From the NCBI GenBank assembly GCA_036785375.1, contig JAWMAR010001748.1, positions 62,001-126,000 of the forward strand: a stretch of 64,000 nucleotides of DNA. The letters are read 5' to 3'. Both the position numbers and the translations under genes were made by a program. The notes beneath the pieces were generated by a model, which worked only from the letters and a program-made list of their open reading frames with translations, was not told the origin of the DNA and made no database searches. Origin of the DNA: Leucoraja ocellata (Eukaryota). This document shows positions 1 to 64,000 of the stretch, one piece after another. Numbering within the stretch: the first letter of the stretch is position 1; the number at the start of each line of letters is the position of its first letter.

Positions 1-1960
1 GAACCCAAAGCAAAAAATAAAAATGCCAGTGCTGGTCCAAAAGTTCTATAGTCCCAGACACAAGGGACAACGTCTTCCAGAGGAAATAGCAGAGAGTATA
101 AATTACCTGCTTTCCCATCAATCACAAGATGCAACAATGGATGAAGTTATGAACAAATATGAAATCCCGCAGACCTGTGCTCTGCTTGGAGTGCCAGCTG
201 TTAACAAAGAAGTGTGGAAGTATATGGGCATTGTAGTAAGAGCTCAAGAAATTAGATTACAGCGGGAATTAAGATTGATTGGGTCAAATATTACAGCATT
301 TGTCAAAGATCTGGAAGAAGGAAATGTGACAATGGCACAACAGGATGTAATGGGAATGATGTGGAATGCACATTTTGAAATAAACTGTATTTGTAAAACT
401 GCGTTAAGACCTAACATACATCCTAAGTTTGCAGGGCTCTGTAAACCATCTAATATACAATTGCCAAATGTACTCATTGGAGAAGAGCTTGCCAAATAAC
501 TAAAGGTTCTCAACGAAGAATCAAAAACCATCGGGATGATGAAACCACCGATGTTTGCAGCACAGCTAGAAGGCAATATCCATACCGAAGGGGAACTGGT
601 GATTGAACAAGTCGCTCGGACTCACATACAAGATACGGACATACAACCCCAGGACGTGGAGGTCATGGTATTTCCACAAGGGGCAATGTACAAAAAGTGA
701 CACCAGTAAACTCTGACGTAGGTGGCTCTGGTTCTGAAAGAAACATATCAGATGTATCCTACTTACAAGTTGGGGGTAGGTTACAATTATTTATAAAAGA
801 ATGGAAACTAATAACATCTGATGCATATATACTGTGCAGAATTATGGGGTTTAGGATTTAATTTTACCAGAATTAAAATCCACCTACACAACATATTACA
901 AAAAGAATATATTCCTGCTCTAAAGAAGAGATGAGAAGAATTACAATAGAAATTGAGATTTGGAGTAAAAAAGGGGTAATAGAGAAAACAACTTATCAAA
1001 ACCATCACTTTGTATCTAGTATTTTCTCTAGAACAAAAAAGGATTGGGGGTACTAGAATCATTTTGGACCTCACAAGTCTTAACTCTTTTGTGCAGTATA
1101 AACATTTCAAAATGGAGACTTGTACTAATGCTTTGCAATTAATTTCAACAGAATGCTATATGGCAAGCATTGATCTCCAAGATGCACATAATTCTGTTGT
1201 GGTGCATGTGCAACATCGCAGATATTTGAAATGTGTCTGGATGTCTCAAATGTGGCAGTTTAAAGCCCCAGATTGTTTACAACACTGTTGAAGTCAATTT
1301 TAGCATTGTTAAGAACTCAAGGCCATTTGATAATGGCTTATTTGGATGACATTTTAATTGTGGGAGATACTGAAGCCATGACAGCAGCTTCTGTTTTAAA
1401 AAGTAAACCTCACATTTCAAAGAATGGGATTTGTCATTCATTCAGACATATCCAGACTGACACCTAACAAAATAATTGATTACTTGGGGTTCACTATTAA
1501 TTCAGAACACAAGACAGTGATCTTACCCAAGGACAAAAAGTTGCAAATGATTAAGGGTTGTAAGGAGTTAATTGCAGGCAAACAACCATCAATCAGTCAA
1601 GTAGCAAATCTAATTCGCAAGTTAATTGCTTCATTTCCAGCTGTTCAGTTTGGACCACTGCATTATCAGACAGCTGCAGTGCGCAAAGATATCAGTATTA
1701 GGAAGACATGCTGGACGTTACGATAGGCCTATACAACTAACTAACACAGCTATTGAGGATATAAAATGGTGGATTAAAAATGTGAATTACTCTTACAGGA
1801 AAATTCTGAATGAATCACACCCTACCATTTTATAAACAGATGCAAGTGCACTGGAATGGGGAGCTGCGGATGCCATCTCAAGCCGTGGAGGTAGATGGAA
1901 TGCAGAGGAAGAACCTTTGCTCGAGACATATGGCATAAATTATCTTTAATTACTTAGTGT
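1..1960 (+). mobile_element. Degraded DIRS-type retrotransposon fragment (gag-like ORF, RT, start of RNase H)
   Basis: gag-like 23-499; RIILDLTSLNSFV...SIDLQDA, YLDD and TDASALEWG motifs in broken frames. Confidence 0.85.
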
Positions 1961-2399
1961 ATTGGTTCACGATGCACGTCGATTTAAAAGTACTGATGTT
2001 CGAGGTGCACAATTTGCGGGTGAATTTGTTGATGTGAATCGGTGTACTGGTTCACGATGCCCGTCGATTTGCTACGGGTCCAGTCATTGCTACACTGGAT
2101 AGAATGATCATATCTGTGGGCTATAATAACATGTTTTGTTATGATTAGTCAAGCAGAGTAGACAGGGACACAGACCAAACTAGATGTTGCATATCCCATG
2201 GACCTTGGGTTGCGTGTGATCATGCATCTACACCAGTATGTCAAGGTCCCTAAGAGCATCATAGACTCTGACTAGCAATATTGTTAGTTACATTAAACCT
2301 CGTTAGAAGGAATCACTACGAACGTTCAGCAGTACGCCAATCCTCGGGGACTATTCCCGTAGTTCCAGATGGACTATTCCCGTACGGTTTGGGGCATGC

Positions 2400-4362
2400 T
2401 GCATGGGTGGCAGTGAGCCAGCAAATTCTATTTGGAACCCATCTATACTGTGCAGTCATAACAAGTCAGATGTTACCCACCACCACTCATGCAAAAAGAA
2501 ACGTAACCTCCCACCAACATGCGTTAGACCCACAACCCAAATGTTACATAGTGAACCAGACCCACCTACCTCTGTGTTAGTTGGATTCTGGATCGTTATT
2601 TCCTTCCCCGATGTTTGGGGATTTGAGGTGCTGGTATGCACCAGCTGCGCATCTTGGCTGTCGGCCGGTTCAGGCCATGTCCTAATAAAGACTTCCTGCC
2701 GGTTCTTTCAGTCCTCGAGCTGAAGGTGGTTCCCACAGACTGTCTAGTGCTGGTCGAGGCATACGGGTGCTGGCATTGAAACGATGACTGTCTGTTTGCT
2801 GGTGGAGTCCAAAGTAGCCCCACAGCCTTCGACTCGTCGTCCTGATCCTTCACCTGCCTGGATAGGTCTTCTCCAAACAGTAAATAGGGCGGCTGCACAT
2901 TACTGGACTTGTACAACCCTGCAAACTTGGGGTTGAGAACAGGACGAATGGCATTCTTGCAAAAGCAATTCATTTCAAATTGTGCATTACACAACAATGC
3001 CATTGCGTCCCGTTGAGCCTCAGATAATGCACAGTTGTCCACCGACCTGGCCACTGCTGTCCACCGACCTGGCCACTGCTGTCCACCGACCTGGCCACTG
3101 CTGTCCACAGACCTGGCCACTGCTGTCCACCGACCTGGCGACAGCTGTCCACCGACCTGGCCACAGCTGTCCACCGACCTGGCCACTGCTGTCCACCGAC
3201 CTGTCCACTGCTGTCCACCGACCTGGCCACAGCTGTCCACCGACCTGGCCACTGCTGTCCACAGACCTGGCCACAGCTGTCCACCGACCTGGCCACAGCT
3301 GTCCACCGACCTGGCCACAGCTGTCCACCGACCTGGCCACAGCTGTCCACCGACCTGGCCACAGCTGTCCACCGACCTGGCCACAGCTGTCTACCGACCT
3401 GGCCACTGCTGTCCACCGACCTGGCCACTGCTGTCCACCCCGATGCCAGCAGGTTCAGGATTCTCTGTAATTTGACCTCTTGGGCCAATGTAGCTCCAGA
3501 TGGAACTGTTCACCGCCGGTACCTTGAGGGAGGCACAGTTGCTGGGCGCATGGTACCTCATGGCTGTCTCCATCATCACCTGCTGTTGAAGCTGGTGGCA
3601 AGCAAGGTAATTAATGCTGGCCGCCAGCTCTTCATCCAGCGGCTCCCCAACCAGCGACGACATTGCAAACTTGGAGACCATGGTTGGCACATGCACATCT
3701 CGCGGGTCCCTTATCGAACGTTCTCCCCGCATCTCAGTGCAATGCGAGTCCGCCCAGGACTGGTGGTCTACACTCCCATCCTTGGATGGGGAGACATAAT
3801 GCAGCCCTGCACCAGGCGCTGCTGTGGGCCCCCGAGATCCGCTGTGATATGACTCCCGACCGAGGAGCATATCATGTTGGAGTATCTTCTCCATAAGATG
3901 CTCCACTCGGGAAAGGCGTCCGTCAATGCTCCCCGTAGGAGGAGGCGAACCCTCCCGGCCGGACTCATCCGAGTCAATCGGCCTGTTGGACTTGTCCTTC
4001 CCGACCCACAGGGTAGCCACAGTGCTCTCCATGGGCACCGAGCCCGAATTCGCTGGCTGCGCTGTCAGCGACTGCGATGGTGAAACGGAATGCCGCCCGC
4101 TGACCGCACTACTGCGGTCTTCCGAAGCGGTTCTCCTTGCGAGATTTCACCCTCGCCTTATCCATGGTGTTCCTGCTGTAACAAGACAGAAGACAAAACG
4201 ACCACAGACTAAGTTCAAGAACTTACCTGGAGGTCTTTTGAAACTTACCGCTGGTGAAGCGACACGCTTGCCAGCCAGTCAGAGCGCCATGCGTTAGACA
4301 GAATGACGTGCATGCGGGCTGACGGGGTCTTCACGTATTCATTCACGTGACCCCAAAGTAAA
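2400..4362 (-). mobile_element. DIRS-type retrotransposon 5' part (left terminus, gag, RT start)
   Basis: gag similar to ORF 23-499 (SINYL, VPAVN, AQEVKLQR, NPKFAGL); EVGGSGS...GGRL RT start; terminal sequence matches the ICR at about 53977-54010. Confidence 0.82.
3030..3440. repeat. 22-bp minisatellite (CCACCGACCTGGCCACWGCTGT), about 18 copies
   Basis: Visible periodicity; 22-aa periodic translation in all frames. Confidence 0.95.
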
Positions 4363-5105
4363 ATGGGGATAAATATGAGGTTATCCACTTTGGTAGCAAA
4401 AACAGGAAGTACAACGGGATTGGGGGTCCTTGTTCCTCAGTCAATTAAAGTAAGCATGCAGGTACAGCAGGCAGTGAAGAAAGCGAATGGCATGTTGGCC
4501 TTCATAACAAAAGGAGTTGAGTATAGGAGCAAACAGGTCCTTCTGCAGTTGTACAGAGCCCTAGTGAGATTACACCTGGAGTATTGTGTGCAGTTTTGGT
4601 CCCCTAATTTGAGGAAGAACATTCTTGCTATTGAGGGAGTGCAACATAGGTTTACAAGGTTAATTCCCGGGATGGCACTGTGATATACTGAGAGAATGGA
4701 GCAGCTGGGCTTGTACACTCTGGAATTTAGAAGGATGAGAGGGGATCTTATTGAAACCCTGAATAATCTTATCAGATTATTACAGGTTTGGACACGTGAG
4801 AGGCAGGAAACATGTTCCCGATGTTGGGGGAGTCCAGAACCAGGGGCCACAGTTTAAGAATAAGGGGTAAGCCATTTAGAACGGAGATGAGGAAACACTT
4901 TTTCACACAGAGAGTTGTGAGTCTGTGGAATTCTCTGCCTCAGTGGGCAATTAAGAGAGAGCTTGATAGGGCTCTTAAAGATAGTGGTTGGGTGATATGG
5001 GGAGAAGGCAGGAACTGATTGGGGATGATCAGCCATGATCACGTTGAACAGCGGTGCTGGCTTGAGGGCCGAATGGCCTACTCCTGCACCTATTGTCTAT
5101 TGTGT
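4363..5105 (+). mobile_element. CR1 LINE 3' fragment
   Basis: [17 protein letters not shown]-terminal ORF2 motif; 3' UTR ending in CTATTGT repeats. Confidence 0.9.
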
Positions 5106-5164
5106 CCATTTATTCCACAGATGATGCCTGACCCACCAATTACTCCAGCACTGTTGTTCCTGAT

Positions 5165-7612
5165 ATAGTGGTGGTCAGAGGATCTGGGGTGACGGAGGAA
5201 CTGAAGAAAATCCACATTAGGCAGGAAATGGTGTTGGATAGACTGATGGGACTGAAGGGTGATAAATCCCCAGGGCCTGATGGTCTGCATCCCAGGGTAC
5301 TTAAAGAAGTGGCTCTAGAAATCGTGGATGCATTGGTGATCATTTTCCAATGTTCTATAGACTCGGGATCAGTTCTTGTGGATTGGAGGGTAGCTAACGT
5401 TATCCCACTTTTTAAGAAAGGCGGGAGAGAGAAAACGGGGAATTACAGACCAGTTAGCCTGACACCGGTGGTGGGGAAGATGCTGGAGTCAATTATAGAA
5501 GATTGGATCGCAGAAACAGGCTCGGTCCTAGTCAGCATGTGGGGAAATCATGCTTGACTAATCTTCTGGACATTTTTGAAGATGTAACTAGGAAAATGGA
5601 CAAGGGAGAGCCAGTGGATGTAGTGTACCTGGACTTTCAGAAAGCATTTGATAAGGTCCAACATAGGAGATTAGTGGGCAAAATTAGGGCCCATGGTATT
5701 GGGGGTAGAGTGCTGACATGGATAGATAAGTGGTTGGCAGACAGGAAACAAAGAGTAAGGGTTAGCAGGTCCCTTTCAGAATGGCAGGCAGTGACTAGTG
5801 GGGTACCGCAAGGCTCAGTGCTGGGACCGCAGCTATTTACAATATACATCAATGATTTGGATGAAGGGATTCAAAGCAAATTAGCAAATTTGCAGATGAG
5901 ACAATACAATACAATACAATACAATACAATACAATACAATACAAATTTATTATCATTTGAGCCCCAGTGAGACTCAAACGAAATGTTGTTTCCACAGCCA
6001 TACAAACAAAGACACTGTCTTACAGACATACACATAATTAAATTCACACAAACATCCATCACAGTGAAGCCACTGTGATGGAAGGCAAGTCTTTTCTCTC
6101 CCCTGTTCTCCGTGTCTCTCCCGATGTCCAAGCCCCAGGCGGGCGATGATGAGTCCCACGGCCATTTTAGGCCGCGCGGGGCGATTTACGGCCCCGCTCC
6201 CGGTCTGAAAGTCCAAGGTTGGAACCCCCACGGGCGATGGTGAGTCCCACGGCCATGCAGCCGCGCCGGGTGATGTTCTATCCCGGTCCGGGTTGTTCCA
6301 ACCCCGCGACACGGGCTGGAGAAGTCGCGTTGCGGGAGCTCCGGGAAGCGGTCTCTCTCTCTCCTCCCAGACCCGCGAGCTCCCGATGTCCCGGTCCACC
6401 GGACCTGCGGCTGCGTTGCTGGAGCCTCCGAGCCCCAGGAGTCGAGTCGCAGCAGCGAGTCACCACCGCTCCCCCACGCTCCGAGGCCGGCCAGCCCCAC
6501 GATGGTGAGTCCGCAGATCCGCAGCTCCGCAGCTCCGCAATCTCCCGAGCCCCCGGGTCGTTCAGGCTGGAGGCCGCTCCACGGTGCTAGGCCCCAACGA
6601 CAGCCGAGACCCGACAGGGAAAAAGTCGGGTCTCCCGGACAGGGAAGAGATTTAAAACAGTTTCCCCCTCCCCCCCCCCCCGCCCCCCACATTTACACAT
6701 TTAAAAATACTATTAAAAAACACCAAAACTACATTTAACTAGACAAAAAATAAAAAAAAGACAGACAGGCTGTAGGGGCTGCTGCAACGGGTGAGTCGCG
6801 CCGCCAACAAAGCTGGGTGGCAGTGTGAACTGTGAGGAGGATGCTATGAGAATGCTGGGTGACTTGGAAAGGTTAGGGGAGTGGGCAGATGCATGGCAGA
6901 TGAAGTTTAATGCGGGTAAATGTGAGGTTACCCACTTTAGTAGCAAAACCAAGAAGGCAAACTATCTAAATGGCATCAAGATGGGAAAAGGGGAAGTACA
7001 ATGAGGAGTAAAGAGGTCCTTCTGCAGTTGCACAGAGCCCTAGTGAGACCACACCTGGAGTATTGAGTGCAGTTTTGGTCCCCTAATTTGAGGAGGGACT
7101 TTCTTGCTATTGAGGGCTTGCAGCGGAGGTTTACAAGGTTAATTCCCGGGATGGCGGGGCTGTCATATACTGAAAGAATTGAGCAGCTGGGCTTGTACAC
7201 TCTGGAGTTTAGAAGGATGAGAGGGTATCTCATTGAAACATGTAAGATTGTTAAGGGTTTGGACAAGCTTGAGGCAGGAAACATGTTCCCGATGTTGGGG
7301 GAGTCCAGAACCAGGGCACACAATTTAAGAATAAGGGGTAAGCCATTTAGAACGGAGACGATGAAACACTTTTTCTCACTGAGAGTTGTGAGTCTGTGGA
7401 ATTCTCTGCCTCAGAGAGCGGTGGAGGCAGGTTCTCTAGATGCTTTCAAGAGAGAGCAGGGTAAGGTTCTTAAAAATAGAGGAGTCAGGGGATATGGGGG
7501 AGAAGGCAGGAACAGGGTACTGATTGGGGATGATCAGCCATGATCACATTGAATGGCAGTGCTGGCTCGACGGACTGAATGGCCGATTCCTGCACCTATT
7601 GTTTATTGTCTT
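5165..7612 (+). mobile_element. CR1 LINE RT fragment interrupted at 5905-6806
   Basis: [16 protein letters not shown] and [10 protein letters not shown] motifs; sequence resumes (ACAAAGCTGGG) after the insert. Confidence 0.9.
5905..6806 (-). mobile_element. Unclassified GC-rich SINE-like retroelement with (TATTG)n tail
   Basis: Interrupts CR1 at the FADD-TKLG codons; ACAA at both junctions; homologous core at 8200-8400 and 10590-10750. Confidence 0.7.
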
Positions 7613-7689
7613 TGTACAAGATTCCAGAACCCTGAATTGAAAGAATCTCGAATGAAATATGTTAGGAAATACCTAATGCCAATTAGGAA

Positions 7690-7866
7690 ATACCAATTAA
7701 ACTATAAATCTGGATATCTTTGGAGTATGGGAGGACCTCAGAACATATGTGGAAAACACACTTGGTCACAGGAAGAGTATTCAAACTCTGTACGGATAAC
7801 ACATGGTGTCAGTTTCAAACCCAGGTATCTGGTGCTGTGAGGCAGCAACTCTACCACTGTGCTGCC
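7690..7866 (-). mobile_element. tRNA-derived V-SINE/HE1-like SINE
   Basis: 5' GGCAGCACAGTGGTAGAG...GGGTTTGAAAC A/B-box-like head and V-SINE-like core; related copy at about 42330-42570. Confidence 0.65.
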
Positions 7867-8039
7867 CAATCTTTCCACAAACACTGAAACCCAAGAGAGG
7901 GTTATAAAACAGCGGCCTTACCTTAACGTCATCTCCATAAAGACTAGATCCTGAGACAATAGACAATAGGTGCAGGAGTAGGCCATTCGGCCCTTCGAGC
8001 CAGCACCGCCATTCACTGTGATCATGGCTAATCATCCAC

Positions 8040-8400
8040 AACGGCAAACTTTGACCGCCCGAATCGAGGGGTATAAATCGACCCGGAGCGGGGCCTTACA
8101 TCACCTGGCGCGGCTTAAACAGCCGCAGGACTTACCATTACCCACCGGGGCCTCTAACATCAAGAGCCTCGACCAGCTCGATGCAGCAGTTTGACTGCTT
8201 GACTGTGGGCAAGAGATAAGACTTTTGCCTTCCATCACAGTGAGGAGGTATTTGGAAATTCACTGTGATGGATGTTTGTGTGGAATTGTGTTAATTGTGT
8301 GTTTTGGTTTTTTTGTTGTTATGACTGCAGGAAAGTAATTTTGTTTGAACCTATGTTTCAATGACAATAAACAGCATTCTGATTCTCTGATGCTGATTCA
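8040..8400 (+). mobile_element. SINE-like element related to 5905-6806, (ATTCTG)n-like tail
   Basis: Shared TTGCCTTCCATCACAGTG...CACTGTGATGGATGTTTGTG core; ATGACAATAAA before the tail. Confidence 0.6.
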
Positions 8401-8711
8401 GACTGATGTATTTGGGAGAAAGCTGGAAAGAGACGAGAGCAGGACAGAGCCTGGTGAGTGATTCTGGATACAGTTGGGGGCTGATTAGCAGATTGTGGAG
8501 TACTGACAAAGGCTAGAGGTGAAGAGGAGACGAGTGTCAAACAAGGGGAAGAGAGGTGTCATGCAAAGCCAGGGGGAAGGATCGGGGAAAGAGGGGAATG
8601 TGGGACAGGGATGAGTATACAGAGGAGGGGAAGGGGTAGGGAGACCGTTGAGTGAGGTGCACACCAGGGTGGGGAGTGCAGGGAAAGAGGGAAACCCCCT
8701 TAATCAAGACA

Positions 8712-9325
8712 CTTATTGAGTATAGAAGCTGGGATGTAATGTTAAAATTGTACAAGGCATTGGTGAGACCAAATCTGGAGTATGGTGTACAATTTTGGTC
8801 GCCCAATTATAGGAAGGATGTCAACAAAATAGAGAGAGTACAGAGGAGATTTACTAGAATGTTGCCTGGGTTTCAACAACTAAGTTACAGAGATAGGTTG
8901 AATAAGTTAGGTCTTTATTCTCTGGAGCGCAGAAGGTTAAGGGGGGACTTGATAGAGGTCTTTAAAATGATGAGAGGGATAGACAGAGTTGATGTGGCAA
9001 GCTTTTCCCTTTGAGAATAGGGAAGATTCAAACAAGAGGACATGACTTCAGAATTAAGGGACAGAAGTTTAGGGGTAACATGAGGGGCAACTTCTTTACC
9101 CAGAGAGTGGTAGCGGTGTGGAATGAGCTTCCAGTGGAAGTGGTGGAGGCAGGTTTGTTGGTATCATTTAAAAATAAATTGGATAGGCATATGGATGAGA
9201 AGGGAATGGAGGGTTATGGTATGAGTGCAGGTAGGTGGGACTAAGGGAAAAAAGTTGTTCGGCACGGACTTGTAGGGCCGAGATGGCCTATTTCCGTGCT
9301 GTAATTGTTATATGGTTATATGTTA
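8712..9325 (+). mobile_element. CR1 LINE 3' fragment (TTATATGG-tail subfamily)
   Basis: Nearly identical to 29530-30140. Confidence 0.92.
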
Positions 9326-11329
9326 TATTCCCATCTCCAAATCTCATTTCCTTTTATCCCCTCCCGTCCCCTTACACCTGAAAACCTCCTTCCATTCAAA
9401 ACCGACGCTAGGGTCGGGTGATCGGGCGTAGGGAAGGATAGTGGGATATATCTCCACTTTTTTCACTTTTTCGTTGGTTCAGAGGTTTTTCTTTTTTATC
9501 TCTCGTGTCTTTTACAAAATTCTTTCTTTTCTTTTTCTTTTCTTCTTCCTTTCTTTTCATTTTTCTTTTTTCCGATTTAGTTTTTAGTTCATAAAATGTT
9601 AAAATTGAAGCTTACGAACATTTTATAATTGTTATGTCGATGACTTTCTCCTTGTACAATTGCTTCTAATAAAATAAATATTAAAATAAAAAGCAGAGAT
9701 TCCAGTCTTTGGAGATCCTTCGTGGAAATGAACACAATTTGGTCACACCTTCAGAAAAGAGCAGAGGGGAGAGGAGATGTATTCTGGCAACACTGACACA
9801 AACATACTAAACCAAATAGATTTAGACCTCTTCCAAAAAAAAAAACAGTATGGTGAATGGAATGCAGGATTACTTAATTTGTATTGACACTTAAAACAAG
9901 TGTCATGAACACTAAACTACTTTCACTGCAACAGGAACCAACTAGGATTACTTTAGGGAATATAAAGAAGTCTACAAAGAATGCTGGATGTACTCAGTTG
10001 GTCAGGCACCATCTGCCTGACAGATGTTTCAGGTTGGGATCCTTCAGACTGAGAGAGTAGTGGAGAAATCTGGAAAGATGTGGGAGCAGGACAAAAGCTG
10101 GCAAGTGATGTGGATAGACACAAATGCTGGAGTAATTCAGTGAGACGGGCAGCATCTTGGGAGAGAAGGAAAGGGTGATGTTTCAGGTAGAGGCTGTCCT
10201 TCAGACAACAAATACAAGCAATTGGCACTTGGTGGAGCAATGACAAAGGCGAGAGGTGAAGAGGAGACAAAAGGTTTAGATGAGGAGAGAGAGATGTGAA
10301 GCTGGAGGGCGGGATATGGGTTGAAGGGTAAAGAGGCAAAGATGAATGTCAGGGATGGGAGATGAGTGTGGAAAGTGGGGAAGGTGCAGGGTGAATGGGT
10401 GATGCGGGGAAAGGGAGAGTCCCCAGTACATTCATCCCTTTTCCCCATCCTATCCCATTGCACTCATATTCCTTCTACCAGGTTTACAGTTCACACCTTG
10501 CTTTCTCCTTCTGAGATGTTCATAAATCATAGCGGCGACGACAGAGGGTTCATGGCCCCGACCACGGATGAACAAAGGAGGAGGACTGACTGAACCTTGT
10601 TGCCTTTCGCCACAGTGAAGAATGCTGTGCTGGATGTTTTGTGTTAAATTCTATTGCGTATTGTGTGTTCTTTTTAAGTGTATCGCTGCTGGCAAATTCA
10701 TTTCACTGCACCTTTGGGTGCATGTAACGAATACAATTGACTTTGACCTTTACACCTTTAGCCTTTGTCACTTACTGATTCAATTATTTTTTGTCACATG
10801 TACCATGTGAAACAATGAAATGCTTTGTTTTGCATAAAACCTGGTAAAATCACGTGGCTGACCTCAACTGGGCAGTACACGATGTTTTGGTGTTCCACCC
10901 ATCTGGCAATTTCCTCTCCCCCCCCCCACCTGCATCCAGCCATCACTTGCTAGACTATTGCCCCACCTCACATTTCCAGCTTTCTCCCTTTACTCCATCA
11001 TGCTGAAGGCTTCTGACCTGATACTTCATTGGTCCATTCCTTCCAGATGTTGCCTGACCCACTGGTTTACTCCAGCAGACTTTTTTCTCCCTCAAGATTC
11101 CAGCACCGTGAATTCTAGTATTTTAAACCAAGAATAGTCAGGAAAATACTTTCTCCTCCAAACATTTATTGGTCTGAAACCAGAGGTGGTTCTAAACAGT
11201 TCCTTACCTGCATCCCATCTCCATACAGTTCAGGTCCTGACAGATTGACAAAGTCAGACAATTCAAATTAATACACCACTAATGATTCAAAATCTCCCAC
11301 CATCTTCATCCCACCCTTAATCTCACAGC

Positions 11330-13368
11330 AATATTTTAACGACAAGGATTTGAAGGGCCTGAGCTCAGGGCAAGGTTGGGCAGGCAAAGAGGAGGCAGAA
11401 ACGGTGCAAGAGAGAGGGTGTCCGTGCTAGGCTGAGAGATAATGCTAGCTGGCCGGCCAGCTCTCCCATCTATCCTACTCTCCAACGTCCGCTTCCTGGA
11501 AAACAAACTGGACAACATCCAACTACAGAGGAGTACACAGCGAGAGACTAGAGACTCCTGTGTCTGTGTTTTACTGAGACATGGCTCAACGATCGAGTCC
11601 CGGACGTGGCCATTCAGCTAGCCGGGCTAGTCTCGCACCGAGCCGACAGAGAACCATCACAGGTACACAAAAATGCTGGAGAAACTCAGCGGGTGCAGCA
11701 GCATCTATGGAGCGAAGGAAATAGGCGACGTTTCAGGCTGAAACCCTTCTTCAGACTGATGGGGGGTGGGGAGAGAAGGAAGGAAAAAGGGAGGAGGAGG
11801 AGCCCGAGGGCGGGGGGATGGGAGGAGACAGCTCGAGGGTTAAGGAAGGGGAGGAGACAGCAAGGTCTAGCAAAACTGGGAGAATTCAACGTTCATGCCA
11901 TCCGGACGCAAGCAACCCAGGCGGAATATGAGGTGCTGTTCCTCCAATTTCCGGTGTTGCTCACTGTGGCAATGGAGGAGACAGAGAGGTCGGATTGGGA
12001 ATGGGAGGGGGAGTTGAAGTGCTGAGCCACCGGGAGGCCAGGTAGGTTATTGCGGACTGAGCGGAGGTGTTCGGCGAAACGATCGCCCAACCTCCGCTTA
12101 GTCTCTCCGATGTAAATCAGCTGACACCTAGAGCAGCGGATGCAGTAGATGAGGTTGGAGGAGATACAGGTAAACCTCTGTCGCACCTGGAACGATTGCT
12201 TGGGTCCTTGAATGGAGTCGAGGGGGGAGGTGAAGGGACAGGTGTTGCATTTCTTGCGGTTGCAACGGAAAGTGCCCGGGGAGGGGGTGGTACGGGAGGG
12301 AAGGGAAGAATTGACAAGGGAGTTGCGCGGTAAGACTCGAGGTGGTGGCATGTGTGTTTACATCAACACTGACTGGTGCAACAACTCTGTCTTAGTCTCC
12401 AAGTTCTGTTCATTGCTGGTGGAGAATGCGATTGTGAGATGTAGACCTTTTTATTTGCCACGGGAGTTTACCACAGTGCTCATTGTTGCTGCTCACATCC
12501 CGCCCAGTGCTAATGCTAAGGAAACACTAGCTGTACTGTACTGTATGGAGCTTTATGCAATCTACAAAACACACACCCAGAAGGACTGTTTATTGCCGTA
12601 GGAGATTTCAACCGTGCAAATCTCAAAACTGTGCTTCCTAAATGTTACCAACATGTGGACTTTGCAACGAGCGGGGAGAAGGTGCTAGATCTTGTTTACA
12701 CCAATATGCCCAGCACGTACAGGGTGGAGTCACGCCCCCATCTCAGATACTCAGACCACATCTCTGTCATGCTGATCCCAGCATACAGACTGCTTGTCAG
12801 ATGCTCCAGACCAGCTAAGAAACAGGTGAAGACCTGGCCAGCAGGAGCCATCTCTGCTCTCCAGGACTGCATTGACTGGCACATGTTTAGGGAGGCAGCA
12901 ACCACCAGCGGCACCACTGGCTTGGAGGAGTACACGGCATCAGTGACTGGTTACATCAGTAAATACATTGATGACATTACTGTCACTGAGCTCATCACCA
13001 CACATCCCCAACAGTAAACCATGGATGACTGCAGAGGTACGTGCGCTGCTGAATGCCCGAGACACGGCCTTCAGAGCAGGCGATAAGGAGTCCCTGAGAA
13101 CAGCGAGGGCCAAACTGTCCCGGGCCATCAGGGAAGCAAAGCGAGCGCATGCAAGGAAAATCCACGGCCACTTCAGTGTCAGCAGGACACACTGAAGCCG
13201 TGGCAAGGCATCCAAGCCATCACCAACTTCAGGACATCAACACCAGCCTGTGACAGCGATGCCTCTCTGCCTGATGCGCTGAACATGTTCTACACCCGGT
13301 TTGATGCACAGAACGACGTGGTGGCGAGGAAGATCACAACCCCCCCCCCCCCCCCGCGACCAGGTGGC
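11330..13368 (+). mobile_element. Rex1/Babar-type LINE 5' part (AP endonuclease), interrupted by a Penelope-like insert
   Basis: [35 protein letters not shown] and KPWMT motifs. Confidence 0.8.
11661..12327 (-). mobile_element. Penelope-like element 3' part (GIY-YIG endonuclease plus terminal repeat)
   Basis: NLIYCIRCSRCQLIYIGETKRRLGDRFAEH in ORF 11893-12351. Confidence 0.9.
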
Positions 13369-14742
13369 TATAGAAGCATAGAAGCATAGAGACATAGACA
13401 CATAGACACATAGACACATAGAGACATAGACACATAGACACATAGACACATAGAGACATAGAGACATAGACACATAGACACATAGACACATAGAGACATA
13501 GACACATAGAGACATAGACACATAGACACATAGACACATAGANNNNNNNNNNNNNNNNNNNNNNNNNNNNNNNNNNNNNNNNNNNNNNNNNNNNNNNNNN
13601 NNNNNNNNNNNNNNNNNNNNNNNNNNNNNNNNNNNNNNNNNNNNNNNNNNNNNNNNNNNNNNNNNNNNNNNNNNNNNNNNNNNNNNNNNNNNNNNNNNNN
13701 NNNNNNNNNNNNNNNNNNNNNNNNNNNNNNNNNNNNNNTAGACACATAGAGACATAGACACATAGACACATAGACACATAGAGACATAGACACATAGACA
13801 CATAGACACATAGAGACATAGACACATAGAGACATAGACACATAGAGACATAGAGACATAGAGACATAGACACATAGAGACATAGACACATAGAGACATA
13901 GACACATAGACACATAGACACATAGACACATAGAGACATAGACACATAGACACATAGACACATAGACACATAGAGACATAGACACATGGACACATAGAGA
14001 CATAGACACATAGACACATAGAGACATAGACACATAGAAACATAGACACATAGAGACATAGACACATAGAGACATAGAGACACATAGAGACATAGACACA
14101 TAGACACATAGACACAGACCCATAGACACATAGACACATAGACACATAGACACATAGAGACATAGACACATAGAGACATAGACACATAGACACATAGAGA
14201 CATAGACACATAGAAACATAGAGACATAGAGATATAGAGACATAGAGACATAGAGACACATAGAGACATAGACACATAGACACATAGACACAGACCCATA
14301 GACACATAGACACATAGACACATAGACACATAGAGACATAGAGACACATAGAGACATAGACACATAGACACAGACACATAGAGACATAGACACATAGAGA
14401 CATAGAGACATAGAGACATAGAGACATAGACACATAGACACATAGAGACATAGACGCATAGAGACATAGAGACATAGAGACATAGAGACATAGAAAAATA
14501 GAGACTTAGACACATAGACACATAGAGACATAGAGACATAGAAAAATAGAGACATAGACACATAGACACATAGAAACATAGACACATAGACACATAGAGA
14601 CATAGACACATAGACACATAGACACATAGTGACATAGACACATAGACACATAGAGACATAGACACATAGAAACATAGACACATAGACACATAGACACATA
14701 GAAACATAGAGACATAGAAACATAGAGACATAGAAACATAGA
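13369..14742. repeat. Octamer microsatellite (ACATAGAV)n, contains N gap 13543-13738
   Basis: Direct inspection. Confidence 0.97.
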
Positions 14743-15489
14743 CCAGGCAGACCAGAGGAGGCAGACATACCCCCATCCATATAAACGGGACTGAGGTGGA
14801 GCGCGTCTCCAGCTATAAATTCCTCGGAGTACATATCTCGGAGGATTTGTCCTGGTCCCTCAACACCTCCAAGCTGATCAAAAAGGCACAGCAGCGCCTT
14901 TACTTCCTGAGGAGGCTCAAGAAAGCCCACCTGTCCCCCCAGATCTTGACCAACTTTTACCGCTGTACCATAGAGAGTATCCTGACCACCTGCTTCACGG
15001 TATGGTACAGCAGCTGCACTGCTGCGGACAGGAAGGCACTACAACGGGTGGTGAAAACCGCGCAGTACATCATCGGTGACCCGCTCCCTGCCATGGATGC
15101 CCTCCACCGAAAACGGTGTCTGAGACGGGCTGGGAAGATCATCAAAGACCCCTCACACCCCAACCATGGACTGTTTGCCCTCCTCCCATCAGGGAGGCGG
15201 TACAGGAGCCTCAGGTCTCGTACCAGTACGATGAGGAACAGCTTCTACAACAACACAATCACATTGCTGAACTCGGAGTCCCGACGATAGATTTCTCTGG
15301 TCCCTCCGTCCCCATTGTTTAATTATTCTGTATTTCCTGATTATTCTGTATCTTCCCTCTTTCTATTTTTTTTTTTTTTTGTTTTCTTTATGTACAACTA
15401 CTACGGACTGACGCAAAACTGCATTTCGTTGTACTGATACTTGTATTTGTGCGATGACATTAAAGTTGAATTGAATTGAAATTGAATTG
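14743..15489 (+). mobile_element. 5'-truncated Rex1/Babar-type LINE, (TTGAA)n tail
   Basis: YKFLGVHISEDLSW...RLYFLRRL; near-identical copy at 18618-19346. Confidence 0.88.
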
Positions 15490-16866
15490 TAGACACATAG
15501 ACACATAGAAACATAGACACATAGAAACATAGAGACATAGACACATAGAGACATAGAAACATAGACACATAGAGATATAGAGACATAGAGACATAGAAAC
15601 ATAGACACATAGACACATAGACACATAGACACATAGACACATATAGACATAGACACATAGACACATAGACACATAGACACATAGAGACATAGAAACATAG
15701 ACACATAGACACATAGACACATAGACACATAGACACATATAGACATAGACACATAGACACATAGACACATAGACACATAGACACATAGACACATAGACAC
15801 ATAGACACATAGAGACATAGAAACATAGACACATAGAGACATAGAAACATAGACACATATAGACATAGACACATAGACACATAGACACATAGACACATAG
15901 AGATATAGAGACATAGAGACATAGAAACATAGACACATAGACACATAGAGACATAGAAACATAGACACATAGAGACATAGAAACATAGACACATATAGAC
16001 ATAGACACATAGACACATAGAAACATAGACACATAGAGATATAGAGACATAGAGACATAGAAACATAGACACATAGACACATAGACACATAGAGACATAG
16101 ACACATAGAGATATAGACACATAGAGACATAGAAACATAGACACATATAGACATAGACACATAGACACATAGACACATAGACACATAGACAGATAGAGAT
16201 ATAGAGACATAGACATAGAGACATAGACACATAGAGATATAGAGACATAGAGACATAGAAACATAGACACATAGACACATAGAAACATAGAGATATAGAG
16301 ACATAGAGACATAGAGACATAGAAACATAGACACATAGAGATATAGACACATAGAGACATAGAGATATAGAGACATAGACACATAGAAACATAGACACAT
16401 AGACACATAGAGATATAGAGACATAGACACATAGAAATGTAGACACATAGAGATATAGACACATAGACACATAGAGATATAGAGACATAGACACATAGAA
16501 ACATAGACACATAGACACATAGACACATAGACACATAGAAACATAGACACATATAGACATAGACACATAGAAACATAGACACATAGAGACATAGACACAT
16601 AGAGACATAGAAACATAGACACATAGAAACATAGACACATAGACACATAGAGACATAGAAACATAGACACATAGAAACATAGACACATAGAGACATAGAC
16701 ACATAGACACATAGAAACATAGACACATAGAGACATAGAGACATAGACACATAGAAACATAGACACATAGGCACATAGACACATAGACACATAGAGACAT
16801 AGACACATAGAAACATAGACACATAGACACATAGAAACATAGAGACATAGAGACATAGAAACATAG
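15490..16866. repeat. Octamer microsatellite (ACATAGAV)n, contiguous with a CR1 tail
   Basis: Direct inspection. Confidence 0.97.
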
Positions 16867-18470
16867 AAAATAGGTGCAGGATGAGGCCATTCGGCCCTTC
16901 GAGCCAGCACCGCCATTCATTGTGATCGTGGCTGATCGTCCCCAATCAATAACCCGTGCCTGCCTTCTCCCCATATCCCTTGACTAGCCCCTAGAGCTCT
17001 ATCTAACTCTCTCTTAAATCCATCCAGTGACTTGGCCTCCACTGCCCTCTGTGGCAGGGAATTCCACAAATTCACAACTCTCTGGGTGAAAAAGTTTTTT
17101 CTCACCTCAGTCTTAAATGGCCTCCCCTTTATTCTAAGACTGTGGCCCCTGGTTCTGGACTCGCCCAACATTGGGAACATTTTTGCTGCATCTAGCTTGT
17201 CCAGTCCTTTTATAATTTTATATGTTTCTATAAGAATCCCCCTCATCCTTCTAAACTCCAGTGAATACAAGCCTAGTCTTTTCAATCTTTCCTCATATGA
17301 CAGTCCCGCCATCCCAGGGATCAATCTCGTGAAGCAACGCTGCACTGCCTCAATCACAAGAATGTCCTTCCTCAAATTAGGAGACCAAAACTGTACACAA
17401 TACTCCAGATGTGGCCTCACCAGAGCCATATACAACTGCAGAAGAAGCTCTCTACTACTATACTGAAATCCTCTTGTTATGAAGGGCAACATTCCATTAG
17501 CTTTCTTCACTGCCTGCTGTACCTGTAAGCCAACTTTCAGTGACCGGTGTACAAGGACACCCAGGTCTCGCTGCACCTCCCCCTTACCTAACCTAACCCC
17601 GTTGAGATAATAATCTGCCCCCTTGTTTTTGCCGCCAAAGTGGATAACCTCACATTTATCTATATTATAGTGCATCTGCCACACATCTGCCCACTTACTC
17701 AACCTGTCCAGGTCACCCTGCAACCTCCTAACATCCTCTTCACAGTTCACACTGTCACCCAGCTTTGTGTCATCCGCAAACTTGCTAGTGTTGCTCCTAA
17801 TTCCCTCTTCCAAATCATGAATATATATATGGTAAACAGTTGCGGCCCCAACACCGAGCCTTGCGGCACTCCACTCACCACTGCCTGCCATTCTGAAAAG
17901 GACCCGTTCACTTCTACTATTTGCTTCTGGTCTGCCAACCAATTTTCTATCCACGTCAACACCCTACCCCCAATACCATGTGTTCTAATTTTGGTCACCA
18001 GTCTCCCGTGCGGGACCTTATCAAAGGCTTTCTGAAAGTCTAGATACACTACATCCACTGGCACCCCTTCATCCATTTTACTTGTCACATCCTCAAAACA
18101 TTCCAGAAGATTAGTCAAGCATGATTTCCCTTTCATAAAACCATGTTGACTTGGACTAATCCTTTTACTGCTATCCAAATGCCCCATTATCACCTCTTTA
18201 ATAATTGACTCCAGCATCTTTCCCATCATCGAAGTCAGGCTAACTGGCCTGTAATTCTCCGTTTTCTCTCTCGCTCCTTTCTTGAAAAGTGGGATAACAT
18301 TAGCGCTGCGCTACCTCATAACGCTGCACTCTCTGAATAGCAAAAATGTCCTTCCTCAAATTAGGGGACCAAAACTGTACACAATACTCCAGGTGTGGTC
18401 TGACTAGGGCCCTGTGCAACTGCAGAAGGACCTCTTTGTTCCTATACTCAAATCTTCTTGGTAGAAAGGC
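16867..18470 (-). mobile_element. CR1 LINE RT to 3' end (plus a second short fragment 18320-18470)
   Basis: ORFs 17747-18229 and 16917-17954 ([14 protein letters not shown]). Confidence 0.92.
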
Positions 18471-18617
18471 CATGCAAACCTCTTCTCTTGAGCTTGGCAG
18501 TCTGAATCTAGTGCCATAACTATTCATAACTGTGTTCATACTGAATCAGATTTTGACGGTGTGAGGCGCGTATTGGCTTTTGATGGTATGATACGGGAAT
18601 TTGCTAGGATAAACTGA

Positions 18618-19346
18618 ATTCAGGAAGGTCAGAGGGGGCAGACATACCCCCATCCATATAAACGGGACTGAGGTGGAGCGCGTCTCCAACTACAAATTCC
18701 TCGGGGTACACATCTCGGAGGATCTGTCCTGGTCCCTCAACACCTCCAAGCCGATCAAAAAGGCACAGCAGCGCCTTTACTTCCTGAGGAGGCTCAAGAA
18801 AGCTCACCTGTCCCCCCAGATCCTGACCAACGTTTACCGCTGTACCATCAAAAGCATCCTGACCACCTGCTTCACGGTATGGTACAGCAGTTGCACCGTA
18901 GCGGACAGGAAGGCACTACAACGGGTGGTGAAAACCGCGCAGCACATCATCGGTGCCCCGCTCCCTGCCATGGATGCCCTCCACCGAAAACGGTGTCTGA
19001 GACGGGCCGGGAAGATCATCAAAGACCCCTCCCACCCCAACCATGGACTGTTTGCCCTCCTCCCATCAGGGAGGCAGTACAGGAGCCTCAGGTCTCGTAC
19101 CAGTAGGATGAGGAACAGCTTCTACAATAATACCATCACATTGCTGAACTCGGAGTCCCGCCGATAGATTTCTCCAGTTTCTCCGTCCACACCGTTCGAT
19201 TTCGATTATTGTTTGATTATTCTATATTTTTTTTTTTTATTTCTATATTGCACTATACTATGGACTGACGCTAAACTGCATTTCGTTGTACCCATACTCG
19301 TATTTGTGCAATGACATTAAAGTTGAATTGAATTGAATTGAATTGA
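18618..19346 (+). mobile_element. 5'-truncated Rex1/Babar-type LINE, (TTGAA)n tail
   Basis: ORF 18673-19167. Confidence 0.88.
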
Positions 19347-20655
19347 AATGATACTTAAAGGCTTGACGATAGATATGCAATGGCAAACATTTAAAGATCC
19401 TATGGATGAATTGCACCAATTGTTCACCCGTCAGGTGTAAAAATAAAACAGGGAAGGCGGCTCAACAGTGGCAAATAATGGAAATTAGGGAATATTAAAT
19501 CCAGGCATATAAATTGGCCAGATAAAGCAACAAACTGGGAGAAATTTAAATTTAATATTTAACAGAGGAGGACAAATGGATGAATTCAGTGGGGGTAAAT
19601 AGAGCATGAAAGGAAATTTGTGGGGGAAATATTAGTGAAGACAAATATAGGCCCCTTACAGTCAGAAACAGGTTAATTTATACTGGGAAACAAGAAATTG
19701 GCAGACCAGTTACACAAATACTTTGGTTCTGTCTTCACTAAGGAAGACACAAACAATCTTCCAGAAATACAAGGGGACCGAGGATCTAGTGGGAGGGAGG
19801 AAGTGAAGGGAATCCACATGATTCAGGAAATGTTGTTAGGTAAACTGTTGGGACAGAAGACATGTAAATCCCCAGGGCCTGATGGTCTGCATCCGAAACA
19901 ACACAAGGAGGTGGCCCTCGAAATCGCGCATGTATTGGTAATCATTTTCCAATGTTCTATAGACATTTGGTTAGTTCCAGTGAACTGGAGGGTACCTAAT
20001 GTAACCCCACCTTTTAAGAAAGAGGGGAAAGAGAAAACAGGGAATTATAGACCAGTTAGCCTGACATTGGTAGTGGGTTGTACAGGGCTCTGGTGAGAAC
20101 ACACCTGAGCATCTGGTGCAATTTTGGTCTCCTAATTTGCGGAAGGACATCCGTGTCAATGAATGAGCACAGCGTAGGTTCACAGGGTTAATTCCCGGGA
20201 TGTCTGGACAGACATATGATGAAAGAATGGATCGACTGGGCTTAAATGAAGGGATTAAGATGGGTGAGAGGAGATCTTATAGAAAGATATATAATTCTTA
20301 AGGGTTTGGACAGGCTGGATGCAGGAAAAATGTTCCTGATATTGGGGGTTCAGACCTATGGGTCACGATTTAAGAATAAGGATTAGGCCATTTAGTACTG
20401 AGATGAGGAAAACCTTTTTTTTAGCAAGAGAGTTGTGAATTTGTGGAATTCTCTGCCTCAGAAGGCAGTGGAGGCCAATTCACTGGATGTTTTCAAGAGA
20501 GAGCTAGATATAGCGCTTGGGGCTAATGGAATCAAGGGATATGGGGAGAAAGCAAGAATGGGGTAATGATTTTGGACGATCACATTGAATGACGGTTTGT
20601 GCTCGATAGGCCAAACGACCTCCGCCTGCACCTATTTTCTATGTTTTTATATTTA
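19347..20655 (+). mobile_element. Degraded, internally deleted CR1 LINE
   Basis: FGSVFTKED, KSPGPDG and NYRPVSL, then jumps to the C-terminus and 3' UTR. Confidence 0.85.
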
Positions 20656-21118
20656 ACTAATGTGTTCTAAGTAACCTGCGAACCCTGGTATACCTGCTTT
20701 CTGCACTGTGGGATCAATTAACCTGTTCCTTTCTATATAACTTGCTAGCCTCTGTGCCACTATGCTAAAGAAAATCTTGCCATCTACATTTAGGAGACAA
20801 ACAGCCTAAACTGATTTAACTCTGGAGACTCTTTCTTCTAGGGAATGAACATTCCCCCTGCTCTATGCCAAACCCTTGGTATGACCTGCTTCTACCAAAC
20901 TATTGGACAGAGCCTCTGCGAGAATCTAAGCACATCAGGTGCACTTTTATGTACCCGGTAAGGGACTCCATTTGGTCCCGGTGCAGAAGAAGCCTTTCCA
21001 CGCCATATTACTGCTTCCACTGCCTTCCACTTTTGTGGCAAAACATCTAACTCTAACATCTGTCTCCTAAGGTGGTAACTCTGGAGGGAGACACGGGCCC
21101 GATACTGGGGCCCATGAC

Positions 21119-24100
21119 GACTGAGGATTGGCGGGAAGCTAACGTAACCCCACTTTTTAAGAAGGGAGGGAGAGAGAAAACGGGGAATTACAGACCAGTT
21201 AGTCTAACATCGGTTGTGGGGAAACTGCTAGAGTCAGTTATTAAAGATGGGATAGCAGCACATTTGGAAAGTGGTGAAATCATTGGACAAAGTCAGCATG
21301 GATTTACGAAAGGTAAATCATGTCTGACGAATCTGATAGAATTTTTCGAGGATATAACTAGTAGCGTGGATAGGGGAGAACCAGTGGATGTGGTGTATCT
21401 GGACTTCCAGAAGGCTTTCGACAAGGTCCCACATAAGAAATTAGGATACAAACTTAATGTACATGGCATTGGGGGTTCAGTATTGATGTGGATAGAGAAC
21501 TGGCTGGCAAACAGGAAGCAAAGAGTAGGAATAAACGGGTCCTTTTCACAATGGCAGGCAGTGACTAGTGGGGTACCGCAAGGCTCAGTGCTGGGATCCC
21601 AGCTATTTACAATATATATTAATGATCTGGATGAGGGAATTGAAGGCAATATCTCCAAGTTTGCGGATGACACTAAGCTGGGGGGCAGTGTTAGCTGTGA
21701 GGAGGATGCTAGGAGACTGCAAGGTGACTTGGATAGGCTGGGTAAGTGGGCAAATGTTTGGCAGATGCAGTATAATGTGGATAAATGTGAGGTTATCCAT
21801 TTTGGTGACAAAAACAGGAAAGCAGACTATCATCTAAATGGTGGCCGATTAGGAAAAGGGGAGATGCAGCGAGACCTGGGTGTCATGGTACACCAGTCAT
21901 TGAAAGTAGGCATGCAGGTGCAGCAGGCACTGAAGAATGCGAATGGTATGTTAGCTTTCATAGCAAAAGGCCTAAGGTGCTGTTTTGAGACAACAGATTG
22001 GGATGTGTTCTGTGAGGAGTATGGGGAAGACATTGACGGCCTAACAGAATGCATTACCCATTACATCAATTTCTGTTATGATGACATCATGCCATCCAGG
22101 GTAATTCGTTGCTACCCCAATAACAAACCATGGATTACCAGCAGCCTGAAGGCCTTACTAAATGAGAAGAAAAAGGCTTTCAGGGTGGGTGATGGGAATA
22201 AAATCAAAGAAATTCAAAGGGAACTGAAGGTGAGGATTAAGGAGGGGAAAGAAGCATATAGGCTCAAACTGGAACGACAGCTGCAGCAAGATGGAGTGAA
22301 GCAGGTATGGGCTGGAATGAAAAAGATCACGGGTATGAAGCAGAAGGGCGGTACACTGCCTGATGGTGAACAGAGTCTGGCTGATGATCTGAACAGATTT
22401 TTCAACAGATTTGACTGCCCAACACCATCCCAGCCTCCCCCACCTGGTCTGCTGACCGTTGATGCTTCCTCACCATCTCCCCTCCCTCTCTCCAATACTC
22501 CTGAGATGTCATCTGCACGGGGTCCCCCCTTCCCACCTACTACTACACCACCAGCCCTACCTATGACTCTTCATACTGCGCAGGTCAAGATGATGCTGGA
22601 CAGACTGAAGCCAGGGAAAGCAGTGGGGCCCGATGACATCAGCCCAAGGCTACTGAAGACTTGCTCCTCAGAGCTGTGTGGTATTCTAACACACCTGTTC
22701 AACCTGAGCTTGCGTCTACAGAAGGTCCCAAGGCTGTGGAAAACATCTTGCCTGGTACCTGTCCCAAAGAAGACCTATCCCACTCACCACAATGACTACA
22801 GACCAGTAGCGCTCACTTCACATATTATGAAGACATTTGAGAGACTTGTCCTCTCCTACCTCAGGACTAGTGTGTCAACTCAAATGGATCCTTTACAGTT
22901 TGCATATCAGCCCAACATCAGTGTCGATGATGCCCTTATTTACATGCTGCAGAGGGCGTACACACATCTGGACATCCCTGATGCATCTGTAAGAATTACA
23001 TTCTTTGACTTCTCTAGCGCTTTTAACACAATTCAGCCTCGACTGCTAGGGGAGAAGATGGAGAAGATGAAGGTGGATCCATTACTGGTACTGTGGTGTT
23101 TGGATTACCTTTTCCTCAGACCACAGTATGTGCGCCTACAGAACAATGTCTCAAGCACCATCCTGAGCAGCACAGGGGCTCCACAAGGAACTGTGCTGGC
23201 TCCATTCCTGTTTACCATCTACACAGCGGATTGTCAATATAACACCAGCAGCTGCTTTTTGCAGAAATTTTCAGATGACACAGCTGTTGTCGGCCTCATC
23301 AAAGGGGGCAATGAGGAGGAGTATAGAGACACAATTAACAACTTTGTGGAGTGGAGTGCACACAATAATCTCCATCTCAACACCAAAAAAACGAAGGAGA
23401 TAGTTGTGGATTTCAGGAGGGGGAGGAGGAGGACTCAACCAACACCAATCACCATCAGGGGCACTGAGGTGGAGGTGGTCGCCAACCACAGGTACCTTGG
23501 TGTGCAGCTTGACAGTGAGCTGGACTGGAAGAGTCATATGGAGGCGGTGTACAGGAAGGGACAAAGTAGACTGTATTTTTTAAGGAGGCTAAAGTCATTT
23601 AATATCTGCCAACCCCTACTGTGCAGTGTCTACCATTCAGTGGTGGCCAGTGCTCTGTTTTTTGCTGTGGCCTGTTGGGGAGAAGGCGCCCGAATAGCGG
23701 ACAAAAACAGACTGGACAAGCTGATCAGAAAGGCCGGCTCAGTGGTTGGGGCTGAGCAACTAACGGTCCAACAGGTGGCAGAGGCCAGAACTCTGAAAAA
23801 ACTAGGCTCAATAATGACCAACCCCACTCACCCACTCCACGCCCTGAAGGTGATCAAGTGCAGCATCTTCAGTCAGAGACTGATTGCACCAATGTGCAAA
23901 ACGGAGAGACATAGGAAGTCTTGTATACCAGCTGCTATAAGGTTTTATAATGCACAAAAATGTTAACTTATTAAGTATTGAAGATATCTGTGGAAATGTG
24001 TGGTGTTATGTCTGTCTTGAAGCTGTTGTGGCACTGTAATTTCCTGTAAAGGATTATTAAAGGTTATTATTATTATTATTATTAAAAGGATTTGAGTATA

Positions 24101-24714
24101 GGAGCAGGGAGGTTCTACTGCAGTTGTACAGGGTCTTGGTGAGACCACACCTGGAGTATTGCGTACAGTTTTGGTCTCCAAATCTGCGGAAGGACATTAT
24201 TGCCATAGAGGGAGTGCAGAGAAGGTTCACCAGGCTGATTCCTGGGATGTCAGGACTGTCTTATGAAGAAAGACTGAATAGACTTGGTTTATACTCTCTA
24301 GAATTTAGGAGATTGAGAGGGGATCTTATAGAAACTTACAAAATTCTTAAGGGGTTGGACAGGCTAGATGCAGGAAGATTGCTCCCGATGTTGGTGAAAG
24401 CCAGGACAAGGGGTCACAGCTTAAGGATAAGGGGGAAATCCTTTAAAACCGAGATGAGAAGAACTTTTTACACACAGAGAGTGGTGAGTCTATGGAACTC
24501 TCTGCCGCGGAGGGTAGTCGAGGCCAGTTCATTGGCTATATTTAAGAGGGAGTTAGATGTGGCCCTTGTGGCTAAGGGGATCAGAGGGTATGGAGAGAAG
24601 GCAGGTACGGGATACTGAGTTGGATGATCAGCCATGATCATATTGAATGGCGGTGCAGGCTCGAAGGGCCGAATGGCCTACTCCTGCACCTAATTTCTAT
24701 GTTTCTATGTTTCT
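21119..24714 (+). mobile_element. 5'-truncated CR1 LINE (TSD ATGAC) with nested Rex1-type LINE
   Basis: ATGAC at 21114-21118 and 24715-24719; RT motifs; CTATGTTT tail. Confidence 0.9.
21971..24083 (+). mobile_element. Rex1/Babar-type LINE (intact RT, (TTA)n tail), TSD AAAAGG
   Basis: DYRPVALTS, FDFSSAFNTI, GAPQGTVLAP and FSDD motifs; AAAAGG at 21965-21970 and 24084-24089. Confidence 0.9.
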
Positions 24715-25545
24715 ATGACAGGCCCACTCAGTATTCAAACAACGTAAGGTCCGAAAACACAAGGCCCATTCAGTGTTGGTGTTGCATGATGCCACAGAAA
24801 GTAGGCCCAATCTCTATTCAATGTACTCTGGGCCCAATCACTTTAGTCGCGGTTACCCTGATAGTGCGCTGAATGGGCCAAATGCAATCAGCCGAGAGTA
24901 GTCCAGGATACCCAACTAGTGGGATGAGTGGCTTTGTGGCTCCATGTGGCCTATTCTTATTTTGGGGGCCGATACTAACTCACTCACCCGCCATCAAAGG
25001 CCCAATCAATGTCTAAGTGAAAGCGCACCCAAGATGGGTACCAGGCAAATAGATCTGAACTAATTTACAATCCTTTGGAGTCATGCAATCCCAGCTAATT
25101 CCAGAAATGGTGGAACACGAGGAAAAACGAGAGCACATTTAGAGCAAGGTGCTGGTTCCTTCGATAAACAAATATAGCAAACTAGGTTAGGCTTTTGTAG
25201 TTCCGCTTTTATTTGTGATTTAACAGAAACATATTACAGAGATGTTTTTAAAAGCATAACACGAAGTGGTCAAAACAACTGAATTCCACACTGAGACCAG
25301 GTACATTGAACATGTAGCTTGAGAGTCAAAGGTTAGCTCTGAATTAAGGACAATTGAGCAAAAAAGGAGTAAATAGATATTTGCTCATATACGGAATGTG
25401 TGCATGCGTTGGATTGTTGGGTATGTATTTACACATGCATTGACATTACATTTATTTACAGGCCTTCGGTTAGGCCGCACTTGCAGTATAGTGTGGAGGT
25501 CCAGGTCGTCCCTTCGAGGGAATAATGTGGAGGCTTTGGCGAAGA

Positions 25546-39014: not shown

Positions 39015-39480
39015 CAATTGTCAAATCCTGTGAATTATATGGATTGCATCATGGCCTGTTTCGGGAACATCCAGGAGCGGAAAAGGCTGCAAAATGTTGT
39101 AACCACTGGCCAATCCATAACCGGCTCGGACCCCCCATCATCAAAGGGATGTATCGGAGTCGCTGCCTCCAAAAGGAAGCCAACATCATCAGAGACCCAC
39201 ACCATCCTGCCCACACACTCATCTCACCACTGCCATCGGGAAGAAGGTACAGGAGCCTGAGAACTGTAAAGTCCAGGTTCAGGAACAGCTTCTTCCCTAC
39301 AGCCATCAGGCTATTAAACACTACAACCTCATATGCTCTGAACTACAATAGACTATTATTATTATTATCATTATTGCACTGTTATTGTTTGTTTTGAGTA
39401 TGTGTGCATGTATACATGTAAACACATCATTGTTCTATCTGGGACATATGACAATAAAACATTCTTGACTCTCGACTCTC
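39015..39480 (+). mobile_element. Rex1-type LINE 3' fragment ending about 40 bp from the CH1 donor
   Basis: LPSGRRYRSL...FRNSFFPTAIRLLN; ATGACAATAAA plus tail. Confidence 0.8.
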
Positions 39481-39519
39481 AACTCCACCCTCGGCCTCGC
39501 ACTGCACCCCAACACAAAC

Positions 39520-39816
39520 CTGGTACTTTCTCTACATAGTCTTTTTGGTTGTGCTGAACCACGCAGAAGATGTCGCCAGTCCCTGCCTCCGCCTCGGTGA
39601 TGGTTAACTCGCTGCTCCGGGTGTAAGTTCCCAACTTATTGAATACTGCCGGGTAGTCCTTCACTCCGGTGGTCAGTTCTTTATCATCTTTCTTCCAAGA
39701 AACACTGGCGCCTGCAGGGGAATAGCCCAACGCCAAACAACCGTAGGTGAACGAACCACTGGAGCCGTGATCCTCACAGGTGAAGAGAATGAAGAGGCTG
39801 GGCGGGGATTGAGCCG
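39520..39816 (-). CDS. IGHM: IgM CH1 exon (AAQSPPSLFILFTCEDH...YGCLALGYSP...VSWKK...IFCVVQHN...VP)
   Basis: 297 nt, phase 1/1. C1-set Cys/Trp/Cys plus an N-terminal Cys at the usual L-chain-linking position. Confidence 0.93.
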
Positions 39817-40094
39817 CTGCAAGGCAAAGGCCACATGAATGTTAAACTCGTTAACCAGTTTTCTATTTCATGCAACTTCACCTGAGTATCATCAACTATT
39901 AGCTAATCATTCCGCCTTGATCCCACCTTGGAAAACATTGGCTGAAAACTTCTTGGGGTGCCAATATCTGCCAGTTACTGTCCATATTAGAGTTGGAAAT
40001 ATATCGATAGGCCTCCAGTATTAATTACTGTCAAATTCCCAGGGTTTCTCAGGAATGCTCAATACTCAGTGGCTATAACTAACGTTGGCCTATG

Positions 40095-40590
40095 GGTTAC
40101 AATCTCACCAAACTCCTTGTTGCAACTGGGGATGATGGAGTAAGGGCGGAACTACAGGATACAGTGTAGACACGTGTGAGAGCCTCGTCTATGGGAAAAG
40201 TGGGGAATACCCGCTCCCTAAAGAATGAGGACCTCGGATATCCTGGGATGGAACAACTCGTCTTGGGAACAGTTGCACGGAGACGGATGAATTTGGGAGT
40301 ACGACATAGAGCCTTTGCAGGAGGCAAGGTTGGAAGAGGTGAAGTCCCGATAGCTGTGGGAGTCCGTAGATTTGCAATTTATGTCAGTCGATAGTCTAAC
40401 TCCTGCGATGGAGACGGTGAGATCAACAAAGAGGAGGTATGTGTTGGGGATGGACCCGGTGAATTTGATCGTATGATCAAAGTTTGTAGACAATGAAGTC
40501 GATGAGTTCTGTCTGGGTACAGGATGAAGAGTTCAGGGATAGGGGCCAGTCTATGTCAGGGGTTGTTCCATGTACCCAACTAAATGGAGA
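40095..40590 (-). mobile_element. Degraded Penelope-like RT fragment
   Basis: IKFT...FVDL...KSTDSHSY-like motifs in ORF 40218-40493. Confidence 0.65.
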
Positions 40591-40607
40591 TTGGTGAAAT
40601 GATGCGC

Positions 40608-41972
40608 AATGTTGGAAACAACATTTTCTCTGCTATTTGAATTATAGAACAGTTGTCCCACTAATCCGTGAACAGTGGGAATTGCAATCAATGGTTCAAA
40701 GGAGGGTTTGACTGACGTTTAAAATTACATTTGCATTTATTTAATTAAAATTAAATAATTTAGGTAGGTTTCGCTTGGGCCACTGTGCATGCCCATGGCG
40801 AAACTTTTGATTTGGAGGGAGAGGGAAGAGTTTTTGTTTTACAAATGTGTTCAGAGATTATCTGACAAAATCACAGAAATTGGAAGGGTAACGGGGTTTC
40901 CATGTCGGGCTCCCGAACATAATTTGGGAGAAGACAAAAATAAACAATCACAATCTTGTTCGTGAAATTTGGCCTTAAATGTGTCCATCGGACGAAACCA
41001 ACTAAGGGGGTGGATGGGATTGAAATGGTAGCTCTGTTATTTAACAACAAATAACACACTTAAAATGTCACTTTTTTCTGTATTTTGTTGGCCCATCACT
41101 CACGAGAATATACCGATCATTTGTATGCCGACAGTAATTGCAAGTAAATTCCGAAAAGCAAACCAGCCGACAAGAACATTACATTCACACCAGATTAAAC
41201 ACATGTATGAGATTACATTATAAGGATTAAAAATAACTCTCTCAATATAATATCTGAATTAATAGAGGTTATGTACCACACCTTCTGGAAACTAAATGTA
41301 GCATATAAATTGTAAGAACATGTAAATACTTCATAATTAAATAAATTGGTACAGGTTTCAATGTTTGTCTGTGTGCACCATTGCCTTAATGAATTCAATA
41401 ATAATCCATTGAAATTAATGTTTATACAATGACGCTCAGTTCCGTTTCCAGCATCTTTAAACCGAGTTTACGTTCCAAATGTCATCGGCACTGAAGAACG
41501 AATGATTAACATTGTATCTCTGTCCGATAGGAAACGAATAAAAAATATACCAATTATAAATTACAACCTGCAATCTATTAAAACAATATGTGAGTTTGCT
41601 TCGTGACTTTAACAGGAAAAGGTTTTAAGTCATATAGTAGTCTACGTTTAATAGTGAAAATGCACAATGTTGCTAAATCAATGTTTTAATTCAATAAATG
41701 CAAATGTAAATTTGAACGTCACTCAAACCCTCCCCAAAGCCATCGATTTCAATTCCCACTTTGTTCAAGGATTAGTGAGATACCCTGTTTTATAATTAAA
41801 ATTAAGATAGCAAAGTCAGGGGATATGGGGAGAAGGCGGGAACGGGGTACTGATTTGGGAAGATCAGCCATAATCACATTGAATGGCGGCGCTGGCTCAA
41901 AGACCGAATGGCCTCCTCCTGCACCTATTGTCTATTGTCTAAAATAGCAGAGAAAAATTAGTTTCCAACATT
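40608..41972. repeat. Degenerate long inverted repeat (arms about 40608-40760 and 41675-41972), each arm with an octamer
   Basis: GGAGGGTTTGACTGACGTTTAAAATTACATTTGCATTTAT vs ATAAATGCAAATGTAAATTTGAACGTCACTCAAACCCTCC; similarity continues across the CR1 insert 41803-41940. Confidence 0.85.
41803..41940 (+). mobile_element. Short CR1 3' end, TSD AAAAT
   Basis: CR1 3'UTR with CTATTGT tail; AAAAT at 41798-41802 and 41941-41945. Confidence 0.85.
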
Positions 41973-43442
41973 CCATTTTATTTCCCAATTTTTCTTTTTT
42001 TTTTTACCGTAACTATTCGTAAAACTGATATTTTTCATTAGCAATTTACTAAATAGAGAAACATTTTATGTTTAAATGACATTGGGAGCCACAGACAAAC
42101 ATGGATTCAAATTATCTTTCTAATAAATCCATGGATTAAACGTTATTCCAAAACTACAACTGTTCCGAAATCTCCCCATTATACATTCAACGCATTTTCC
42201 AAATGGGAAAAATCGTGATCTTTGACATAAAACAGATTAGGTTAGGCAGCAACTGTGGAAAGAGAAAACCAAGCATTTTCCATGTCGACTATCATTGGGG
42301 GACTAAACCATGGCGAATTCAGTAGAGGTATAGCATAGAAATAGACCCTTCTGCCAACCAAATCCAGGGCCACACACAAGTTCCACGTTATCACACTATC
42401 GCATTCAACCCCGACCCACCCGGGTCAATCACCCAGGTCATTTAACCTGCAAACCTGCACTCTTTTGGGTTGTGGGAGGAAAGCTGAGCACCAGTAAGAA
42501 ACCACAGGGAGAACGCACAGTTCTCACCGTCTGCACCTGATTTCGGGAACGAAGTCTGGTCTCTGGGCTACAACTTGTCATTCGGCTCCCCTCTATGGGA
42601 CTTGTCTTTCGCCACAGGCTGCGTGACCCTCTAGGCGTTTGCAACATTTACTGTTCCTATTTATGATTTCTAGTAATATATTCTTATTTTTATTTTTAAA
42701 CATATATCTTCTTTGCGTTCATTGAAATAACATAATCGGACACGTCATACAACAGAAATACCCGGTCGCTGCCACTCGAATTGAACGGACAAACACGTCA
42801 AACTGCGCAACAATATCGTTTCCCACAGTGACCGGCTGAATCATACCGCCGATGGGATGAATCACATACACAAATTTGCTGAACCTCCACAAAAATCCAA
42901 ATATCTCTGTCTAAACACCACCGAAATTCATTGTTCCAATGACCACAGAGCCAATCATTGTTGAAATTAAGATGAATAACACAATACACGTGGATTAACA
43001 TTTCCATATAATGTGAATTTCCTTCAGTTCCTCTGTACCTAGTACACCCGGTACATTGTCATTCTATAGATCGCGTTTCACGGATTTTGCTTTCTTAGCT
43101 TTGCTGTAACATTGGTTCACATGGCCAACTCATTGTACTTCAAGGTAGACAAAACAAGTTGGAGTAACTCAGCGGGAGAGGCAGAGTTAATCCAGCTTTG
43201 TGTCAATCGGCAGCGTAAATCAGCATCCACTATTCCTTCCTATTCATTGTACTTCAAGATATATAACTGCGCAATTAACCCTGACCCTTGCACTTCTGTG
43301 TGTTGCTGCAAGATATTTTTACTTCTTCCATGCAAGTTTTGTTAGCGATTGGATTAAAGGTGGCAAGGCGATTTCACCAATTAATACATACACTTTAAAA
43401 ACTTGAACATTTTACACCCAGGATTTATCCGTTACTATGTTT

Positions 43443-43669
43443 AAGAAGGAACTGCAGATGCTGGAGAATCGAAGGTAGACAAAAAAGCTGGAGAAACTCA
43501 GCGGGTGCAGCAGCATCTATGGAGCGAAGGAAATAGGCAACGTTTCGGGCCGAAACCCTTCTTCAGTCTGAAGTCTGAAGAAGGGTTTCGGCCCGAAACG
43601 TTGCCTATTTCCTTCGCTCCATAGATGCTGCTGCACCCGCTGAGTTTCTCCAGCTTTTTTGTGTACCTT
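43443..43669. mobile_element. Penelope-derived palindromic insertion (95-bp arms) with 18-bp flanking duplication
   Basis: Arms 43472-43566 and 43575-43669 (1 mismatch); TTATCCGTTMCTATGTTT at 43425-43442 and 43670-43687. Confidence 0.88.
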
Positions 43670-44077
43670 TTATCCGTTCCTATGTTTGTTTCATATGCGC
43701 TGAGAAGAAACAAACTGAGACCAAGTGAGACCTGCTGTTGATTAGAAAATACAGTTCGATGCATCGCAGATCAAGGACCACCACAATCTCAAACAATTAG
43801 AAAACACAGTGAAAGCAAATTGATGCAAAATGTTCCACTAATTTGGAACTAAACCGCATCCACTTCATAGTCAAAGGATCGAAAGTCATAGCACATAAGG
43901 CGTTTAAATCGGCAATCTCACTGCAGCAAAATCACATAACATTCTAAAGCAACATCGATCCAACATTGCAATGAATGGGTAATTAATGTAGAAGAACAAT
44001 TTAATATAATTATTGGAAATATAGGTTAAAATTACAACTGGATACATCTAGAGACTGAATATGATGAAGTTTCTTAC

Positions 44078-44125
44078 CGCTGGTTACCGTCACCATGGTT
44101 CCTCCTCCCCAGTTTTCAAGATAGT
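44078..44125 (-). CDS. IGHJ: JH segment (YLENWGGGTMVTVTS)
   Basis: WGxGTxVTV motif; GTAAG phase-1 donor. Confidence 0.95.
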
Positions 44126-44164
44126 CACGGTGTTACATTCTATGGGGTTCTTCACACAATAACA
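44126..44164 (-). promoter_or_regulatory. JH 23-RSS (heptamer CACGGTG, nonamer ACAATAACA)
   Basis: Read on +: CACGGTG 44126-44132, 23-nt spacer, ACAATAACA 44156-44164. Confidence 0.88.
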
Positions 44165-44489
44165 TGATCTGCACAAGGCAGGCAAAAAAAGAACAAAAAC
44201 CTGTAATTATTCGTATTTCACATCTAAAGCAAATGCCATTGCTCTTTGAAAACAATGAATGCATTAAAAAAATAATTTCCAACAATAATCACATACCACG
44301 GCCCCGTGTATTAAACAGGGCAGTGAAATGTGATAAGAATCATCTACATATAAAATATAAATTAACTCAAGTTACCTCTACAATAAAATGTGCGGAAATA
44401 TTCCGGGACATGTTAATGCTCCTGTTGTATGAAATATTCAATTGAAAATATCATATACTGGCCCAGATCACAGTATTATGGGTTGTGGA

Positions 44490-44557
44490 TGTTTTTGTAT
44501 TGGTAGGAACCGCTGTGCCATATAGTATACACAGTGAAACATGTCATGTCAAATACT
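44490..44557 (-). other. DH2 segment TATACTATATGG (44518-44529) with 12/12 RSSs
   Basis: Minus strand: AGTATTTGA-12-CACTGTG | D | CACAGCG-12-ACAAAAACA. Confidence 0.9.
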
Positions 44558-44809
44558 TCGCTCTTCAAGAACTGATGCATGTACAGCTAACAGAGGATGG
44601 ATGTCCCAGGGGACTCTTCGCTGTCACTTGTAAAGCTAAACGCTGTTCTTCTAAAGCTCATGTAAAATAACGTTAATTGGTCGGAAGACAGTTGGACATT
44701 TCTCAAAACAATCCATGTAACTTTAAGCGGTGAAAATTCATTAGAATTTGCTTCACACGGCCTCTCCTACGGTGCTTGTAGGTTGGAGCAGGATAAAACT
44801 AGGTGCCCA

Positions 44810-44886
44810 GGTTTTTGTACGAGGAAGTCGCTGTTTGCAGCACCGTGACCCCACTGTACACAGTGAGACAGACCCGCACAAAAACC
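44810..44886 (-). other. DH1 segment TACAGTGGGGT (44848-44858) with 5' 12-RSS and 3' 22-RSS
   Basis: Minus strand: GGTTTTTGT-12-CACTGTG | D | CACGGTG-22-ACAAAAACC. All three D frames are open (YSG, TVG, QWG). Confidence 0.93.
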
Positions 44887-45222
44887 TCACATACAGCTCA
44901 CACTCAGGTTTCATTTGAAACACGATTTTAAATGGTCCAGCAGTTCACAGAGAACACAGTAAATATACATAACACCAACAATCTCCCTTCGTCTCACTTG
45001 CGTTATGGAATGAGTATATTTTCGTGGTCTATGATTTTACACAACGCTATCGGTATGCGTGAAGCGAATTAAAAAAAACTCATACATTTGGTTACATTTT
45101 TGAATATCGTGTTGGATTTGCGAATGGTAGTTTGCCTCCATTTGCCGACTGTTATTATAGCTGTTGAAATAATTGCTCACCTCTAGTCTTTGATGGTAAA
45201 AGCTGGACTTCCCAACCGTTGC

Positions 45223-45261
45223 CGTTGTTGTACGGGTCTGACATTGAATGCTCACACTGTG
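45223..45261 (-). promoter_or_regulatory. VH 23-RSS (CACAGTG-23-ACAACAACG)
   Basis: Consensus heptamer 45255-45261, 23-nt spacer, variant nonamer 45223-45231. Confidence 0.9.
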
Positions 45262-45565
45262 TCTCTCGCACAGTAATAGACAGCGGTGTCTTCGATCTTC
45301 AGGTTCCTGGCGATCACGGTGAACATATTATTCGAATTGTCTTTGGACGGAGTAAATCGGCTCTCTATCCCCGGAGCGAAGTACTTGTTACCAGAATTGT
45401 AGTAAGCAAGCAGCCACTCCAGCCCCTGTCCGGGGACCTGACGGACCAAATGCATATAGTAGCTGCTAAGAGTGAACCCGCTGGTTTTACAGTTCAGTGT
45501 GATGGAGCCTCCAGGAACGGCGGTCCCTGTCTTGGGCTGAGTGAGAACGATCTCGGAATGGACAC
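45262..45565 (-). CDS. IGHV: VH exon: [97 protein letters not shown]
   Basis: TTGCAG acceptor; open frame with both canonical Cys, GLEW and DTAVYYCAR; followed directly by heptamer CACAGTG. Confidence 0.96.
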
Positions 45566-45738
45566 CTGCAAGTTAAAAAAAGGCATGAATGGCGAGGATA
45601 AAATATTGACCATGAATCCCCCACTCTAATTATCAATAGGAAATACATTGGGAGGGTTCTAGAGTGGGTAGAAGGGGAATGGTGTAGGGGATATAGCACT
45701 GCGAAACGCGTGAGGAATTTGTCCAACTCATTACTCAC

Positions 45739-45784
45739 GGACTATTAACGCCAGGAACAGACTGAGTGAAACCGCAGACATCAT
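45739..45784 (-). CDS. IGHV: IgH leader exon (MMSAVSLSLFLALIV, phase 1)
   Basis: ATG at 45784; 46-nt hydrophobic signal exon followed by GTGAGT donor; splices in frame to the V exon ([11 protein letters not shown]). Confidence 0.93.
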
Positions 45785-45839
45785 CCCGCTGGGAAGTGTG
45801 ACCCGGTTGTTTCTGTACAGAACCTCGCAACAAACCCAC

Positions 45840-45990
45840 TGCAAGGAAGTTGGACTTCGGCCCGTCTTAGAGAGAATTAAATACCCGGCAAAAGTGGGCG
45901 CGGCTGTGGGTGGGACCAGTGGTGCAGCGGGCGGAGCTGAGACACGGCTCCAAACTCAACAGCGAGATGGACTCACGATATCACATCTAT
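45840..45990 (-). promoter_or_regulatory. VH promoter: TATA-like TATTTAA (45877-45883), decamer-like TGTGATATCG (45976-45985), no octamer
   Basis: Motifs read directly upstream of the leader ATG; function inferred from position. Confidence 0.5.
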
Positions 45991-46649
45991 TAACTGATAC
46001 ACATGCACACGAGGTTAATAAAACAGCGTACTAATCCGCCCCTTACACAATATAAACTCACGGTATAGTTGTAAATAAGATGAATAAGATGGTTGAAAGA
46101 TTGGTCTCATCGTGCAGTTTTTCGTAAAATATGTTCGGAATTCCTCAAATTTATATTAAAATGCTTCGTGGTGTGCGTGTGCTTGCGTGTGTGAGAGGGA
46201 GAGAGAGGAGAGAGGAGAANNNNNNNNNNNNNNNNNNNNNNNNNNNNNNNNNNNNNNNNNNNNNNNNNNNNNNNNNNNNNNNNNNNNNNNNNNNNNNNNN
46301 NNNNNNNNNNNNNNNNNNNNNNNNNNNNNNNNNNNNNNNNNNNNNNNNNNNNNNNNNNNNNNNNNNNNNNNNNNNNNNNNGATAGGTAGACATAAAATGC
46401 TGGAGAAACTCAGCCGGGACAGGCAGCATCTCTGGAGAGAAGGAATGTGTGACGTTTTGGGTCGAGAGCCTTCTTCAGACCTCCAGAGACACTGCCTGTC
46501 CCGCTGAGTTACTCCAGCATTTTGTGTCTAGCTTCATTTAAAGCAGCATCTGCAGTTCTTTCCTACACATTCGTTGTTATCAATATGAGCCGTTCGAACA
46601 ATATTGGGACTGTCCATTCCAATATCAAGATACATTTATTTGTCACATT

Positions 46650-46950
46650 ATCCTTAAACTGTGACCCCTTGTCCTGGACTTCCCCAACATTGGGAATAAT
46701 CTTCCTGCATCTAGCCTGTCCAACCCCTTAAGAATTTTGTAAGTTTCTATAAGATCCCCCCACAATCTTCTAAATTTTAGCGAGTACAAGCCGAGTCTAT
46801 CCAGTCTTTCTTCATATGATAGTCCTCACATCCCAGGAATCAGTCTGGTGAACCTTCTCTGCACACCCTCTATGGCAAGAATGTCTTTCCTCAGATTTGG
46901 AGACCAAAACTGTACGCAATACTCCAGGTGTGGTCTCACCAAGACCCTGT
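46650..46950 (-). mobile_element. CR1 fragment
   Basis: Reverse complement of the ORF2 C-terminal region seen in other copies. Confidence 0.8.
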
Positions 46951-47069
46951 TGAATGAAGGCACATTCTAACCAATCAATCAATGAGCATATTTGTTGGAT
47001 AGTGTTTCAATGGACTGGTAGGGCGGATGGTGTAGAAAAATCTAATAGAGATATCTGAAGAGATATCAC

Positions 47070-48025
47070 TGTACTCACTCTATACTCATGACTGCGTAGC
47101 CGGTCACAGTGCCAACTCCATCATCAAATTCACTGACGACACCACTGTTGTGGGACGTATCACTGATGGGGATGAGTCAGAGTATAGAAGAGAGATCGAG
47201 CAACTGTCCATATGGTGCCAGCACAATAACCTGGCCCTCAACACCAGCAAAACCAAGGAATTGATTGTGGACTTTAGAAGTAGTAGGATGGGACCCACAG
47301 TCCTGTTTATATCAACGGGTCAATGGTTGAAAGGGTCAAGAGCTTCAAATTCCTGGGCGTGCACATCTCTGAAGATCTTTCCTGGTCCGAGAACACTGAT
47401 GCAATTATTAAGAAAGCTCATCAGCGCCTCTACTTCCTGAGAAGATTATGGATAGTCAGTTTGTCAAGTGGGCTCTCTCTAACTTCTACAGGTGCACAGT
47501 AAAGAGCATGCTGACCGGTTGCATCGTGGCTTGGTTCGGCAATTTGAGCGCCCTGGAGAGGAAAAGACTACAAAAAGTAGTAAACACTGCCCAGTCCATC
47601 ATCGGCTCTGATCTTCCTTCCATCGAGGGGATCTATCGCAGTCGCTGCCTCAAAAAGGCTGGCAGCATCATCAAGGACCCACACCATCCTGGTCACACAC
47701 TCATCTCCCTGCTACCTTCAGGTACAAGGTGTAGGAGCCTGAAGACTGCAACAACCAAGTTCAGGAATAGCTACTTCCCCACAGCCATCAGGCTATTAAA
47801 CCTGGCTCGGACAAAACTCTGAACATTAATAGCACATTATTTGTTATTTGCACTTCATCAGTTTATTTATTCATGTGTGTATATATTTATATCATGGTAT
47901 ATGGACACACTGATCTGTTTTGTAGTAAATGCCTACTATGTTCTGTTGTACTGAAGCAAAGCAAGAATTTCATTGTCCTATCAGGGACACATGACAATAA
48001 ACTCTCTTGAATCTGGAATCTTGAG
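47070..48025 (+). mobile_element. Rex1-type LINE 3' part
   Basis: IKFTDDTTVVG, LALNTSKTKELIVDF and FKFLGV motifs; ATGACAATAAA tail. Confidence 0.85.
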
Positions 48026-48159
48026 TTATCTGAGGAGATAGATAGAAACAGTAGTTACCCGATTTGTGAGGAAAACATGAGGAGTATTGAAAATTTGAAT
48101 GTGCATACGGACAATTATAGTTTACTGCACTCCAACATAGTATTCTTCTTAAACTTATA

Positions 48160-49485
48160 GCACACGGTATTGGGGGATCAGTATTGATGTGGATAGAGAA
48201 CTGGCTGGCAGACAGGAAGCAAAGAGTAGGAGTAAACGGGTCCTTTTCACAATGGTAGGCAGTGACTAGTGGGGTACCGCAAGGCTCAGTGCTGGGACCT
48301 CAGCTATTTACAATATATATTAAAGATTTGGACGAGGGAATTGAATGCAATCTCCAAGTTTGCGGATGACACAAAGCTGGGGGGCAGCGTGAGCCCCCCA
48401 GCTTCCACAGTTTAAGGATAAGGGGGAAATTATTATTTAAATGGTGGCCGATTAGGAAAAGGGGAGTTGCAACGAGACCTGGGTGTCATGGTACACCAGT
48501 TATTGAAAGTAGGCATGCAGGTGCAGCAGGCAGTGAAGAAAGCGAATGGTATGTTAACATTCATAGCAAAAGGATTTGAGTATAGGAGCAGGGATGTTCT
48601 ACTCCAGTTGTACAGGGTCTTGGTGAGACCACAACTGGAATATTGCGTTCAGTTTTGGTCTCCTAATCTGAGGAAAGACATTCTTGCCATAGAGGGAGTA
48701 CAGAGAAGGTTCACCAGACTGATTCCTGGGATGTCAGGACTTTCATATGAAGAGAGACTGGATAGACTCGGCTTGTATTCGCTAGAATTTAGAAGATTGA
48801 AGAGGGATCTTATAGAAACTTACAAAATTCTTAAGGGGTTGGACAGGCTAGATGCAGGAAGAATGTTCCCGATGTTGGGGAAATCCAGGACAAGGGGTCA
48901 CAGTTTAAGGATAAAGGTGAAATCCTTTAGAACCGAGATGAGAGAAAAAATTTTCACACAGAGAGTGGTGAATCTCTGGAATTCTCTGCCACAGAAGATA
49001 GTTGAGGCCAGTTCATTGGCTATATTTACGAGGGAGTTAGATGTGGCCCTTGTGGTTAAAGGTATCAGGGGGTATGGAGAGAAGGCAGGTATAGGATACT
49101 GAATTGGATGATCAGCCATGATCATATTGAATGGCGGTGCAGGCTCGAAGGGCCGAATGGCCTACTCCTGCACCTATTTCCTATGTTTCTATGTTTCTAA
49201 ATCTTTTAGGACCGAGACGAGAAAAATATTTTTCACACGGTGGTGAATCTCTGGAATTCTCTGCCACAGCAGATAGTTGAGGCCAGTTCATTGGCTATAT
49301 TTAAGAGGGAGTTAGATGTGGCCCTTGTGGCTAAAGGGATCAGGGGGTATGGAGAGAAGGCAGGTACAGGATACTGAGACATGGATGATCAGCCATGATC
49401 ATATTGAATGGCGGTGCAGGCTCGAAGGGCCGAATGGCCTACTCCTGCACCTAATTTCTATTTTCTATGTTTCTATGTTTCTATG
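48160..49485 (+). mobile_element. Rearranged CR1 fragment with duplicated 3' end
   Basis: ORF 48467-49102; 49200-49485 repeats about 48920-49198. Confidence 0.88.
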
Positions 49486-50514
49486 ACTTGAATTTTAATT
49501 TATCATTGTATTTTCTATGCATCTGTGAATTTGTCACGTGTGGCATTCAAATGTATGCATTGATCCCAGCCATTGTTAAAGCAATAAATAAAGGGATATG
49601 ATACATGTTCGCAGTTAACCTAGGTTTGTAGAAAATATTATTGACTAACATCATCCATATGCACTTCAACTTTATTTTTACAGGAGAGAATGTTGACAAT
49701 TTAAAATGTTTCTGATGTCATCTGTTCAGAGATTTGCATTTCTTTCTCACTTTATCTGTTTCTCGCCTCTGGGGAAATATTGATTCTGTTTCTGTCCTTC
49801 AGTAAACAAACCTGGGTTGGGGCTGTTGAAATCAGCGTTTATTTAAATCTGCTCATCTCTGTTTCCAGCCGTTTTTAGACCAACACAAACAAGGCAATGA
49901 AGGTATCATTCTCGACGGCGATTATATGTTTTAATGAAGGTACACAAAATTGTTGGAGAAACTCAGCGGGTGCAGCAGCATCTATGGAGCGAAGAAAATA
50001 GGCGACGTTTCGGGCCGAAACCCTTAATGATATTGGCAGTTGGCGCAAATCAACTGAATTCTCACAGGGAGTCTATTTTATCATATCTTGTTCAAATAAA
50101 ATGATGTGATTTTATATTACGGATTCACTCCAGAATATTAGTTTGCTGTTCACTTGAATCTTCACTTGAAGAAATATCTAAGCACGCGAGGTCAATGGAG
50201 GAATCGAGTTCTTTCCACACCTCCACTGTAGGTNNNNNNNNNNNNNNNNNNNNNNNNNNNNNNNNNNNNNNNNNNNNNNNNNNNNNNNNNNNNNNNNNNN
50301 NNNNNNNNNNNNNNNNNNNNNNNNNNNNNNNNNNNNNNNNNNNNNNNNNNNNNNNNNNNNNNNNNNNNNNNNNNNNNNNNNNNNNNNNNNNNNNNNNNNN
50401 NNNNNNNNNNNNNNNNNNNNNNNCGCCATGTACTTCCAGGCCCAAGTAAGAATGTAATTGTACCGCTTTCAGCACATGAAAATTATACATTCTTGATCCT
50501 TGACGCGTCATGTG

Positions 50515-52710
50515 TTAGAAACATAGAGGAAACATAGAAACATGGAAAAATATGTGCAGGAGTAGGCCATTCGGCCCTCCGAACAGGAACCACCATTCAA
50601 CATAATCATGGCTGATCATCTAAATTCAGTACCCCGTACGTGCTTTTTCCCCATATCCCTTGTTTCCATTTGTCCTAAGAGCTAAATCTAACTCTCTCTT
50701 GAAAAGATCCAGAGAATTGGCTCTGCTGCCTTCTGTGGCAGATAATTCTGCAAATTCACAAGTCCCTGGGTGAATTTTTTTATCCTCATCTCAGTCCTAC
50801 ATGGCCTATCCCTTATTCTTACACCGTGACCTCTGGTTCTGGGCTCCCCCAACGTCGGGAAAATGTTTCCTGCATCTAGCCCCTCAGTCCCGCCATCCCG
50901 GGAATTAACCTGGTGAACCTACTTTGCACTCCCTCAATAGCAATAATGTCCTTCCTGAAATTTGGAGACCAAAATTGCACACAATACTCCAGGTGTGGTC
51001 TCACCTGGGCCCTGTACAACTGCCAGTAGGACCTCCTTGCTCCAAAACTCAAATCCTCTCGCAATGAAGGCCAACATGCCTTTAGATTTCTTCACTGCCT
51101 GCCGTACCTGCATGCTCACTTTCAGGACTGATGTACAAGCACACCAGGTCTTGTTGCACCTCCCCTTTTTCAAATCTGACACCATTCAGATAATAAACTG
51201 CCTTCCTGTTCTTGCCACCAAAATGGGTAACCTCACATGTATCCACATTATACTGCATGCATCTGTCTTATTTTAAGTCACCTTGCAGCCTTATAGCATC
51301 CTCATCGCAGCACCCACTGCCACCCAGCTTTGCGTCATCCGTAAATTTAACTTGGAAATGACACATTTAATTCCCTCGCCTAAATCGTTAATAAATATTG
51401 TAAATAACTGGGGTCCCAGCCCCGAGCCTTGCCGCACATCATTTGTCACTGCCTGGCATTCTGAAAAGGACCAGTTATGCCTACTCTTTGCTTCCTGTCT
51501 GACAACCAGTTCTCTATCCATGTCAATACCCTTCCCCCATTACCATGTGATCTAATTATGCACACTAATCTCTTGTGTGGGACCTTGTCAAAGGTTTTTT
51601 GAAAGTCCAGATACACCACATCTACTGGCCCTTATCCATTCTACTTGTTGCTTCCTCAAAAAATTCCAGAAGATTAGTCAAGCATGATTTCCCTTCATAA
51701 AGCCATGCAGACTTTGACCAATCCTGTCACTGTTTTCCAAATGCGCTGCTATAACATCTTTAATAATCGACTCCAGCATCTTCCCCACGACCGATGTATG
51801 GCTAAGTGGTCTATAATTCCCCGTTTTCTCTCTCCCTCCTTTCTTAAAAAGTGGAGTTACAACGGCTGCACTCCAGTCTACAGGAACGGATCCAGTCGGG
51901 AGAATATTGGAAAATTATCACCAATGCATTCACGATTTCGAGAGCCACCTGCTTGAGTACTCTGGGATGCAGACCAACAGGCCCTGGGGATTTATTTGTC
52001 TTCAGCCCCAACAGTTTGCATACACCATTTCCTGACTAATGTGGGTTCCCTTCAGTTCCTCCCTCCCACTAAATCCTCGGTCCCCTTGTATTTCTGGGAG
52101 ATTGTTTGTGTCTTTCTTAGTAAATACTGAACCAAATTACTCGTTTAACTGATCTGCCATTTCCTTGCTTTCCATTAGAAATTCACCTGTCTCTGATTGT
52201 AAGTGACCCAAGTTTTCTTCACTGATCTTTTCCTTTTTACATATCTAAAGAAGCTATTGCAGTCAGTTTTTATATTCCCCGCAAGCGTTCTTTCATGCTC
52301 TCTTTTCCCGCTCTTAATTAACCCTTATTTCCTACCATGTTGAATTCTAAATTTCTCCCAGTCCTCTGGCCAATTTATATAACCTCTTCCCTGGCTGGCT
52401 GGATTATGGTGCCATCCTCACCTTGGTGCCATTTATGTTATGTTCTGTGTTTGAGCTTTTTTTTAATTCAATTTCAATTTTATTTTTAATATGTTTTATT
52501 ATTTATTTATTATTTATTTTATTTTTTGTGATTTTTTTTAATGATACTGCCTGTAAGGGAAATTCATTTTGTTGTCTCAAATTGACAATAAATTTGAATA
52601 CAATACAATACAATACAATAACACTATCCTTGATTTCCCTCGTTAGTCACGTTGAGCCGCCTTCCCCATATTGTTTCTTTCTCCAGCCGGGGATGAACAC
52701 ATTTTGGAGT
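50515..52710 (-). mobile_element. Degraded CR1 LINE with a small (CAATA)n-tailed insert (about 52395-52620)
   Basis: RT and C-terminal motifs on the minus strand; tail at about 50515-50550. Confidence 0.8.
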
Positions 52711-53683
52711 TCAGCCACCATTCAATGATCATCAATGATAGGCTGTTTTATACAGTAAATTGCTAGATTCTGAAGGACATGGATGTGCTGAGGGATCTTG
52801 GAGTCCAAGTTCATAGCTTGCTGCAGTTGGCAGCACATGTAGATGGTAAAGTGGATGTATGGTATACTTGCGTTCATTGCTAGGGGTGTTGAGCATAAGG
52901 GTCAGGAACATGATGCAGTTCTATATGACTTTGATGAGGCAGTAATTGGAGTATTGAGTACAGATCCGATCGCCCCATTAAAGGGAAGAAATTGAGGTTT
53001 TGGAGAGGGTACAAAACAGGTTAACCAGAATTATACTGCATCTGCCATGCATTTGCCCACTAACCCAGCCTATCCAAGTCATCTTGCAGCCTCCTAGCAT
53101 CCTCTTAACCAGAATAACCAGAATGCTGCCTGGATCAGGCACAGGGAGAGATTGGATTCCCGTGGATTGTTTTCTCTGGAATGTCGGAGGTTTGTGGGGG
53201 ACTTGATAGACGTATATACAATGATGAGAGTCATTGAAACGGTAGATATTTAGTATCATTTTCAAGGATGGAAATGTCCAACACGAGAAGACGTAGCTAT
53301 AAGGTGTGAGGGAGAACGTTGAATACAGATGGGCGAGGCAAGTATTTTACATGGAAGGTACGGACCAGGAACACATGATGGTGGTGTGGGTGGATATGAT
53401 AGTGGTGTTTATGAGGCTCATTGTAGGTACAGGGAAGTGCAGAGAGTACAAGGATATGGATCAGGACAGGCAGATCAGTTTAATTGGACTTAATGTTCGC
53501 CACAAACATTGCCTTCCTAAGGTTTCTAAGGATTTGGACGAGGAAATTGAATGCAACATCTCCAAGTTTGCAGATGACACGAAGCAGGGGGGCAGTGTTA
53601 GCTGTGTGGAGGATGCTAGGAGGCTGCAAGGTGACTTGGATAGGTTGGGTGAGTGGGCAAATGCATGGCAGATGCAGTATAAT

Positions 53684-56600
53684 AGTAAGATTAAACGAGA
53701 ACTTACCAGTTTGAAGTTTGATCTGTATTTTATGAGGAGTTACGATGAGGGATTGCGTGAAGAGCCCACTCAGCACGCATGCGCGGCATACTTCAAAGCA
53801 GCGATGTGGAATCACAGATAGACACAGTTATTGAAATAAACATAGTAAAGAAAAGGAGACATCAGTTATCAGTTTGACCCATATTATTGAGGATGGGAGC
53901 GGAAGGCACGTATCGTAACTCCTCATAAAATACTGATCAAACTTCAAACTGGTAAGTTCTCGTTTAATCTTACTACTTTACTTCGGAGTCACGTGAGTGA
54001 CTACGTGAAGATTTTAAAGCTGTGATTTCAAACCGTGTAACAGTTATTACTTCACTCACTGCCAAAGTCCTTGAGGGAGGAAGTGTGTTATCGTAATCAA
54101 CCAATGAATCTGTTTGTAGAAAAACACAATGGTATTTATTAACAATAACAACAAAGAAATTAAATTGCTCCCCTGGGCTTAAATTAAATATTTGCAGTCT
54201 GTAAAAAAATTTCTGCAAATAATGCAGGTTTTGCCAACGGCTTATTATAAAACGTTCGGAACATTCTTTCCCCCGACCATCCTGCTGTAGCCAGGATGTG
54301 GTCTATAGGCATGTCCATTCTTTTGGCCGTCGTCATGGATGCTGCCCTGGTGGAGTGAGATTTGTACATGTTAGTGTTTATCCCAGCAGCTTTTAGCACC
54401 TGCTTGAGCCATCTTGAAATGGTTTGGCTCGTCACCCGACCATAAGGTTTTTTATGGTCCATAAGGCTATTTCACTCCCTCGAATATTTTTGGTTGTATC
54501 TATGTAGAACAGTAGGTGGGTCATGGCACATAACCGTGGTTCTGGTGGGTAAGCCCGGAATTCCACGGATTAGGTGTTCCTTGTCTGCTCTGTTTGATCA
54601 TTCCCTGGATAATGACAGAGATCTGGTCTGGAGCTGTGAGCATGGTGTCCAGTCATAATAGGTGTAGTGACTGGACCCTCTGTGCAGCTACAAGTGCCAT
54701 CAACATGAGTGTTTTGAGCGTAGATTGATCCAGGTTGAGGGATCTGTCTGGTGGCCATCCCCTGAGGTATGTCAGGACCACACTGACATCCCATGTATGG
54801 GTGTACCTTGGTCTAGGGGGGTTACAGTTGTAAATGGCCTTCATTAGTTTGACCACCAGCGGGTGGGACACCATGGCCTGTTGTCCTGAAGCTGGTTTTA
54901 AATAGACAGACAGGGCATTTCGAGCTGTGTTGATGGCACTGTAGCTGAGTCCTTCATCGTGGTGAAGGTTCACCAGGAATTCTAGTACATTGGTAACTGT
55001 AGCAGTTGAGTAGGTGGTCCCTGTATCCAAGCAGTACTTCTTCCACTTTTTGATGCTGGACAAGTACTGTTTTCTTGTGGATGTTCGGAGGGATGCTGAC
55101 ATGGTGTTGACGTTTTTTTCTGACAATCCCAGTCCCAGTAACGGTCTTTTCAAAATCTGCAACCCAGGAGTTTGATTTTTTCATGGCACGGGTGGCTTAT
55201 GCCAGACACTGGGTGTGTTAATAATTCTGGGTTACTGGGAAATATCATCGGGGTTTCAACAACCATGTCGTGGAGTAATGGGAACCATGGCTGTGTAGGC
55301 TAGTCGGGTACTATCAAAATAGTACCATTTGTATTTTGCGTAGTACCCGACTGATGAGGCAGTAGGGAGGAAATGCATAGAAGAAGAAATGTCCCCAATC
55401 CAGCGCGAACGCATCTACCGCTGCTGCCTCAGGGTCTGGTTCGCAAGCGACATACATAGGTACCTGGTGATTTAGCCTTGATGCAAATAGGTCAATATCT
55501 GGCGTGCCATATTGCTTAATAATTTTTGCAAACACTTTGGGGTTTAACATCCATTCGATGTTGTCATTAAATTTGCGTGACCTGGTGTCTGCCACTGTAT
55601 TTAGCTTACCTGGCAGGTAAGTTGCTGATAGCCAACTATGTCTTTCGACACACCATTGCCAAATTGTGTTGACCAATTTGTCGCATGATATTGATTTTAT
55701 GCCGCCCATATGGTTAATGTAGGCCACCACCGTACTTTTGTCTATTTGTAACCGAACATGCAAGTGATGCATATTGGATGCATATGCTTTTAAACCATAA
55801 AAGGCACCCAACATCTCTAGATAGTTAATGCCCAGTGTAAGTAGTAATGATGACTCTGGGTTAGTCCATCTACCACCTGTGCTGGATATCGAGTTAGTCG
55901 CTCCCCAGCCTTGAGCACTGGCATCTGTTTGGATAACTAAAGTAGGGTTAATGATGATGATAGAGCTGAAACTATGCCAAATGTTTTCTGCCCACCATTG
56001 TAGTTCTGATATTGCTTCAGTGGGTAACTTCATGACACGATCATAATGACCTGCATGTCGTTTTAGTGCCTGTACCTTTGCTCTTTGTAAGTTTTGATAG
56101 TGCAAAGGTCCGAATTGTGTAGCCGGAAATGCTGCTACCATTTTCCCAATTATTCTTGCTACTTGTCGAATAGTTGGTCGCTCATTGACCATTAAATTGT
56201 TGCATGATTGTGCCAATTCAACTGTTTTGTCTTTTGGCAAAGTGGACTTGTGGACTGAGTTAATTGTGAAGCCCAAGTAGTCCATGGTTGTGGATGGCTT
56301 CAACTTAGATTTATCTGGATGTAAGACAAATCCCAAGGTTTCGAACAACTGTTTGGTAGCTGACACAGCTGATACAGCCAATTCCATGGTCTTGCCTACT
56401 ATTAAGATATCATCAAGATATGCCATGCCAATATGTTTTTGTCTTCTTCATATTGCCAGGGCTGGTTTTAGTATCTTGGTGAGTAATCTTGGGGCTGATG
56501 TTAACTCATTGGGTAATGCATTAAACTGCCATAGCTGCCCCATGCAGGTAAATTTCAGGTATCTGCGATGATCCTTGTGAATGGGTACTGAATAGTAAGC

Positions 56601-57150
56601 ATCTTTGAGGTCAATGCTTGCCATGAAGTATCCTTTGGAAATCAGTTGTTTGGCAGTAACAAACGTTTCCATTTTGAAATGTATATACTTAACAAACATA
56701 TTTAGTGAAGTTAAGTCAATGATGATGCGACATCTACCACCTTTTTTAGTTTTAGTGAATATATTTGACACAAATTCCAAGGGTTCCTGTTTTGTTTTTT
56801 CAATGATACCCTTATTGATTAGTCTCACCAGTTCAGCTTGTGTCTCGCGTTTCTCTTTAACTGAGAGGGAAAAGACCCTCTGGGGTGAATGTTGAACTGG
56901 TGGCAATTTTTCTAGTATGAATTGTATTTTGTATCCACTAATGCTATTGAGTATATACTTGTCACTCATGATAGACTTCCATGCTCCCTTAAACAGGTGT
57001 AATCTACCCCCTGTTAGTAATGCGCCCCTACTTTCTATATGCTGGTAGGAACCAGAACCACCTACCTCCATGGTTATGGGTGTTTCTTCTGTCTCTTCCC
57101 AGACCAGCGAGTCTTGCGCATTGCCTGACGTGGCGGTGATGTTTGTAGTC
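53684..57150 (-). mobile_element. DIRS1-type retrotransposon 3' part: RT, RNase H, dam-like methyltransferase, tyrosine recombinase, ICR and right terminal repeat
   Basis: SIDLKDAY, YLDD, TDAS..GWG, DIDLFASRLN...YAFPP; YR motifs R, HSTR, W, Y; 63-bp inverted repeat 53684-53746 / 53912-53974. Confidence 0.93.
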
Positions 57151-57151
57151 C

Positions 57152-60100
57152 TTCTCTCCTGGGGGAGGTGGGACCAGTACAAACAGGACGGTCTGCACCT
57201 GGACTGGAATGGAACCAATGTCCTTGGGGGAATGTTTGCTTGTGCTGTCGGGGAGGATTTAAACTAATGTGGCAGGGGGATGGGTACAAGAGCAGAGAGG
57301 CAGGGGGGTGTAAAATGAGGGTAGAAGCAATAGGTAGCAAGGTGAAAAGTAAAAGTGGCAGGCAGACAAAACCAGGGCAAAAATCAAAAAGGGCCACTTT
57401 TCAACATAATTATATAAGGGGTAAGAGAGTTGTAAAAACAAGCCTGAAGGCTTTGTGTCTCAATGCAAGGAGTATTCGTAATAAGGTGGATGAGTTGAAC
57501 GTGCAGATAGCCATTAATGATTATGATATAGTTGGGATCACGGAGACATGGCTCCAGGGTGACCAAGGCTGGGAGCTGAACATCCAGGGATATTCAATAT
57601 TCAGGAGGGATAGAGATAAAGGAAAAGGAGGTGGGGTAGTGTTACTGGTTAGAGAGGAGATTAACTCAATAGAAAGGAAGGACATTAGCTTGGAGGATGT
57701 GGAATCGGTATGGGTAGAGCTGCGAAACACTAAGGGGCAGAAAACGTTGGTGGGTGTTGTGTACAGGCCACCTAACAGTAGTAGTGAAGTTGGAGATGGC
57801 ATCAAACAGGGAATTAGAAATGCGTGTGACAAAGGCAAAACAGTTATAATGGGTGACTTCAATCTACATATAGATTGGGTGAATCAAATTGGCAGGGGTG
57901 CTGAGGAAGAGGATTTTTTGGAATGTATGCGGGATAGTTATCTAAATCAACATGTAGAGGAACCAACGAGAGAGCAGGCTATTTTAGACTGGGTATTGAG
58001 TAATGAGGAAGGGTTAGTTAGTAGTCTTGTTGTGCGTGGCCCCTTGGGCAAGAGTGACCATAATATGGTTGAGTTCTTCATTAGGATGGAGAGTGACATT
58101 GTTAATTCAGAAACAATGGTTTTGAACTTAAAGAAAGGTAACTTTGAGGGTATGAGACGTGAATTGGCCAAGATTGACTGGCAATTAATTCTAAAAGGGT
58201 TGACAGTGGATATGCAATGGAAGACATTTAAAGACTGCATGGATGAACTACAAAAATTGTTCCTCCCAGTTTGGCAAAAGAATAAATCAGGGAAGGTAGT
58301 ACATCCGTGGATAACAAGGGAAATCAGGGATAGTATCAAAGCGAAGGATGATGCGTACAAATTAGCCAGAAAAAGCAGCATACCGGAGGACTGGGAGAAA
58401 TTCAGAGACCAGCAGAGGAGGATGAAGGGCTTAATTAGGAAAGAAAAATGGATTATGAAATAAAACTGGCAGGGAACATAAAAACTGACTGCAAAAGTTT
58501 TTATAGATATGTGAAAAGAAAGAGATTAGTTAAAACAAATGTAGGTCCCTTGCAGTCAGAAACAGGTGAGTTGATCATGGGGAACAAGGATATGGCGGAC
58601 CAATTGAATAACTACTTTGGTTCCGTCTTCACAAAGGAAGACATAAATAATCTGCCGGAAATAGCAGGGGCCCGCGGGTCAAAGGAGTTGGAGGAATTGA
58701 GTGAAATCCAGGTTAGTCGGGAAGTGGTGTTGGGTAAATTGAATGGATTAAAGGCCGATAAATCCCCAGGGCCAGATAGGCTGCATCCCAGAGTACTTAA
58801 GGAAGTAGCTCCAGAAATAGTGGATGCATTAGTAATAATCTTTCAAAACTCTTTAGATTCTGGAGTAGTTCCAGAGGATTGGCGGGTAGCAAACGTAACC
58901 CCACTTTTTAAGAAGGGAGGGAGAGAGAAAACAGGGAATTACAGACCAGTTAGTCTAACATCAGTAGTGGGGAAACTGCTAGAGTCAGTTATTAAAGATG
59001 GGATAGCAGCACATTTGGAAAGTGGTGAAATCATTGGACAAAGTCAGCATGGATTTACGAAAGGTAAATCATGTCTGACGAATCTTATAGAATTTTTCGA
59101 GGATGTAACTGGTAGCGTGGATAGGGGAGAACCAGTGGATGTGGTGTATCTGGACTTCCAGAAGGCTTTCGACAAGGTCCCACATAAGAGATTAGTATAC
59201 AAACTTAAAGCACATGGCATTGGGGGTTCAGTATTGATGTGGATAGAGAACTGGCTGGCAAACAGGAAGCAAAGAGTAGGAGTAAACTGGTCCTTTTCAC
59301 AATGGCAGGCAGTGACTAGTGGGGTACCGCAAGGCTCAGTGCTGGGACCCCAGCTATTTACAATATATATTAATGATCTGGATGAGGGAATTGAAGGCAA
59401 TATCGCCAAGTTTGCGGATGACACTAAGCTGGGGGGCAGTGTTAGCTGTGAGGAGGATGCTAGGAGACTGCAAGGTGACTTGGATAGGCTGGGTGAGTGG
59501 GCAAATGTTTGGCAGATGCAGTATAATGTGGATAAATGTGAGGTTATCCATTTTGGTGGCAAAAACGGGAAAGCAGACTATTTCCTAAATGGTGGTCGAT
59601 TGGGAAAGGGGGAGATGCAGCGAGACCTGGGTGTCATGGTACACCAGTCATTGAAGGTAGGCATGCAGGTGCAGCAGGCAGTAAAGAAAGCGAATGGTAT
59701 GTTGGCTTTCATAGCAAATGATTTGAGTATAGGAGCAGGGAGGTTCTACTGCAGTTGTACAGGGTCTTGGTGAGACCCCACCTGGAGTATTGCGTGCAGT
59801 TGTGGTCTCCAAATCTGAGGAAGGACATTATTGCCATAGAGGGAGTGCAGAGAAGGTTCACCAAACTGATTCCTGGGATGTCAGGACTGTCTTATGAAGA
59901 AAGACTGGATAGACTTGGTTTATACTCTCTAGAATTTAGGAGATTGAGAGGGATCTTATAGAAACTTACAAAATTCTTAAGGGGTTGGACAGGCTAGATG
60001 CAGGAAGATTGTTCTCGATGTTGGGGAAGTCCAGGACAAGGGGTCACAGCTTAAGGATAAGGAGGAAATCCTTTAAAACCGAGATGAGAAGAACTTTTTT

Positions 60101-60331
60101 CACACAGAGAACTCTCTGCCACAGAGGGTAGTTGAGGCCAGTTCATTGGCTATATTTAAGAGGGAGTTAGATGTGGCCCTTGTGGCCAAGGGGATCAGGG
60201 GGTATGGAGAGAAGGCAGGTACGGTATACCGAGTTGGATGATTAGCTATGATCATATTGAATGGCGGTGCAGGCTCGAAGGGCCGAATGGCCTACTCCTG
60301 CACCTAATTTCTATGTTTCTATGTTTCTATG
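57152..60331 (+). mobile_element. CR1 LINE: end of ORF1 plus near-complete ORF2 (APE, RT), frameshifted
   Basis: ORFs 57168-58463 and 58448-59773; CTATGTTT tail. Confidence 0.93.
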
Positions 60332-60411
60332 TTAACTCTCTTCCTAACTCCCTAAGTTCTCCTTTCAGGACCTCTTCTTTTTTTTACCTATGTTATGGTA
60401 CCTATATGTAC

Positions 60412-61799
60412 CAAAGATCCTATAGCAGAGCAAGATAGGCTACTCCTGCTAAATGCAATGGACTGACGTGTAGTACGCTATGGAGGGGATCATGGGCATT
60501 TTTCCACGCCCATTTTAGCAACCTGAGCCTACCTGACCCGACCCGACTCGCACTGTAATCAATGTTGCGGGGCAACAGTTTGTGTCGGTTAGATTCATAA
60601 ATCTGTCAGTTCAAACTTCTTGTCAAGAATAAAATTTGATTCTGGTAATTGCCTTTTTTAATGGTTTTTAATTCATTTCTTTTTAAATGGCTCACAAGCA
60701 GTGTTTGAGTTGATTTTGTAGTAACCGGAACCGACCCGACTCGCAGGGTGATTGACAGGGGGGACTTTTTGTGCGTGATTATAGGGTTAGATTCATAATT
60801 CTGTTAGTTCATAATTCTGTTGATTCTTGTTAAAGAATAAAATGTTTATAAACACACATACATGAAAATTATATAAATGTATATAACACACACAATTATA
60901 TTTCTTCTAATCCAATAATGAACTTTATTTCAGACTAAACAAGGGACATTAAATAAGAAACATTGTAAATAAGAAACATTGTAAACCTCCCTGCAACTTC
61001 ACACACACTAGGCTTTATCCCCCCCGGCACTCTCTCGCCTGCCCCCTTACTCCAATGTCCCCCTACTATGCCCCTCTCCTCGCCGCCCCGGGCCCCACAC
61101 TCCTTCTCCTCGCTGCCCCGGGCCCCACACTCCTTCTCCTCGCTGCCCCGGGCCCCACACTCCTTCTCCCCGCTGTCCCGCTACCCCGCACTCTCTCTCC
61201 CCGCTGCCCCGGGCCCCACACTCCCTCTCCCCGCTGCCCCGGGCCCCGCACTCTCTCTCCCCGCTGCCCCGGGCCCCACACTCCCTCTCCCCGCTGCCCC
61301 GGGCCCCGCACTCTCTCTCCTCACTGCCCCGGGCCCCACACTCTCTCTCCCCGCTGCCCCGGGCCCCACACTCTCTCTCCCCGCTGCCCCGGGCCCCACA
61401 CTCCCTCTCCCCGCTGCCCCGGGCCTCACACTCCCTCTCCCCGCTGCCCCGGGCCCCACACTCCTTCTCCTCGCTGTCCCGGGCCCCACACTCCTTCTCC
61501 TCGCTGCCCCGCTGCCCCGCACTCCTTCTCCCCGCTGCCCCGCACTCCTTCTCCCCACTGCCCCGCACTCTCTCTCCCCGCTGCCCCGGACCCCGGGCCC
61601 CGCACTCCTTCTCCCTGCTGCGGATCCAATCTTTGGCCGGAAGCAAGAAGGCGGGAGCAAGAAAGCGGAACAAGATGTTGGAACAAGATGGCGGAGGCAG
61701 GTTGCTAAAATGAGGCCTAAAATCGTCCATGAATCCACCCATGAACGAACCTCACTTTTGCGTGAGAGTAACCCATCTTGCTCTGCTATAGGATCTTTG
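60412..61799. mobile_element. Non-autonomous DNA transposon, 34-bp TIR starting CAAAG, 8-bp TSD (P-like or hAT)
   Basis: TIR CAAAGATCCTATAGCAGAGCAAGATRGGYTACTC; TSD ATATGTAC at 60404-60411 and 61800-61807. Confidence 0.88.
61068..61620. repeat. 30-bp GC-rich minisatellite (CCGCTGCCCCGGGCCCCACACTCYCTCTCC)n
   Basis: Direct inspection; lies inside the transposon. Confidence 0.93.
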
Positions 61800-62479
61800 A
61801 TATGTACTGTGACCTCAGGCTCCTCTCCCTCCCATTTCAGGATTTTTTGGACACGTTCAGACACATCCCTGACCCTGGCACCAGGGAGGCAAACTACCAT
61901 CCGGATCTCCTGTCTGCGTCCACAGAATCATCTATCCGACCCCTGACTATAGAGTCCGCTATTACAATTGCCCTCCTCTTCTTTTCCTTACCCTTCTGAG
62001 CAACAGGACCGGTCTTTGTACCAGAGGCCCGGCCGCTGTCGCTGCCCCCAGGTAGGCTGTCTCCCCCACCCTTACTCAAACATGAGTACTTATTTTCAAG
62101 GTGTACAGCCACCGGGGTACTCACTAGTCCCTGCCACTGCCCATTGCCCTTCCTAACTGTGACCTAGTTGTCTGCCTCCCGTGGTCTTGGAGTGACCACC
62201 TCCCTGTAACTCCTCTCTATGACCTCCTCGCTCTCCCTGACCAGACAGAGGTCATCGAGCTGCTGCTCCAGGTTCCTAACACGGTCCCTTAGGAGCCCCA
62301 TCTCGACGCACCTGGCGCAGATGTGGACGTCTGGAGGGGTATCAGACTCCATGACCAGCCAAGCCGTCACTATGTTCTGCCAGATTCTGAAAGTATTTGA
62401 CATTGTCAATGTGAATTATCATCATTTATTCACATTTAAACTGTCTGACATGTCATTTTTACCATGTTATGCTGTTTAT

Positions 62480-62930
62480 CATATGCTGAGAGAATGGAGC
62501 AGCTGGGCTTGTACACTCTGGAGATTTGAAGGATGAGAGGATATCTTATTGAAATATAAAATTATTCAGGGTTTGGACACGCTAGAGGCAGGAAACATGT
62601 TCCCGATGTTGGGGGAGTCCAGAACCTGGGGCCACAGTTTAAGAATAACGGGTAAGCCATTTAGAATGGAGATGAGGAAACACTTTTTCGCACAAAGTCT
62701 GGCGAGTCTGTGGAATTCTCTGCCTCAGAGGGCGGTGGAGGCAGGTTCTCTGGATACTTTCAAGAGAAAGCTAGATAGGGCTCTTAAATATAGCGCAGTC
62801 AGGGGATATGGGGAGAAGGCAGGAACGGGGTACTGATTGGGGATGATCAGTCATGATCACATTGAATGGCGGTGCTGGCTCGAAGGGGGAAATGGCCTAC
62901 TCCTGCACCTATTCTCTATTGTCTATTGTT
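62480..62930 (+). mobile_element. CR1 3' fragment
   Basis: ORF 62549-62836; CTATTGT tail. Confidence 0.88.
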
Positions 62931-63012
62931 GTGTATGGGACATGCTCCAGGGAAATATTTATAATGCAATTTCATGAACAACAATGTTGTACACTGAAAA
63001 ATATTATAGTAA

Positions 63013-63344
63013 TGCCCCTGTCCCACTTAGCAAACCTGAACGGAAACCTCTGGAGACTTTGCGTCCCACCCAAGGTTTCCGTGCGGTTCCCGGAGGTTGC
63101 AGGTGGTTGCTGGAGGTTGCAGGTAGTGAAAGGTAGACAAAAATGCTGGAGAAACTCAGCGGGTGCAGCAGCATTTATGGAACAAAGGAAATAGGCAACG
63201 TTTCGGGCCGAAACCCATCTTCTTGCTGGTAGTGGAAGCAGGCAGGGAGACTGACAAAAACCTCTGGGAACCGCACGGAAACCTTAGGTGGGGCGCGAGG
63301 TCTCCAGAGGTTTCCGTTCAGGTTTCCTAAGTGGGACAGGGGCA
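63013..63344. mobile_element. MITE with ~85-bp TIRs (PIF/Harbinger-like) containing a Penelope terminal-repeat insert (about 63130-63225)
   Basis: TGCCCCTGTCCCACTTAG... at both ends, inverted; flanks TAA/TAG. Confidence 0.75.
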
Positions 63345-64000
63345 TAGGATCATGACTAGACACGAACAATAACGATTGCAGCAAGGTAGGCCATTAGGCC
63401 CTTAAAACTGGTTCAGCCTTCAACCCATTCATTGCTGATCGTCATGTGTCCGATTCTTCAAAATATTATTAGATCCCTCCAACTCCAAGAACTGCATCTA
63501 GCAGATTTGTGAATGGATGTAATGAGTATTAATCATTTACACTTCTCACTTCCAGTCCAGAGTGGCTTTGAGTCCAAACTGTCAGAGAGCACAATTAAAT
63601 GATGAATCCTAAAGACCCATTGGTTAACCAATTGCGTCGCCAGTTGTGGGTATGAGACACGTGTTGCTGGGCAGATCTTGGAGTTGTTAGTTTGCAGTCA
63701 GCAGCTCTGTGCTTCGGGCTGGAACCAGTACATTAATTTCTCTAAATAATCCACAGGTGCTTCCGTTCTCCTCCTGCTCTTTGCTAAGGGTGGAGTGTTG
63801 GACTCCAGCCACATCATATGTGGGGGAAAGGTGAAATCAAATGGAATCAGAATAAATATGAAATGCCATTCATTTTTTAAAATTCAGCCTGAACAGTGAG
63901 TTGTGAGGCTAATAACATTGTGAGACACAGATGTGCCAGGGAAAACGTAACATTTTGGACTATCATTCATGATCAAGTTTATAATAACATATTTTATTGT

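Follow-up and report, generated by a model that had tools for sequence, protein, structure and literature searches.

An inverted duplication shared by the IgM clusters of Leucoraja ocellata and a candidate octamer site in its J-proximal arm

The J-CH1 intron of an IgM minilocus from Leucoraja ocellata harbours an inverted repeat that far exceeds chance. From the distribution of its arms within the assembly, we show that a single inverted duplication, local and about 170 bp in length, gave rise to it and was passed to all 41 IgM clusters. The preliminary description of this DNA had read the repeat as a candidate enhancer with paired Oct/CREB modules: what stands of that proposal is an intronic octamer site accompanying a promoter that has none, while the paired module falls away. 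The octamer on the J side (octamer B) could be the single Oct site of an intronic IgM enhancer rather than one part of a twin Oct/CREB module, a reading that we regard as evenly poised between right and wrong. Judged from the alignments, the twin motifs reflect shared descent and are not independent evidence: the first octamer was copied to give the second.

The IgM minilocus and the inverted repeat in its J-CH1 intron

The window (the whole stretch of 64,000 nucleotides analysed here) carries on its minus strand an IgM minilocus with V-D-D-J-C layout, which passages of PMC3308330 describe as the usual organisation in cartilaginous fish:

45255–45572, minus strand: V (Pfam V-set)
near 44859 and 44517–44530, minus strand: D segments with 12-nt RSS
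about 44080–44130, minus strand: JH segment, which a contig of run X11 links to CH1
39521–39820, minus strand: IgM CH1 exon (Pfam C1-set)

After CH1, the cluster continues with CH2, CH3 and a secretory CH4. Since the X11 contig contains J spliced to CH1, the exon boundaries are confirmed; the J-CH1 intron measures about 4.25 kb (4.1–4.3 kb among paralogues). The lack of an octamer in the VH promoter, noted earlier for this cluster, extends to 34/34 IgM paralogues (229–450 bp upstream of the leader scanned), matching the shark IgH promoters without octamer reported in passages of PMC2435157.

Several features of the cluster were observed alongside. The CH1 exon (39521–39820, 35 clusters) accumulated 0.43 changes per site compared to about 0.39 in the intron, and between cluster groups CH1 exhibits about 80% protein identity at about 90% DNA identity: an exon changing at intron pace, which hints that selection on it is relaxed or diversifying. 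Two E-box words at 39832–39884, immediately ahead of the CH1 acceptor, are kept in 35/35 and 31/35 clusters within a slightly slow stretch (0.33 changes per site); splice signals could account for this, as could a second regulatory site. The stretch 43472–43669 forms an almost perfect hairpin of 98 bp, in which a very abundant short repeat stands twice, head to head; it is missing from group-2 clusters (defined below), and its Rfam miRNA matches all fall under the gathering score. Upstream of the cluster, 54656–55196 (minus strand) contains ORF fragments of a tyrosine-recombinase retroelement, which from their translation we presume to be DIRS-like.

The core inverted match joins 40635–40750 and 41684–41802 (83% identical, E-value 9e-27). 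With a 138-bp insert (41804–41941) omitted, it grows to about 40588–40762 against 41672–41992 (172 aligned columns, 29 mismatches), and hence the arms measure about 170 bp and not 150 bp as first described; the remainder of that account, of inverted and diverged arms with 0.9 kb between them, holds. The element and its borders comprise the following features:

40086–40587, minus strand: decayed retroelement fragment adjoining the outer end of arm A, recognised in translation, with copies in loci L086 and L106
40588–40762, plus strand: arm A (CH1-proximal copy), in 41/41 IgM clusters
40713–40718, plus strand: TGACGT half-site A, exact
40729–40736, plus strand: octamer A, exact, changing at a neutral rate
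40763–41671, no strand: AT-rich spacer, confined to IgM clusters among the 40 of 44 candidates scored
41672–41803, minus strand: arm B core (J-proximal copy), 46 changes compared to 51.1 expected
41698–41711, plus strand: octamer B (41698–41705) and overlapping variant octamer ATGTAAAT (41704–41711), candidate Oct-binding site
41716–41721, minus strand: TGACGT half-site B, gone from half of the clusters
41804–41941, plus strand: LINE 3'-end fragment within arm B, its insertion predating the cluster radiation
41942–41992, minus strand: outer extension of arm B past the insert, fast-evolving (34 changes over 48 sites)

The perfect octamers at 40729 and 41698 and the TGACGT motifs at 40713 and 41716, with an octamer-to-half-site spacing of 10 nt in both arms, are exactly as initially reported, as is the AT-rich setting (arms 68–69%, local range 65–73%, compared to 60% over the entire J-CH1 intron). 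Sought beyond both ends, the arms continue neither outward nor inward, and longer arms masked by insertions were rejected on this ground. LINE copies inside and outside the window have 3' ends that match the insert at 81–91%, which bears out the LINE part of the earlier claim of a CR1 insertion in one arm; the name CR1 itself is our presumption from the C-terminal motif of the LINE ORFs and not from a library match. The fragment at 40086–40587 matches its copies in L086 and L106 at 73–75% and gave no Pfam match; from its RT motifs we presume it to be Penelope-like.

Inverted arms raise the question of an RNA stem, in which the arms would pair in the IgM pre-mRNA, loop out 0.9 kb and affect splicing or editing. 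They do pair when the fold of the transcribed strand is predicted, with a core duplex of -129.6 kcal/mol, but such folding is common to any inverted repeat, the divergence between the arms is even, one arm is broken by a LINE piece, compensatory changes were not apparent on inspection of the alignment by eye, and Rfam yields nothing over the element at gathering score. We thus hold a functional stem to be very unlikely.

One duplication inherited by all IgM clusters

The assembly contains 41 IgM CH1 loci, probably including haplotype duplicates. The genome-wide count of arm copies that had been suggested gives a simple picture: a 35-nt module pattern (up to 3 mismatches) returns 80 matches, 41 of them in arm A and 39 in arm B, all in IgM clusters, compared to 0 for the control. 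Searches with arm A, arm B and the spacer, of which 40 candidates each were scored out of 81, 78 and 44, led exclusively to IgM loci among those scored. All 30 retrieved arm A matches (30/30) align over the whole intron and are thus paralogues, and an arm profile run on the window and 22 loci matched the two arms alone. Nine IgW J-C introns contain neither an exact octamer nor arm homology, and variant octamers are absent from the three of these nine that were checked. In the IgW clusters L097, L099 and L100, D- or J-like coding sequence appears to come straight after V, in the manner of partly germline-joined IgW clusters. As the matches to arm, spacer and module are confined to IgM and absent from IgW, the element is not a dispersed transposon but traces to one event in an ancestral IgM cluster. 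The proposal of an inverted duplication is thereby upheld, as a single event kept in all IgM clusters. In three further organisms (A, B and C) the intron is present at at least 90%.

The other origin initially offered, an old long-TIR transposon, fares poorly. This explanation holds that the repeat is the single remnant, about 1.4 kb in length, of a DNA transposon whose terminal repeats supplied the motifs. Like TIR transposons of the MITE/foldback type, the element has two inverted arms (about 170 bp, 83%), which face inward around a non-coding spacer of 0.9 kb; furthermore, very diverged copies escape DNA searches in this genome, and a target-site duplication could have been erased since the outer ends adjoin a retroelement fragment and a T-run. 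Unlike such transposons, it exhibits neither dispersed copies nor a transposase frame, and no target-site duplication was seen: copies of arm, spacer and module were not found outside IgM clusters, the 81 arm A candidates (40 scored) equal in number the sum of 41 A arms and 40 B arms, the longest stop-free frame in 40581–42000 encodes 85 aa, and the arms have no continuation. With the arms just 10–17% apart, sister copies of that age should be detectable. We consider a transposon origin quite unlikely.

The order of events can be read from an alignment of the intron in 35 of 41 clusters (L078 was dropped as the stretch taken lacked J, and five clusters were not retrieved at full length). The aligned introns form two groups about 8.5% apart and one intermediate cluster. 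Arm A and arm B are about 17% apart at present, and in their lineage-shared states 18 of 172 columns differ (10.5%). With the LINE insert in arm B common to both cluster groups, the alignment shows the duplication to have come first, followed by the LINE insertion and then by the cluster radiation. Arm A ends at the retroelement fragment, which fits a templated inverted insertion without showing it.

Such an event is also the starting point of the principal rival to a functional octamer B. It states that the repeat is a neutral relic: an octamer that arose by chance in an AT-rich intron was copied by inverted templated duplication, possibly during repair or insertion of a neighbouring retroelement, and was multiplied with the clusters, with the true enhancer lying elsewhere. 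We rate this as a genuine possibility that nonetheless falls short of being probable. In its favour are the termination of arm A at a retroelement fragment, the IgW introns without the element, and the frequency at which a single intronic octamer arises by chance: at least one is expected per 4.1–4.3 kb intron in 13% of cases using unselected genomic DNA and in 34% using a Markov model. Its remaining support and the points against it come from motif conservation and from the light-chain loci.

Conservation of the octamers and half-sites

Between the arms, differences in lineage-shared states are evenly spread (permutation p 0.70), as a neutral relic would have it, and the idea that the motif module is richer in arm-to-arm identity was rejected on this test. 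For the module chosen beforehand, Fisher p values for arm-to-arm identity range from 0.005 to 0.34 per cluster, with best-window permutation in five clusters giving p 0.08–0.57. Simple arithmetic indicates that at a root difference of 10.5% the chance of retaining every one of the 14 motif bases is about one in five.

Across the 35 aligned clusters, parsimony changes were scored against a composition-adjusted expectation, which was 3.0 for each motif. Octamer A underwent 4 changes (intact in 31/41 arms), half-site A 2 (39/41) and half-site B 3 (21/40 arms, 16/35 aligned clusters), the latter being lost from C10 and from every one of the 18 group-2 clusters. Octamer B underwent 0 changes and is intact in 40/40 arms, including that of L064. 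Because neutral rates hold for three of the four motifs, the twin Oct and CRE module would not be a conserved unit, and the earlier suggestion that selection had kept both modules is contradicted by octamer A and both half-sites. Thus the alignment of IgM introns proposed at the outset gives a divided answer: octamer B is invariant, with the other three motifs conserved no better than their flanks. The neutral rates of these three speak for a neutral relic; octamer B and its overlapping variant, with no substitution in 35 aligned clusters, speak against one.

The weight of this invariance appears modest. For octamer B the Poisson P is 0.05, and 13% of 8-nt intron windows are equally unchanged. 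The 14-bp block of octamer B and ATGTAAAT shows 0 substitutions compared to 5.2 expected (P 0.006, a post hoc value as the block was picked after inspection), with 3% of 14-nt intron windows equally unchanged (P range 0.006–0.03); its one change is a 1-nt deletion in a frameshifted cluster, and ATGTAAAT in arm B is kept in 34/35 clusters. At least one perfect octamer is kept in 35/35 aligned clusters; under neutrality, the retention of one octamer out of two would be expected with a probability of roughly 10–25%. Near-invariance is also seen in ten other 40-nt intron windows, none of which has an octamer. As for the element as a whole, the arm A core underwent 35 changes compared to 48.2 expected (10.5% of same-size intron windows are as low) and the spacer 317 compared to 349.9. 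Taken together, arms and spacer underwent 415 compared to 468, 11% fewer, which argues against a neutral relic through slightly slower evolution, with a Poisson P of 0.007 that is too favourable, given the non-independence of the clusters. Tree length totals about 0.48, many clusters are probably haplotype duplicates, IgM paralogues may convert each other, and the CH1 exon control is also without constraint, so that power is low in both directions; as far as the alignment goes, the conservation signals are marginal overall.

Two clusters, L064 and L065 (on G000:C546 and C1602), have CH1 matches in pieces and frameshifted, and are for this reason probable pseudogene clusters; octamer B is retained even in these.

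Motifs expected beside an octamer were sought as well. The CAGGTG, CAGCTG, PU-box and EBF patterns are absent from both arms, the retained E-boxes at 39832, 39879, 42534 and 43118 are 0.8–1.4 kb off, and GTGGGAA in the arms is kept in 17/35 and 13/35 clusters. The combination of CRE, 10 nt and octamer as a genome-wide B-cell module was rejected: of 68 matches (21 in the control), 52 are the IgM arms, and the other 16, with no Ig domain within 4.7 kb, are at chance level.

Light-chain loci, known enhancers and a possible role of octamer B

In the same genome, three V-family light-chain promoters consist of a CACGTG box, 7 nt, an octamer and then AATAATTAA; the promoters with octamer and AATAATTAA belong to germline-joined lambda-like families (L132–L136, L139 and L140, on G000:C384). 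Ten other light-chain loci show, in the 600 bp before V, one-mismatch octamers at best or none. The IgM arms resemble the light-chain V promoters in having ATTTGCAT followed by an AT-rich TAATTAA word and an ACGT core upstream; they differ in that both spacings are 2 nt longer in the arms and that the arms are intronic and not ahead of a leader exon. A pattern built from the features common to arms and promoters matches 50 IgM arms and five light-chain promoters in the genome, which indicates specificity and not significance because the pattern was tailored to both sets. We also built a flank profile from light-chain promoter flanks alone. Arm A outranks 99.85% of background positions (99.1% with an AT-rich flank required) as well as all 15 background octamers, and arm B outranks 95–99% of positions (83–96% with an AT-rich flank required): the signal sits in the AT-rich flank and weakens once AT content is matched, and the better match is arm A, whose octamer drifts. 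The upstream CACGTG box is not significantly matched in the arms (p 0.08–0.25). This flank likeness counts against a neutral relic.

A second likeness lies in the light-chain introns. One lambda-like family carries in its J-C intron, at 15/22 loci, a word that agrees with the IgM octamer and flank at 15/16 positions. Local shuffles produce such a match in 0.2% of cases (0.5% when three intron families are considered); no second such match exists between the whole IgM element and that intron. As a genome-wide word, the 16-mer has 175 matches compared to 59 in the control, with an estimated 95 or so outside Ig loci. It is not replicated in the older copies L107–L110, in which ATGTAAAT is kept and the flank is not, and 17 further light-chain loci contain one one-mismatch match, missing from its paralogues. 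The light-chain likenesses offer hints, not proof, of an Oct-plus-AT site.

This lambda-like family as a whole (L107–L128) has ATGTAAAT in the J-C intron of 19/22 clusters, about 408 bp before the CL cysteine codon and mostly with the ETS-like CCGGAAAT directly after; together the two form a candidate light-chain intronic enhancer. A consensus octamer in the light-chain J-C intron was rejected (only 2/22 loci), as was a 23-bp kB/Myb-like match between spacer and light-chain introns, which falls in the stretch that IgM clusters conserve least (dxy 0.24).

An E-mu-type core consists of clustered E-box and ETS sites within about 200 bp, and no E-box/ETS core of this extent was found in the arms. 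What the skate element does have is a place in the JH-CH1 intron of an IgM gene and a retained consensus octamer (arm B 40/40, arm A 31/41). Its position, the one consensus octamer and the AT-rich surroundings are features of mammalian E-mu in passages of PMC9971809 and PMC1800861; unlike in E-mu, the skate octamer is duplicated in inverted orientation and no E-box or ETS core stands near it in the arms; in E-mu the octamer sits outside the core (passages of PMC1800861). The same passages supply a parallel for arm B, the catfish IgH enhancer E-mu3': this is octamer-centred with two octamer-type motifs, one of which, ATGTAAAT, is a functional Oct site that binds Oct1/Oct2. In contrast to the skate, E-mu3' lies 3' of IGHM, whilst the skate site is 5' of CH1, and it needs the mu-E5 E-box, whilst skate arm B has no adjacent E-box; in arm B, moreover, the two octamer-type motifs overlap. 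Because this teleost enhancer lies 3' of C-mu (PMC1800861, in the same passages), intron position is not universal, and because nine IgW introns lack an octamer, IgW IgH clusters work without an octamer element. On these comparisons, we class the skate element as a candidate octamer-type Ig regulatory element rather than as an E-mu orthologue.

If octamer B is the single Oct site of an intronic enhancer, Oct1/Oct2 would bind arm B at its consensus octamer and at the variant octamer that overlaps it, aided perhaps by the AT-rich TAATTAA flank, and the site would act on the octamer-less VH promoter 4 kb upstream, the intronic octamer thereby standing in for the one absent from the promoter. Arm A would be a redundant copy that is now drifting, and CREB/ATF binding would not be needed. 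Orthologues of OCA-B occur in cartilaginous fish according to passages of PMC13043367.

A bolder variant, which we think quite unlikely, regards the inverted pair as the skate IgM enhancer, made of the same octamer and AT module as light-chain promoters, with its two inward-facing copies driving convergent sterile transcription across the 0.9-kb spacer; this would target AID to the intron and provide cartilaginous fish, in which switch regions are lacking, with a primitive switch/hypermutation platform. It is motivated by the switching of shark clusters without switch regions (passages of PMC8201067), and if true would date the intronic IgH enhancer back to the origin of jawed vertebrates. Regarding transcription of the intron, three 2026 raw RNA runs contain next to no CH1 reads and are uninformative. 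Contigs of two runs taken by guess to be RNA (X11 and X15, one study, depth 3–6) cover parts of 40142–40706 and 41003–41729 and nothing in 41992–43125 or 43774–43935, where three DNA runs have cover; since the contigs were selected with this stretch and come from one study, and since 3' bias looks alike, this cover is not counted as evidence, nor can it reveal the start or strand of a sterile transcript.

In the published full text searched, a body short of some primary papers on shark and skate IgH genes, we found neither an account of the repeat nor an intronic or otherwise mapped enhancer for elasmobranch IgH; the IgH genes of horn shark or skate may already have been reported to carry an intronic octamer. 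Overall, the repeat is a real feature of ordinary origin, and the case for one functional octamer within it is modest. Shark and skate IgH genes form dozens of independent clusters, and how one of them is activated per B cell is described as open in passages of PMC2435157. If the repeat is neutral, it is a warning that twin motifs in an inverted repeat amount to one observation. For octamer B as a single Oct site, the 14-bp block common to all IgM clusters is a small and directly testable target, and the clusters themselves provide natural variants, with the arm A octamer broken in 10 of them and the arm B CRE in 19.
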